Part shown: positions 1 through 64,000 of the stretch, piece by piece
How the letters are laid out: each line of letters begins with the position of its first letter
How positions within the stretch are numbered: position 1 is the stretch's first letter
Source: Candidatus Eiseniibacteriota bacterium
GTDB taxonomy: Bacteria; Eisenbacteria; RBG-16-71-46; CAVPCR01
NCBI GenBank assembly: GCA_963823555.1
Contig: CAWGMA010000002.1
Span: 128,001 to 192,000, forward strand
Reading direction: 5' to 3'
DNA length: 64,000 nt
Notes under the pieces: model-generated
What the model was told of the DNA's origin: nothing
The model's database searches: none
What the model saw: the letters and a program-made list of their open reading frames with translations, nothing else
Position numbers and translations under genes: made by a program

Positions 1-162
1 CTCCGCTTCCGCCCGCTGGCGGAGACCGTGCGCGACACGCTCGCCTGGCATGCGGGCCGCGCGGGCAGGGGCGCTGAAGCGCAGTCGTTTGCGTTACGGA
101 GCGGGCTCAAGCCCGAACGGGAGGCGGAGCTGATCGCCGCCTGGCGATCCCGGAACGCGTGA
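1..162 (+). CDS. 3' end of NAD-dependent epimerase/dehydratase (isoflavone reductase-like) protein, partial
   Basis: Frame 1 reads LRFRPLAETVRDTLAW...GLKPEREAELIAAW to TGA 160-162, a typical C-terminus for this family; GTGA overlap with the next gene. Confidence 0.7.
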   Translation, partial: LRFRPLAETVRDTLAWHAGRAGRGAEAQSFALRSGLKPEREAELIAAWRSRNA

Positions 163-1289
163 ACATCACCGGGAATTCGCGGCGCTTCCACGCCGTCTGC
201 GCTCCCGGCCTCGAGCCGATCACGGCCGCCGAGGTCGAGAGCCTCGGTGCCGCCGAAATCCAGACGACCACGGGTGGGGTGGGGTTCTCGGGACCGCTGG
301 GGCTTGGCTTCCGGGCCAATCTCTGGCTCCGCACGGCGGTCGAGGTGCGGCTTCGCCTGGCCCGGTTCCACGCCCCGAGCGAACGGCTCCTGGCCGAGCG
401 GGCCCGGGAAGTGGACTGGGAGGCCTATCTCGCGCCGGGGGCGGTGGTCGACGTGCGGGTGAGCACCTCGCGGTCGGTCCTCTCGCATTCAGGTCGGATC
501 GCTGAGCTCGTCGAGGAGGCGCTGTCTCCAGTCGCTCCAGGGACGGCGCCCATGCCGGGGCAGCGGATCTACGTGCGTCTCGTGCATGATACGTGCACGC
601 TGTCCATCGACATGTCCGGGGAACCCCTTCATCGGCGCGGCTATCGTCAGGAGCCCTCGCGAGGTCCGCTCCGCGAGTCCCTGGCCGCAGCTCTCATCCT
701 CGCTCTGGGGTGGGATCCGAGCACTCCCTTCATCGATCCCATGTGCGGATCGGGCACGCTCGTGATCGAGGCCGCGCTCATCTCGCTCGGAGCGGCACCC
801 GGGCGGGACCGCACCTTTGCCTGCGAGCACTGGCCCGTCGCGGACTCCGCGTTGTGGCCCGCGCTCCGCGCCGAGGCCAACCGCGCCGTCAAGGCCGCGC
901 CATCCGCGCCCATCCTCGGCTACGATCGCAATGCCGGAGCGATCGGGGTCGCCCGGCGGAACGCCGAACGCGCCGGGGTCATGCTGCATCTCACGCTCGA
1001 GCGCCACGCGATCGCCGATCTCGCGCCGCCCGATGAGATGCCTTCTGGGCTCCTCCTCACCAATCCACCCTACGGCCGCCGGGTGCGCGAGGTCCGCGCG
1101 CTCGAAACTCTCTACGCGGAGATCGGCCACGTGCTCGCTCGCCATTTCGCTGGATGGCGCGCTGCCCTCTTGAGTGCCGAGCCGCGTCTCGATGCGCGGA
1201 TCGCCTTGCCGCGACGCGCGGAACACCGGTTCATGAACGGTGGACTCCCCTGCCGTTTGATCGAGTTCGACCTCGCGCCCGGCTCATGA
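159..1289 (+). CDS. THUMP-domain class I SAM-dependent RNA methyltransferase (RlmL N-terminal-like)
   Basis: Motifs PGLE, ANLWLRTA, SGEPLHRRGYR, PLRESLAA, DPMCGSGT, NPPYG. Confidence 0.9.
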   Translation: MNITGNSRRFHAVCAPGLEPITAAEVESLGAAEIQTTTGGVGFSGPLGLGFRANLWLRTAVEVRLRLARFHAPSERLLAERAREVDWEAYLAPGAVVDVRVSTSRSVLSHSGRIAELVEEALSPVAPGTAPMPGQRIYVRLVHDTCTLSIDMSGEPLHRRGYRQEPSRGPLRESLAAALILALGWDPSTPFIDPMCGSGTLVIEAALISLGAAPGRDRTFACEHWPVADSALWPALRAEANRAVKAAPSAPILGYDRNAGAIGVARRNAERAGVMLHLTLERHAIADLAPPDEMPSGLLLTNPPYGRRVREVRALETLYAEIGHVLARHFAGWRAALLSAEPRLDARIALPRRAEHRFMNGGLPCRLIEFDLAPGS

Positions 1290-1360
1290 CCCCAGCTGGT
1301 TGTCCAGGGCGAGTCCCTGGCTTAGGATGCGGGCATTCCATCAACTGAAAGGGGGTGCCG

Positions 1361-2824
1361 ATGACACGCTACGAGGCAATCGCATTCCTGGTGCTGGCGT
1401 CTAGCCTGGGTGCCGGTTCTCTGGCTCAGGCATCGGACTGCGAGTGCCCACAGGAATACGACCCGGATCGCCCGCCGGGAACCATATGGCGGGGCAAGGA
1501 GAACCTCACCCTCGAGGATATCGCCGCGATCTGCGCCCCGGCGCTCTGGTTCTCGAGTGACGAGCCTGCGATCCTTCTTGGTGGAGGAAAGGGGGTGCCG
1601 AATGTGCATCCCTGCGATGATGAACCGACGGACAGCGGCGTGGTCTACTACCAGCCGCGGATCATCAGGCTCCGGAACGGGCGCGCTCCGCTCTCCGAGC
1701 CGTTCGAGACGGCACCGGACCTGTTGGAGAAGGTCTACAGTCTCGCCCTGCGCTACTACTTCTACTACGACCAGGACTTCGGGCTGGACGGACACCAGCA
1801 CGATGTGGAGCTGGCCGAGTTCCAGATCGCCTTGGAGACCGCGGCCGATGGTTGCCATCAGTTGCGCATTCTCCGTGTCGAGTGCTTTGCCCACGGTGTC
1901 GACTGGTACAACAACATCATCGAGGCGACGCCCGAGGTCGATCTGGACGCGCGCGTGCCGCTCAGGATCCTGGTGGAGGAGGCGAAGCATGCTACCTGCC
2001 CCGATCGCAATGGGGACGGGCAATACACTCCAGGCTATGACGTCAACGTTCGCATCAATGACGCCTGGGGAGTGCGCGATGTGCTCGCGTCGGGCGTGCT
2101 CCTGGGGGGCGGCTACAACGCCACCATGTCCAAGCGCCGCGAACCGGAATACATGATCATGCCTCCGGAGCGTCCCGATCTCTGCCGGAACGCGGCGCGC
2201 TACGAACCGCGTCTCTTCGAGAAGCACTACGAGCTGCGTCCAGGCTCGCAGCTCGTCATGTGCGCCAACCTCGAGCACGGGCAATTTCTCGCCGAACTGA
2301 TGGAGAAGCATGGGCTGGGCAGCAACCACAAGCCGGAGCAGTACGAGGCTGTCAGCCTACAGAGCTTCGCCGAACCGTTCTCGAAACCCGGGAGCATCAT
2401 CGGATCGCTCAACTACCGTTACGATGGATTTGCCTACTCCGGGGTGAGCTTGCTCCTCCGTGGGCTCGACGGCGGAGAAATATGGCTCGTCCCCAAGATC
2501 AACATGCAGTACCGCGCGGCTTCGTTCGAGGCGCTCTTGACCAAGTCGGCGTCACGATGGGTGGACGGCTACCTCACGCTGGGGATCGAGCGGCTGTACA
2601 AGAAGACGGCCGATGTCGATGGCGAGACGATCACCGTGCGCGACGGGGCCTGGGAGGGTGCCGTGGAGACCGGAGTCAAGTTCCGCTTCCGCACCCCCAG
2701 CATGGTGAAGCCGATCTTCTTCTGGTACGACTTCGCCGGGATGCGTTTCGGGGTGCGGACCAACAAGTTCGATACGCTGGAGAATCTGCGTTTCACCTAC
2801 GAGATCGGTGCGGGTGTCTGGTAG
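1361..2824 (+). CDS. Secreted hypothetical protein; NPP1/NLP-like motif in the N-terminal half and a beta-strand-rich C-terminal region
   Basis: Signal peptide, RBS GAAAGGGGG, motifs [29 protein letters not shown] and FAHG, DRNGDG loop, terminal Trp. Confidence 0.7.
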
Positions 2825-2862
2825 GCCACCGGATCGCCCACGACGGAAGGAGGGTCACGGTC

Positions 2863-3558
2863 ATGAGTCTCTCTCGCCGGATGGGAGCCGAGTTCATCGG
2901 CACGTTCTGGCTCGTGCTCGGTGGTTGCGGGAGCGCGGTGCTGGCGGCGGCCTTTCCCGAGGTCGGGATCGGGCTGCTCGGTGTCGCCCTGGCATTCGGG
3001 CTCACGGTGCTGACGATGGCGTTCGCCATCGGTCGCATCTCAGGCTGTCACCTGAACCCGGCGGTCTCGATCGGGCTCGTTGCCGGCGGGCGTTTCAAGA
3101 CCGGCGAGCTCATTCCCTACATTCTGGCCCAGGTCCTGGGCGCGATCCTCGCGGCATGGGTGCTCTACGTGATCGCGAGCGGCGCCTCGGGCTTCGATCT
3201 CTCCGGAGGGCTCGCATCGAACGGGTACGCCGAGCACTCGCCGGGAGGCTACTCGCTCGGTAGCGGCTTCCTCACCGAGGTGGTGATGACCTTCATGTTC
3301 CTCATCATCATCCTCGGCGCCACCGATCCCCGCGCCCCGCAGGGCTTCGCCCCGATCGCCATCGGGCTCGGACTCACCTTGATCCACCTGATCTCGATCC
3401 CGGTCACCAACACCTCGGTGAACCCGGCCCGCTCGACCGGGCCGGCGCTCCTCGTCGGCGGCTGGGCCATCGCCCAGCTCTGGATGTTCTGGGTCGCGCC
3501 CATCATCGGGGCCATCCTCGCGGGCGGCGTCTATCGCTGGCTCGGCCGCGAGGACTAG
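2863..3558 (+). CDS. aqpZ: Aquaporin Z
   Basis: [17 protein letters not shown], two NPA motifs ([19 protein letters not shown]); RBS GAAGGAGG. Confidence 0.95.
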
Positions 3559-3602
3559 CGGGACGGCGGCGGCTCGCCGGCAAGAGGTAGAAGGAGAGCA
3601 GG

Positions 3603-4432
3603 ATGAGGGTGCGTGTCGGCCTGCAGCTCTGCCTGTGCGGCTTGCTGATCTCCGTCCCGGCACTCACCTAGGAGAAGCGCACGGGGGCCAAGTTCTACAG
3701 CAGCATCCGCGGGCATATCGCTTACTACGACGAGCTTCTCGAGATCCAGGACAACGCTTCCCGGATCGGCTTCGGTGCCTTCTACGAAGCGCCCCAGTAC
3801 ATTCGCTTCTACGGCCACCCTACCGGGTCCCCCTCGATCGTCTCCACCTGGGCGCGCAGATGCAGCTGCGCGGGCGGAACGGTCCGAACACGGTGGACAA
3901 CTTCGCATTCTCCGGCACCTACGGTCCCGTGATAGGAGCGACCGTCGGCGCTGCCTACAACCACTGGAAGATCCCCCCTGAGATCCGGGCATCCCTCAGC
4001 GGATCGGAGCCGAGCGGGAAGTACTTTGCCGCTGGTATCAAGTACGAGCGGGAGGACCTGTTCGCCGCACTTGTTTACGCTCATCAGTCGAGTGGTAACG
4101 GTGTCATCGCTCCCGACTCGCTCGTTGGCGCCGCGTTCGATGCCGATGGCATCGAGCTCTACGCCCACTACGATGCGACCAAGCGGTTGCGTCTGGTGGG
4201 TGGCTACAACTATCTCGCTCCGAGCGACTTCGATACGAACCGCATCGCCCCCAGCTTCGGGCAGAGCTACCTGGTTCTCGGCGCCGATTACTTCTTCTTC
4301 CCGCGGGCTTACGCCTACTACGAGATGAAGCTCGACTTCGGCCAGGACTACACCAGCAGCGATCGATTCAATGTCTTCACCCTCGGCGTCCGGATCGATC
4401 TCGAGGTGAACCACGAGAAGAAGATCGAGTGA
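3603..4432 (+). pseudogene. Disrupted Gram-negative porin
   Basis: RBS plus ATG 3603, signal peptide, in-frame TAG 3669-3671, then IQDNASRIGF (porin motif); frame switch near 3820 into a beta-barrel C-terminal part ending FTLGVRIDL. Confidence 0.7.
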
Positions 4433-4451
4433 CCTGGGACCGCCCGCGGTT

Positions 4452-5111
4452 CTACTCGGTCGAGATCTCGTTCGGGAGCTCGTTCACGTCATCGGGTCGG
4501 ATCGGGAAGTGCTCCCCGAGCTTCTCGCCGGTGCGCCGGACGGCGGTGAGGACTCCGTCGAGGAAGCGGCGGTGCATGAAACAGCCCTGCATCTCGTCGC
4601 GCACCTGATCCCAGAACTCTCGGTGCACCGCGTGATCGATACCCTCATCACCGAGGATGCAGAAGCGGTGATCGGCGACCGAGATGTAGATGAGGACGCC
4701 ATTGCGCTCGGCGGTTGCCTGCATGCCGAGAGCGGTGAAGACGGCGGCGGCTGCGGCCCGGACATCGCCCGCCGTGCGCCGCGCCAGGTGGAGACGGATC
4801 TCCCCCGAGGTCTTCCCCTCGGCGGCGGCGATCGCGTCGCGGATCCGGCGCCGCGCTTCGGGGTCGAAGAACGTCGCCGGATTCTCTCCCCACCCGGGGC
4901 GCATCGCCAGCGCTAGCAGCAAGAGGGCGGCGAGCGCGAGGCCTAGAGCAGCGAGCCCGTGCGGTGTGGCGAGTCGCGCCATGCCGCTCGGGGCCCATGT
5001 GGCCTCGACCGTGTCCATCACGAGCTCGGGATGGAGGACGAGGACGAGCCAGGCACAGGCGAGGGCCGCCAGCACGGCGGCGATGAGCAGGACGATCCGG
5101 TGCCAGGTCAT
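4452..5111 (-). CDS. TPM-domain (DUF477) membrane protein
   Basis: AEGKTSGEIR, T.ERNGVLIY, GDEGI, DDVNELPNEIS; two N-terminal TM helices. Confidence 0.9.
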   Translation of the reverse strand: MTWHRIVLLIAAVLAALACAWLVLVLHPELVMDTVEATWAPSGMARLATPHGLAALGLALAALLLLALAMRPGWGENPATFFDPEARRRIRDAIAAAEGKTSGEIRLHLARRTAGDVRAAAAAVFTALGMQATAERNGVLIYISVADHRFCILGDEGIDHAVHREFWDQVRDEMQGCFMHRRFLDGVLTAVRRTGEKLGEHFPIRPDDVNELPNEISTE

Positions 5112-5158
5112 CGCTCACTCCCATCAGGGATTCGTTTGCTGCGTCGCGGTGCCACGAC

Positions 5159-6004
5159 TCACCACCCGCCCGAGGCTCCGCCGCCACCGAAGCCGCCGCC
5201 CCCACCGCCGAACCCGCCGCCCCCGCCGCCGAATCCGCCGCCGAACCCGCCGCCGAACCCGCCGCCGAAGGGGCCATACCAGGTGCGCCGCCGCCGCCAT
5301 CCACGGTGATCGCCTGTCATGCTCCCAGCCGCGAGCGCACGCATGACGGGCGGCAGGAGCACGAAGAGGATGATGAAGAGGATGATCAGCCCCGCCGAAG
5401 AGCGTGGGTTCGAGTCCCCTCCGCCTCCGTCCGTGGCCTGATATTCCCCCTCGATGACGGCGATGACTGCCTGGATGGCCGCCGTCACGCCGCCGTCATA
5501 GTCTCCTTCTCTGAAGCGTGGAGCGAGGACCTGCCGCAGGATGCGGCTGGACATGGCATCGGTGAGGCGACCTTCGAGCCCATACCCCACCTCGAGCCGT
5601 GTTCGGCGCTCCTGGACGAAGACGAGGAGGATGACCCCGTTGTCGTGCTCGCGGCTGCCGATCTGCCACTTCTCGGCCAGCCGGATCGAGAAGTCCTCCA
5701 GGCTCTCCCCCTCCAGCGAGGGAAAGATGGCGACGGCGATCTGGTCGGAGGAGGCGGTCTCGTGCTCGGCGATCATGCTCCCGATGCGCGATGCCGCCGC
5801 CGGCGAGAGCAAGCCCGCGTAATCGGAAACCCGCCCGCGCGGCGTTGCCGGCACGTCGAGGGCACACGCCGGCAGGGGTGCCGTCAGGGCATGGACCACC
5901 ACGATGGCGAACACGGTGGCGCGAAGTCCCGCGCCCGCCGTGTTCCATCCGCGGCCCGAGTCCGTTACCGACCGTTCTCTGTCGTTCTCGTGTTGGAGAT
6001 GCAA
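5159..6004 (-). CDS. TPM-domain protein (YgcG-like) with Gly-rich tail; start uncertain
   Basis: VSDYAGLL, DNGVILL, RLEVGYGLEGRLTD, C-terminal GGGFGGGGASGGW. Confidence 0.9.
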   Translation of the reverse strand: MHLQHENDRERSVTDSGRGWNTAGAGLRATVFAIVVVHALTAPLPACALDVPATPRGRVSDYAGLLSPAAASRIGSMIAEHETASSDQIAVAIFPSLEGESLEDFSIRLAEKWQIGSREHDNGVILLVFVQERRTRLEVGYGLEGRLTDAMSSRILRQVLAPRFREGDYDGGVTAAIQAVIAVIEGEYQATDGGGGDSNPRSSAGLIILFIILFVLLPPVMRALAAGSMTGDHRGWRRRRTWYGPFGGGFGGGFGGGFGGGGGGFGGGGGGFGGGGASGGW

Positions 6005-6027
6005 GGGTCCCTCCGGACCCCGCGGCG

Positions 6028-6633
6028 CTAGAACTCGACCTTGGGCGCTTGCTCGGCGCCCGGAGCCGCCTCGAAGTAGGGACGCGGCTTGAAGCCGGCG
6101 ACGGCCGCCACGAAGTTGTTCGGGATACGCCCGATGAGCGTGTTATAGAAGCGAGCAGTTTCGTTGAATCGACGCCGCTCGACCGCGATCCGGTTCTCGG
6201 TGCCCTCGAGCTGGCTCTGCAGTTCCAAGAAGTTCTGATTGGCCTTGAGCTCGGGGTAACGCTCGATGGTGACCAGCAGCCGGCTCAACGCGCCCGTGAG
6301 CTCGCCCTGGGTCTGCTGGAACTGCTGGAAGGCCTGTGGGTTCTCGAGGAGCTCCGGGCCGATCTGCACCTGCCCTGCCCTGGACCTCGCCTCGGCCACC
6401 GCGGTGTAGGTCTCCTTCTCGAAGTTGGCGACTCCCTTCACTGTTTCGACCAGATTGGGGATCAGGTCCATGCGGCGCTGATAGACGTTCTGAACCTGAG
6501 CCCAGGCCTCGTTGACCTCCTCGCGCGACTGGTACATGGCGTTGTACCGCTGAATGAAGAATGACCCGATGATGACCGCGAGCAGCACGAGCCCCGCGAG
6601 AACGATCACACCTACCAAACACCCACGCTTCAT
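6028..6633 (-). CDS. lemA: LemA family protein
   Basis: WAQVQNVYQRRMDLIPNLV, ERYPELKANQNF, LEGTENRIAVERRRFN; real start is ATG at 6633 inside the long 1051-aa ORF. Confidence 0.95.
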   Translation of the reverse strand: MKRGCLVGVIVLAGLVLLAVIIGSFFIQRYNAMYQSREEVNEAWAQVQNVYQRRMDLIPNLVETVKGVANFEKETYTAVAEARSRAGQVQIGPELLENPQAFQQFQQTQGELTGALSRLLVTIERYPELKANQNFLELQSQLEGTENRIAVERRRFNETARFYNTLIGRIPNNFVAAVAGFKPRPYFEAAPGAEQAPKVEF

Positions 6634-6903
6634 GACCGGTCCTCGTCCTCCGTTGACATCGAGGTAAGTACGATCGCCCGCGCCGGAGAGGAAGGGCGGG
6701 CCGATCGTTGGTAGCCCGTTCATCGGCGACCGCCGCCCATCTAACACCATTCCCACCCGCGCGTCCAGGCCGGTAAGCCGGCGGCATTTCGCCTCCGGCG
6801 GCGACGTGCTAGGCTCCCGACAGCTGATGCGATGGGCTCTGGCCGACCCGGCGCCGCTCCGGTTTCGCCGGCTTCGGCGCCCGCCCGGAAGGTGAGTGAC
6901 AAG

Positions 6904-8433
6904 ATGACCACGACCGCACGCAGTCATCCCTTTGCGGCCGATCTCCAGGGTGCCCAGCGGGCCGCCCCGGTTTCGATCGTCATCTTCGGCGCGACCGGTG
7001 ATCTCACGCAGCGCAAGCTGCTGCCGGCCCTCTACAACCTGGCTGCCGAGGGGGCCTTGGATCCGTCCACCATCGTGGTCGGCTTCGCTCGCCGCGAGAA
7101 GAGCCACGAGTCCTTCCGCGAGGAGATGGCCGCTGCTGTCCGCCAGCACTCGCGGCAGGCGGTCGACGAGCAGGTCTGGCATCGTCTGGCTGGAGGGATC
7201 CATTTCTGCCGCGGTGATTTCGCCGATAGCGAGACCTATGAGGTCCTGGCGCGGCAGCTCCATGAGCTGGAGGCGAGGTTCCACATCCCGGGCAACCGGC
7301 TCTTCTATCTCGCCACACCCCCTTCGGCCTTCCCCGAGATCATTTCTCGGCTGAAGGCCTCGGGCCTGACCGCGGGCGGCGGTTTCACCCGGATCGTGGT
7401 GGAGAAACCGCTCGGGCATGATCTGCGCAGCTCCCGCGAGCTCAACGACGGCCTGTCCGCTTCGTTCGAGGAGCGACAGATCTTCCGCATCGACCACTAC
7501 CTCGGCAAGGAGACCGTACAGAACATCCTCGTCTTCCGGCTCGGCAACGGCATCTTCGAGCCGTTGTGGAACCAGCGCTACATCGAGCACGTGCAGATCA
7601 CCGTGGCCGAGAGCCTGGGCATCGAGGGGCGCGCCGGCACCTTCGAGAAGGCGGGGATCTCGCGCGATATCCTGCAGAATCATCTTCTTCAGCTCCTCAG
7701 TCTCGTCGCCATGGAGCCGCCGGTCCGTTTCGAGGCGGACGCGGTGCGCGACGAGAAGGTCAAGGTGCTCAAGGCCGTCAAGCCGATCGTGGGTGAAGAT
7801 GTGGGACGGTGGACCGTGCGCGGGCGTTACCTTGCGGGCGCCGTGGCCGGTGAGCAGGTCTCGGGTTATCTGGAGGAGCCGGATGTGGCGGCTGACTCCT
7901 CGACCGAAACCTATGTCGCGCTCAAGCTCGAGATCGACAACTGGCGGTGGGCCGGGGTGCCGTTCTTTCTGCGGGCCGGCAAGCGCCTGCCAAAACGGGC
8001 GACCGAGATCGCCATCCTCTTTCGCCGGCCGCCGACCAGCGTCTTCCGCGATGCCGGCTGCGGGTCGATCGAGTCGAACGTGCTCAGCCTCCGGATCCAG
8101 CCCAACGAGGGGATCTCCCTGTCTTTTGGTTCGAAGGCGCCGGGACAGGCCATTCACATCGACCCCGTGCGGATGGACTTTCTCTACGAAACATCCTTCG
8201 GATCGACGCCGCCAGAGGCCTACGAACGGCTTCTGCTCGATGCTCTGGTCGGGGATCCCACCCTCTTTGCGCGCCGCGACGAGGTCGAGCTGGCATGGCA
8301 GCTCGTGGATGGTGTCCGGCACGGATGGGGCCGCGGATTCCCTGCGCTCACCGACTACGCGGCCGGGAGCTGGGGACCCCAGGCGGCGGAGGATCTGATC
8401 GAACGCGATGGATTCCGCTGGCGGCGGCTGTAG
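6904..8433 (+). CDS. zwf: Glucose-6-phosphate 1-dehydrogenase
   Basis: FGATGDL, EKPLG, RIDHYLGKETVQN, WRWAGVPF, EAYERLL. Confidence 0.97.
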   Translation: MTTTARSHPFAADLQGAQRAAPVSIVIFGATGDLTQRKLLPALYNLAAEGALDPSTIVVGFARREKSHESFREEMAAAVRQHSRQAVDEQVWHRLAGGIHFCRGDFADSETYEVLARQLHELEARFHIPGNRLFYLATPPSAFPEIISRLKASGLTAGGGFTRIVVEKPLGHDLRSSRELNDGLSASFEERQIFRIDHYLGKETVQNILVFRLGNGIFEPLWNQRYIEHVQITVAESLGIEGRAGTFEKAGISRDILQNHLLQLLSLVAMEPPVRFEADAVRDEKVKVLKAVKPIVGEDVGRWTVRGRYLAGAVAGEQVSGYLEEPDVAADSSTETYVALKLEIDNWRWAGVPFFLRAGKRLPKRATEIAILFRRPPTSVFRDAGCGSIESNVLSLRIQPNEGISLSFGSKAPGQAIHIDPVRMDFLYETSFGSTPPEAYERLLLDALVGDPTLFARRDEVELAWQLVDGVRHGWGRGFPALTDYAAGSWGPQAAEDLIERDGFRWRRL

Positions 8434-8481
8434 TTTCTTCGGTTCACTCTGATCCGGGAATGTGCGAACGGATGTGAGGCG

Positions 8482-9756
8482 ATGGATTCGATCACCAGCA
8501 TCCAGAGCCCTGGCGGGCTGGTCGGAGTCGCGGATGTCGAGCGTGAGCTGGCGGGATTGTGGCGCTCGGCCGCGACCGACGGCGATCGCGGCACCATCAC
8601 GCGTGCCTGCCGCACGAACCTCGTGGTTTTCGATGGCGTGATGCCGGAGCTGGTCGAGGAGGTCACGCGCCGGCATCCAGCCCGACTCATCACGATCGCG
8701 CGGTCGGAGACGGCGGCGGATCGACCGGGGGCGCAGGTGAGCGCGCTCTGCCACCTCAAGGAAGGCGGCGGCGGACTCCTCTGCTCGGAGCGGATCGCTC
8801 TCGAGGTCCGGCCGGGTGCCGAAGAGGAGGCGGTGAGTGCGGTCAGGAGCCTCGTTGTGGGTGACCTCCCGGTCGCCGTTCTTGGCGACACGGATGCCGC
8901 GTTCCACTTCGCCGCCGCCGGCCTCTTCGATCTGGCCGATCGGGTTCTCATCGATTCGACAGGAAGCGACCCAGAGATCTGGAATCGGCTGACCACCCTG
9001 GTCGAGGATCGAGAGCGCATCATCGATCTCGCCTGGCTCCGCCTGGATCCATTCCGGCGGGCTGTGGCCGATGCCATCGTGCACTCCCAGCTGCGCAAGG
9101 CGATCCACCGTCTGGAGGGGGTCGATCTGGGACATGATGGCCGGCCGACGCAGGCGCTGCTCGTTCTCGCCTGGCTGGGGCACCGGCTGCGCTGGGGACG
9201 GCCCCGTCGGCCGCGCCCGAGGCCCGCCGAGGATGCGAGCTTGGCGTCCGCCGGGAAATCACCGTCTGCGGCGAGCACGGCGCGAGGTTCCAGCAGGGAC
9301 GATGACCTCCGCGTGCTCGAGGTCTCAGGCCGCGGCCGGCGCCTCCGTCTCAGAGTGGGCGAATCGCAGCCTCCCCATGACCTGCTCCTTCTCCTGCGCA
9401 CTCCCGACATCGAACTCCTTGTCACCCTCGATGAGCGCGATGCTCAGGTGAATCTCGTTTTTGGAGCCGGGCGAACGCGCATCAAGCACCGGCGCCAGCA
9501 GGGTTCGCGACCCGGACCCAGCGGCCCAGCGCGGCGCGAGCGGGTCTCGATCGACATCCCGTCGCCCGCATCCCTCGTCATCGATGCGCTCGATCACCGG
9601 GGCCGGTGCGATCGCGACTGGCTGCCCGTATTCGCCCGGGCGCGTGAGCTGGCCGCTGCCCTCTCGAGTCTCGCCGCGGTCCAGGGTGGCGAGGGGCCGG
9701 CCGCACGCGCTGATGGTGGCGACGAGCCCGCCGCGACCGGGTCGCCGACCTCATGA
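8482..9756 (+). CDS. opcA: G6PDH assembly protein OpcA-like
   Basis: Follows zwf; RACRTNLVV, HPARLI, CSERI, DLPV, DRVLIDS, DLAWLRL, LAWLGHRLRW. Confidence 0.85.
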   Translation: MDSITSIQSPGGLVGVADVERELAGLWRSAATDGDRGTITRACRTNLVVFDGVMPELVEEVTRRHPARLITIARSETAADRPGAQVSALCHLKEGGGGLLCSERIALEVRPGAEEEAVSAVRSLVVGDLPVAVLGDTDAAFHFAAAGLFDLADRVLIDSTGSDPEIWNRLTTLVEDRERIIDLAWLRLDPFRRAVADAIVHSQLRKAIHRLEGVDLGHDGRPTQALLVLAWLGHRLRWGRPRRPRPRPAEDASLASAGKSPSAASTARGSSRDDDLRVLEVSGRGRRLRLRVGESQPPHDLLLLLRTPDIELLVTLDERDAQVNLVFGAGRTRIKHRRQQGSRPGPSGPARRERVSIDIPSPASLVIDALDHRGRCDRDWLPVFARARELAAALSSLAAVQGGEGPAARADGGDEPAATGSPTS

Positions 9757-10754
9757 TCCTGGCCGGCGATGTCGGTGGCACCAAGACCGTCCTCGGTCTA
9801 TTCGCCGAGGAAGCCGGACGTCTGTACGAGTACGCCACGGCCGAGTTCCCGAGTCGGAGCCACCGTGGTCTCGAATCGATCCTCGCCCAGTTCCTCGACT
9901 CGGCGCCGGTGGTCGCCGAGAGGAGGCGGATTCGCTCCGCCGGTTTCGGAGTGGCAGGGCCGGTCATCCAGCGCCGCGTTCAGGCCACCAATCTGCCCTG
10001 GGTGATCGAAGCCGGATCGCTCGAGCGCCAGCTCGGGTTTTCCGTTCATCTCATGAATGATCTCGCCGCCATGGCGCTTGGCGTCGGCGAGCTCGAGCCT
10101 GACGACTTCGCCATCGTGCAGCCGGGGCGGGCCGAGCTCCCGGCCGACGGAGCGGCGGCCATCATCGCTGCCGGGACCGGGCTCGGCGAGGGCATCCTCT
10201 TCCGGGTCGGAGAAGAATGGGTTCCGGCGCCCACCGAGGGCGGACATACCGACCTCGGCGCGCGGAACGAGGAGGAGATCGCCTTCCTCCGTTTCCTCAT
10301 CGCCCGCCACGGGCGAGCCGACTACGAGAATGTCCTCTCCGGGCCGGGGCTCATGAACTGCTACCGTTTCACTCACGGTGAAGGGGCGCCGGAGGCCCCT
10401 TCGGACCACCACGCCGACTTGCTCGCCGCCCCGGATCCGCCCGCCGCGATCACGGGATCGGCCCTCGCCGGCTCCTGCCCGGCCTGCGCCCGCAGCTTGA
10501 ATCTGTTCGTCACGATCTACGGCGCCGAGGCCGGGAATCTCGCGTTGAAGACCATGGCTCTGCGCGGCGTCTACATCGGGGGTGGGATCGCCCCCAAGAT
10601 CCTGCCCGCGCTCACCGATGGGCGATTCCTGGCTGCCTTCCGCGACAAGGGAGAGCCATTCTCGACGCTCCTCGCCGGCGTCCCGGTCCGGGTGATCCTC
10701 GATCCGCACTGCCCGCTCCTGGGAGCGGCGCGGGCCGCGGCCGGGAGCCCCTAG
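9753..10754 (+). CDS. glk: Glucokinase
   Basis: LAGDVGGTKT, TNLPW, NDLAA, AAGTGLGE, TEGGH, GGGIAPKI; ATGA overlap with opcA. Confidence 0.95.
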   Translation: MILAGDVGGTKTVLGLFAEEAGRLYEYATAEFPSRSHRGLESILAQFLDSAPVVAERRRIRSAGFGVAGPVIQRRVQATNLPWVIEAGSLERQLGFSVHLMNDLAAMALGVGELEPDDFAIVQPGRAELPADGAAAIIAAGTGLGEGILFRVGEEWVPAPTEGGHTDLGARNEEEIAFLRFLIARHGRADYENVLSGPGLMNCYRFTHGEGAPEAPSDHHADLLAAPDPPAAITGSALAGSCPACARSLNLFVTIYGAEAGNLALKTMALRGVYIGGGIAPKILPALTDGRFLAAFRDKGEPFSTLLAGVPVRVILDPHCPLLGAARAAAGSP

Positions 10755-10901
10755 GCCGCCGGTATCGGGCCGCGAAACGCTCGGGGATCGGCGCCATTCG
10801 CTGAACCCCGCCCGCTCCAGCCGGGATCGCAAAGGTGGGCCTCGACCCCTGAACGTCTGCCCCCTCGCTCCACCCAACCCCGGTCCCCCGGGAGTCAAGC
10901 C

Positions 10902-11969
10902 ATGATCGGTATCGGCAGGGTCTGGATCCGCGTCTTCTTCACGCTCGTGGTCGCCGCTTTGCCGCTGACCGCGCTCGCTGCGGATCGCATCGTCGTTCTC
11001 GAGCACTACACGAACTTCCGCTGAGGCGTCTGCGGGGTGGTGGATCCACCCCTCAAGAGCTGGATCCTGGGCAAGACCGACGTGGTCGCCATCGAGTACC
11101 ACACGTCCTTCCCCTATGCCGGAGATCCCTTCTATCTCGCCAATGTGCCCGAGCAGGAGAACCGGGTCTTCTACAACCAGGTCTTCGCGGCGCCGGCCAT
11201 CCGTTTCGACGGGCCCAACATCCCGACCGCCAACAACCAGACGGCCTACGAGAACCTCTACCAGCAGCGCAAGGCGGCACCGTCGCGCGCGCGAATCGAG
11301 CTGGGCGGGGATTACGATCCGGTGCTCAGGACCGGTGAAGTCACGGCGCGTGTCATCGCCGAATCCGCGATCAGTGGTGATCAGCGTCTGCGCATTGCCC
11401 TGACCGAGAGCGAGATCGACTACGCGGCGCCGAACGGGATCAACATCCACGAGCACGTCTTCCGGCGCTTCGTTCCCGACACGGCGGGAACCGTCATCGT
11501 CTTCTCAGCGCCCTACCCCGATACCATGACCGTGACCCTTCCCTTCACGGTGGAGCCCGACTGGATCGAGACGCATGTCGACCTGGTGGCCTTCCTCCAG
11601 GAGCAGGTCTCGCGCCAGATCGACCAGGGGGCCAAGGTCGGGGTGCTCGACCTGCAGGTGGGTATCAGCGAGGAACCGGCGCCGGCGCCAGCCGCCAGCC
11701 GGCTCCTGCCCGTCAGCCCGAATCCCTTCAGCCCTGGTGCCGAGATTCGCTTCGAGGTCGCCCGGACAGGGCCGATCGAGATCACGGTTCATGATGTGCA
11801 AGGACGGCTCGTCCGCACCCTGGTCGATGCCGTCCACGAGGCTGGCTCGAGGGCCATCGCCTGGGATGGCCGGGATGATTCCGGTCGTGATGCCGGATCC
11901 GGCATCTACTTCCTCAGGCTCGCGACAGCCGGAAGCTCCAGCATCCAGAAGGCCGTGCTGGTGCGCTAG
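10902..11969 (+). CDS. Secreted Omp28/thioredoxin-like protein with selenocysteine (UxxC) and C-terminal FlgD-Ig/T9SS-like domain
   Basis: RBS GGAG, ATG 10902, signal peptide ending ALA, then DRIVVLEHYTNFR-TGA(11022)-GVC in frame with ORF 11037..11969; IEYH, P.IRFDG, ALTES, HEHVFR, LVAFLQ; tail PNPFSP...WDGRDDSG..AGSGIYF. Confidence 0.85.
11034..11052 (+). promoter_or_regulatory. Candidate bacterial SECIS hairpin
   Basis: GGGGTGG-TGGAT-CCACCCC, perfect 7-bp stem; the loop starts 16 nt after the TGA and has G at its 2nd position. Confidence 0.75.
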
Positions 11970-12046
11970 CGCAACCGGCTTCTCGATCCTTTCCTGCCGC
12001 GCTACACTCCCTGCCGGTGGTGGCCGCCGGGGAAGGGAGCTGGCTC

Positions 12047-14999
12047 ATGTCCACACGCGAGGGGCAGCACCCCGCTCGCGTCAGCGCGGCGGCCGCAACG
12101 TTCGGCAAGGCTCAGCTCGATGCGACTCTGGCGCGTCTCCGGCGAGAGGTGCGCGGCGAGGTGCACACCGACGCGCTGAGCCGCGCCATCTACGCCACCG
12201 ACGCCTCCAATTACCGCATGGTCCCGCTCGGCGTCCTGATCCCGCGCGGGCGAGCCGATGTCGAGGCGGCGGTGGCGATCGCCGCCGAGCACGGCATTCC
12301 CCTCCTCCCCCGTGGCGCCGGCACCAGCCTCGCCGGCAACACCGTGGGCGCCGCGCTCGTCATCGACTTCACCAAGCATATGCACCGGGTTCTCGACCTG
12401 GATCCCTCGTCGCGCCGCGTGCGTGTCGAGCCCGGCGTGGTGGTGGGCCGGCTGAACCGCGCGCTAGCGGCCCACGGTCTCGTCTTCGGACCCGATCCGG
12501 CGACCAAGGATCGCGCCGTGCTCGGCGGGATGATCGGCAACAACTCCTGCGGGGCGCACTCGCTCGCCTATGGCAAGACCGTCGACCATGTCGAGGGTCT
12601 GGTGGCCGTGCTCGCCGACGGTAGCTTGATCGAATCCGGTCGCGGCGGCCGGATCGGGGGCGGCGGGCGGGCGCGAGCGATCGCCGCCGAGCTGGAACGC
12701 GTCGGCGCCGAGGTCGCTCCGCTCGTGCGGGCGCGTTATCCGCAGATCCCGCGCCGCGTCTCCGGGCTCAATCTCGACGAGATCGTCCCCGGGACGGAGT
12801 TCAACCTGCCCGGGCTCCTCACCGGTTCGGAGGGCACCCTGGCGGTGACCCTCGAGGCGACGCTGGCCCTGAACCAGCGCCCGCGCCATACGGCGCTCGC
12901 TCTCCTGTCCTTCAGCGACGTGCCGGAGGCGCTCGATGCCGTCCCTGAGCTTGTCGACCGTCATCGACCCGCCGCGCTCGAGCTCATCGATCGCACCCTG
13001 ATCGAGAGCGCGCGGGCCCGTCCCCGATTTCACCATGCTCTGCGTCTGTTCGACGCCACGGCCGGAGGCACGCTCCTCGTCGAGGCCGCCGGCGACTCGG
13101 CGGCCGAGGTCGGCGAGCGAGCGCGGGCGATCGGGAGGGAGAAGCTTCCCGGGCTCATCGCCGCGACGGTTCTCGTCGATCACGAGGAGCAGGAGGAGGC
13201 CTGGGCGCTTCGCGAGTCCGCGCTCGGTCTCCTGTGGAACGTGCGCGGCGAGGCCAAGCCGGTGGCTGGGGTCGAGGACACGGCCGTTCCGCCCCGGCGG
13301 TCTCGGCGACTACGTGCGCTCCTTCCGCGAGATCCTCCGCCAGCACGGCACCGAGGGCAGCTTCTACGGCCACGCTGGCGATGGCTGCTTGCACATTCGT
13401 GTGTTGCTCGATCTGAAGGCGGACGGGGGTCCGAAGAACCTGCGCCGGCTCACCGAGGAGGTGAGCGACCTCGTCCTCGCGCATGGCGGATCGCTCTCGG
13501 GCGAGCACGGTGACGGCATCGCGCGCAGCGAGCTCCTGGGGCGCATGTTCGGTGCCGAGCTCGTCCAGGCCTTTCGCCGCGTGAAAACCCTCTTCGACCC
13601 GCATTCGATCCTGAACCCAGGAAAGATCGTCGATCCCTATCCGCTCGATTCGCACCTGCGTTTCCATCCCGAGTACCGGTTGCGCGAGCCGGCCACGGTC
13701 TTCGATTGGTCCGCGGCGGAGGGATTCGGGCGCGCGGTGGAGTCATGCATCGGCGTCGGCAAGTGCCGGAAGATCGATGCCGGGACCATGTGCCCATCGT
13801 ACATGGTCACGCTCGACGAGCTGCACTCGACGCGCGGGCGCGCCAACGCCCTGCGCGAGGCCATGCTCGGCGAGATCCTGGGTGGCGGTGGCGACCCGCG
13901 CCACCTGGGGATCGCCGACCCGCACCTCCGGGATGCGCTCGACCTCTGTCTGTCCTGCAAGGCCTGCAAGCGCGAGTGCCCGACCGGTGTCGATCTGGCG
14001 CGGCTCAAGGCCGAGGTCCTCCATCATCAGCACCAGGTTCACGGCGTGCCCTTTCATCATCGGCTCTACGCCCGGATCGGTGCCTTCTCCGCCCTGGGGA
14101 TGGCGGCACCCGCTTGGATCAACGCGGTGGCCGCCTTTCCACCCGCTGGCCGGCTGTTGCGCGCGATCGCCCGCATCCATCCCGCGCGCAGCGTGCCACG
14201 CCTTGCAGCGCGGAGCTTTCGCGCCGACTTCGCCCGGCGCGTGACAGGAGCCGCCCCCGCCGCCGGCAGCAGCCGGGTGATCCTCCTCGATGACACCTTC
14301 AACAATTACCAGGAGCCGCAGATTCTCGCGGCGGCGGTCGAGGTGCTGGAGCGGGCGGGCTTCTCCGTTTCGCTGCCGGCGGAGCGGGTCTGCTGCGGCC
14401 GCCCCTTCTATTCCCTGGGTCTCCTGGACAGGGCGCGCGCGGCCGGACGCCATCTCCTCGAGGTGCTGGGCCCTGAGATCGATCGTGGCACGCTCGTCGT
14501 CGGATGCGAACCGAGCTGTCTTCTCACCTTCCGCGACGAGCTGCCCGAGCTCGTGCCGGGTCCCCGCTCACGCGCCCTCGCCGGCCAGGCGCGACTCCTC
14601 TCCGAGCTGCTCCTCGAGGCCGACTTCCAGCCGGGACGTCTCGCCGCCCGGGCCCTGGTGCATGGCCACTGCCACGAAACGGCGCTCGGCGGAGCCGAGG
14701 CCCTGAACGCCGTCCTGGGTCGCGTCGAGGATCTCGAGTTCGAGGTCCTCGATGCGGGTTGCTGCGGCATGGCTGGGGCCTTCGGCTATGAGCGGGATCA
14801 CTATGACCTGTCGATGGCGATCGGGGAGCGGGTCCTCCTGCCGCGCGCCCGCGATGCCGCCCCGGGGACCCTTCTCATCGCCAACGGCACCTCCTGCCGG
14901 CACCAGATCCGGGATGGGGCCAAGCGGCAGGCGCTGCACGTCGCCGAGGTGCTGGCCCGCTGTACGCTTTCGACAGTGGCGCCGGCGCCCGGCAATTGA
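12047..14999 (+). CDS. FAD-binding and Fe-S/CCG-domain oxidoreductase (YdiJ/GlcD-GlcF-like); one frameshift at ~13292
   Basis: YATDASNY, PRGAGTSLAG, GGMIGNNSCG, GSEGTL, SGEHGDG, CIGVGKC, CLSCKACKRECP, CCG motifs; one extra C in CCCC 13292-13295 joins two ORFs. Confidence 0.9.
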
Positions 15000-15011
15000 T
15001 AGCGTTCCGCC

Positions 15012-16001
15012 ATGGCTCGATCCCCTGCCTCGTTCCGCCTGCCCGATCCCACCGCGGCCATCCGCATCGGCATCTCGAGCTGCCTGCTCGGGCAGGAGGT
15101 GCGCTTCGACGGTGGTCACAAGGAGGATCGCTTCATCAGTCGCACCCTCTCCAATTACTTCGAGTACGTCCCCGTCTGTCCCGAGTTCGAGGTGGGGATG
15201 GGCGTGCCGCGGGAGTCGTTGCGACTGGTGGGGGACCCCGAATCACCGCGCCTGATCACCGTCCGCACCAAGATCGACCACACTCGTGACATGCACCGTT
15301 TCTCCGCGGCGCGGGTCCGAGAGCTCGCCGTGGAGCATCTCGACGGCTACATCTTCAAGAAGGACTCGCCGAGCTGTGGCATCGAGCGAGTACGGGTCTA
15401 CAACGAGGAGACCGGGATGGCCGTGCGGCAGGGAATCGGCATGTTCGCCCGCGAGTTCATGGCTCGCTTCCCGCTGGTGCCGGTGGAAGAGGAAGGCCGC
15501 CTGAGCGATCCGGTCCTCCGCGAGAACTTCATCGAGCGGGTCTTCTGCCACTGGCGATGGCGGAACCTGGTGGCCGACGGGTTCACTCGTGGCCGGCTGG
15601 TGGCGTTCCACACCGCGCACAAGCTGCTCCTCCTCGCGCACAGCCCCCAGCACTATGAACAGATGGGCCGGCTGGTGGCGCGCCCCAAGGAGCACAAGCC
15701 GGCGGAGCTGGCCCGGCGCTACGGCGAGCTCCTGGCGGCGGGGCTCGAGATCAAGGCCACGGCGCGCAAGCACGTCAATGTCATGACGCACATCGCCGGA
15801 TACTTCAAGAAGCAGCTCAGCGCCGACGAGAAGGCCGAGCTTCAGGCCCTCATCACGGACTATCGCCAGGGACTCGTCCCGCTCGTCGTTCCGATCACCC
15901 TCATCAAGCACTACGTTCGCAAGTTCGATATCTCGTACCTGCACGATCAGGTCTACCTGAACCCCCACCCCAAGGAGCTCATGCTCCGGAACCACGTGTA
16001 A
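15012..16001 (+). CDS. DUF523 + DUF1722 protein (YbgA / 2-thiouracil desulfurase-like)
   Basis: GISSCLLGQEVRFDGGH, CPE, SPSCG, EEEGRL, HIAGYFKK, YLNPHPKELMLRNHV. Confidence 0.92.
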   Translation: MARSPASFRLPDPTAAIRIGISSCLLGQEVRFDGGHKEDRFISRTLSNYFEYVPVCPEFEVGMGVPRESLRLVGDPESPRLITVRTKIDHTRDMHRFSAARVRELAVEHLDGYIFKKDSPSCGIERVRVYNEETGMAVRQGIGMFAREFMARFPLVPVEEEGRLSDPVLRENFIERVFCHWRWRNLVADGFTRGRLVAFHTAHKLLLLAHSPQHYEQMGRLVARPKEHKPAELARRYGELLAAGLEIKATARKHVNVMTHIAGYFKKQLSADEKAELQALITDYRQGLVPLVVPITLIKHYVRKFDISYLHDQVYLNPHPKELMLRNHV

Positions 16002-16005
16002 AGCC

Positions 16006-16377
16006 ATGATGAAGCTCTTGATCCGTTGGGCCATCGTCGCTGTTGCACTCTTCGTGGCCGCCTGGCTGGTGCCGGGCATCCGCGTCGAGCAGAGTGGAAT
16101 CGGCGTGTATGCCGTTACCGCCATCATCCTCGGGTTGGTGAACGCCGTCGTGCGGCCGCTTCTCCTGCTTCTGACCTGTCCGGCCGTGATCCTGACGCTC
16201 GGGCTCTTCGTCTTCGTCGTCAACGCCATCGCGCTCCGGATCGCCTCGTCGATCGCCGTCAACTGGTTCCATGTCGGGTTCCATGTCGACGGTTTCGGTG
16301 CCGCTTTTCTCGGCGCTCTCATCGTGAGCATCGTCTCCGTCATCCTGTCGGCGGTGGTCAAGGACGACTGGGAGTAG
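16006..16377 (+). CDS. DUF360 / YvlD (phage-holin-family 4) membrane protein
   Basis: LGLVNAVVRP, LTLGLF..VVNA, GFHVDGF.AAFLGA. Confidence 0.9.
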   Translation: MMKLLIRWAIVAVALFVAAWLVPGIRVEQSGIGVYAVTAIILGLVNAVVRPLLLLLTCPAVILTLGLFVFVVNAIALRIASSIAVNWFHVGFHVDGFGAAFLGALIVSIVSVILSAVVKDDWE

Positions 16378-16384
16378 GCGGGGG

Positions 16385-16954
16385 ATGACGGAGAAGGAGC
16401 GCGTGCGCGAGGTCTACAAGGGGCGGGTCGTCCACCTCGTGATCGAGGATGTGGAGCTGCCGAACGGGAATCGGGTCCCGCTCGAGATCATCCATCACCC
16501 GGGCGCGGCCGCGGTGGTGCCGTTCACCGCGGCCGGCGAGGTGCTCCTGGTGCGCCAGTACCGGCATGCGGCGGGCGGTTACCTGCTCGAGGTCCCGGCC
16601 GGCAAGCTCGACCCGGGAGAGGCGCCCGAGGCCTGCGCGCTGCGGGAGACCGAGGAAGAGGTGGGCTACGCGCCGGGGCACCTGACGCGGCTGGGTGCGA
16701 TCTACACGACCCCCGGCTTCACCGACGAGGTGATCCATCTCTACGCCGCTCACGATCTCGTGCCGGGAACTGCCAACCTGGGCCCCGACGAGGTGCTGAG
16801 CGTGGTGCAGCTACCGCTTGCCGAGGCGTTGGCCAGGATCAGGCGCGGCGAGATCCAGGATGCGAAGACCATCTGCGCCCTGATGATGGCCGATCGGCTC
16901 TTTGGAGCTGGCGCCGGCGCCGCCGATCCGGGGCCGCAGCCGCCTCGTGCCTAG
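16385..16954 (+). CDS. NUDIX hydrolase (ADP-ribose pyrophosphatase-like)
   Basis: HPGAAAVV, RQYR, PAGKLDPGE...RETEEEVG, PGFTDE, DAKT. Confidence 0.9.
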   Translation: MTEKERVREVYKGRVVHLVIEDVELPNGNRVPLEIIHHPGAAAVVPFTAAGEVLLVRQYRHAAGGYLLEVPAGKLDPGEAPEACALRETEEEVGYAPGHLTRLGAIYTTPGFTDEVIHLYAAHDLVPGTANLGPDEVLSVVQLPLAEALARIRRGEIQDAKTICALMMADRLFGAGAGAADPGPQPPRA

Positions 16955-17802
16955 CGATCGGCGCCGGCGTAGCGGCGAGCGGTCGTCACGGCGTGGAAGG
17001 CGATGACGAGGATGACGGTCGCGCCCCCGAGCAGAGCCAGCGATCCCGGGCGCTCGCCGCGCGCGATGAAGACCCAGACCGGATTGAGCACGGGCTCGAT
17101 CAAGGCGAAGAGCGCCACCTCGAGCGCCGGCAGACGCCGGATGGCCACCGTCAGCAAGAGGTAGCCGAGTCCGAGCTGGCCCGCGCCGAGCAGGATCAGG
17201 TAGCAGAGCTGGTCGCTGGTGAGCGCGAAGTCGGGCCATACCCAGGGTAGCGCGAGCAGCACGGCGGCCAGGTTCCCCAGCGCCAAGGTCTGCAGCAGCG
17301 GAGTGGCCCGCTGCCGGCGCATGAGGATCATCATCAGCCCGAAGCAGAATCCGGATGCCAGCGCCACGGCGTTGCCGCGTCCCCCGGTCGGTCCCACCCG
17401 CTCGGCGAGGACGAGGAGCAGGCCGACGAGCGCGCCGCCCACCGCGAAGACATCCGCCGCCCGGGGCCACCGGCGCTCGAGGATCGCGCCGAGCAAAATC
17501 ACCCAAACCGGGGCCGTCGACTGGAGGAGGATGGCATTGGCGGCCGTCGTCGACTTGTTGGCGACCACGAACAGGTTGACCGTGAAGGCATAGCTCAGGA
17601 TGACGCCGATCGACGCGGGACGCACCCGGCTCCAGCCGCGGCCGGCCACGAGGGCGAGAAACAGGCAGCAGAAGAGCGAACGGTAGAGCGAGATCGTGAG
17701 CGGCGGCAGATCGATGAACTTGAAGAGGACGCCGGCTGTAGACCAGCACATGGCGCCGGCCAGGATGGCGAGGATGCCCAGGCTGTAGGAGCGACGGTCC
17801 AC
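16951..17802 (-). CDS. DMT/EamA family transporter; start uncertain (GTG 17802 or ATG 17811)
   Basis: About 10 hydrophobic helices, TTAANAILLQSTAP, IEPVLNPVWV, GERP. Confidence 0.9.
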   Translation of the reverse strand: MDRRSYSLGILAILAGAMCWSTAGVLFKFIDLPPLTISLYRSLFCCLFLALVAGRGWSRVRPASIGVILSYAFTVNLFVVANKSTTAANAILLQSTAPVWVILLGAILERRWPRAADVFAVGGALVGLLLVLAERVGPTGGRGNAVALASGFCFGLMMILMRRQRATPLLQTLALGNLAAVLLALPWVWPDFALTSDQLCYLILLGAGQLGLGYLLLTVAIRRLPALEVALFALIEPVLNPVWVFIARGERPGSLALLGGATVILVIAFHAVTTARRYAGADR

Positions 17803-17982
17803 GGGGCACATCGTATCATGCACGTGGCAGGGCTCGATCCGGGGCAAAGCACCCAGGTCGCGGCACGAAATCGGTGCACACGATGTCTCGACATGTCACA
17901 CCTCTGTCCATTCGTGCTAGAATAGTGGTGCAGTGACCTCGCTGCTGCTCCCGGAGTCTCTGCAAATCGGAGGTCGCTCGCC

Positions 17983-18138
17983 ATGCTAAGAGTATTGCCC
18001 CTATTGATCGGACTGGCAGCCCTGCTCCTCGTCACGGATCACTGGGAGATCATCTTCAAGGTGACCCGAGAGGCCGGGCAGTGGCTGTGGCCCTATCTCG
18101 CATCGTTCCTGGATTCGATCGGCGCCTACGCACCGTAG
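17983..18138 (+). CDS. Small 51-aa membrane protein (not in the ORF track)
   Basis: GGAGGT RBS 8 nt before ATG; upstream TG-n-TAGAAT -10 (17918-17923); MLRVLPLLIGLAALLLVTDHWEIIFKVTREAGQWLWPYLASFLDSIGAYAP*. Confidence 0.65.
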   Translation: MLRVLPLLIGLAALLLVTDHWEIIFKVTREAGQWLWPYLASFLDSIGAYAP

Positions 18139-18286
18139 GCCGGTGCAGCGTGCCTTGACCAGGAACGAATCCTCGGTCCGCATCGCATTCCGCTGCCCCG
18201 GGTTCCCTCCGCGCATCCCGCGCTTGCCGCCCCCACCCGCATCTGGCAGCATCGCCCGGCGACCCCGTCCCGTCGACCAATGACTC

Positions 18287-18769
18287 ATGGCACGCGAACC
18301 CATTCCCACGTGGTTCTTTGTTCTCCTCGTCGTCCGCCGCGGTGATCGCTTCCTCCTCGTCCAGGAGTCGAAGCCCGGCGAACCGTGGTACTTGCCGGCC
18401 GGGCGCGTGGAGCCGGGCGAGGACTTCATGGCCGCCGCCCGTCGCGAGTGCGTCGAGGAAGCAGGGATCCCGATCGAGATCGAGGGCGTGCTGCGATTGG
18501 AGCACACACCGCTTGCGGGCGGTGGCGCCCGGGTGCGCGTGATCCTCGTCGCGCGGCCGCGGGATGACTCAACCCCCAAGACGGAGGCCGACGGCGAATC
18601 GCTCGGTGCCGACTGGTTCACGCTCTCCGACATGCGACACATCGATCTGCGCGCCGATGAGGTTCTCCGCTACTGCGAGCACGTGGCCGGAGGAGGGCGC
18701 ATCTACCCGTTGGAGGTGCTCGGAGACGAGCTGGCGCGTGGAGGCGGCAGAACCCGTACGGCTCCATGA
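18287..18769 (+). CDS. NUDIX hydrolase
   Basis: LLVQE, WYLPAGRVEPGE...RRECVEEAG. Confidence 0.88.
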   Translation: MAREPIPTWFFVLLVVRRGDRFLLVQESKPGEPWYLPAGRVEPGEDFMAAARRECVEEAGIPIEIEGVLRLEHTPLAGGGARVRVILVARPRDDSTPKTEADGESLGADWFTLSDMRHIDLRADEVLRYCEHVAGGGRIYPLEVLGDELARGGGRTRTAP

Positions 18770-19413
18770 GCGAGGACAGGAGCGGTCCGCATGACGATTC
18801 GAGCATCTGGCCCCGGTACTACGACGCGGTGTCGGGCCGCGAGCCCCGGGATCTGCTCCGCCGCCTCATCACTCTCCTCGATGAACGCGGCATCGCAGGC
18901 CGCGGCCGCCAGGCGATCGACCTCGGTTGCGGCGACGGCACCGACGCCATCGCGCTCCTCGGGCAGGGCTTCGATGTGCTCGCCGTCGACGGCCACGAGG
19001 AAGCGATCGCCCGCCTCCGCGCCCGGCTTCCCCTCGCGTCCGCGATCCGCCTCGAGACTCAGGTGGCGAGCTTCGAGACGATGGCCCTCAGGCCGGCGGA
19101 CATCATTTTCGCCTCCCTGAGTTTGCCCTTCTGCCGGCCGGCCGCCTTTCCCTGGGTCTGGCTCAAGATCGCTGGGTTGCTGCGGCCGGGTGGCTGGTTT
19201 GCCGGGCATTTCTTCGGTGTTCGGGACTCGTGGGCGACACGCAGCGAAATGACCTTCCACACGGCGGGGCAGTTGCGCGCGCTCCTTGCTCCCTTCACGA
19301 TCGAGTTCTTCTCCGAGGAGGAAAGGGATGGATCGACCGCCCTCGGCGAAGCCAAGCACTGGCATCTGTTCTCGGTGATCGCCGAGAAGCGCGTTGAGTC
19401 GCGCAAGGAATGA
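18766..19413 (+). CDS. Class I SAM-dependent methyltransferase (TehB-like)
   Basis: AIDLGCGDG, VLAVD, LRPGGWFAG, KHWH; ATGA overlap. Confidence 0.88.
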   Translation: MSEDRSGPHDDSSIWPRYYDAVSGREPRDLLRRLITLLDERGIAGRGRQAIDLGCGDGTDAIALLGQGFDVLAVDGHEEAIARLRARLPLASAIRLETQVASFETMALRPADIIFASLSLPFCRPAAFPWVWLKIAGLLRPGGWFAGHFFGVRDSWATRSEMTFHTAGQLRALLAPFTIEFFSEEERDGSTALGEAKHWHLFSVIAEKRVESRKE

Positions 19414-20852
19414 CCATGGATGACACCGCACTCGACATGCAGGAATTCCGCGCGATCGGTCACCACCTGGTCGACCGGTTGGCGGATCTCCTCGAGCACG
19501 CGGCGGAGCGCCCGCTCTTCCCGGATGTGTCGCCGCGCGTCCTGGAAGAGGCGTTCGCGGAACCGCTCCCGCAAGGGCCCGAGCCACTGGCCGCGATCCT
19601 GGCCGAGCTCGAACGGAATCTCTTCCCCTACTCGACCCAGCTCTCCCATCCCGGCTACTTCGGGCTCATCACGCCCAGCCCGACCCCGGCGGGCATCCTG
19701 GCCGACTTCATCGCCTCGGCGCTCAACCAGAACATCGGCGCCTACTCGATCGGTCCGGCGGCGACCGCGCTCGAGCGGCGCACGGTCCAGTGGCTCACCG
19801 ATCTCGTGGGCTATGACGAACGGGCGGGGGGCAACCTCACGAGCGGGGGCACCATGGCCAACTTCATCGGGCTCAAGCTGGCCCGCGACTGGGTATCCGG
19901 CGATCGCGCCCAGGAGGAAGGGGTGGGTGATCGCTATGCGGCCTATACCTCGGAGGAGCGTCACGTCGCGGTCGACAAGGCCGTGGATGCGATCGGCATC
20001 GGCCGCGCCGGGCTGCGCGTGCTTCCGACCGATGACCGCTTCGCCCTGAGCCTCGAGGCGCTCGAGGCGGCGATCGCCGCCGACAAGAGCCGCGGGGTGC
20101 GTCCGATGTGCATCGTGGCCATGGGCGGAAGCACCAATACCGGGGCGGTGGATGCGCTCGAGGAACTCCGCCGCATCGCCGACCGCGAGCGGATGTGGGT
20201 GCATGTGGATGCCGCCTATGGCGGCGGCATGCTCTTGTCGCAACAGCATCCCGGTGTGCTGGCCGGGCTCGCGCTCGCCGATTCGATCACGCTCGATCCA
20301 CACAAGTGGTTCTATGCGCCGGTCGATGCCGGGGCGATCCTGGTCAAGGACGGCGCGCGATTGACCCGGTCCTTTGGCATGCAGCCCGCCTATCTCACCG
20401 ACCGGCGCGATCCGGGCGGGGAGCGCTACAATTACTACGTGCATGGCTTCGAGCAGTCGCGCCGGTTTCGGAGCCTCAAGGTCTGGATGGGCTTCAAGCG
20501 CTACGGCGCGCGGCAGATCGGCCGCTGGATCGATGCCAACGTGGCGCAGGCCGAGCGACTGTGGGCGCTCGCCACCGCTCACCCCGACTTCGAGCCCGCG
20601 ACGCGACCGGCCATGTCGGCGGTCTGCCTGCGCTACCGGCCTGCCGGATGGGAGGAGGAGCGTCTGGCGCCCCTCCATGCCGACGTCGTCCGCCGAATCG
20701 AGGCCGGAGGCCGCTTCTGGATCTCGAGCACCGTCCTCAAGGGCCGGACCTGGTTCCGCGTCAATCCGGTCAACTTCCGCACTCGGCTCGCGCACATGGA
20801 CGAGCTCTTCGCGCTTCTCGTGCGCGAGTGTGAGCGCGGGCCTGGAGGGTAG
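19410..20852 (+). CDS. Group II PLP-dependent (aromatic amino acid / glutamate-type) decarboxylase
   Basis: HPGYFG, SGGTMAN, HVDAAYGG, ADSITLDPHKW, SRRFRSLKVW. Confidence 0.92.
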   Translation: MTMDDTALDMQEFRAIGHHLVDRLADLLEHAAERPLFPDVSPRVLEEAFAEPLPQGPEPLAAILAELERNLFPYSTQLSHPGYFGLITPSPTPAGILADFIASALNQNIGAYSIGPAATALERRTVQWLTDLVGYDERAGGNLTSGGTMANFIGLKLARDWVSGDRAQEEGVGDRYAAYTSEERHVAVDKAVDAIGIGRAGLRVLPTDDRFALSLEALEAAIAADKSRGVRPMCIVAMGGSTNTGAVDALEELRRIADRERMWVHVDAAYGGGMLLSQQHPGVLAGLALADSITLDPHKWFYAPVDAGAILVKDGARLTRSFGMQPAYLTDRRDPGGERYNYYVHGFEQSRRFRSLKVWMGFKRYGARQIGRWIDANVAQAERLWALATAHPDFEPATRPAMSAVCLRYRPAGWEEERLAPLHADVVRRIEAGGRFWISSTVLKGRTWFRVNPVNFRTRLAHMDELFALLVRECERGPGG

Positions 20853-20858
20853 TGATTC

Positions 20859-21152
20859 ATGCCTGCTTATGTGATCGTCGACATCGACGTGCACGATCCC
20901 GTGACCTACGAGGAATACAAGCGGCTATCGGGTGCGTCTCTCGCCGCCCATGACGGTCGCTTCATCGTGCGCGGCGGCAAGGTGGAAACACTCGAGGGAT
21001 CCTGGCGCCCGCGCCGGATGGTGGTGCTCGAATTCCCCAGTGTGGCGCAGGCCAAGGCCTGGTGGAGCTCGGCGGAATACGAGGAGGCGAAGAAGATCCG
21101 GCAGGCGAGCGCCGCGACCGAGATGATCGTGGTCGAGGGCGTGCCGGACTGA
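20859..21152 (+). CDS. DUF1330 family protein
   Basis: MPAYVIV, GRFIVRGG, LEG.W, VVLEFPS, W..S.EY. Confidence 0.92.
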   Translation: MPAYVIVDIDVHDPVTYEEYKRLSGASLAAHDGRFIVRGGKVETLEGSWRPRRMVVLEFPSVAQAKAWWSSAEYEEAKKIRQASAATEMIVVEGVPD

Positions 21153-21178
21153 CGGTCGCGGGGCGGCCGCCTTCACCA

Positions 21179-21207
21179 TTGACCCCTCTGCGGCCCGCCC
21201 TCATCAT
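21179..21207 (+). promoter_or_regulatory. Putative sigma70 promoter
   Basis: TTGACC-17nt-CATCAT. Confidence 0.45.
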
Positions 21208-21228
21208 GCTTCTCCTAGGGAGATTGCG

Positions 21229-21687
21229 ATGGCCGAATTCACGATTCGCGTGGTCGAGTCCCAGCCGGTGATGAGTGTGCGCGCGCCGACGACGCTGGCC
21301 GAGCTGGGCACGGCGATTGCGGACCAGCTGAACGAGGTCGCCCAGTATCTCGATGAAGTGGGGGTCCGTGTCGTAGGGAAGCCGTTCACGCGTTATCACC
21401 ACGTGACGGAAGAAGTCATCGATCTCGAGGCCGGCTTGCCGGTCGCAGAAACATTCCGGGGTTCGGGCCGCGTGACAGGTGGTCTCCTTCCCGGGGGCGA
21501 GGTGGCGGTCGCGACGCATGAAGGTCCCTACGAGGGCCTCGTGGCCACCTCCCTGGCGCTCGCGGGGTGGATCGAGGCTCAAGGCCGGCGCCCCGCCGGT
21601 CCGCAGTGGGAGATCTACGCCATCGATGCCGGTGACGATCCTGATCCTGGAAGTTGGCGAACGGACATCGTGAGGCCTCTGGCTTGA
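21229..21687 (+). CDS. GyrI-like small-molecule-binding domain protein
   Basis: LPGGEVAVATHEGPYE, WEIY..D, W.TDI..P. Confidence 0.85.
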   Translation: MAEFTIRVVESQPVMSVRAPTTLAELGTAIADQLNEVAQYLDEVGVRVVGKPFTRYHHVTEEVIDLEAGLPVAETFRGSGRVTGGLLPGGEVAVATHEGPYEGLVATSLALAGWIEAQGRRPAGPQWEIYAIDAGDDPDPGSWRTDIVRPLA

Positions 21688-21711
21688 ATCCGGCCGGGGT
21701 GAGGAGGTGGC

Positions 21712-22258
21712 ATGCAGAAGGTCCTGCTCGGAGTTATCGGTGTCATCATCGCGGTGGTGTTGATCGGAGTGATCGTGCTCCTGGTCCTTGGCAGGAGGGA
21801 TGACGCGGGGCGCAACACGGCAGCGATCCAGATCGACCGGCCTCCTGCCCAGGTATTCCCGTGGATCACCGAGCCCGATCGTCTGAAGCAGTGGATCGGC
21901 GGACTGGTCGAGTCGACCCCGCTCACCGATGACGGGCTCGAGGTCGGCGCCCGTTCCCGTGAAGTGATCGCCATGGGCAACGAGCGCTACGAGATGGAGA
22001 CGACGATCGTCGATCTCGAGCCGCCGGTGCGTCTGGTCGTGGAGATCGATAGCAGCGGATTCAAGGCGGATGCGCGCTACGATCTGGTCGAGAGCGGAGG
22101 GGGGGACCTTCTTCTCCTACGCTTGTATCTCGCGCTACGAGCACCCCATGGCCAAGCTCATGGAGCCCTTGGTGACGCGCGCTGCCCAGAAGAAGATCGA
22201 GGGGGATCTGGCCAGACTCAAGGAGCTGGTCGAGTCGAGCCCCTGGGGTGGGTCGTAG
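21712..22258 (+). CDS. SRPBCC (START-like) protein with N-terminal TM; frameshift in the G7 run at 22099-22105
   Basis: IDRPPAQVFPW, KQW; removing one G continues into TFFSY...EGDLARLKELVES, a typical SRPBCC terminal helix. Confidence 0.8.
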
Positions 22259-22277
22259 CGAGAGCGGCTGGAACGGG

Positions 22278-22305
22278 CAAGGCCCCGAGTCCCCTCGGGG
22301 CCTTG
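22278..22305. terminator. Perfect hairpin between convergent genes
   Basis: CAAGGCCCCGAG-TCCC-CTCGGGGCCTTG. Confidence 0.75.
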
Positions 22306-22331
22306 TCGAATCCTCGGTCACGAATGCCCGC

Positions 22332-24542
<2,211 letters not shown>

Positions 24543-24681
24543 GAACCGTGTCCTCCGACGCGATGGGGTGAGACCAGGCAGGGATGCCCGGGGATCGGCT
24601 TCGAGTCCGCGGGCGGCGGCCGTGCGCGGATCCAGGGCTGAGACCAGCCCCGGAGTCCGTCTCACGGGACGCAAGGATCCG

Positions 24682-24710
24682 ATTCTTTATCGGCCCTCGA
24701 CGGCCGTCAA
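24682..24710 (-). promoter_or_regulatory. Putative sigma70 promoter for glnA
   Basis: Minus strand TTGACG-17nt-AAGAAT. Confidence 0.45.
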
Positions 24711-24856
24711 TGCGGAAAAAGGACGCCGGGCCCGGTCGAGGGTGAGCGGGCCGCGATTCGCATCCACCCGTGAGATTGAACGTGCGGGGCGAGGTGGTCC
24801 CGCCCGGCCACCCCGCCCCGCGGGTGCCTGGATGGCGGCCCGGCACCCAGGCACCG

Positions 24857-27472
24857 TCATGGTTCGATCCTGAGCGTCACGACTTCTGAATCGACAGGCA
24901 ACCCGCCCACCTGGGCGACGGCGATGTGAACCATCCCCGCTCCCGGCAGCGAGTAACCGTGCCGCCCACCGATCTTGATCGAGACGGTGAGCGAGGCACC
25001 GGAAGCGAGTGTCCGCGTCCGGCCGCCCGCGGCCGGCCTCCCCTCTCCGCCGCTCGAGCGTCCGGTCTCCGTCTCCTGCCATGAGCCGTCGATGATGCGG
25101 AGGCGGATCTGGCCCGAATCCAGCGTGAGCTTGGCGGGAATGGTGATGGGTGCGCCGGAGATGTTGGTGAGTGTGATCCTGAGCGTGATCGTCTCGCCCT
25201 TGGTCGCGTGGTCCCGATCGGCGGCGATCGTGGCGCGCAGGGTGGCGCTGGACGCACCCGGACCGCACAGCGCGGTAGATCCCGCGGCATGTGGTGCCCC
25301 CCATTCCGCTCGCGGCTCGTTTCCAGCCGCCGGGGGCGGTGCCGCCCCGCCCGGCTTGGGCGTGGTCGCAATCACTCCTCCACGGAAGCCAGAGCCGAGC
25401 GACGCCACCTGCGACTTCAGTCCACCCCAGGCGCCGCTCTTCCCGGCATGGCCCGGAGCCTCATCGCCCTCTCCGAAAACACCCTCGTAGCTCACGCCCT
25501 CCGGCATCTCGACGGGAACGACGACCGTGCGCGGTACGCCGCCGGCCACCTCGATCCGTTCCTCCACGGCCACGAAGGAGGTGTAGGGGCTCATCAGCCG
25601 ATGGGCGAGCGCGATGCGAGTCACCTCCTCGCGCAGCTCGGGCCTCTCCCCGCCATATTGCTGCGCCATGAGCGCCTCGATGCGGGTCCGAGCCCACACC
25701 GAGCCCAGGGCCTCGCTCCGCGCGTCGGTGCGGGCCGGAAGATCGACGGTGAAGTTCCGCGCCCACGGCTTTCCCCCGAGCTTGCCGCGGAGGGTCACGA
25801 CCGCCTGGCCCGGTGCCGTGTAGCGGCCGACCAGCATCACTGCCTGACCGGCGAAGAGGTCGGGAATACGCTCGGGATAGACATCGGCGAGGGCGAGTTC
25901 ACCATCGCCGGTGAACTCGAGGTCGGTGAGCACCGGGTTCTTGACCCGGTCATAGAAGCGAGCCACGGCGCGGTGCGTGTCCTCGCCGAGGAGAACGTAG
26001 TCGACGCTGCCTCGCCCGATCTCGGCCATGCGATCGAGGAGGTAGCGGTTGACGGCGTTGCCGATGCCGAAGGCGAACAGCCGCGAGCCCCCGAGGCGCA
26101 TCTCGATGGCGGCCAGGATCTCGGCCTCGTTGCCGATGTAGCCGTCGGTCATGAACGAGACGATGCGGAGCCGTTCCGGGTCCGGCGGGAAGTCGAGCGC
26201 GGCCTTGATGCCCTCGATCATCATGGTGCCGCCCCCCCCGTTCAGCTGATCGATGAAGCGCAGGCCCTCCTTGAGGTTGTCGGGGGTCGCAGGGAGCGGG
26301 CGGGGGCCGAGGCCGCTCGCGCTCTCGGAGAAGCGGATGATCTGGAAGGAATCGCGCGGGTCGAGGTTCTTGAGCGCGTGCCGCATCGCCTGCTTGACCT
26401 TGGCGATGGGTTCTCCGGACATCGAGCCCGAGCAGTCGACGACGAAGACCATCTCCTTGGGCATGATGTCGGCTGCGCCGGGCCGGGCGGGAGGCACGAT
26501 CAGGGCGAGGAAGGTGCCGTCGCCGTCCTGGCGGTGGGTAAGGACGGCGATCTCCGGCTCCGCGCCGCTCAGCCGATAGCGGACGACGAGGTCCTTGTTG
26601 GGAATGGTGTCGGCCGGATGCAGGGTGATGACGGCGTGCTCCGGTCGCTTGCGCTCGATGTCGATGGCATGCGAGGGGCTCTCGAGCTCGCGAATGGGGA
26701 GCCCGGCCTCGATCGCGAGAGTGACCGCGATGTCGTGTCCCGAGCGCTCCTCGGGGCGCAGCACGGGCGGTGTGATCCGCGAGGCGTCGGGCACCTGATC
26801 GGTGTCGGGCGCCCAGCCGGGGCCGGAGACCGGCGCGATGAGTGGCATCGGGCGCTGCGCTGCGAGCGGCGGCCCCACGGGAGTTCCCGGGATGAAGCGC
26901 GGGCCCACAACCATCGGGAACACGAAGCGGTAGGCGCCCTCGTTCGGGACGAGCGTCTCCACATAGCGGATCGTGACCTCGATCTTGTTCCCCGGCAGGA
27001 TATTGGCGACCGACTGCGTGAAGATGTTGGGCCGCTCCTGGTCGAGGAGGCTGGCGACATGACCGCGGGTCCTGGCTTCCTCGTACATCCGGCGCGCCTC
27101 CTCCCGGCGCTCGATGCGACCGTGGATGGTGCGCGTGCCGACCTTCATCTCCATGTCGTCGACGGCGGCGCGATCGGGCAGGGGAAAGATGTAGATCGCC
27201 TCGATCTTGTCGGGGTATGGGTTGTCGTAGATCTGCGTCACGCGGACCCGGGCCACGATACCGTCGATGCGGGCGTCGACCGCCGTATGGGCGAGAGGGA
27301 ACCTCTGCCCGGCGCGGTCCCCGGTGCGGACGCAGAGCTCGCCCTGGCCGGGGTCGGAGGGATTCGCCGTGGTCGTGGTGGCCGCGGCCGGGATTGCCGA
27401 CGCGGCCAGGAGGACGAGAAGGATCCGGGTCGCGGTCCGGGCGGGCCGCTGCCGGTGATGGTGAGTGATCAT
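24857..27472 (-). CDS. Secreted VIT + vWA domain protein
   Basis: Signal peptide; VIT (IEAIYIFPLP, LLDQERPNIF); vWA MIDAS VDCSGSM...GGT...TDG; LMSPYTSFVAV. Confidence 0.92.
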   Translation of the reverse strand: MITHHHRQRPARTATRILLVLLAASAIPAAATTTTANPSDPGQGELCVRTGDRAGQRFPLAHTAVDARIDGIVARVRVTQIYDNPYPDKIEAIYIFPLPDRAAVDDMEMKVGTRTIHGRIERREEARRMYEEARTRGHVASLLDQERPNIFTQSVANILPGNKIEVTIRYVETLVPNEGAYRFVFPMVVGPRFIPGTPVGPPLAAQRPMPLIAPVSGPGWAPDTDQVPDASRITPPVLRPEERSGHDIAVTLAIEAGLPIRELESPSHAIDIERKRPEHAVITLHPADTIPNKDLVVRYRLSGAEPEIAVLTHRQDGDGTFLALIVPPARPGAADIMPKEMVFVVDCSGSMSGEPIAKVKQAMRHALKNLDPRDSFQIIRFSESASGLGPRPLPATPDNLKEGLRFIDQLNGGGGTMMIEGIKAALDFPPDPERLRIVSFMTDGYIGNEAEILAAIEMRLGGSRLFAFGIGNAVNRYLLDRMAEIGRGSVDYVLLGEDTHRAVARFYDRVKNPVLTDLEFTGDGELALADVYPERIPDLFAGQAVMLVGRYTAPGQAVVTLRGKLGGKPWARNFTVDLPARTDARSEALGSVWARTRIEALMAQQYGGERPELREEVTRIALAHRLMSPYTSFVAVEERIEVAGGVPRTVVVPVEMPEGVSYEGVFGEGDEAPGHAGKSGAWGGLKSQVASLGSGFRGGVIATTPKPGGAAPPPAAGNEPRAEWGAPHAAGSTALCGPGASSATLRATIAADRDHATKGETITLRITLTNISGAPITIPAKLTLDSGQIRLRIIDGSWQETETGRSSGGEGRPAAGGRTRTLASGASLTVSIKIGGRHGYSLPGAGMVHIAVAQVGGLPVDSEVVTLRIEP

Positions 27473-27686
27473 GGCTCCACCTCGCTTGCGGAGAAGGTTG
27501 GGAATCTCCGAATCCGATCGTTCACCCTTCCCTTACGCGGTGGGCCGGCGCGTATTCCAGCTCCGGCTGGCCGGAAGCTGGCTGTGCGTAGTCGATTGTG
27601 TGACAACGATATAGAGCCCAACGCCCGACCCCGGCACGCCGCCGCAGCGAGATGCTAAGCTAGAGCTCTTCCTTGAACCCGAGGTC

Positions 27687-29702
27687 TTGCCCTTGCACCC
27701 ACTGCGATCCCTGATCATTCCGCTCCTGGTCGCCAGCCTCTCGCTCGCGGTGACAACCGGGGCTGCCCCGCCCCCCGAACCCGGGCCGGCGCTCGACGCC
27801 CCGCCCGGCGGCTTCTTCCGTCTCGCCTACTGCGGCAGCGGGCGGCGCGGGGATCCCGAGAGCCAGCTCAATGCCTTCGACTGGAGCGAGGCCGCGCGCG
27901 CGTTCGACCTCACGATCGTGCAGAGCACGGGCGGGGACTACCGGGACTTCGTGCAGAGCCTGGTTCGCCGGAACCCCGCGCACCGGGTGGTCTTCTATGT
28001 GCATGCCCACGGGCTCTATGCCTCGGATGACCGCGCCGGTCTCCTCAACCTCAGCGAGTCGAACTACGTGCACGCCACCGATCCCGCCTCGTTGCGCGTC
28101 ATCCCGACAGCCGAGGGGCTCCTCGTCGACTGGGAGCGCGACGAGCGGCAGTTCTACGACGAGTACGATCTGATCAGCGAGCTCCGCGAGTTCGGCGTCT
28201 TCGGCTATGTCGTGTACCGGGCGGTCGGCGATGGTGAATTCACGCGGGTCTGGCCCGAGCCGATCGCGGAGGACGACAGCACCGCCACGCTGCCGCCGGT
28301 CGCGATCACGCAGTATCTCGATCGCGATGTCGAGGGCGGGCAGCGCTATCGATATGTGGTGCAGACCGTGGGGCCCGTCTACCAGGAGTACCCGTTTTCC
28401 TGGCCGGTTGCGGCGGTGGCCGGATCGCCGCAACCAGTCCCCTTCGTTCACGAGCATCAGTCCGTGATCGAAGCCACTCCGGGCGCGAGCATGTATACGG
28501 GTCGTTTCCGCATCCGCGTGGAGACGCCGGAGACCAGGGCCAGGCTCCTGATCGACCGCAATGCCGATGGCGATTTCACCGACGCCGGCGAGCAAGTCGC
28601 CATGGATCCGGCACCCGAGGACTTTGTCGAGGCCGTCGTCCAACTCGACCCGCGGGCCCGGACCGATCGGGATTCGAACGCCGTTCTCGGCTTCGCCTAC
28701 CGGCTCGAGTTCGAGGCCGGCGGTGCGCGGTTGGTCCTGCCCGAACAGGGCGCCTACACGACGAGCATCAACAACCGCGTGCGCTCCTCGACCTATGGCT
28801 TCTACGTCATGCGCATGGGGACTCAGACCTGGATCGATCATCTCCTCAGGGCGCTCGACCTGGGGGCGCGGCGCGACGGTCTCGTGAGTGGAGTCTTCCT
28901 CGACGAGCTGGTGTTCAATCCGGCGATCGGAGTGGATGCCGTTCCGATCGACTGGTCGGGCGATGACGTCATGCAGGGAGCGACCGCGATCGTCCGGGCC
29001 ATCCGTCGCGAGCGATCGGAGCTCGCGATCTACATGAACGGGCTGCAGAGCCTCGTGTTCGACGCCTCGATCGAGCTCACCCCGCAGTCGGTCGCCGCCA
29101 TGGATAGCCTGGCAGCGGCCGGCATATCCGGAGGCATGATCGAGGGCTTCGCCGCCGCGCCGTGGCATGCCGCGCCCGGTGGATTGCCGTGGGTGGCGAC
29201 GCCTCGCGACTGGCAGGCGCAGCAGGTGATCGCGGAGACGGCACACGAGAAGGGGCTCGGGCTCCTCCTCCTGGCGCGCGCCCCATCGCGAGAGGACGCC
29301 CGGGTCCGGCTCTTCGCCTTCGCCTCGCATCTTCTTGTTCGCGGTCCGGGAGTCGAGTTCGGCTTCATGGTGGACCGCTGCCTGGCCTCCCCGCTCGCCG
29401 AGTGGGGAGTCGATCTCGGCGCGCCGCTCGAGCCGGCAAGGGCGAGCGGGGATCTCGCGCACGGACGTCGTTTCGAGCGCGGCGAGGTCTGGGTGAACCC
29501 ACACCCGGGCGACTCCGCCCGTGTCCGGGTCGGTGATGCGCGGCAACGTCTGGTCTTGACGGCCAGCGAGGAAGGACCCGGGAGCGTTACCTGGGAGCCG
29601 GTATCGGGCTCGATCACGCTCGAGCCCCAATCGGCGGCCATCCTGATGCGCGCCGATGCCGTCACCGAACCCGGATCGCAAACGCAGGGAGCTCAACCAT
29701 GA
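27687..29702 (+). CDS. Secreted putative glycoside-hydrolase-like (GHL15-like) protein with an inserted FN3/Ig-like region
   Basis: Signal peptide; GVFLDE, MNGL, GGMIEGF, DLGAP, RRFERGEVWVNP; FN3-like GYVVYR...YLDRDV...YRYVV. Confidence 0.6.
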   Translation: MPLHPLRSLIIPLLVASLSLAVTTGAAPPPEPGPALDAPPGGFFRLAYCGSGRRGDPESQLNAFDWSEAARAFDLTIVQSTGGDYRDFVQSLVRRNPAHRVVFYVHAHGLYASDDRAGLLNLSESNYVHATDPASLRVIPTAEGLLVDWERDERQFYDEYDLISELREFGVFGYVVYRAVGDGEFTRVWPEPIAEDDSTATLPPVAITQYLDRDVEGGQRYRYVVQTVGPVYQEYPFSWPVAAVAGSPQPVPFVHEHQSVIEATPGASMYTGRFRIRVETPETRARLLIDRNADGDFTDAGEQVAMDPAPEDFVEAVVQLDPRARTDRDSNAVLGFAYRLEFEAGGARLVLPEQGAYTTSINNRVRSSTYGFYVMRMGTQTWIDHLLRALDLGARRDGLVSGVFLDELVFNPAIGVDAVPIDWSGDDVMQGATAIVRAIRRERSELAIYMNGLQSLVFDASIELTPQSVAAMDSLAAAGISGGMIEGFAAAPWHAAPGGLPWVATPRDWQAQQVIAETAHEKGLGLLLLARAPSREDARVRLFAFASHLLVRGPGVEFGFMVDRCLASPLAEWGVDLGAPLEPARASGDLAHGRRFERGEVWVNPHPGDSARVRVGDARQRLVLTASEEGPGSVTWEPVSGSITLEPQSAAILMRADAVTEPGSQTQGAQP

Positions 29703-30601
29703 AGGTGGCATCCGACTCGGTGATCGAGCTCGACTTCGCCGCGCACCTCCTCCCCGAGGACGAGGAAGTGGCCAGCACCCGCGAGCGTGGCGCTCTCCTC
29801 ATTTGCCTGGGGCGGTTCGAGCTCGCTCCGGGAGTCGAGCGCGCCCTGTTAGGCATGAGTGCTGGCGAGGAGAAGACGGTGGAGATCGGGCCCGAGGAGG
29901 GGTATGGACCGATCCGGCCCGAGAACATCCACCGCCGCCGGCGCAGCGACTTTCCGCCCGATGTCGTGCTCGAGCCGGGCATGCGCTTCGCGGCGCGCCT
30001 CAAGGACTCGGAGGGGAGGGTTGAGTTCGGCGTACGCGAGGTGAGCGGGGACGATGTGGTGATCGATTTCAATCATCCGTTCGCTGGCCGGCGGTTGAGG
30101 TATTCGTTGCTGGTGCGTAGCGTGCGCCAGCCAACGGCCGAGGAACGAGAAGAGACGCGACAGATCGCGGCGAGGAGGACGGCAGCGGTGCAGGAAGCTG
30201 AAAAGGAATCGAAGACGCCGCCCGCGGCGCCCGCGCCGCCAGCCCCGGCGGCGGCCCCGGCGGCGGCCCCGGCGGCGGAGGTCTCGGTCGAGGATGTGAT
30301 GCGCCTCGGGCTCCGCGTGGCCAGGATCCGCGAGGCATCCCGGGTGGAGGGAGCGGATCGCCTCCTGCGCCTGAGTGTCGATATCGGAACGGAGACGCGG
30401 ACCATTGTCGCCGGCATCGCCGCCAAGTACGCTCCCGAGAGTCTTGTCGGTCGCTCGATCATCCTCGTGGCCAACCTGAAGCCAGCCCGGATCCGCGGCG
30501 TCGAGTCGCGGGGCATGCTCTTGGCCGCGGTCGGCGAGGACGGCCTCCCGATCATCGCCACCTTCGACGAGGCGGTCCCGGCCGGGGCGCCGGTCCGCTG
30601 A
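29699..30601 (+). CDS. Fusion of SlyD-like FKBP domain and MetG-C/Trbp111/CsaA tRNA-binding OB-fold domain
   Basis: N-terminal GEEKTV.I.PEEGYG, DFNHPFAG; Ala-Pro linker; C-terminal GADRLL, RTIVAGIA, NLKPARIRGVESRGMLLA. Confidence 0.88.
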   Translation: MKVASDSVIELDFAAHLLPEDEEVASTRERGALLICLGRFELAPGVERALLGMSAGEEKTVEIGPEEGYGPIRPENIHRRRRSDFPPDVVLEPGMRFAARLKDSEGRVEFGVREVSGDDVVIDFNHPFAGRRLRYSLLVRSVRQPTAEEREETRQIAARRTAAVQEAEKESKTPPAAPAPPAPAAAPAAAPAAEVSVEDVMRLGLRVARIREASRVEGADRLLRLSVDIGTETRTIVAGIAAKYAPESLVGRSIILVANLKPARIRGVESRGMLLAAVGEDGLPIIATFDEAVPAGAPVR

Positions 30602-30623
30602 GCCCGATCCTGGGGAGATCACC

Positions 30624-31016
30624 TTGGACCACTCGCCCGGTTTTCTTGCGCTGGTCAATGCGGCGCGGCGCGGCGTCCGCGAGACGGATGTCCCTTCCAT
30701 CAAGAAGCAACTTGATGATGGTCATCGCTTCATTCTCATCGACATCCGGGAAGAGAGCGAATGGAGCAGCGGCCACCTTCCAGGGGCGATTCATCTCGGG
30801 AAGGGCATCATCGAGCGTGACATCGAACGGCTCATCCCCGACAAGGAAGCGTCCATCGTGCTCTACTGCGGCGGCGGGTTCCGTTCCGTGCTGACTGCCG
30901 AGAGCTTGCAGAAGATGGGCTACGCCCATGTCCTCTCCATGGATGGTGGGTGGCGGGAATGGGTCGAGAGGGGCTACCCGACGGCGAACGACCAGTCGGG
31001 GTCTCACCCCGGGTAG
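30624..31016 (+). CDS. Rhodanese-like sulfurtransferase
   Basis: IDIREESEW..GHLPGA, LYCGGGFRS, SMDGG. Confidence 0.9.
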   Translation: MDHSPGFLALVNAARRGVRETDVPSIKKQLDDGHRFILIDIREESEWSSGHLPGAIHLGKGIIERDIERLIPDKEASIVLYCGGGFRSVLTAESLQKMGYAHVLSMDGGWREWVERGYPTANDQSGSHPG

Positions 31017-31018
31017 CG

Positions 31019-31083
31019 TTGGCAAGATCGACATGGTTGGTTATCATCCCATCGATGCGTGCCGTCAAGTCGATGCATCGACT
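31019..31083 (+). promoter_or_regulatory. Putative sigma70 promoter plus 16-bp palindrome
   Basis: TTGGCA-17nt-TATCAT, then AGTCGATGCATCGACT at 31068-31083. Confidence 0.5.
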
Positions 31084-31126
31084 GGCGAGGAACTCAATAC
31101 CCATACCAGAGCATTGAGGAGATGTC

Positions 31127-31504
31127 ATGGCACTCAAGGAGAAGTATCAAGACGTGTTGACCCTCGGTGAGCAGCTCCAGGTGAAGGCTGGTGACTGGAA
31201 GGAAGAGGGTGGCAAGCTCAAGATGAAGGGGACGACCACCCACCAGCTGCAGAAGGACCTGATCTGGGACCAGATCAAGAAGCACGCGGGCTGGGAGCAG
31301 GAGATCGAGGCCGACATCAAGATCGAGTCGAGCGATATCTACGGCGTGTGGGAGGTCAAGCCCGGTGATTCGCTGTCGAAGATCGCGAAGGTCGTCTACG
31401 ATGACGGCGCGAAGTACATGAAGATCTTCGAGGCCAACCGGAACATCCTCAAGGATCCCAACCTCATTCAACCGGGCCAGAAGCTGACGATCCCGAACCC
31501 CTAG
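31127..31504 (+). CDS. Small LysM-domain protein (Kbp/YgaU-like)
   Basis: VKPGDSLSKIAK, IFEANR, DPNLIQPGQKL.IP; RBS GAGGAG. Confidence 0.9.
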   Translation: MALKEKYQDVLTLGEQLQVKAGDWKEEGGKLKMKGTTTHQLQKDLIWDQIKKHAGWEQEIEADIKIESSDIYGVWEVKPGDSLSKIAKVVYDDGAKYMKIFEANRNILKDPNLIQPGQKLTIPNP

Positions 31505-31573
31505 GCGGCTCGGGTCCGGGACCTTCCCCCGCGACGACCTCGAGCTGTCCGACCGACTCGAAGAGCAAGACCG

Positions 31574-31608
31574 GGCCCGGACCCCGGCGATCGGCCGGAG
31601 TCCGGGCC
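31574..31608 (+). terminator. Hairpin downstream of the LysM gene
   Basis: GGCCCGGACCCCGGC / GCCGGAGTCCGGGCC, 1 mismatch. Confidence 0.6.
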
Positions 31609-31709
31609 TTGCCGTCTCCCAGGTCAAGGCGGCATGCGCCGCGACGGGTGCTACAATGAACGGGTCAGTCCCGGTTCGCCAGCTGGCTTCGCCCCGGGAG
31701 GGCACCTCC

Positions 31710-33200
31710 ATGCGACCCCTGCCTTGGTCTGCCATGCCCCCGTTCCTTGTCCTCTTCGTCTCTCTCCTCGCTGTAGCTTCCGCTCCCGCCAACACCATCC
31801 ATGTACCCGGCGACGCGCCGACGATCCAGGCCGGAATCGATCTCGCCGTGACGGGGGACGTCGTGCTCGTGGCCCCCGGGACCTACACGGGTACCGGCAA
31901 CAAGAACCTGGATTTCCGCGGCAGGGATATCGAGGTCCGCTCGGACGGCGGCGCCGATGTCACCATCATCGACTGCGAGGGATCGGGCCGCGGCTTCTTC
32001 CTTCTTGCGCCGCTGACGCCGGCGGCCGCGGTCGACGGCTTCACGATCCGCCATGGGGATATCGGCTCGGCGGAGGGTGGCGGAGGGATGATCCTCCTCG
32101 GCGCTTCGCCGACGATTTCGAACTGCGTGTTCCTCCTCAACACCGCGCTCGGCGATTTCGGCAACGGGGGTGGCGGCGGCGTCGCCTGCTATAACGCCGC
32201 TCCTGCCTTCATCGGTTGCGCCTTCCGCCAGAATGCCGTGGTCGGTGTCGGTGCTCCGGGCGGTGGGCTGGCCGCGCATGAGTCTGTCGTCACGCTGACC
32301 GACTGCGCCTTCGAGGACAATTCGGCGGCCGGCCACGGGGCGATCGGGGGCGCGGTGTCCATCGACTTCAATGTTGAAGATCGGGGCTCCACGCACCCCA
32401 TGCTATCGATGATTCAAGATTGCCGGTTCAGAGGAAACGGCGCGTATGACGCCGGGGGTCTCTTCGCCATCGACGCGAGCATTGCCCACTGCGAATTCTC
32501 GGCGAACCAGGCCGTCAACAGCGGTGGCGGAGGCTCTCTCATCCTCTCGACGGTGAACGCATGCACGTTCACGGACAATCGTGCCGGCAACGCGGGTGGC
32601 GGGTTGCAGGTCTCCGGTTGTGAGGTCTCGCGTTCCACCTTCACCGGCAACCAGGCATTGCAGGGCGGAGGATTCTGGACATCGCTCGATCCGTCGCCAC
32701 TGACCTATTGCGTCTTCACCGGGAATCAGGCCGAGATCGGAGGCGCCTACTTCGGCCGTTTCCCGGGTCCGATCCAGAACTGCACCTTCACCGGCGACAC
32801 GGCCCCTGATGGCAGCGAGATCCACGTCCGGGCCCCGGCCGGCTACTCCTGGACCATCGACAACTCGATCGTGGCCTTCGGGAGGGGTGGCGCCGGAGTC
32901 ACCTGCCTCGGCATCACGCAGCTGGTTGCGAGCTGCTGCGACATCTTCGGCAACGAAGGGGGAGACTGGGTGGGCTGTCTCGCGGGGCAGCTCGGCCAGG
33001 ACGGCAACATCGCGGAGGATCCTCTCTTCTGCGACCGTCAGGCTGCGGATTTCTCCCTCTGTGCCGATTCCCCCTGCGCTCCCGGGCAGAGCGGGGCCTG
33101 CGGCCTGGTGGGGGCGCTGCCGGAGGGGTGCGCGGCCTGTGGCGCCACGGCGGTCGAGCCCACCACCTGGGGGCGGATCAAGGCCGGCGCGGGCCGCTGA
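31710..33200 (+). CDS. Secreted right-handed beta-helix (Pmp-like GGG/FxxN repeat) protein with TWGRIK tail
   Basis: TIHVPGDAPTIQAGI, VAPGTY, repeated CxFxxN.A..GGG, GNIAEDPLFC, SPC, ends VEPTTWGRIKAGAGR. Confidence 0.88.
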   Translation: MRPLPWSAMPPFLVLFVSLLAVASAPANTIHVPGDAPTIQAGIDLAVTGDVVLVAPGTYTGTGNKNLDFRGRDIEVRSDGGADVTIIDCEGSGRGFFLLAPLTPAAAVDGFTIRHGDIGSAEGGGGMILLGASPTISNCVFLLNTALGDFGNGGGGGVACYNAAPAFIGCAFRQNAVVGVGAPGGGLAAHESVVTLTDCAFEDNSAAGHGAIGGAVSIDFNVEDRGSTHPMLSMIQDCRFRGNGAYDAGGLFAIDASIAHCEFSANQAVNSGGGGSLILSTVNACTFTDNRAGNAGGGLQVSGCEVSRSTFTGNQALQGGGFWTSLDPSPLTYCVFTGNQAEIGGAYFGRFPGPIQNCTFTGDTAPDGSEIHVRAPAGYSWTIDNSIVAFGRGGAGVTCLGITQLVASCCDIFGNEGGDWVGCLAGQLGQDGNIAEDPLFCDRQAADFSLCADSPCAPGQSGACGLVGALPEGCAACGATAVEPTTWGRIKAGAGR

Positions 33201-33216
33201 CCGGCGCCGGCGCGAT

Positions 33217-35982
33217 CTAGTCCCGCAGGAAGGCCGTTCCGTCGAGGAGCGACCTGCCGGCCAGGGCGACCACGAGACCGTAGACGGCAATCCCTCCCAC
33301 CACGAGCAGTGCCGGTACGGCCGACACGGCATACCAGGCCGAGAGATCGGTCGTGATCGGCGCCGTCTCCAGAACCACCATGACGTAGAAGTTGACGGCC
33401 AGCGCCAAGAGGCCGTAGCGCATCATCATCCAGATCCACACGGCGGTCATGAGGATCATCAGCGGCCACTCGAGTTCGGGGTGCGGCTCCCGCAATGTGA
33501 ATAGAACGCTGAGCATGACGAAGAAGACGGCGATCGAGAGCCGGTAATTGCGGAAGATCACCTGCAGGAGCAACGGCATGATGAGGAAGAACAGGCCGTT
33601 GAAAAGGGCGAGGCGGGTGAGCTCGAAGAGCTGACCGATGTGCTGCAGGAGGTTGAACGACGTTCCCGGGATCGCGGCCGGAGTGTCCGGAGGGTGCCCG
33701 AACCAGACCGGAAGGACAGGGGCCAGCCGCGACAGGAGGACGATGACGACACCGGCGACGACACCGACGAGCACATTGCGACCGACCAGGGGATCCCGCA
33801 GCCGGCCGGCGCAGAGGCGGCTCCAGCCGATCAGCCGGTGGGGGAAGTGGCGTCGCATGTAGGGTTCGAGAGCGATGTACATGAGCCACAACGCGCCGGC
33901 CATGAAGATGGCCGGCCCCAACGCCTTCATGAAGAGCTCGAGCTCCTCGTCGGCCGCGGAGACATGACTGGCGCCGAAGATCCAGCTCAGGATGCTGGTG
34001 GCCATGATGACGGCGAAGATGTTGAAGGCCCCCTTGCGATCGACGCGCCCGAGACGAAGGTTGCGTACCGCGAGGACAATGGCCCCTCCCAGCATGCCCA
34101 GGATCATGGCGATCTCGACCCCGCGAATGCGGCGCAGGCGGTTGTCGATGGTCGGTGGCGGCTCGCGCCAGGAGCGGCGCCACGGCCCGGAGACGAGGAA
34201 GTGCACCGGCTTGCCGCCGAAGGAAGCGGCCTCGATGCGGAGATTCCCGCCGAAGGCGGCCGAATCATTGACGGTCCAGGCCATCAGGGTGTCGGCGTAG
34301 ACATCCGGCGTCCAGATCGGCGTGACCGGTGCGAGTCGCGTGGTGTCGATACCCGCCGCCGCGAACAGCGCGCCCAGGTCCGCGCGCAGCGCGGGGCGCG
34401 TGGAATCGGCCTCGATCAAGGTCGGCGGCACTTCGCCGAAGGTCGTGAGCCTGCCGCTTGGATCGAGAACGACGGTGGTCATCCCGGGCACGAGGTGGGG
34501 AGGATCGAGCGGCGTGACGGCCTCGGCGAGGCCGACCGTGGCCAGGCTCTGCGGGCTCGTCCGGTACCAGAAGCGGATGGGAGCCGGGCGGTGCGCTGCG
34601 AGCCGGTCCCAGCGGTCGGCGGATTCGTCGTGTTCACGGATGTATCGGAGCAGGTCGGAATCGGCCAGGAAACCCTGAGCTTGGCCCGCCGGTCGTTCGC
34701 TGTGCCCGAGCGCGCGCAGAATGTCCGTGGCGCGATCGGCAAGCACCTGAGGCGGCTTTTCCAGCGGGACCCGCTCATGGAGCCGGGTGCGGACATTGAG
34801 ATGCGCGATGGCGAGGAGCCCGGCTGCGATCACGGCGATCGAGAGCCAGGCGATGAGTGGACGTATCGCGCCCACCTCGCCGGAGGCGGCCACGAGCTCC
34901 GGCGAAGGAGTCTCCCCGGCAGCCAGCGCCGCCGCCAGCGGGTCGCCGCCAGGCAGTGCGGCGGAGACGGCGAACGCCGATCCCGGGCGGTTCTCCGGGT
35001 CCTTTTCGAGGCAACGCAGGATGATGCGCTCGGTCGCCGGATCGAGATCGGTGATGATCGTGGAGGGCGATTTCGGAGTCGAATTCCGGATGAGCTGCGT
35101 CAGCTCGGCCAGCGTTTCCGCCCGGTACGTCTGTTTTCCGGTGAACATCTCGTACAGCACGAGACCGAGCGCGTAGATGTCGGTGCGCACCGTGGCCGAT
35201 TCGCCCGCGAGCTGTTCGGGGGCCATGTAAGCCGGGGTGCCGCCACTCGAGTCGCTGGTCGCGAGGTCGGCCGCGAGCGCCGCCAGGCCGAAGTCGGTGA
35301 TACGTACCTTGCCGCGCCCATCGATCATCACGTTTGCTGGCTTCAGATCGCGATGGAGGATGCCGCGCTCGTGCGCGGCGGCGAGCCCGGCGCAGAGCTG
35401 CCGCGCGATGTCGATGGCCTTGTCATGCGGGAGGCGGCCGATACGGCGGAGCAGGGAAGCGAGATCCTCGCCGTCGATGTACTCCATCGAGAGGAAGCGG
35501 ATCCCGTCGGTGGTGCCGATGTCGTAGACCCGGCACACGTTCGGGTGCGAGACCTGCCGCGCGATGCGTACCTCCTGCACGAAGCCGGACAGACGCTGTT
35601 CGTCATCCGCGAGCCGGGCGGGCAGGAACTTGAGGGCGACCGACTGCCCGAGGACGAGATCGTCGGCGCGATACACCTCGCCCATGCCGCCCCGGCCGAG
35701 GAGGCCGACGATGCGGTAGCGCTCGGCGAGCATGGTGCCGGGAGGAAGGGATTGCGGGTCGAAGTGCTCGTCTGGCGTGTGCGGGGGGGTCGAGCGGGGG
35801 CGCGCCCCAGGCGCTGGCGGGGACGCCGGCCGGCGCGGGGGGGAGGTCTCAGGGAAGCGAGTGGGGCGCGTGGCCAGAGAATCCCCGGACGCACTCGAGT
35901 CAGCGCTAAGCGCCTGCCCGCACTCAGGGCAAAACCGGCCCTGGGCTGGAACGGCGCTCGCACAGGTTGGGCAGCGGTCCAT
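33217..35982 (-). CDS. Hanks-type Ser/Thr kinase with N-terminal zinc ribbon, extracytoplasmic domain and multi-TM C-terminus
   Basis: CPTC/CPEC, LGRGGMGEVY, VALK, HRDLKPAN, DFG, GTPAYMAPE, DIYALG; several hydrophobic helices. Confidence 0.93.
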   Translation of the reverse strand: MDRCPTCASAVPAQGRFCPECGQALSADSSASGDSLATRPTRFPETSPPRRPASPPAPGARPRSTPPHTPDEHFDPQSLPPGTMLAERYRIVGLLGRGGMGEVYRADDLVLGQSVALKFLPARLADDEQRLSGFVQEVRIARQVSHPNVCRVYDIGTTDGIRFLSMEYIDGEDLASLLRRIGRLPHDKAIDIARQLCAGLAAAHERGILHRDLKPANVMIDGRGKVRITDFGLAALAADLATSDSSGGTPAYMAPEQLAGESATVRTDIYALGLVLYEMFTGKQTYRAETLAELTQLIRNSTPKSPSTIITDLDPATERIILRCLEKDPENRPGSAFAVSAALPGGDPLAAALAAGETPSPELVAASGEVGAIRPLIAWLSIAVIAAGLLAIAHLNVRTRLHERVPLEKPPQVLADRATDILRALGHSERPAGQAQGFLADSDLLRYIREHDESADRWDRLAAHRPAPIRFWYRTSPQSLATVGLAEAVTPLDPPHLVPGMTTVVLDPSGRLTTFGEVPPTLIEADSTRPALRADLGALFAAAGIDTTRLAPVTPIWTPDVYADTLMAWTVNDSAAFGGNLRIEAASFGGKPVHFLVSGPWRRSWREPPPTIDNRLRRIRGVEIAMILGMLGGAIVLAVRNLRLGRVDRKGAFNIFAVIMATSILSWIFGASHVSAADEELELFMKALGPAIFMAGALWLMYIALEPYMRRHFPHRLIGWSRLCAGRLRDPLVGRNVLVGVVAGVVIVLLSRLAPVLPVWFGHPPDTPAAIPGTSFNLLQHIGQLFELTRLALFNGLFFLIMPLLLQVIFRNYRLSIAVFFVMLSVLFTLREPHPELEWPLMILMTAVWIWMMMRYGLLALAVNFYVMVVLETAPITTDLSAWYAVSAVPALLVVGGIAVYGLVVALAGRSLLDGTAFLRD

Positions 35983-36177
35983 CGGGACCCCTTTCAGGCT
36001 CTGGGGTGGAGCCGATCATGGACGAGCCCTGGACCCCTGACAAGGCCGGGACCACCCTCGCCAGCCCACCCCGCCGGGGCGCCCGGGAAGCCCGCCGTCC
36101 GTTCCTCCGAAGGTCTCCCTCCGGGCCCTCTCCCGGGAGGTCGGGCGTCTGCCCTAATTCCAAGTCAAAATAGCTAC

Positions 36178-36206
36178 TTGCGGCATTTTCAAGGGTCCTC
36201 TAGAAT
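36178..36206 (+). promoter_or_regulatory. Putative sigma70 promoter for gyrA
   Basis: TTGCGG-17nt-TAGAAT in an AT-richer patch. Confidence 0.55.
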
Positions 36207-36370
36207 GCCTTTCCGACCCCATTCAGCGAGGGTTCAAACCGCGGCGGTGGCGCCCACGGGAGGGTGCCATCCGGCGCGGCAGCCGGGCCTCTGGTCCGGT
36301 CGTGGGCCGCCCGGTTCTGCCCCGGACCGGAGTGCGGCAGCGAGGCCGCGACCCCAAGGAGCAAACGTTC

Positions 36371-39016
<2,646 letters not shown>

Positions 39017-39055
39017 CGATCCGGTCGGATCGCTCCGGGACGACGCCAGCGGAGC

Positions 39056-39688
39056 ATGCGCGCCGATATTCCAATCTCCACGGTTCGCCGTCTGTCGACA
39101 TACTACCGGGTCTTGCGCCAGCTCCTGAGCGAGGGCGCGGAGATCGCTTCGTCGCAGCTCCTCGCCGAGCTCTCGGGAGTGTCGGCCGCCCAGCTCCGCA
39201 AGGACCTCTCCTACTTCGGCAACTTCGGGAAGCGCGGGCTCGGCTATGATCTTCCGCTCCTGACCCGCGAGCTCCGCTCCATCCTGGGCCTCGACCGGCG
39301 CTGGCGCGTCGGGCTCGTCGGTGCCGGCAACATCGGGTCTGCGCTCTTCGCCTACGAGCCCTTCCGCGAGCAGGGGTTCGACATCGTCGCCCTCTTCGAC
39401 AGCGATCAGAGGAAGATCGGTTCCCGGTGGAACGGTGTCCGCATCACGGCGATCAAGGACTTCGCAGCCGAGGCGGCCGAGAATCCCATGGACATCGTCG
39501 TGGTCGCCGTGCCGCCGGCCGCGGCCCAGGCGGTTTGCGATCGGGTGGTGGCGGCCGGGGTCAAGGCGATCCTCAACTTCGCCGCGCGGCGGATCAGCGT
39601 GCCGCCGGGAGTCGTGCTCCGGAACGTGGACATGGCGCTCGAGCTCGAGGCGCTATCGTTCTCGCTCAATCTCCTCCGCGGCTCCTGA
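39056..39688 (+). CDS. rex: Redox-sensing transcriptional repressor Rex
   Basis: TVRRLS.Y, QLRKDLSYFG.FGKRG.GY, VGAGNIG.AL, ILNFA. Confidence 0.95.
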   Translation: MRADIPISTVRRLSTYYRVLRQLLSEGAEIASSQLLAELSGVSAAQLRKDLSYFGNFGKRGLGYDLPLLTRELRSILGLDRRWRVGLVGAGNIGSALFAYEPFREQGFDIVALFDSDQRKIGSRWNGVRITAIKDFAAEAAENPMDIVVVAVPPAAAQAVCDRVVAAGVKAILNFAARRISVPPGVVLRNVDMALELEALSFSLNLLRGS

Positions 39689-39901
39689 TCGCCAGCCTCC
39701 TCACTGTACGCTTAATATATTGCGATTAAATAGGTTAGACTGGATGTGTCGGCTCCGGGAGGCGGTGCCTCTTAACATATTTGTCACAATATTTTTCTGA
39801 ACACATTCCTCTCGGGAGCTGTCTCAAGGGTTGATAGCAAGCAACCGGCCCGGGCCGGCGATTCGCGCCCGCACCCTTGATACGCAAAGGAGATGATCAT
39901 T

Positions 39902-41842
39902 ATGCGGACCCTTCTTGCGACCTCCCTGCAGGCGGCGCTCATCCTGGCGCTCGCGACCACTGCCCAGGCCACGACGGCTCGACTCCAGGTTCTGCACAAC
40001 GCGGCCGATCCGGCCGCCGAGGTCGTCGACATCTATGTGAACGACGGTCTCTTCATCGATGACTTTGCATTCCGGGATGCCACTCCGTTCGTGGATGTGC
40101 CCGCAGGTGTCGAGCTGATGGTCGGTGTCGCGCCTGGCACCAGCACTGGCCCCGGCGACATCATCGCCAGCTTCCCGGTCACCCTGGAGGCCGGGCGCCG
40201 CTACGTCGCCGTTGCCAACGGAGTGCTCGATCCCGCCGGGTTCGCAGCCAACCCGGAGGGCGCCGCGATCGCGTTCACCCTCTTCGCCCGTGACGGTCTC
40301 CGCGAGCGGGCTCGTTTCCCCTGGTTCGTGGACCTCATGGCCTTTCATGGGGTGACGGACGCGCCGACCGTCGATGTCGTGGCCCGTCTCGATTGGAACA
40401 AGCAGGGCGGCAGCAAAGACGCCGATCTGAGCGCTTCGGAGCTCGCAGCCATCCGCTCGAAGCTCGAGTCGGCGGGCGAGATCGAGGACGAGATCGTCGG
40501 AATGCCCGGGGATCCCGGCGCGAGCTCGTTCAAGGACTCGCGTTTCACCCTCATCAACGATCTGGCCTACGGCGAGTTCTCCGGCTATCGCACGTCCCTC
40601 GCCCTGCCACTGATCCTCGATGTGACCCTGGGCAGCGATCAGAGCGTTGTCGTCGCCTCCTACGAGGTGGATCTGCGTCCGCTGCGGGGTGGGTCCGCTC
40701 TGGTCTTCGCCTCGGGCTTCCTCAACCCTGGTGCCAACCAGAACGGCCCGGCCTTCGGTCTCTTCGCCGCCCTGCCCGATGGCACAGTGCTCGCTCTCGA
40801 GCCGCTCGGCGGTGGTGATGTGGCCCGCCTCCAGGTCGTGCACAACGCCGCCGATCCAGCCGCGGAGGTGGTCGATGTCTACGTGAACGATGGTCTCTTC
40901 ATCGATGACTTCGCCTTCCGGGATGCCACTCCGTTCGTCGACGTGCCGGCAGGGGTCCAGCTCACGATCGGTGTGGCGCCCGGCAGCAGCACCGGACCGG
41001 GCGACATCATCGCCAGCTTCCCGGTCACGCTCGATGCGGGCAAGACCTACGTGGCGATGGCCAACGGCGTGCTCGCTCCCGGTTCCTTCGCCGCCAACCC
41101 GGATGGCCGTCCGATCGGATTCAGTATCTACCCGCGTGACGGTGTGCGCGAGGCCGCGAGCTGGAGCTCCGTGGTCGACCTGGTCACCTTTCACGGCGCC
41201 ACCGATGCCCCGGCGGTCGATATCTGGGCGCGGATCGGCTTCATCAAGTTGCCGCTGTTCCGCGATCTGGCCTACACCGACTTCTCCTCGTACCGGTCGG
41301 TTCTGCCGACCCGCTACCGGATCGAGGTCCGCCCAGCGGGCACGAGCACGGTGGTCGCTGCGTTCGATGCGGATCTGCGCGGGCTCGGTGGCGGAGCGGC
41401 CGTGGTCTTCGCCTCGGGTTTCCTGAACCCGGGCGCCAACCAGAACGGGCCCGCCTTCGGCCTCTTCGCTGCCCTGCCCGACGGCAATGTGGTCGAGCTG
41501 CCGGCCGCCGACGGCAGGTCGGTGCCCTCGATCGAGGATGCGAACATGCTGGCCGGAGCGGGCTTCGTCGCAGCTCCGGGCACGGTATCCCTGGCTCAGA
41601 ATTCGCCGAATCCGTTCAACCCGTCGACCGCGATCACCTTCTCGCTTCCAACCGAGATGGAGGTGCGGCTCTCGGTCTATGACGTGAGCGGACGCGAGGT
41701 CAGCCGTCTCGTTGAGGAGCGCATGGCGGCGGGCGGGCATAGCGTCGACTTCGACGGGTCGCGTCTCTCCTCGGGGACTTACTACTACAAGCTATCCGCG
41801 GGCGAGTTCACCGAGATCCGGAAGATGACCCTGATCAAGTAG
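39902..41842 (+). CDS. Secreted tandem DUF4397-like repeat protein with C-terminal T9SS-like domain
   Basis: Two ARLQV.HNAADPAA...VFASGFL modules; tail LAQNSPNPFNPST...LSSGTYYYKL...KMTLIK. Confidence 0.88.
   Translation: MRTLLATSLQAALILALATTAQATTARLQVLHNAADPAAEVVDIYVNDGLFIDDFAFRDATPFVDVPAGVELMVGVAPGTSTGPGDIIASFPVTLEAGRRYVAVANGVLDPAGFAANPEGAAIAFTLFARDGLRERARFPWFVDLMAFHGVTDAPTVDVVARLDWNKQGGSKDADLSASELAAIRSKLESAGEIEDEIVGMPGDPGASSFKDSRFTLINDLAYGEFSGYRTSLALPLILDVTLGSDQSVVVASYEVDLRPLRGGSALVFASGFLNPGANQNGPAFGLFAALPDGTVLALEPLGGGDVARLQVVHNAADPAAEVVDVYVNDGLFIDDFAFRDATPFVDVPAGVQLTIGVAPGSSTGPGDIIASFPVTLDAGKTYVAMANGVLAPGSFAANPDGRPIGFSIYPRDGVREAASWSSVVDLVTFHGATDAPAVDIWARIGFIKLPLFRDLAYTDFSSYRSVLPTRYRIEVRPAGTSTVVAAFDADLRGLGGGAAVVFASGFLNPGANQNGPAFGLFAALPDGNVVELPAADGRSVPSIEDANMLAGAGFVAAPGTVSLAQNSPNPFNPSTAITFSLPTEMEVRLSVYDVSGREVSRLVEERMAAGGHSVDFDGSRLSSGTYYYKLSAGEFTEIRKMTLIK
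39976..41500 (+). repeat. Intragenic tandem duplication (about 39976-40800 vs 40822-41500)
   Basis: Shared DNA blocks, e.g. ggtctcttcatcgatgactt, ttccgggatgccactccgttcgt, ggcgacatcatcgccagcttcccggtcac. Confidence 0.85.
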
Positions 41843-41869
41843 GTCGCGACCACGAGATCAGAGTCTGCG

Positions 41870-41905
41870 GCGAGGGCCGCTCATCATGGGCGGCCCTCGC
41901 TTTCT
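41870..41905 (+). terminator. Intrinsic terminator
   Basis: GCGAGGGCCGC...GCGGCCCTCGC followed by TTTCT, between convergent genes. Confidence 0.75.
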
Positions 41906-41937
41906 GCCTTCGCTGCTGCGCGCGCGGCCCCTTGCTC

Positions 41938-42393
41938 CTAGAAGTACCCCACCATCAACCGTTCCACCCATTCTGGAACGAAGGCATCCGGGGCGCGGTC
42001 GAACTGCGGGAAGTAGGGTTTCACATCGAGGACGGCGGTGCCGTCGATGGCATCGAGGCCGCGCACGGTGAGGACGCCTCCGGCGACCGCCATCACCTCG
42101 ACCACCGTGATCCCGATCGGATTGGGGCGCTGCTTCCCGCGCTGAGCGAAGATGCCGATCTCGGGCATGTCGGCCCGGCCGCGCGGCCGGCGCACGAGAT
42201 CCCGCTCGCGAACGAACTCGTGCTCCATCAGGAACACGATGACGGCGTGCGAGAAGGTCTCGAGACCGCCGAGGCCGGCGGCGAACGCCGGATCCAGATG
42301 GATCGCGGACATCACCGTTCCCCAGTTCTCGTCGCTGTCGGTGCCGGTCACGGATGAGCGCACGCTGCCGATCGGTTCGAGGCCGAAGGTCAC
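41938..42393 (-). CDS. TrmO/TsaA-like (UPF0066) SAM-binding protein
   Basis: PIGSV, GLETFSH, GIFAQR...RPNPIG, LDAIDGTAVLDVKPY; GTG start overlaps the upstream stop. Confidence 0.88.
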   Translation of the reverse strand: MTFGLEPIGSVRSSVTGTDSDENWGTVMSAIHLDPAFAAGLGGLETFSHAVIVFLMEHEFVRERDLVRRPRGRADMPEIGIFAQRGKQRPNPIGITVVEVMAVAGGVLTVRGLDAIDGTAVLDVKPYFPQFDRAPDAFVPEWVERLMVGYF

Positions 42394-42800
42394 GATGCCT
42401 CTCCTCCCGGCCAGCGTGGATCGATGAAGCGCTGGATCTCCACGAGATATCCGTTGGGGTCGCGAAAGAAGCAATGGTAGATGCCATAGCGCTCGTTGAG
42501 CGCCGGGGTCTTCTCGCAGGCAACGCCCGCCTGCTGGAGCCTTTCGTACCAGCCGTCCACGTCCGCGGTGACGAGGGTCAAGATGATGCCCTCGGGTCTT
42601 GCCGCCTCCTCGCGGGCGCAGAAGCCGACGTAGGCATCCCCCGCCACGGCGTAGATCCGGCAGGTACCCTGGTCGAGCGCGAGCTCGAGGCCGAGGACCT
42701 GCTCGTAGAAGCGCGCGGTCTCCTCGAGCGAGGCCGTGTAGCAGAACGTGATCTGGGCGGTGAAGGGATGCGGCGGATCGGTGCCGGTGCGCCGGCTCAT
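42390..42800 (-). CDS. VOC/glyoxalase family protein
   Basis: FYEQVLGL, DVDGWY, FFRDPNGYLVEIQ. Confidence 0.88.
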   Translation of the reverse strand: MSRRTGTDPPHPFTAQITFCYTASLEETARFYEQVLGLELALDQGTCRIYAVAGDAYVGFCAREEAARPEGIILTLVTADVDGWYERLQQAGVACEKTPALNERYGIYHCFFRDPNGYLVEIQRFIDPRWPGGEAS

Positions 42801-44482
42801 GGTGCGGCTTCGCCGAGGATCGTCTCGAGGTCGAGCTTGGAGAAGAGGATCGCGGGCTCGGGCAGCTCGCGGCCCACCGCGAGCTCGGTCGTGGCCTCGC
42901 TCCAGCGCCGGGGGCCGGCGTCGTGGCCGAGGAAGCCCATGATCCGCTCCGCCGCCCGCGGCATGAAGGGTGCCGAATAGACGGCGAGCGCCTGGATCAT
43001 GCGCAGGCAGATGTGGAGCGCCGTGCCGCAGGCCTCGGGGTCGGTCTTCTTGAGGGCCCACGGCGCCTTGGCGTCGAAGTACTGGTTGCCGGCCTGGGCG
43101 AGGCTCATGAAGCCGCGAAGCGCGCGGCGGAACTCGCAGTGCTCGAGCGCGGCTGCCACCTCCGCTCCGGCCTCGTCGATGCGGGCGAGGGCGGCGCGGT
43201 CCATGTCATCGAGCGGACCGAGCGCGGGGATCGCCCCGAAGCTCCGGCGGGTGAAGGTGAGCGTGCGGTGGCAGAAGTTGCCGAAGGCGCCCACCAGCTC
43301 GTCGTTCACCCGCTGGACGAACTCCTCCCAGCTCCAGGTCGCGTCGCGCGTCTCCGGCATGTTGACCGAGAGATAGTAGCGTAGCGCGTCCACCTCGTAG
43401 CGGCCGATGACATCGCGCACCCACACGCCGAGGCCGGCCGACTTCGAGAACTTGGCCCCCGCGATGTTCAGGAACTCGTTCGCGGGCACGTCGTAGGCCA
43501 GGTTCAGATCGCCGACGCCGAGCAACATGCTGGGCCAGATGATGGTGTGGAAGGGGATGTTGTCCTTGCCGAGGAAGTAGTAATGACGCGCCTCCGGATT
43601 CACCCACCAGTGTCGCCAGCCGCCATGGCGCTCGTGGATCTCGGACCACTCGACCGAGGCCGAGAGGTACCCGATCACCGCCTCGAACCAGACATAGATC
43701 CGCTTGTCTTCGAAGCCCGGAACCGGAACCGGGATGCCCCAGGTCAGATCGCGGGTGATGGCGCGATCCTTGAGCCCGCCCGCGATCCAGTTGCGGGTGA
43801 AGGTGATCACGTTCGGGCGCCAGTAGTTCTTGTCGGCGAGCCAGTCGTGGAGCGGCTTCTCGAATGCCGAGAGGCGAAGGAAGAGGTGCTCGCTCTGCCT
43901 GGGTTCGGGGGTGTCGCCCGAGACCCGGCAGCGCGGGTTCACGAGATCCTGCGGATCGAGCGTCTTCCCGCAGTTCTCGCACTGGTCGCCGCGGGCGCGC
44001 TCGTACGCGCAGTGCGGGCAGGTGCCCTCGACGAAGCGATCCGGGAGGAAGCGCTTGCACTGGGGGCAGAAGAGGACATCCATCGTCCGCGGCTCGATGT
44101 AGCCGCGCTCGTGGAGGCTCCGGAACATCCCCTGAGCCACGATCTTGTGGTTCTCGGTCGAGGTGCGCGTGAAGAGGTCGAACTCGATCTCGAAATCGAG
44201 GAGCGCCTTGGAGTTGATCTCGTGGTAGCGCGCGGCGACCTCGGCCGGGCTCACGCCCTCCTTCTCGGCGGTGACGGTGATCGGGGTTCCGTGCTCGTCG
44301 CTTCCGGACACCATGAGCACATCGTTGCCGCGGAGCCGGTGGAAGCGGGCGAAGATGTCGGCCGGCAGGTAGCAGCCGGCGAGGTGACCGAGGTGGAGCT
44401 CGGCATTGGCGTAGGGCCAGGCGACACAGACCAGGATGGGCCGCGGCGATGGGCTGTTCTCATGGGTCGGGGTGGGATTCAT
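42797..44482 (-). CDS. metG: Methionine--tRNA ligase (short form, no C-terminal tRNA-binding domain)
   Basis: PYAN..LHLGH, SGSDEHG, zinc knuckles, YVWFEA, GKDNIPFH, KFSKS; ends shortly after P.ILFSKL. Confidence 0.96.
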   Translation of the reverse strand: MNPTPTHENSPSPRPILVCVAWPYANAELHLGHLAGCYLPADIFARFHRLRGNDVLMVSGSDEHGTPITVTAEKEGVSPAEVAARYHEINSKALLDFEIEFDLFTRTSTENHKIVAQGMFRSLHERGYIEPRTMDVLFCPQCKRFLPDRFVEGTCPHCAYERARGDQCENCGKTLDPQDLVNPRCRVSGDTPEPRQSEHLFLRLSAFEKPLHDWLADKNYWRPNVITFTRNWIAGGLKDRAITRDLTWGIPVPVPGFEDKRIYVWFEAVIGYLSASVEWSEIHERHGGWRHWWVNPEARHYYFLGKDNIPFHTIIWPSMLLGVGDLNLAYDVPANEFLNIAGAKFSKSAGLGVWVRDVIGRYEVDALRYYLSVNMPETRDATWSWEEFVQRVNDELVGAFGNFCHRTLTFTRRSFGAIPALGPLDDMDRAALARIDEAGAEVAAALEHCEFRRALRGFMSLAQAGNQYFDAKAPWALKKTDPEACGTALHICLRMIQALAVYSAPFMPRAAERIMGFLGHDAGPRRWSEATTELAVGRELPEPAILFSKLDLETILGEAAP

Positions 44483-44491
44483 GGTGGACGG

Positions 44492-44520
44492 AGGCTAGCG
44501 AGCGGCTCCCTGGGGGTCAA
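44492..44520 (-). promoter_or_regulatory. Putative sigma70 promoter for a near-leaderless metG mRNA
   Basis: TTGACC-17nt-TAGCCT, 9 nt before ATG, no SD. Confidence 0.6.
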
Positions 44521-44663
44521 GGAACGAGGAGGGCGGTGCCCGGCGAGGGCCGCACTCTTCCTCACCGGAAACGCAGGGCGGGCGAAGCCTCCTGGCTCCG
44601 CCCGCCACCGCCTCTGGCGCCGCTTGCGGCCTCGGCGCCGGTTTCGTCACGCCGGTCGGGTTC

Positions 44664-45107
44664 TTACTGGATGTCGACCTCGATGTGCCGCTCGCGGGCG
44701 TTCTCCGCCTTCGGGAGCATGATCTCGAGGACGCCGTCCTTGTAGCTCGCCTTCACCTTGGACGAGTCGACCGCCGTCGAGAACGGGAAGTGGCGCTCGA
44801 ACGTGCCGTAGAAGCGCTCCACGTGGCGGTAGGTCTTGCCCTCCTCCTTGGCCTCGGCCTTCTTGCTGAGGCGGAGCGAGAGGGTGTTGTCCTGCACGGT
44901 GAGTTCGATGTCCTCGCGCTTGACTCCAGGGATCTCGACGGTGACGGCATAGGCGTCACCGGTCTCGACCACATCGGCAAACGGATAGGTTGCCTGGGTG
45001 ACCTCGGTCAGAGGGAAGCGGAACATCTCGTCCATGAGCCGGCTCATCTCGCGAGACGGGCTGCGCAACGTGTCACTGAGCGGGTTCCAGCGGGTAAGGG
45101 TCGTCAT
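44664..45107 (-). CDS. Hsp20/alpha-crystallin small heat-shock protein
   Basis: WNP, EIPGV, ERFYGTFER, A.YKDGVL.I.LPK; RBS AAGGAGG. Confidence 0.95.
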   Translation of the reverse strand: MTTLTRWNPLSDTLRSPSREMSRLMDEMFRFPLTEVTQATYPFADVVETGDAYAVTVEIPGVKREDIELTVQDNTLSLRLSKKAEAKEEGKTYRHVERFYGTFERHFPFSTAVDSSKVKASYKDGVLEIMLPKAENARERHIEVDIQ

Positions 45108-45207
45108 GGCTATTTCCTCCTTCGAGCGGGATCTTGTCCGGGCGCTTCCTCCCGGTCCCTTACGGGACCGGGCACCCGATCCTTTTGACGTCTCGCTCGC
45201 TTGCTAT

Positions 45208-45224
45208 TGCAGCCCCCGTGCCAA
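45208..45224 (-). promoter_or_regulatory. sigma54 (-24/-12) promoter upstream of hsp20
   Basis: Minus strand TTGGCACGGGGGCTGCA (GG-N10-GC). Confidence 0.7.
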
Positions 45225-45416
45225 TGCTTCAACTACTTATTTGACAGTCGATTATAGCGATCGACCAGCGAGATCCGCTCCTGGCGTTCCATAATTGAAC
45301 CACCGCTCGATGACCTCTCGAACAGCCGTTCTATCTTGAGACGGAGCCCAAACCAGAAGCCCGCACCTCGTTGAGGCGCGGGCTCCGGAGAAGCCGGGGT
45401 GTCGAGCGGGAAGGGT

Positions 45417-46076
45417 CTACGGGCGCGGCAGGTCCTTCCACTCACCAATCCAGTACCGGCCGTAGCTGGCGATGGAATCCGGATTGGAAGGGGCATAGAT
45501 CGGCTGGTCGAGGTCGGGGGCGAACAGGAACTCGGCCTGGCCGCCGTTCACCTCGAGGCCATCATTCGGGTTGAACATGAGCCGGAGATAGACGTTGGAG
45601 GCGAAGATCTCCTGCCACTCTTCACGGCCCGCCGGTGCCGGATCCAGGGGAGTTGCCGGTCCCCGGGTGATGGCGAGCTGCAGGGAGTAGATGTCGCCGT
45701 TCTCCTGGGCGTTGAAGAGGCCCTCGTGGGCCGCGACTTCGGAATCGAGCCCCCAGCTCTCGGGAAGCCCGTTCTGGATGTCAGCCGGCTGGAAGCGGAA
45801 GATGAAGCCAATAACGGGTGGGTCCACATCGGGATCGCCGGGGAAGAAGAGCTTCTCGTACTCGTTCCGGCGCTCGATCGCCGAGTGCTCCTTGTCGTTG
45901 TAGATGGTCTGCAAGTTGATGAGAAGGCTGTCCGGAGGGGCGTACTTGAAGTTGAAGGGATCCACCGGCGGCGGCGGATCGTCGTCTTCATCCGGGCTGA
46001 AGATGCAGCCGGCACCGGTCAAGGTCAGGGCAACGGCAAGAACTGCCACGAATGGCAGGAAACGGGGGAACGGCAT
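45417..46076 (-). CDS. Hypothetical lipoprotein
   Basis: RBS GAGGAGG, ATG 46076, hydrophobic stretch, lipobox-like GAGC then IFSP. Confidence 0.75.
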   Translation of the reverse strand: MPFPRFLPFVAVLAVALTLTGAGCIFSPDEDDDPPPPVDPFNFKYAPPDSLLINLQTIYNDKEHSAIERRNEYEKLFFPGDPDVDPPVIGFIFRFQPADIQNGLPESWGLDSEVAAHEGLFNAQENGDIYSLQLAITRGPATPLDPAPAGREEWQEIFASNVYLRLMFNPNDGLEVNGGQAEFLFAPDLDQPIYAPSNPDSIASYGRYWIGEWKDLPRP

Positions 46077-46326
46077 GTAGCGGATACCTCCTCTCGTCCC
46101 GTCTGGTGGGTCGAGCGGGAATGGCTGGTCTCTGGGCGAGAGATTGGTCAGCGAAAAGTGTACCAACTTTGGCTGGGTCCCGGCAAGCTGAGCACCCTCT
46201 CCTACACCGGCGACCGGGTTGGGGTTCGGAATCGGCTTCCCGGCTCCATTCAGATCGAAAGGGTCAAATCCCCCGCAATTCAAGTCTTGATAAGTGCTTG
46301 CCCCCGCATAGCGGTGCCGGATGGTC

Positions 46327-46911
46327 CTACCGGTTCTCGCCCTTGACGAGGCTCCAGGAACTCAACTGCGAGCCGGACTGGCGGCGGTCGATCCAGGTGA
46401 AGATGCGCCAGGAGCCGGCCTCATCCCGCATCTGGAGCTCGGCCAGCCCTTGATAGGTGCTGGACCCGATCGTGAGATCGTAGTTCTCGCGCAGGGTGAC
46501 GACTCCAATATCCTCAACGATCGAATCCTGGCTCGCGAACACCGTCCCGCGCTGGCTCGACAGCGACAGGACCAGCTGCATCACATCCCTCTCCACATCG
46601 TAGGTCCAGTCATCGAAGACGCCGGGATTGGTCGCGGCGAGGGTGATCGAGTCGCGTTCGTCCGGATGGAACACGAAGTCCGGGGTGAAGGCGTTCATGT
46701 AGGCGGTGATGACCCCATCGGCGACTCCGATCTGGATCTGCAGGAGCGCCGAATCGGGATCGCTGAGCGTGACGAGTCGGCCCTCGCTACCCCCACCTGG
46801 CTGTTCCGGAGCCCGCGGGCTCAGATCGCAGGACATGAGGGAAGCGATGAGCGAGGCACCGACCGCGGCGACCACGAGCCCAATTCCGCACCGTTCTCCG
46901 TTCCGGATCAT
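46327..46911 (-). CDS. Hypothetical lipoprotein, likely paralog of 45417-46076
   Basis: LMSC then DLSPRAPEQP; shares PDS.L, F.F, W..D.E, G.AE and terminal W.D motifs. Confidence 0.75.
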   Translation of the reverse strand: MIRNGERCGIGLVVAAVGASLIASLMSCDLSPRAPEQPGGGSEGRLVTLSDPDSALLQIQIGVADGVITAYMNAFTPDFVFHPDERDSITLAATNPGVFDDWTYDVERDVMQLVLSLSSQRGTVFASQDSIVEDIGVVTLRENYDLTIGSSTYQGLAELQMRDEAGSWRIFTWIDRRQSGSQLSSWSLVKGENR

Positions 46912-46938
46912 TTCCAGGTATCCCCTCGTTCTCGGTTC

Positions 46939-48930
46939 CTAGAACACGTACCCGAAGCTCGCGCTTCCCACCCAGTAGTTGTTTCGCGTGTTGCGATCGT
47001 TCCAGCTCTGATAGCGACGCAGATTGGCGCCCACGGTTGGCCCGATCCGGAGCTTGTGATTCACCTGGACGGTGAGCTCCAGCTCGTTGAACCGGTTCTG
47101 CGTGGCCACCTCGAAGATGTTCTCCCCGCGCACCTGGTAGGTGATGGCGTCGGTGATTCTCCGGTTGTGGCGGAATCCGAGCTGAATCCCCTGCACCACG
47201 CTGTAGTCGGCGCGGAAGGTGAGGTCGCGGGACTGGTCCTCGCGTGATCGCGAAAACCGCCGGACCCCGTCGGCGCCCGGGCGGTAGGAGCCGTCCTGCA
47301 GGAAGCGCAGGCTGTGTCGCAGGTTGATTCCGAGCCGCGGCAGTACCCGGGCGTCGATCGTGGAGCGGAGCTCCGTGGTACGCGACAGCCGGCTCTGCGA
47401 CTCGTTGAAATCGAAGTAGGTGGCATTGGCGATCGCCGATGCCTCCTCGCGGAAGGTGATGCGAGGATTGATCCGGTACTCGAAGGTCGGCGTGACAGCC
47501 CATACTTGCTGCGTCTGATTGGTGCCCGATTTCGACGCGTCGATGAAGATGGTCTGGTTGTGCTGCACGCTGAAGCGGACATTGGTCGCGATCTTCGGGA
47601 TCGGATAGTAATTGAGACGGGCGGCGAAGTCGCCATGGACGACATCGCGATCGTCCGTGTTCCTGGTCAGATCATCGAAGAGGAAGCTCTGCAGGGAGTA
47701 GCTGCCGGCGACGTCGACCGCGGCCCGCTGCCCGAACGGGCGGCGCGCACTGCCGCCGAGCGCGCTGTTCACGATGTCCCCGTTCAGGAACACGCGGTCT
47801 GCGGCGTCGTAGAGGCTCCGGGCCCGGGACCAGTCGCCGCGGAAGTCGACCCGGGTCGAGTCGGAGAACAGGTAGGCGAGGGTGCCCTTGAGGGCGCGAT
47901 CGATGGACTGCTGGCTGCGCTCGGCGTCGACGACGCGGTTGACGTCGTTGTTGCGATAGGAGACCGAGCCCGAGAGGTCGAGGCGGGGGATGGGCGTCAT
48001 GGCTGTGGCCAGGCTGACATCGCGGTTCAGGTTGTCGTTCGTCTCCTGGGATGCCACGCCGTTCTCGAGAATGGGGTACTGGTTGCGGCTGAACCGATTC
48101 CCGAGCGTGAGCTTCCAGGGCTGGAACCCCGGCACCTTGAAGCTGGATGTGAGCGAGACATCGGCGTTCAGGTTGTGGTCGTCGGTGGTTGTGTTCGTGA
48201 ACTTCTCGGTGGATTTGAGCCGCGAGTTGCGTACCGACGTGTTGAGGGCCCAGTCGGCATAGCGCGTCACCGTGAAGTTGGCGGAAGCATCGGCATGAGG
48301 GCCGAAGCTCTCCCGGCTCGAGGTGAGGGGGTCGACGCGCTCGTCGTGCGTGGTGCCCCCGCCGAAGCGGAACGTGGCCGCGACGCCGCCGCGGAGCGGC
48401 CGGGAATACTGCCCGCCGAACGTCAGGTTCTCCGAGTTCTGCTGGGTATCGGTGCGCCCGGCGTCCACCGTCGAGTTGCGGATGATGCCGACGAGGCCGT
48501 TCAGCTTGACCCCGTTCGGAAACTGGTAGGCGAGATTGAAGGTGTTCGAGTTGTTGCGCCGGTCGCGATCGAGCGTCTGGTCGGTGCCGATGGTGACGGT
48601 GGTGGTGTTGCTCAAGTCCAACCCGCCGGCCCACGTGCCGAATGCAAGGGTCTGCGACCAGTTCCGGGTGTCGCGGTTGATGTCGTACTTGGTCTGGTAG
48701 TTGGGCGCGAAGCGCTGACCGCTCCGCCGCGCCTCGCCGACCCGCGCCGTGTCGGGGATGACACCGAGCAACGAGTCCGCGAGCGCCGAATCCGGGGTGG
48801 CGCCCCCTTCTCCGCCGACGGCGTCGGATTCGTCCCCCTCGTCCGCGAAGACGGCCGGGGGTGGCGTGGGCGACGCGATGGCGAGTGCGAGCGCCAGCGA
48901 GACCAGGATGGCAGGAAGCCAGCGCCTCAT
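46939..48930 (-). CDS. Large outer-membrane beta-barrel-like protein
   Basis: Signal peptide, extensive alternating hydrophobic/polar strands, C-terminal ASFGYVF. Confidence 0.75.
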   Translation of the reverse strand: MRRWLPAILVSLALALAIASPTPPPAVFADEGDESDAVGGEGGATPDSALADSLLGVIPDTARVGEARRSGQRFAPNYQTKYDINRDTRNWSQTLAFGTWAGGLDLSNTTTVTIGTDQTLDRDRRNNSNTFNLAYQFPNGVKLNGLVGIIRNSTVDAGRTDTQQNSENLTFGGQYSRPLRGGVAATFRFGGGTTHDERVDPLTSSRESFGPHADASANFTVTRYADWALNTSVRNSRLKSTEKFTNTTTDDHNLNADVSLTSSFKVPGFQPWKLTLGNRFSRNQYPILENGVASQETNDNLNRDVSLATAMTPIPRLDLSGSVSYRNNDVNRVVDAERSQQSIDRALKGTLAYLFSDSTRVDFRGDWSRARSLYDAADRVFLNGDIVNSALGGSARRPFGQRAAVDVAGSYSLQSFLFDDLTRNTDDRDVVHGDFAARLNYYPIPKIATNVRFSVQHNQTIFIDASKSGTNQTQQVWAVTPTFEYRINPRITFREEASAIANATYFDFNESQSRLSRTTELRSTIDARVLPRLGINLRHSLRFLQDGSYRPGADGVRRFSRSREDQSRDLTFRADYSVVQGIQLGFRHNRRITDAITYQVRGENIFEVATQNRFNELELTVQVNHKLRIGPTVGANLRRYQSWNDRNTRNNYWVGSASFGYVF

Positions 48931-49841
48931 GATGGCGCCCCGCCATCGATCGCGGCCGTTTCCTGATCCCCGAGATCCGGGGCCAGGGCCTGGGCGAGGC
49001 GGACGAAGTCATCCGGGGCCAGGGTCTCGGCGCGCCGCTTGGGATCGATATCGAGATCTCCGAGCACCTGGAGCAGACGCGGGTGCGGGATCCCGAGCTC
49101 GGCGGCCAGGGAGCGGGCGAGGGTCTTTCGGCGCTGCGCGAAGCTGGCGCGTACCACCCTTTCCAGACGGGCGCGGTCGCCGAGCGCGCGCGGCGGATGC
49201 GGCGTGAGGGCGATCACCGCGGAATCGATGTCCGGCGCCGGCCAGAAGGCCTGGCGCGGCACGCGCAGCCTGAGCCGCAAAGCGAAATCGAGGGCCAGGG
49301 CCACCGTGAGCGAGCCGTAGGCTCGAGAGCCGGGATCGGCCAGGAGGCGCGTGGCCACCTCGTCCTGCACCATCACCACGGCGCGCTCGAGGCGCGACGC
49401 CTCGCGCTTGAGCGCGAGCAGGATCTCCGAGGTGAGGTAGTAGGGGAGATTGCCCACGACGCGGAGCCCGGTTGCGGCCACGCGGTCGAAGCGAAAGGTC
49501 CGAACGTCGGCCTCCGCGACCGTGAAGTGGGGCCACGGGGCAAGGGCCGTGGCCAGCCACTCGGCGAGCCGCGGGTCCACCTCCACCGCCATGCCGCGAT
49601 GTCCCGCGGCGGCCAGGAGGAAGGTGAGCGCCCCGAGCCCGGCGCCGATCTCGAGGACTGGCCGCGCCGGATCGGGCGGGCCCAGCTCCGTGACGATCTT
49701 CCGCGCCAGGTTCAGGTCGGCGAGGAAGTGCTGTCCCAGTCGCTTGGCGGGTCGGATCGCCGCCGCCCGATAGCGCTCGCGGAGCGCGCGCGCGGCGGCT
49801 TCGGCATCCCCGGGGACGATGGGGTCGAGGGCCGCGCTCAT
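48927..49841 (-). CDS. rsmA: 16S rRNA m6,2A dimethyltransferase
   Basis: KRLGQHFL, LEIGAGLG, GNLPY, MVQ.EVA, F.QRRKTL, RAETL. Confidence 0.95.
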   Translation of the reverse strand: MSAALDPIVPGDAEAAARALRERYRAAAIRPAKRLGQHFLADLNLARKIVTELGPPDPARPVLEIGAGLGALTFLLAAAGHRGMAVEVDPRLAEWLATALAPWPHFTVAEADVRTFRFDRVAATGLRVVGNLPYYLTSEILLALKREASRLERAVVMVQDEVATRLLADPGSRAYGSLTVALALDFALRLRLRVPRQAFWPAPDIDSAVIALTPHPPRALGDRARLERVVRASFAQRRKTLARSLAAELGIPHPRLLQVLGDLDIDPKRRAETLAPDDFVRLAQALAPDLGDQETAAIDGGAPS

Positions 49842-50647
49842 GAGCCTGCCCGCTTCGCTGGCGTGTTCACGGGAGCCGGCAGGCGGAAGAGCCGGCGCGC
49901 GTTCTCGGTCGTCGTCGCCTCCACTCCTGCCGCGGTTTCCGCCCGGAGATCGGCCACGAGCTCTCGCACGATCACGAGGTGAGCCGGCTCGTTGCGCTCG
50001 CGGCGGTGAGGTGCCGGCGCCAGGTAGGGGGCATCCGTCTCGAGGAGGAGCTGCCACGCCGGAGCTCGGCTCACGACCTGGGCGAGCTCATGGTCGTCGT
50101 ACGTGAGCGTGCCGCCGACACCCAGGTGAAGGCCCAGATCCGCGGCCCGCTCCGCGGCGCGGTGACCGCCCGAGAAGCAGTGCAGGACGCCGCCTGAGTG
50201 GTCACGCCCGGCGAGCTCCTCCTCGAGGATATCGAGCACCCGATCGCTGGCCTCGCGCGAATGCACGACGAGCGGCAACTCGAGCTCGCAGGCGAGACCG
50301 ATGTGAGCCCGGAACAGATCCTCTTGCTCCACACGCGGCGAGAGGTTGCGGTAGAAGTCGAGACCGGTCTCGCCGATCGCCACGAGCGGGGCGCCATCGT
50401 GCGCGAGATCGCGGATCGCGTCGATCGCGCCGGGAGGCGCCTTGGTCACGTAGTGCGGGTGGATACCGGCCGTGGGGAACAGCACGCCGGGATGCTCGGC
50501 GGCGAGCGCGACCGCCTTCTGACTCGACGCCAGATCCCATCCCACCTCGACCGCAGCGGTCACCCCCGCCGACCGGGCGCGCACGAGTACGGCGCCTCGA
50601 TCGGCGGCAAACCGCTGGTGCGAGAGGTGGAGATGCGTGTCGATCAT
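49838..50647 (-). CDS. tatD: TatD family hydrolase
   Basis: DTHLH, GIHPH, IGETGLD, HSR, HCFSG, ETDAPYL, RNEP. Confidence 0.95.
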   Translation of the reverse strand: MIDTHLHLSHQRFAADRGAVLVRARSAGVTAAVEVGWDLASSQKAVALAAEHPGVLFPTAGIHPHYVTKAPPGAIDAIRDLAHDGAPLVAIGETGLDFYRNLSPRVEQEDLFRAHIGLACELELPLVVHSREASDRVLDILEEELAGRDHSGGVLHCFSGGHRAAERAADLGLHLGVGGTLTYDDHELAQVVSRAPAWQLLLETDAPYLAPAPHRRERNEPAHLVIVRELVADLRAETAAGVEATTTENARRLFRLPAPVNTPAKRAGS

Positions 50648-51096
50648 GCGGCAACTCGACGCTGTGAGTTCTGCGCGAGCGGTGAGCCCAAGGCCGACAC
50701 ATGCATGGATGATCTGATCACGACTCGTGCGTTTCGAGGTGGGCTCGACCAGTGTGGGATCGGGGTGGGCCGCCCCGGTCCAGGCGCGAGATGTTCTGCG
50801 GCCAGGTCGGCACTCGCCGCCGAAGCCGCTGTCTTCTTCGCGTGGACTCTGCGATCGACGGTTATCTTAGCAACAGGCCCCGCGAGCTCGCAACGCGCAG
50901 GCCCCGCTCCCGGCCACGGATCGGCGGGTTCCCAGCCTGGACGCTGCCCGGGGCCCCATGCTAATTTACGCCACGTGGCGCTCCGCCCGCATCCGCTGCC
51001 CGCCGGGGCCAGAGCGGCCCGGCCGATCCCTCACCTCCTTGGAATCTCCGGGTTCCCTCACCAGGGATCCGCCTCGAGCGACTTGAGGACGAACGA

Positions 51097-53298
51097 GTGA
51101 AGCACCATTCCTCTCTGCTCCGGCACCGGCCTGCCCGCCGGATCTTGCCTGCGCCCCGAATCGCCTGTGCCGTGGTGGCGTTCCTGGCTCTACCGGCTCT
51201 CTTCGGCGCGGGGCCGGGGCGCGCCGTCGAGCCCGGTCCGCGCACCATTCTCGAGCTCAGCGGCGATCCGGTCGAGCTGGCCGCGGCGCTCGAGGCGGCA
51301 GCAGCGCTCGGCATCAGCGTCCGTCTCGGGGGCCGCGGGTTCGCCCTGGTGGAGGTCGGGGCGGCGGACCTCGCCCGCGTCGAGGCCGCGTTTCCCGGAA
51401 GCCGGCGCCTCCATACGGCCATGCCTCCGTTCGAGCTCGTCCAGGTGCGCGAGAGCGAGCTCGATCCTCGCGGCCGCGAACTCGCCGCGCCGCGGACCAT
51501 CTACCGGAGCGAGAGCGAGGACCTGCGCGTGCTCGCGCTGGGTGAGGGCGATCGGGATGCGCTCGCGCGGGCGACCGGAACCGACCTCGACCACCCCCAC
51601 ATCGAGCTCGGCGCCGCCCATCTGGTCCCGCTTCCTGCTTCGTTGCCGCCCCAGGCGCTCGCACCGCTCGCGGTCGCCGACCGCGAGAACCCTTATCGCC
51701 GGAGTCGCCTCGCCGATCCCACGGCCCGGGCGCGCGCCCTCGCCCTCGCCGGGGACGTGAGTGCGGAGCGCATCGAGCAAATCGTGCGCGATCTCTCCAC
51801 CGGACCGGGCGCCACGCGCTACTCGAGCCGCACCGAGGGCAACCTCTACGCCCGCGACCTCCTGGCGGACACGCTGCGTGCCATCTTCTCGGCGCCGGGC
51901 GATACCGTCTTCACACATCCCTTCACGGCCACGGTCGATGGCGAGGAGATGACCCTCTACAACGTGGTCGCCCGCCATCCGGGCGAGCGCGCGGGCAGCG
52001 GTCGCTACGTGATCGGCGGTCACTATGACTCGACGGCGCGCCGCACCCCGGGCTGGAACGCCGCCAGCGATCCCGCCCCCGGCGCCGATGACAACGCCTC
52101 CGGCACGGCCAGCGCGATCGAAGCCGGACGCGTGCTCGCGCAGGCCCGCTATGACTTCGACCTCGAGGTCGTTCTCTTCGGCGGCGAGGAGCAGGTGCTG
52201 CTCGGTAGCCTGGCCTACACCGCCGACTCGACGCTCGCCGCGCTCGACGAGGTGCTCGGTGTCTTCGTTCTCGACATGGTGGGGTTCAATCCCCGCGCGG
52301 CCGATTCGATGAACGTTCTCACCAACCTGACATCCGAGTGGCTCGCTGATCTCGTGGACGAGGCCGAGGCAACGCTCGATGGGGATCACGGCCTGGATGA
52401 GCTCGACAAGGTGGTCCAGCCCACACTCAACTACTCCGATCACGCCCCGTTCTGGAACAAGGGCAAGAGCGCGGTGCTGTTCATCGAGAACATCGACATC
52501 GTCGCTCACAATCCGAACTACCATCGCGTCACCGACACCGTGGACGAGCTTCTGCTCGTCGACGGCTTCGATCTCATGCGCCGCACGACCGAGACCGTGG
52601 TGGCCACCATCGGCCAGTTCGCGAACGGGCTCACGCCGGCCGAGCCGTTCTTCTTGCCCGAGAAGGGCGTTCTCGTCTTCGACGCCGACGGCGACCTGAC
52701 GGTCCAGGGCGTGGTCGGGGAGCGGCTCGATGCTCGGGTGCGCGTTCTCAACTCCGGCACCAGCCAGGGCACGGTGGGGGCGAGCGCCATCCTGCGCCTC
52801 GGTGGACAGGGGGTCGCGGGCCGCGCCGACACCGTTCTCACCGGTTGGAGCCGCGGGGCCTCGCGGGAGATCGTCGTGCCCTGGACCGTGACCCAGAACC
52901 AGGTCGGGCCAGCGTCCGTGGAGGTCGAGGTCCGGCTCGAGGACGAGTTCGGGGCGATGACCGTTCTCAGCGGCGAGACCTCCCTCGAGATCGCTGATCT
53001 CGTCCTGCGCGAGGTCTATGTCAGGCCCAATCCGATCCGAGGGGCCCTGGCCGACGGGGAGGTCCGGCTCCGGCTGACCGGGGAGACGGACCTCCGCCTG
53101 CGGGTCTTCGATGCGAGCGGCGCCCAGGTGGGCGACTACTCCGGCCTGGTCCGGCCGGGGCAGGGGGTCTTCCTCGACCAGGTTACGGGTGGGGCCGACC
53201 TGCCGAGCGGGGTCTACCTGCTCCACCTCGAGGCCAGGGTGCCGGGGGGTGGGGATATCGTGGCCCAGGAGCTTCTCAAGTTCGCCTATGCCCGCTAG
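51097..53298 (+). CDS. Secreted M28 metallopeptidase with Ig-like and C-terminal T9SS-like domain
   Basis: GGHYDS, PGADDNASG, GEEQ, LDMVG, SDHAPF, YH; tail YVRPNP...VFDASG...LPSGVY. Confidence 0.9.
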   Translation: MKHHSSLLRHRPARRILPAPRIACAVVAFLALPALFGAGPGRAVEPGPRTILELSGDPVELAAALEAAAALGISVRLGGRGFALVEVGAADLARVEAAFPGSRRLHTAMPPFELVQVRESELDPRGRELAAPRTIYRSESEDLRVLALGEGDRDALARATGTDLDHPHIELGAAHLVPLPASLPPQALAPLAVADRENPYRRSRLADPTARARALALAGDVSAERIEQIVRDLSTGPGATRYSSRTEGNLYARDLLADTLRAIFSAPGDTVFTHPFTATVDGEEMTLYNVVARHPGERAGSGRYVIGGHYDSTARRTPGWNAASDPAPGADDNASGTASAIEAGRVLAQARYDFDLEVVLFGGEEQVLLGSLAYTADSTLAALDEVLGVFVLDMVGFNPRAADSMNVLTNLTSEWLADLVDEAEATLDGDHGLDELDKVVQPTLNYSDHAPFWNKGKSAVLFIENIDIVAHNPNYHRVTDTVDELLLVDGFDLMRRTTETVVATIGQFANGLTPAEPFFLPEKGVLVFDADGDLTVQGVVGERLDARVRVLNSGTSQGTVGASAILRLGGQGVAGRADTVLTGWSRGASREIVVPWTVTQNQVGPASVEVEVRLEDEFGAMTVLSGETSLEIADLVLREVYVRPNPIRGALADGEVRLRLTGETDLRLRVFDASGAQVGDYSGLVRPGQGVFLDQVTGGADLPSGVYLLHLEARVPGGGDIVAQELLKFAYAR

Positions 53299-53335
53299 CC
53301 GGGCCACGCTTCCGGGTCGCCCGGCGCCATCGGCC

Positions 53336-53365
53336 TTGACTAGGGCCGGGCTCGGCGGCTAGCCT
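53336..53365 (+). promoter_or_regulatory. Putative sigma70 promoter
   Basis: TTGACT-18nt-TAGCCT. Confidence 0.5.
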
Positions 53366-53430
53366 CTTTGTTTCGCGACCGATGCGGCTGGCTGCCGGCC
53401 GCGTCGGGGCGTGTAGCGGGAAGGAAGTCC

Positions 53431-54672
53431 GTGGCAAACGCCAAAGGTCGAGCCAGGACGCGTCCTCGCCTCAGGCCCTCGCCTGCACAGATCGCGGCGC
53501 TTCTGGGCGCCGCGACGCTCGTTCTCCTCCTTGTATTGAAACTCGTCGGCACGCTCGAAGACGGCGCCGGCCAGGGGCTCGTCGCTTCGCAGGCGGCCGG
53601 CGCCAGGCGCTGGCTCGGAAGCTTGATCGGCCGGAACGATGGAGGGGCCGAGGAGCCGTCTGCCGTGACGGCGCTCGCGAAGGCGCTCAAGCCTTTCGGC
53701 ATCGTCGCTTCAGATATCCGGAGACAGGCTCTGCCCGAGGTGCGCACGGGGCGCTTCCGGGCCGAGAGATGGGATGTGCCGGTTCCACCACGGGTCTCAC
53801 TCATCAAGGTGAACCTGGCGGTGACAAGAGCCGCCGCCTCCGCCGCGCTCGAGGTCCTCGATGCGCGTGAGGAGGCGGGGGCCCAGGGACCGATGCTCGT
53901 CATGGCTCTGGGCGCGGGCGGTGCTGAGCGCTATCGCCTGGCCTTCTCGCACACCGAGAGAGAGGCGGGTCGGGGAGCGGTGGCGGTGATCATCAACGGT
54001 ATCGGCGCCGAATGGGACGCGACATCCGAGGCCTTGCTCGCCTTTCCGGCACCCTTGACCTGGGCCGTGTTGCCGGGGCATCGCAGCTCGCGAGATATCG
54101 CGAGCGCGGCGCGAGCGCGAGGAATCGAGGTGCTGTTGTCGATGCCCATGGAGCCCAAGGGGTATCCGGTCTCGGACCCGGGTGAGGGCGCGATCCTCAT
54201 GGATCTGGGGCCGGCCGAGGTTCGGGCGCGGATGCGCCGCGCACTCGAGTCGGTGGGTGAGGTCAGCGGCATCGTGACCTACATGGGTTCCATGGCGACC
54301 ACCGATGGGGAGCTGATGGAGATCGTTCTCGACGAGACGAATCGCCAGGGACTCTTCTTCGTCGATAGTCGCGCTGTCGATCGCTCGGTCGTGTCGGAGG
54401 TGGCCCGGCGCCTGCGGGCGCCTTGCGTGGCGAGTTCGCTCTTCATCGATGAAGAAGGAGATTCAGAGGACGTGATCGCGAAGCGCATCGTGCGGCTCAT
54501 GGATGTCGCCGAGCGCGCCGGGCGAGCGGTGGCGATCGGCCACAGCACGCCGGAGATGCTCTCGGCGCTCGAGGCGGCGTTGCCCGAGTTCGCGGCGCGA
54601 GGACTCGATCTCGTCCCGGTATCCATGCTGGTTCCGGCGCGCACGGCGGCGCCGGTGGCCGGCGCCCTGTGA
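53431..54672 (+). CDS. Membrane-anchored divergent polysaccharide deacetylase (YibQ-like), metal/catalytic motifs altered
   Basis: N-terminal TM; PLTWAVLP, G.EVLL..PMEP, MGS, FFVDS, LFID, AIGH. Confidence 0.8.
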   Translation: MANAKGRARTRPRLRPSPAQIAALLGAATLVLLLVLKLVGTLEDGAGQGLVASQAAGARRWLGSLIGRNDGGAEEPSAVTALAKALKPFGIVASDIRRQALPEVRTGRFRAERWDVPVPPRVSLIKVNLAVTRAAASAALEVLDAREEAGAQGPMLVMALGAGGAERYRLAFSHTEREAGRGAVAVIINGIGAEWDATSEALLAFPAPLTWAVLPGHRSSRDIASAARARGIEVLLSMPMEPKGYPVSDPGEGAILMDLGPAEVRARMRRALESVGEVSGIVTYMGSMATTDGELMEIVLDETNRQGLFFVDSRAVDRSVVSEVARRLRAPCVASSLFIDEEGDSEDVIAKRIVRLMDVAERAGRAVAIGHSTPEMLSALEAALPEFAARGLDLVPVSMLVPARTAAPVAGAL

Positions 54673-54747
54673 GGGTGGTCGTGGGGGACGACTCGCGAGC
54701 ATCGAAGGTAGATTTCAGGGATTACTCCTCGAGGTCCAGGATCGAAA

Positions 54748-55485
54748 ATGCCTGAGCTGATCGTCAATCTGAACAGCGTCGCCCTGTTGCGCGAGGGATC
54801 CGGGGCGCTCGATCCGGATCCGGTGCAAGTCGCCGCTGTCGCCGAGGCGGCAGGTGCGGCAGGAATCGCCGTACAGCTGCGCGATGATCGGCGCCATGTG
54901 CAGGATCGCGACGTGCGGCTGCTCAAGGAGACGGTCAAGACCGCGCTGACCTTGACCATTGCTCCCAGCGAACCGCTCCTGGTCATCGCCGAGGCGCTCA
55001 AGCCCGAATGGGTGACCCTGGTCCCATCGACCGGGGGGCCTGGCGGTGGGGGAGAGATCGTCGGCCGGGAGGCCAATCTGCGGGGTGCCGTCGAGGGGTT
55101 GCGCCAGAGCGGAATCCGCTTGAGCCTCCTTCTGCAGCCGGACCTCGACCTCGTGAAGATGGCGGCCGGGCTCGGCGTGCAGGCCGTGAACCTCCACGCC
55201 GGCGCCTACGCCGAGCACTACGGCACTCCCGAGGAGTCGCGGGAGTGCGAGATGATTCGCAATGCGGCCGAGTACGCCCAGAAGCTGGGCCTCAAGGTCC
55301 GCGTGGCGGGGGGGATCGACTTTCGAAATGGCGAGCCGCTGTACCGAGTGGACGCAGTGAACGGGTTCGAGATCGGCCATGCGCTCGTGTCGCGGGCCGT
55401 GCTCGTCGGAATGGATACGGCGGTTCGCGAGATGATTGGCCTCATGAGGACCGCTCTACCAGCCGTCTCTCAATTCCGGGCTTGA
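54748..55485 (+). CDS. pdxJ: PdxJ-like protein (PNP-synthase fold) with degenerate active site
   Basis: PDPV..A, LRDDRRHVQDRDV, VTLVP, IGHALVSRA...G. Confidence 0.75.
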   Translation: MPELIVNLNSVALLREGSGALDPDPVQVAAVAEAAGAAGIAVQLRDDRRHVQDRDVRLLKETVKTALTLTIAPSEPLLVIAEALKPEWVTLVPSTGGPGGGGEIVGREANLRGAVEGLRQSGIRLSLLLQPDLDLVKMAAGLGVQAVNLHAGAYAEHYGTPEESRECEMIRNAAEYAQKLGLKVRVAGGIDFRNGEPLYRVDAVNGFEIGHALVSRAVLVGMDTAVREMIGLMRTALPAVSQFRA

Positions 55486-55678
55486 GGAAACGGAGGTGTG
55501 TTGGCGGCGTCACTGCGTGGTTCGGGGCATCCCGAATTGCAGACGAGTCTCACTCGGACCCGTGGTGGATGTCTCCCCTCATGAGGCCGTCTTCTTCTCG
55601 AAAGGCCGTTGAGATGCTAGCAACCAGAGTCCTGACCGCGGGTGCCGAGCGGCCCTGCAACACAAGGTTCGATCGATC

Positions 55679-57241
55679 ATGAGTGCAACGACACGCTGGA
55701 AGCTGATCCTGGTCATCGCCGTGTTCGCCATCGCCGGCTACTACCTGTGGCCGACCTACAACTACTACTTCCGGATGACCCCAGAAGAGCAGTTGGTGGC
55801 CAAGGACGTGCGCGGCAAGATCATCCACCTCGGTCTCGATCTGCTCGGTGGCATGCACGTCGTGCTGGAGGCGGATCTGAGTCAGGTGCCCGCAGACCAG
55901 GCCGGTGACGCCCTGGATCGGGTGGTCGAGATCCTGCGCAACCGCGTCGATCAGTTCGGCGTCGCTGAGCCGGTCATCCAGAAGCAAGGCAACGATCGGA
56001 TCGTCGTCGACCTGGCCGGTGTCCAGGACGAGGCAGCCGTACGCAACCTGATCGGATCGACGGCGCGCCTCGAGTTCCGCATGGTGGTCTCTCAGGCCGT
56101 CGCTGCCAATCTCGTCGATCGCCTCGACCGCGAGCTCGCTGCGCGGGGGGTCGGGGCCGATTCGGCTGATGCGCGGCCCCTCTCTTCCAAGTTCGCCGTG
56201 TTCTACCAGCCGCAGTATGGCATTCCCACCGGGGCCTTCGTCCGCGAGTCCGACGTCCCGGCCGTGAGCGGCCTCCTCAAGAAGGCAGCCGAGCTTGGTA
56301 TCCAGACCGGTGAGGCCGAGCCGCTGTGGGAGCTCGATCCCAAGACCATCGCCAACGTCGAAGGGCGCATCCTCCAGTTCGTCAATCGCAACATCGAGCT
56401 TTCCGGCGACCTGGTCGCCAGTGCCGAGCGCCGATTCGACCTCGACCTCGATCGGCCGAATGCCCCTGGTGTGAGCATGACTTTCTCCAACCGGGGGGCG
56501 ACACGCTTCGCCCAGGTGACCAAGGCCAACGTCGGCAACCACCTCGCCATCGTGCTCGACGGCGTGGTGCGTTCGGCGCCCGTCATCCGCGAGGCGATCC
56601 GCGGCGGCCGCGCTTCGATCACCGGCAGCTTCAACGATCAGGAAGCGCTTGTCCTGGCCACCGTGCTCAGGGCCGGGGCGCTGCCGGTCGATGTCAAGAT
56701 CGCCGAGGAGCGAACCGTGGGTCCATCCCTGGGCCGTGATTCGGTGCGGTCGAGCCTCCGGGCAGGGATGTGGGCGGCGCTGGCAACCGCAGCCTTCATG
56801 TTGATCTGGTACAGGGGCTCCGGCGTTCTGGCCATCATCGCCATGATCCTCCAGGTCTTCCTCCTCCTCGCCGGGCTGGCCGCGCTTCGCGGCACGCTCA
56901 CCGTCCCTGGCATCGCCGGCATCATTCTCACCATCGGGATGGCTGTCGATGCGAACGTGCTCATCTATGAACGCATTCGTGAGGAGATCCGGAATCACAA
57001 GACCGTGAGGGCGGCGATCGATGCCGGCTACAGCCGCGCGTTCATCACCATCCTCGATTCGAACCTGACGACGCTCATCGCGGCGCTCGTGCTCTTCCAG
57101 TACGGAACCGGTCCGGTCCGGGGTTTTGCCGTCACCCTGTCGATCGGGATCGTCGCCAACATGCTCACGGCCGTGCTCTTCACGCGCATGGTCTTCGACC
57201 TGATCACGAGCCGTCGCCGTCTCGAGCGGCTGAGTATCTAG
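55679..57241 (+). CDS. secD: Protein translocase subunit SecD
   Basis: LGLDLLGG, RVDQFGVAEP, LRAGALP, VGPSLG, GMAVDANVLIYERIREE, GPVRGFA. Confidence 0.97.
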   Translation: MSATTRWKLILVIAVFAIAGYYLWPTYNYYFRMTPEEQLVAKDVRGKIIHLGLDLLGGMHVVLEADLSQVPADQAGDALDRVVEILRNRVDQFGVAEPVIQKQGNDRIVVDLAGVQDEAAVRNLIGSTARLEFRMVVSQAVAANLVDRLDRELAARGVGADSADARPLSSKFAVFYQPQYGIPTGAFVRESDVPAVSGLLKKAAELGIQTGEAEPLWELDPKTIANVEGRILQFVNRNIELSGDLVASAERRFDLDLDRPNAPGVSMTFSNRGATRFAQVTKANVGNHLAIVLDGVVRSAPVIREAIRGGRASITGSFNDQEALVLATVLRAGALPVDVKIAEERTVGPSLGRDSVRSSLRAGMWAALATAAFMLIWYRGSGVLAIIAMILQVFLLLAGLAALRGTLTVPGIAGIILTIGMAVDANVLIYERIREEIRNHKTVRAAIDAGYSRAFITILDSNLTTLIAALVLFQYGTGPVRGFAVTLSIGIVANMLTAVLFTRMVFDLITSRRRLERLSI

Positions 57242-57266
57242 GGCGCAGCCCGAAGAGGTTCATTCG

Positions 57267-58244
57267 ATGGAGTTCCTGGTCAACACCAACTTCAATTTCA
57301 TGGGACGGCGGAACATCGCTTTCCTGGTCTCCGGCCTGGCCACGCTGATCGCGATCGGCTCGCTCATCGCCCATGGGGGCCCTAGGTACTCGGTCGACTT
57401 CACCGGCGGTACCTTTGTCGAGGTGCGCTTCGACCGGCCGATGGACGTGGCGGAGCTCCGGGCGGCGGTGACCGACATCGGCCTCGGCGGCAGCGAGATC
57501 CAGAAGGTGGGCAACGAGGAGGAGTACATCTTCCGCATGAACGAGGTCGAGGTCGCGACCAAGTCGCGCGAGATCCTCGGCAGCGAGATCTCCAATCCCT
57601 ACGGCCTGATCGAGCACGCGATCAAGCAGCGCATGCCGGAGGTCGAGACCACGCTCCGTCGCCAGGAGACGGTCGGGCCCAAGATCGGCGGCGAGCTGCG
57701 GGCCCGGGCCACCAAGGCGGTGCTCATCGCCCTGGCCCTCATGCTCGTCTACATCGCGCTTCGCTTCCCCGGATTGAGCTTCGCAGTGTGCGCGGTGGTC
57801 GCTCTCTTCCACGATGTCATCCTGACCCTCGGGGTCTTGTCGATCCTCGACAAGGAAGTCTCGCTCACCGTGCTGGCGGCGCTGCTCACCATCGCCGGCT
57901 ACTCGATCAACGACACCATCGTCGTATACGATCGAATCCGCGAGGAGCTCAAGGCCCACCGCCGCGAGCCGATCCAGCAGGTGATCAACCGTGCCGTCAA
58001 CCTGACCCTGAGCCGCACACTGCTCACCGGTCTGACCACGATCCTGTCGCTCATTGCCCTCCTTCTCGTGGGCGGGACCGTGATCCACGACTTCGCCTTC
58101 ACGCTCCTCATCGGGGTCCTGTGGGGGACCTATTCATCGGTGTACGTGGCGAGCGCGCTGGTGGTGGGCTGGGAGAACCGGCGGGCCTCAGGCGAGACCC
58201 GCCGCGGTTCGCGCCGCGAGCGGCAGGCAGCGCGCTCCGCATAG
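57267..58244 (+). CDS. secF: Protein translocase subunit SecF
   Basis: VDFTGG, VGP.IG.EL, HDV, GYSINDTIVVYDRIRE, GTYSS. Confidence 0.97.
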   Translation: MEFLVNTNFNFMGRRNIAFLVSGLATLIAIGSLIAHGGPRYSVDFTGGTFVEVRFDRPMDVAELRAAVTDIGLGGSEIQKVGNEEEYIFRMNEVEVATKSREILGSEISNPYGLIEHAIKQRMPEVETTLRRQETVGPKIGGELRARATKAVLIALALMLVYIALRFPGLSFAVCAVVALFHDVILTLGVLSILDKEVSLTVLAALLTIAGYSINDTIVVYDRIREELKAHRREPIQQVINRAVNLTLSRTLLTGLTTILSLIALLLVGGTVIHDFAFTLLIGVLWGTYSSVYVASALVVGWENRRASGETRRGSRRERQAARSA

Positions 58245-58259
58245 GCCGGAGGCTACGGC

Positions 58260-58793
58260 ATGGCGATCGTGCTCGTGGCATGCCTCATGATTCTGGGCGG
58301 AGAAGCCGCCATGGCCCAGAAGGAGCCTCCCGTCCGGGCGCCGGCGGCGGCTCCTGCGGGCTCGTCCGCCGTCATGGCGGCACCTGCCGATTCGCTGGCT
58401 TCCGCGCGGGCGGCACAGGCTACGGTCCCCCTCGCCCGTGCCAGTCCGCTCGCTGTGCTGGCCAGGTTCGAAGAAGCCTGGCGCGACGGCGCGCTCGACA
58501 CCGTTCTGGCCTGCCTCTCCACGAACTCGATCGAAATCGCCATCCACGAGGCGGGCCCTCCCGGCGGCCACTTTCCACCGAATCAGGCGGGGTTCCTGAT
58601 TCGCGACCTCCTTCACTACGGAGGGCCGCAGCAGTTTCGTGTTGTTCGCTTCGAGTGGAAGGAGGACGAGCTTCCGCACGGCGAAGTGGAGTGGGTGCAT
58701 CAGATGGCGGGTGACGAGGTTCATGAACGCCTGGATATCGCCCTGGCCCGCGAAGCGGAAGGCTGGCGTATCGTGCGCGTCGTCACGCGCTGA
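58260..58793 (+). CDS. Secreted hypothetical protein (DUF4783-like / NTF2-like)
   Basis: Signal peptide; G.F...QA..L..DL; C-terminal GWRIVRV. Confidence 0.55.
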   Translation: MAIVLVACLMILGGEAAMAQKEPPVRAPAAAPAGSSAVMAAPADSLASARAAQATVPLARASPLAVLARFEEAWRDGALDTVLACLSTNSIEIAIHEAGPPGGHFPPNQAGFLIRDLLHYGGPQQFRVVRFEWKEDELPHGEVEWVHQMAGDEVHERLDIALAREAEGWRIVRVVTR

Positions 58794-58861
58794 GCCATCG
58801 TCAACTCATGGTCGCGCCATCGTCGGCGCGGCGGCCGGCCGCACACAAGGAGGATGTGAGC

Positions 58862-59317
58862 TTGGCCCTCGAACATCATTACCAGTGTCAACTCGCCTGG
58901 ACCGGAGAGAAGCGTGGACGCCTCGATGCCCCGGGCCTTCCCTCTCTCGAAGTGGCGACTCCCCCGGAGTTCAAAGGGCATCCGGGAATGTGGACCCCCG
59001 AGCACCTGTTCGTTGCGTCCTCGCTCTCGTGTCTGATGACCACGTTCGTCGCGCTGGCCGAGAAGGCCCGGCTGAGCCTCGCGCGTTTCGACGCCTCGGC
59101 CCACGGGAAGCTCACTCAAGCCGCCGACGGCAAGCTCGCCATCACCGAGATCGCGCTCGAGCCGGAGATCACGGTCAGCGAGCCCGATGATGAGGCCAAG
59201 GCGCTCGACTTGATCGAGAAGGCCGAGAAGTACTGCTTGGTCTCCAATTCGATGAAGTCGACGGTCACGCTCAAGCCGCGTGTGATCGTGGACCCTGCGG
59301 CCGCTGCATCGAGTTGA
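58862..59317 (+). CDS. OsmC/Ohr family protein
   Basis: RBS AAGGAGG 8 nt before TTG; PPEF.G, WTPEHLF, SCLMTTF, AEKYCLVSNS. Confidence 0.9.
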   Translation: MALEHHYQCQLAWTGEKRGRLDAPGLPSLEVATPPEFKGHPGMWTPEHLFVASSLSCLMTTFVALAEKARLSLARFDASAHGKLTQAADGKLAITEIALEPEITVSEPDDEAKALDLIEKAEKYCLVSNSMKSTVTLKPRVIVDPAAAASS

Positions 59318-59428
59318 AGATCCGTCGAAACCGCCTGCACGCGTTGCATCCAGGCGTCCTACGTTGCTCACGCCAAGGTGAGGTTTGCGCTGCATGGGAT
59401 CCTCTTCCGGGGCGGACAGTCGTTCTCC

Positions 59429-59457
59429 TAGACAATGAATCCACAATGTGTTAGCAT
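59429..59457 (+). promoter_or_regulatory. Putative sigma70 promoter
   Basis: TAGACA-17nt-TAGCAT with TG extension. Confidence 0.55.
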
Positions 59458-59548
59458 GCGACACACGCAGCCGGTCGATGGTCGGCCGGTGCTCCCTTGC
59501 CAGCGAATGTCTGGTCATCTCGAGGCCGGGCAAGAGGAGATCTTCAAC

Positions 59549-60290
59549 GTGAAACAGCTATCGCTTCTCGTGGCTCTCTTGGTCCTCGGTAGCGTCACCG
59601 TGGCTACAGCGGCCGACTTCACCGCCTTCTCGGACGTTCCGGTGGGAACCGAGGCCAGCCCGGCTGTGCAGGGGCCGACGCTCCCGCCGTGGACCTCGAT
59701 GCTGACCCTGACCTTCTGGAACGATGCCGGGCTCTTCGGAGCCGCGTTCCCGGGGTTGACCATGGAGGACTTCTCCGCCACCAACGTGCCGGCGAATTCC
59801 GTCGAGGCCTGTGATGGTCCTTTCAACGCCGCGACCAACAACCTCTGCTTCTCGCCTGGCGACATCGTCGCTGGACTCGAAGTCGACAACCTCGCGGCGC
59901 CTCCCAACAATCTGAATGTCGTCCTGACGCCGCCTTTCCTCAGCGTGACCTCGGTCGCCGTGGGTCCCAACACCTTCGACGCCGATGCGGTGATCCGGTT
60001 CACCCCTGCGGTCGCGGCCGTCGGCATGGACGTGATCTCGCCGTTCGGGCCGTTCCCCGTCACGGTCAACGTCTTCGGTGCCGCCGGACTCGCTCGGCTC
60101 CACCTCGGTGACCATGGGACCGACCGCCGCCTTCTGGGGTGTCAGCAGCGACACCGATCTGATCACCCGCCTCGAGTTCTCGGCAGGCATTGGCAATGGC
60201 GAGCTCTTCTCCAACATCCGCTTCGGAGCGGGTGGTGCCACCCCGGTCGAGTCCGCGACCTGGGGCCAGATCAAGAGCACGTTCGAGTAG
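59549..60290 (+). CDS. Secreted beta-sandwich protein with TWGQIK tail; frameshift at ~60088
   Basis: RBS GAGGAG, GTG start, signal peptide; joining two ORFs gives ...FGAAG/SLGSTSV...FWGVSS...TPVESATWGQIKSTFE*. Confidence 0.75.
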
Positions 60291-60354
60291 CCAGCTTCGA
60301 TTCATCGACGCGATCGCAGCAGGCTCGAAGCCGGCGCTGATCGCGGGTCGACCA

Positions 60355-60395
60355 CGAATGGGCCGCCGGGGTTCGATCCCCGGCGGCCCCATTCG
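60355..60395 (+). terminator. Intrinsic terminator hairpin
   Basis: CGAATGGGCCGCCGGGG-TTCGAT-CCCCGGCGGCCCCATTCG then CTTT. Confidence 0.7.
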
Positions 60396-60413
60396 CTTTC
60401 CGGTCGGGGGTCT

Positions 60414-60441
60414 TTGACTTCCGCCTCCGAGCACCTATACT
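60414..60441 (+). promoter_or_regulatory. Putative sigma70 promoter for tamAB
   Basis: TTGACT-16nt-TATACT. Confidence 0.6.
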
Positions 60442-60521
60442 GCGTATCCGCGCCGGCGACCACTGCCAGCGCTGGAGCCCATTCCGCTGATTCGATGCCA
60501 CAGGGACTGCCTTCCATAATC

Positions 60522-62269
60522 ATGATGCAATCGGTGACTGCCAGGCTCCCTGCGGGCCTTCTCGGGATCCTCGTTGCTGCTCGTTTCCCCGGCGGCCCTC
60601 GCCGACAAGGTCGATGTCGAGATCACCGGCATCGAGGGGGAGCCGGCCAGGAACGTCCGGATCGTCCTCGGCGATCGCCAACGCGGAGAAGGATCCGACG
60701 CCGCAGGAGATCCAGCGGCTCCATGCCCGGGGCCAGGACGAGATCGCCCTGGCCCTCGAGCCTTACGGTTACTACCGGCCGACGATCGACGGCACCCTCG
60801 AGGAGGTGGAACCGGGGCACTGGCAAGCGCGCTACGCGATCGACCCCGGGGGGCAGGTGCGCATTCGCAGCGTGGACATCCGACTCAGCGGCGAGGGCGA
60901 GACGGATTCCAAGCTCGTCGACCCGGTTGCCGCTTTCCCGCTCGCTCCCGGCGACAGCCTCGTCCACGCCGACTACGATCAAGTGAAGAGCGGCCTCAGC
61001 TTCGCCGCCGCCGATAACGGCTACTTCGACGCCGCCTTCGATTCCACTGCGATCCTCGTCGATCGGGACTCACTGGCCGCCGACATCGTGATCCACTTCT
61101 CGACCGGACCGCGCTATCGCTTCGGTCCAGTGGCTCTCGAGCAGGACATCCTCGACCCGCGCGTTCTCGCCGGCTACATCACCTTCGAAGAGGGTGATCC
61201 CTACGAGGTAGGGAAGCTCCTCGAGCTGCAATCGGGCCTGAGCGCAAGCCCCTACTTCTCGCGCGTGGAGGCCAGGCCGCACCCCGACGAGGCCGATAGC
61301 TTGAGGGTGCCGATCGAGGTGGAGCTCGAGCCGCGCAAGACCCAGCGCTTCGATGTCGGCCTGGGCTATGGCACCGACACCGGTGTGCGCGCCAACTTCG
61401 ATGCCGAATTGCGCCGGCTCAACAGGCGCGGGCACCGCGCCGAGGCGAATCTCAGGATCTCCCAGATCGAGCAGAGCGCTTCCGCGCGCTACATCATGCC
61501 GAGTCTCCACCCGAGCACGGCGGTCTACTCGCTCTATGCCGGTTATGCCCACCTCGAACCCGAGACCAGCGAGAGCGACAAGTGGGTCTTCGGCGGCAAC
61601 GTCACCCGGACACGGTGGGGCTTCCAGGAGACCTTCTCCCTCAGCTACGAGATCGAGGACTTCGTGGTGGGGCTCGACGAGGGTCGCTCGCGTCTGTTCC
61701 TGCCTGCGCTCGGCTACACGCGGACGCAGGCCGACGACCGCATCTTCACGCGGAACGGCTACCGTCTCCGCTTCGATGTGCGAGGCGCTCACGACAAGGT
61801 CCTCTCGACCTCCACGCTGCTGCAGCTCCGCGGCGATGTGAAGGCGATCCGGCCGCTGGGCGCGCGCACGCGCCTTCTCGTTCGCGCCGGCGGCGGCCGC
61901 ACGTTCACCGATGAGTTCCACCAGCTCCCGGCCACTCTCCGCTTCTTCACCGGCGGCGATCAGAGTGTGCGCGGCTACCGCTACAAGTCGCTGGCCCCGC
62001 GAGATGCCGAGGGCGAGGTGCTCGGCGGCGAGATCATCGTCGAGGGCAGCGTGGAGCTCGAGCTCATGCTCCTCAAGTCGTGGGGAGTCGCCGTCTTCTA
62101 TGACGCCGGGAATGCCTTCTCGCCGGACTCCCCGTTCATCCTCGAGAAGGGGACGGGGGCGGGTCTCAGGTGGCTGTCTCCCGTTGGCCTCGTGCGCGTC
62201 GACGGCGCCTATGCGGTCGGCACGCCGAACATGGTACGCCTGCACATCGGGATCGGGCCGGACCTATGA
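60522..62269 (+). CDS. tamA: TamA (Omp85 family); two frameshifts near 60573 and 60670
   Basis: Signal peptide and first POTRA split over three frames; GYY.P, GYFDA, GYGTDTG, RFFTGGDQSVRGY, W.SPVG, IGPDL. Confidence 0.9.
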
Positions 62270-64000
62270 ACACGCTGGAATCCAGGGCAACCGCCATGGC
62301 GGCACCCGGCCGCCCCCTGTGGCTGCGGGTGCTCAAGCGGCTCGCCATCGTTGTGGGCGCGATCATCCTCCTGGCGATCCTCACCGGCATCTTCGTCCTC
62401 GGCACCGAGGCCGGAGGGCGCCTGCTGATCTCGAGTCTCGACCACCCGACGACACCGCTCGTGGTCGAGGCGTTTTCGGGCCGGCTCGGCAGCCGGTTCG
62501 AACTCCGTGGCATTCGCGTCGAATCGGACTCGCTCCCGGTCGAGGCCGCGGTCGAAAGGCTGGCCGTGGCGTGGCATCCGCTCGAGCTCGCGCGAAGGAA
62601 GCTCAAGATCGATCGCATCGACGTGAGCGGTGTCGAGGTGACCGTGCTCGAGACCGCACCGAGCGAGAAGACCGAACCGGCCCGGGCCGATTCCACTCCG
62701 GCTGCGATCGAGCTCCCGATCGCCATCGAGCTCGGCGAGCTCGTGATCGAGCGGGCGCACGTCGCGGCGCCCGGGGACATCGCCGTCGACCTGGCGGAGC
62801 TTCGGGCTGGAGGCAGCCTCGATTCCTACTGGCTCGAGCTGACCGCCCAGGTGGCGGCGCCCCCGATCGACTCGGCCGCGGTTGCTCTCGACGCGCGGGG
62901 CGGATCGGATCACGCCGAGATCAAGTCCCTCCGTGTCGATGCCCTCGATGGAACGCTCACCCTCGAGGGCCGCGCCGCCTGGCTGCCGCTGATCTCGTGG
63001 GACGTGGCGCTGGCGATCGAGCACATGGTTCCGGGGCCCTTGCTTCCCGATCCCGAGGCCTGGCCGGGAGAGGTGTCGCTGCGGGCGGGATCCCAGGGTC
63101 AGCTCATCGACGGCCAGCCCCATGCCCAGGCAAGGCTCGAGTCGCTCGACGGCACGTTGCGCGGCTATCCAATATCCGGCATGGCGGATCTCGCTCTCCA
63201 GGGCCAGCGCCTCGACATCGAGGCCATCGACCTGAGCTGGGGGGCCGCCGGGTTGCGCCTCGAGGGGCGGGTTGAGGAGACGATCGATCTCGTCTTCGCC
63301 GTCGATACCGAGGACCTGGGAATCGCCATCCCCGAGGCCTCGGGTTCCGCGCATGTCTCGGGGCGGGCGGCGGGCAGCCGCTCGGCTCCCAAGCTCGACG
63401 TGGAGCTCCGGGGCGACTCGATCGCCATCGCCGAGAATCGCGTGGCCGCCCTCGCCGGCCGGATCGCCGCCGATCTCGGCGACGAGGGAGCGAACGATAT
63501 CGCTCTCAAGGCGCGCGGGATCGAAGCGGCGGGGCAGGTGGTGGACTCCCTCGCGGTGTTCGCCACCGGTGGGAAGAGGGCCCACGACGTGTCCACCCAC
63601 GTGCGCAGTGACTCGCTCGGCCTCAGGCTCGACCTCGCCGTGTCCGGCGGACTTGTCGATTCGACCTGGCAGGGACAGCTGACGCAGCTTGACATCGATT
63701 CGCGTGACGCCGGGAAGTGGGGGCTTGCCGGTCCGGCCGGCGTGCGCGCGGCCAAGACGCAGGCTCAGCTCGAGGGCTTCTGCCTCGAGTCCCGCGGCGG
63801 CTTGCCCGGCACCGAGGGATCCGCTGGTACCACGCGGCTCTGTCTCGATGGCTCCTATGCCCAGACCGACGGTGGCCGCGGTCAGCTCGAGATCGCCGCG
63901 CTGCCACTCGCTCTACTCGGATCCTTCCTGCCGGAACACTGGTCGATGGCCGGCGTACTGGCCGCGGAAGCCCGGTTCGCCATCGCTGCGGATACCCGGA
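62266..64000 (+). CDS. tamB: TamB-like protein, 5' part (runs off the window)
   Basis: ATGA overlap with tamA; N-terminal TM, GTEAG, extended beta-rich repeats; open to the window end. Confidence 0.85.
   Translation, partial: MNTLESRATAMAAPGRPLWLRVLKRLAIVVGAIILLAILTGIFVLGTEAGGRLLISSLDHPTTPLVVEAFSGRLGSRFELRGIRVESDSLPVEAAVERLAVAWHPLELARRKLKIDRIDVSGVEVTVLETAPSEKTEPARADSTPAAIELPIAIELGELVIERAHVAAPGDIAVDLAELRAGGSLDSYWLELTAQVAAPPIDSAAVALDARGGSDHAEIKSLRVDALDGTLTLEGRAAWLPLISWDVALAIEHMVPGPLLPDPEAWPGEVSLRAGSQGQLIDGQPHAQARLESLDGTLRGYPISGMADLALQGQRLDIEAIDLSWGAAGLRLEGRVEETIDLVFAVDTEDLGIAIPEASGSAHVSGRAAGSRSAPKLDVELRGDSIAIAENRVAALAGRIAADLGDEGANDIALKARGIEAAGQVVDSLAVFATGGKRAHDVSTHVRSDSLGLRLDLAVSGGLVDSTWQGQLTQLDIDSRDAGKWGLAGPAGVRAAKTQAQLEGFCLESRGGLPGTEGSAGTTRLCLDGSYAQTDGGRGQLEIAALPLALLGSFLPEHWSMAGVLAAEARFAIAADTR

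Follow-up and report, generated by a model that had tools for sequence, protein, structure and literature searches.

The gene at positions 10902..11969 (+ strand) of the window, a 64,000-nucleotide stretch of a Candidatus Eiseniibacteriota genome (here G000), is, judging from its own sequence and that of its relatives, a real selenoprotein gene that is systematically truncated in public protein sets. Its in-frame TGA at 11022-11024 is almost certainly read as selenocysteine (Sec, U). We favor, with somewhat better than even confidence, a model in which the product is an exported thioredoxin-like selenoprotein of the HBP35/Omp28 type that would act as a thiol-disulfide oxidoreductase at the cell surface, which it would reach by a type IX-like route.

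Translation with TGA as selenocysteine gives a single frame of 355 amino acids from ATG 10902 to a TAG stop at 11967-11969, in which U41, in the context LEHYTNFR-U-GVC, is the sole recoded codon. A Shine-Dalgarno-like GGGAG (10890..10894, + strand) lies 7 nt 5' of the ATG, where the preliminary description of this DNA had placed a ribosome binding site, a function that its sequence suggests. That description had also put the TGA at codon 41, in frame with a 310-aa ORF begun artificially at 11037, and these coordinates are correct. The 310-aa version starting at GTG 11037 appears both in a mechanical ORF list and as the public protein, and the GTG GTG at 11037..11042 (+ strand), which lies within the SECIS element described below, is an erroneous gene-caller start; standard gene callers do miss the true start, as had been claimed. 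The best 38 protein matches each reach a query coverage of at most 87%, and the alignment rows shown begin 3' of the TGA. The family is represented in public protein sets by forms that lack the signal peptide and the active site, all of these best 38 matches being shortened, and because its public proteins are cut short of the active site, the selenoproteomes of the phylum are undercounted.

A trivial origin of the TGA, either by sequencing or assembly error or by a recent nonsense mutation, is hardly credible, as is the related suggestion that the true gene is an antisense 552-aa ORF (9798-11456). Apparent assembly frameshifts do occur nearby (12017-14999) and in a paralogue at C4:605850, but an independent contig from public data (X2, record 7; 10962-11165) covers the TGA and the hairpin with 0 differences, and the TGA is shared by all orthologous loci that cover the site (see below). 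Orthologues and contig together refute an error at this codon, for which a check in raw reads had been proposed. The TGA was outside the coverage of three of the four sequencing runs compared; one RNA-run contig covers 11762-11954 only and provides no evidence of transcription or read-through. The antisense ORF is a shadow frame, with stops interrupting its register in 7/16 full-length orthologue rows.

One line of evidence for recoding is the conservation of the TGA. All 18 non-redundant orthologous loci covering the site, drawn from relatives and metagenomes at >=40% identity (range, 41-100%), keep the TGA; two further loci, which do not cover it, were left out. More distant Cys paralogues carry TGC or TGT in the column of the TGA, the first position of xxxC, and the in-frame UGA is therefore aligned with a conserved Cys of homologues, the pattern by which selenoproteins are recognized. 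The placement of the TGA on the first (attacking) Cys of a thioredoxin CxxC motif, put forward when the gene was first described, agrees with these codons, as does the expectation that homologs would have either Cys or TGA at the position. The genome (4.62 Mb, 92.5% complete, 67% GC) also encodes the means of decoding: selA, selB, and selD score above their cut-offs, a tRNA-Sec (selC) is present, and selD has an internal TGA of its own. All four genes had been named as a check on the reading, and all were found. Among the six genomes holding the closest TGA orthologues, five have selA, and the one without a selA match is 81% complete. The preliminary description had listed findings that would speak against its reading (TGC, TGT, or TGG in the reads, a genome lacking selABCD, or homologs with neither TGA nor a conserved hairpin), and none of these was encountered.

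TGA is the commonest stop codon in the genome, ending 358 of 697 long ORFs (TAG, 310; TAA, 29), so the standard code is in use and a reading of TGA as Trp or under another genetic code is ruled out. The same count lends something to the view that this TGA is a true stop and that the product is a 310-aa protein starting at GTG 11037 or 11040. So do the GTG or ATG found at the second of these sites in 17/17 distinct orthologue rows, the SD-like TGAGG present in 7/17, and the internal-start forms of 27 and 29 kDa that hbp35 of Porphyromonas gingivalis produces, according to the available text of PMC2907840. We nevertheless consider a true stop very improbable. The 40 codons 5' of the TGA specify a leader and then the first thioredoxin strand, no stop occurs within the last 10 of them in 17/17 rows, and a stop arising by chance would be a mixture of TGA, TAG, and TAA (358, 310, and 29 in the genome), whereas TGA was observed in 18/18 loci. 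Moreover, the conserved GTG coincides with the SECIS loop base, and neither U41 nor C44 would be part of the short form. Some internally started product may be made in minor amounts alongside the full-length protein. Synonymous and non-synonymous counts 5' of the TGA (181 vs 599 pair differences) came without a null and were not used as evidence.

The second line of evidence is a hairpin immediately 3' of the TGA, which we interpret as the upper stem-loop of a bacterial SECIS (11034..11052, + strand). Its 7-bp stem is formed by arms at 11034-11040 and 11046-11052, and the loop, UGGAU, begins 16 nt after the TGA with a G in loop position 2; hairpin, spacing, and loop G are all as first reported. 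Stability does not distinguish this hairpin from chance (z = -1.30; 24/200 shuffles fold as well), and we rejected it as stand-alone evidence. Covariation does, strongly: in an alignment of 17 different orthologue rows, pairing holds in 96.6% of cells and 5/7 pairs have changed on both sides, a level reached by 0/500 shuffles, while slid controls are 40-69% paired. The conservation in homologs that had been anticipated for the hairpin is thus evident. The conserved TGA and the covariation of the hairpin exceed chance; the hairpin by itself does not. In one covarying pair, the second base of codon 46 is matched with the third (wobble) base of codon 49, a Pro codon in 16/17 rows; by rows, the pair is U-A in 11, C-G in 4, G-C in 1, and G-U in 1. 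CCA is rare among the Pro codons of the genome (1,568 of 28,693), which argues that the wobble base of codon 49 follows its pairing partner.

The accessible part of PMC13188914 describes a bSECIS model with a stem of 4-16 bp, a loop of 3-9 nt, a G in the first two loop positions, a distance of 16-37 nt from the UGA, and an MFE of <= -7.5. The hairpin of this gene, with its UGGAU loop at +16 and -19.5 kcal/mol, fits that model. As we coded it, the filter is loose and passes 66/66 TGA copies of the family, 15/35 Cys copies, and 94/150 ordinary TGA stops; given how many Cys copies and ordinary stops also pass, we rejected it as a diagnostic. With the loop confined to 16-21 nt, a window picked after the data had been seen, a G-loop hairpin follows 63/66 TGA copies, 9/35 Cys copies, and 39/150 ordinary TGA stops. 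From established bacterial Sec decoding, SelB would, we are highly confident, bind the hairpin and insert Sec41.

A first genome-wide UxxC/CxxU scan returned 344 candidates, mostly spurious, and was replaced by a dicodon model that looks for coding-like sequence on either side of a TGA. The TGA of this gene ranks first of the 119 genome-wide candidates of that scan; the model is incomplete, in that the 90 of 119 rows listed do not include the second UxxC paralogue. Ten other likely Sec codons were noted in the genome, at C1:1632372(+), C1:1638085(+), C4:69366(+), C4:74539(+), C2:649882(-), C2:668598(-), C3:333396(+), C4:717067(-), C1:418494(+), and C4:476853(-), with SelD alone confirmed by family search. 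From their motifs, we take the other Sec candidates to be TlpA-like, formate dehydrogenase, HdrA (two), AhpF-N-like, Prx-like (two), GrdB-like, and UshA-like proteins. The TlpA-like candidate is preceded by 912 open codons.

The protein opens with a predicted Sec/SPI signal peptide (residues 1-26; 10902..10979, + strand), read from the sequence: by eye, the leader is basic and then hydrophobic, ends in an A-L-A cleavage motif, and has no lipobox Cys. By hydropathy, 63/66 TGA-bearing family copies have a hydrophobic leader, and the signal peptide of the preliminary description stands on both counts; in the AlphaFold model, residues 5-25 have low pLDDT. Such a leader would, with very high probability, take the chain through the Sec translocon. 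In the model (pLDDT 88.6), a thioredoxin domain is followed by an Ig domain and then by a C-terminal sandwich. The thioredoxin-fold domain (about residues 27-127; 10980..11282, + strand), supported by the AlphaFold model, the HBP35 match, and the alignment, contains U41-G-V-C44, and the invariant columns of the family alignment include UxxC/CxxC and Pro98, which is probably the thioredoxin cis-Pro. It is followed by an Omp28-type Ig-like domain (about residues 128-254; 11283..11663, + strand), supported by PF11551 (36.4 bits vs a cut-off of 34.9, over residues 96-248) and by the Omp28 domain of 2R2C (Z 13.6 over residues 128-254). Residues 266-355 (11697..11966, + strand) form a C-terminal FlgD-Ig / T9SS type A sorting domain matched by TIGR04183 and PF13860.

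The top fold match is HBP35 (5Y1A), with a Foldseek E of 5.8e-15, a Z of 25.2, and an rmsd of 2.5 A over 225 residues at 14% identity. It was found by fold search; a PDB sequence search gave matches to the tail only (FlgD, PorZ, PorU) and was given up as a route to a relative. The thioredoxin domain followed by the Omp28 Ig-like domain is the layout of the HBP35/Omp28 superfamily, for which 10,328 representatives were found at E <= 1e-10, and together with the PF11551 score and the U41-G-V-C44 motif, the fold match substantiates the Omp28/thioredoxin UxxC domain that had been assigned from the sequence. Signal peptide, thioredoxin domain, Ig domain, and C-terminal sorting domain are common to the protein and to HBP35 of P. 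gingivalis. HBP35 differs in having CxxC rather than UxxC, in sharing only 14% of its residues, and in residing in a host with a complete T9SS. Its thioredoxin activity depends on its two Cys, and it is attached to the surface through its CTD, as the available text of PMC2907840 and PMC4674972 states. From fold and motif, it is likely that the Sec41 selenolate would attack a substrate disulfide and that Cys44 would resolve the intermediate; the targets would most likely be disulfides of other exported proteins, reduced or reshuffled outside the cytoplasm. A point against this reading is that HBP35 itself was not found to act in oxidative stress in the accessible part of PMC2907840.

The same relative suggests another role, in which the selenoprotein serves mainly in ligand handling, that is, heme or metal capture or reduction in the manner of HBP35, and not in protein disulfide exchange. 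In HBP35, the part after the thioredoxin motif binds hemin, and the protein supports growth at low hemin (PMC2907840, in the text available). Orthologues retain the Ig-domain His at 183/185 of the present protein, with H183 found in 90% or more of rows. Since UxxC/CxxC is invariant throughout the family and the conserved neighbors include no genes for heme or metal uptake, we regard ligand handling as the main function as improbable and prefer thiol-disulfide exchange.

Where this exchange would take place depends on the tail and on the export machinery. Against TIGR04183, the tail scores 31.4 bits, passing the cut-off of 23; against the Pfam T9SS model PF18962, it scores 20.1 bits, below the cut-off of 27, and the FlgD-Ig model PF13860 fits it better. 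The FlgD-Ig/T9SS-like tail of the preliminary description is accordingly upheld by the first model and falls short of the cut-off of the second. The tail occurs in 242 ORFs of the genome and ends no more than 10 aa from the stop in 235, a C-terminal placement that speaks for a sorting domain and against a flagellar component. By eye, it has a DxxG loop and a terminal-strand Lys resembling the T9SS CTD motifs described in the accessible part of PMC11285876, according to which a CTD may be specific to its species. With an N-terminal leader (by eye and by hydropathy) and a terminal CTD, the protein has the layout of a T9SS type A cargo. It resembles the type A cargo of Bacteroidota in its signal peptide, in a terminal Ig-like domain over the TIGR04183 cut-off, and in the presence of SprA, PorV, and PorU in the genome, and differs in its FlgD-Ig type of tail, in the undetected GldM and GldN, and in the short TWG tail that some orthologues carry. 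This short tail takes the place of the FlgD-Ig/T9SS domain in 5/66 Sec copies (L025, L026, L032, L058, and L060). In the genome, a short (T/S)W(G/S)x(I/V/L)K tail ends 93 ORFs, with 107 occurrences overall in 26,090 ORFs; the TWG tail had no Pfam or NCBIfam match in the proteins scanned.

The outer-membrane side of a type IX system is present. SprA (G000:C1:1891699-1895856), PorV, and PorU pass their cut-offs in the genome, porU adjoining porV (G000:C1:701907-706552), and PorV was found in 31/31 genomes. GldM and GldN were without a match in 11/11 genomes, in a search in which no positive control scored above its cut-off and none responded for GldN; GldK reached 69.5 against a cut-off of 350 in the genome, and PorP/SprF had no match there (92.5% complete) and was matched in 4/11 genomes. 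These results suggest that the genome does not have a complete canonical T9SS; it may use a variant of the system whose motor is different or has diverged. The surface sorting claimed for this protein is thus backed by the outer-membrane components SprA, PorV, and PorU and not by the motor, in which GldM and GldN were undetected and GldK fell below its cut-off; with Gld motor and ring genes not detected, surface delivery is inferred.

The undetected motor gives some room to a different reading, in which the protein is a real selenoprotein oxidoreductase kept in the periplasm or envelope, its FlgD-Ig tail serving for docking or retention within a system divergent from the T9SS of Bacteroidota. 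The undetected GldM and GldN, the low GldK score, the unmatched PorP/SprF, and a tail closer to FlgD_ig than to PF18962 would all suit such a protein, and re-reduction would presumably be easier in the periplasm. We think this unlikely, because SprA, PorV, and PorU pass their cut-offs with porU and porV adjacent, and because the tail is terminal in 235/242 ORFs and, by eye, shares the DxxG loop and terminal-strand Lys of T9SS CTDs as the available text of their description presents them. Export to the cell surface is the likely fate that the sequence predicts: by analogy with HBP35, for which such handling has been shown, the C-terminal domain would be recognized by SprA/PorV and probably removed by the PorU sortase, a step in which we have reasonable but lower confidence than in the chemistry at Sec41.

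The preliminary description had left open whether the family was already catalogued. The kind is, and the gene itself falls below the cut-off of the catalogued model. Sec-bearing Omp28-related UxxC proteins are recorded as NCBIfam NF045500, "Omp28-related selenoprotein," which is GOS_C; in the accessible part of a 2026 review, PMC13188914 (Table 1), NF045500 is entered as "Hypothetical protein GOS_C" with UxxC and one Sec. GOS_C was described by Zhang and Gladyshev in 2008 as 74 Sec and 312 Cys sequences with a thioredoxin-like fold and no assigned function (PMC2398784, in the text available). The present protein is like GOS_C in its thioredoxin-like fold, its one Sec in UxxC just past the first strand, its downstream bSECIS, and the Cys homologues alongside, and the two GOS_C sequences examined (PMC2398784) share its strand-then-U order and open with a hydrophobic leader. 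It thus answers to the description of GOS_C, an Omp28-related thioredoxin-like fold with a single Sec in UxxC. It matches model positions 34-273 of NF045500, with the FlgD-Ig/T9SS tail not matching the last ~100 positions, and scores 25 bits against a cut-off of 200, which was reached by 0/31 Sec relatives (best, 72 bits) and in 0/151 genomes of the phylum. This score marks the gene as a divergent branch of the NF045500/GOS_C kind. The Omp28 lipoprotein family (NF033782; PF11551; 2R2C) is similar in that the Pfam Omp28 model is over its cut-off and the Ig domain aligns at Z 13.6. It differs in score (20.8 bits vs a cut-off of 150 for NF033782), in the leader, which in the present protein has no Cys and no lipobox, in the Sec of the motif, and in the sorting tail that replaces a lipid anchor. 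Assignment to either NF045500 or NF033782 was rejected on score.

An exported, CTD-bearing selenoprotein had been called unusual, and this claim has to be divided. Given the hydrophobic leaders of the two GOS_C sequences, export of Omp28-related selenoproteins is by itself not new. Other bacterial selenoproteins predicted to be exported in Table 1 of PMC13188914, in the part available, include DsbA/DsbG-like proteins, ExtKL, the GSU2204 barrel, the FCYXU TonB-dependent receptor, and MucD-like and trypsin-like selenoproteins; they are alike in having Sec and a family name that implies export or an outer-membrane site, and their folds differ. A T9SS domain is attached to none of those listed, and "T9SS" has 0 occurrences in the available main text of that paper. 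The CTD is the part of the claim that holds, in that no paper on T9SS-tagged selenoproteins was found in a search that is weak on subscription journals. Searches for Omp28 with selenoprotein and for Eisenbacteria with type IX secretion found no paper, and Omp28 with selenocysteine gave Helicobacter only. The BSepDB supplement had no match for GOS_C, Omp28, or Eisenbacteria among the text listed, and a search of the accessible supplement of PMC13326102 was without a match. What appears to be new relative to the GOS_C kind is the T9SS-type tail and a large paralogue radiation in Eisenbacteria.

As judged by alignment and tree, the gene belongs to a radiation of Sec and Cys paralogues in its relatives. 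A profile search found homologues in 38/151 genomes of the phylum, and a single TGA occurs in 69 of the 150 family matches listed (counted by hand, with 23 further matches unlisted). The loci collected hold 66 distinct UxxC copies and 35 CxxC copies, counts that are biased toward TGA because some regions were chosen for holding one. The genome has five paralogues, one UxxC copy at C4:605850, which is 35% identical and has an apparent frameshift downstream in the assembly, and CxxC copies at C4:420962, C4:423501, C4:714654, and C3:520443. Elsewhere the copies are more numerous: one genome (G116; L080 and L103-L106) has 9 Sec copies among 13 matches, with UxxC paralogues in tandem arrays, and another (G096; L122) has three Sec copies and one Cys copy within 16 kb. 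In the quick tree, built on 96 domains (5 of 101 rows, shorter than 170 aa, were dropped, and the tree holds no GOS_C sequence), the clade of the gene is 14/14 Sec with an SH-aLRT of 98, and at least 9 Sec/Cys changes are needed, 5 of them forced by well-supported branches. A Gemmatimonadota genome has a UxxC Omp28-like gene (L068:10601-11659) near a CxxC paralogue, and the Sec form of the Omp28-like gene is thus not confined to Eisenbacteria.

Taken at its widest, the radiation could reflect a cell-surface selenium redox system of Eisenbacteria, in which HBP35-like UxxC enzymes, up to 9 per genome and with repeated Sec/Cys switches, are served by a stripped-down T9SS (SprA, PorV, and PorU with no Gld motor) through two interchangeable labels, the FlgD-Ig and TWG tails. 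We offer this picture tentatively and hold it to be doubtful as a whole. If it is true, these would be the first selenoenzymes shown as T9SS cargo, and surface delivery, if true, would place selenium chemistry beyond the outer membrane and imply a T9SS-like route without a recognizable Gld motor. Without surface delivery, the result is a sound annotation fix within a known selenoprotein superfamily. In addition, the fold match links the function-less GOS_C group to the characterized HBP35, which makes a direct assay available for that group.

The genomic surroundings gave no functional clue. The neighbors zwf/opcA/glk upstream and an FAD oxidase downstream are common to close kin only (3-4 of 15 loci), and an operon-based assignment of function was set aside. 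The FAD-linked oxidase 3' of the gene (12017-14999) is split in two frames, 12017-13513 and 13035-14999; in a same-genus genome (L063) it is a single ORF of 991 codons, and the split is probably an assembly frameshift. Farther along the window, a gene at 22332-24674 (- strand), which we take to be glutamine-synthetase-like, likewise lies in several frame-shifted pieces.
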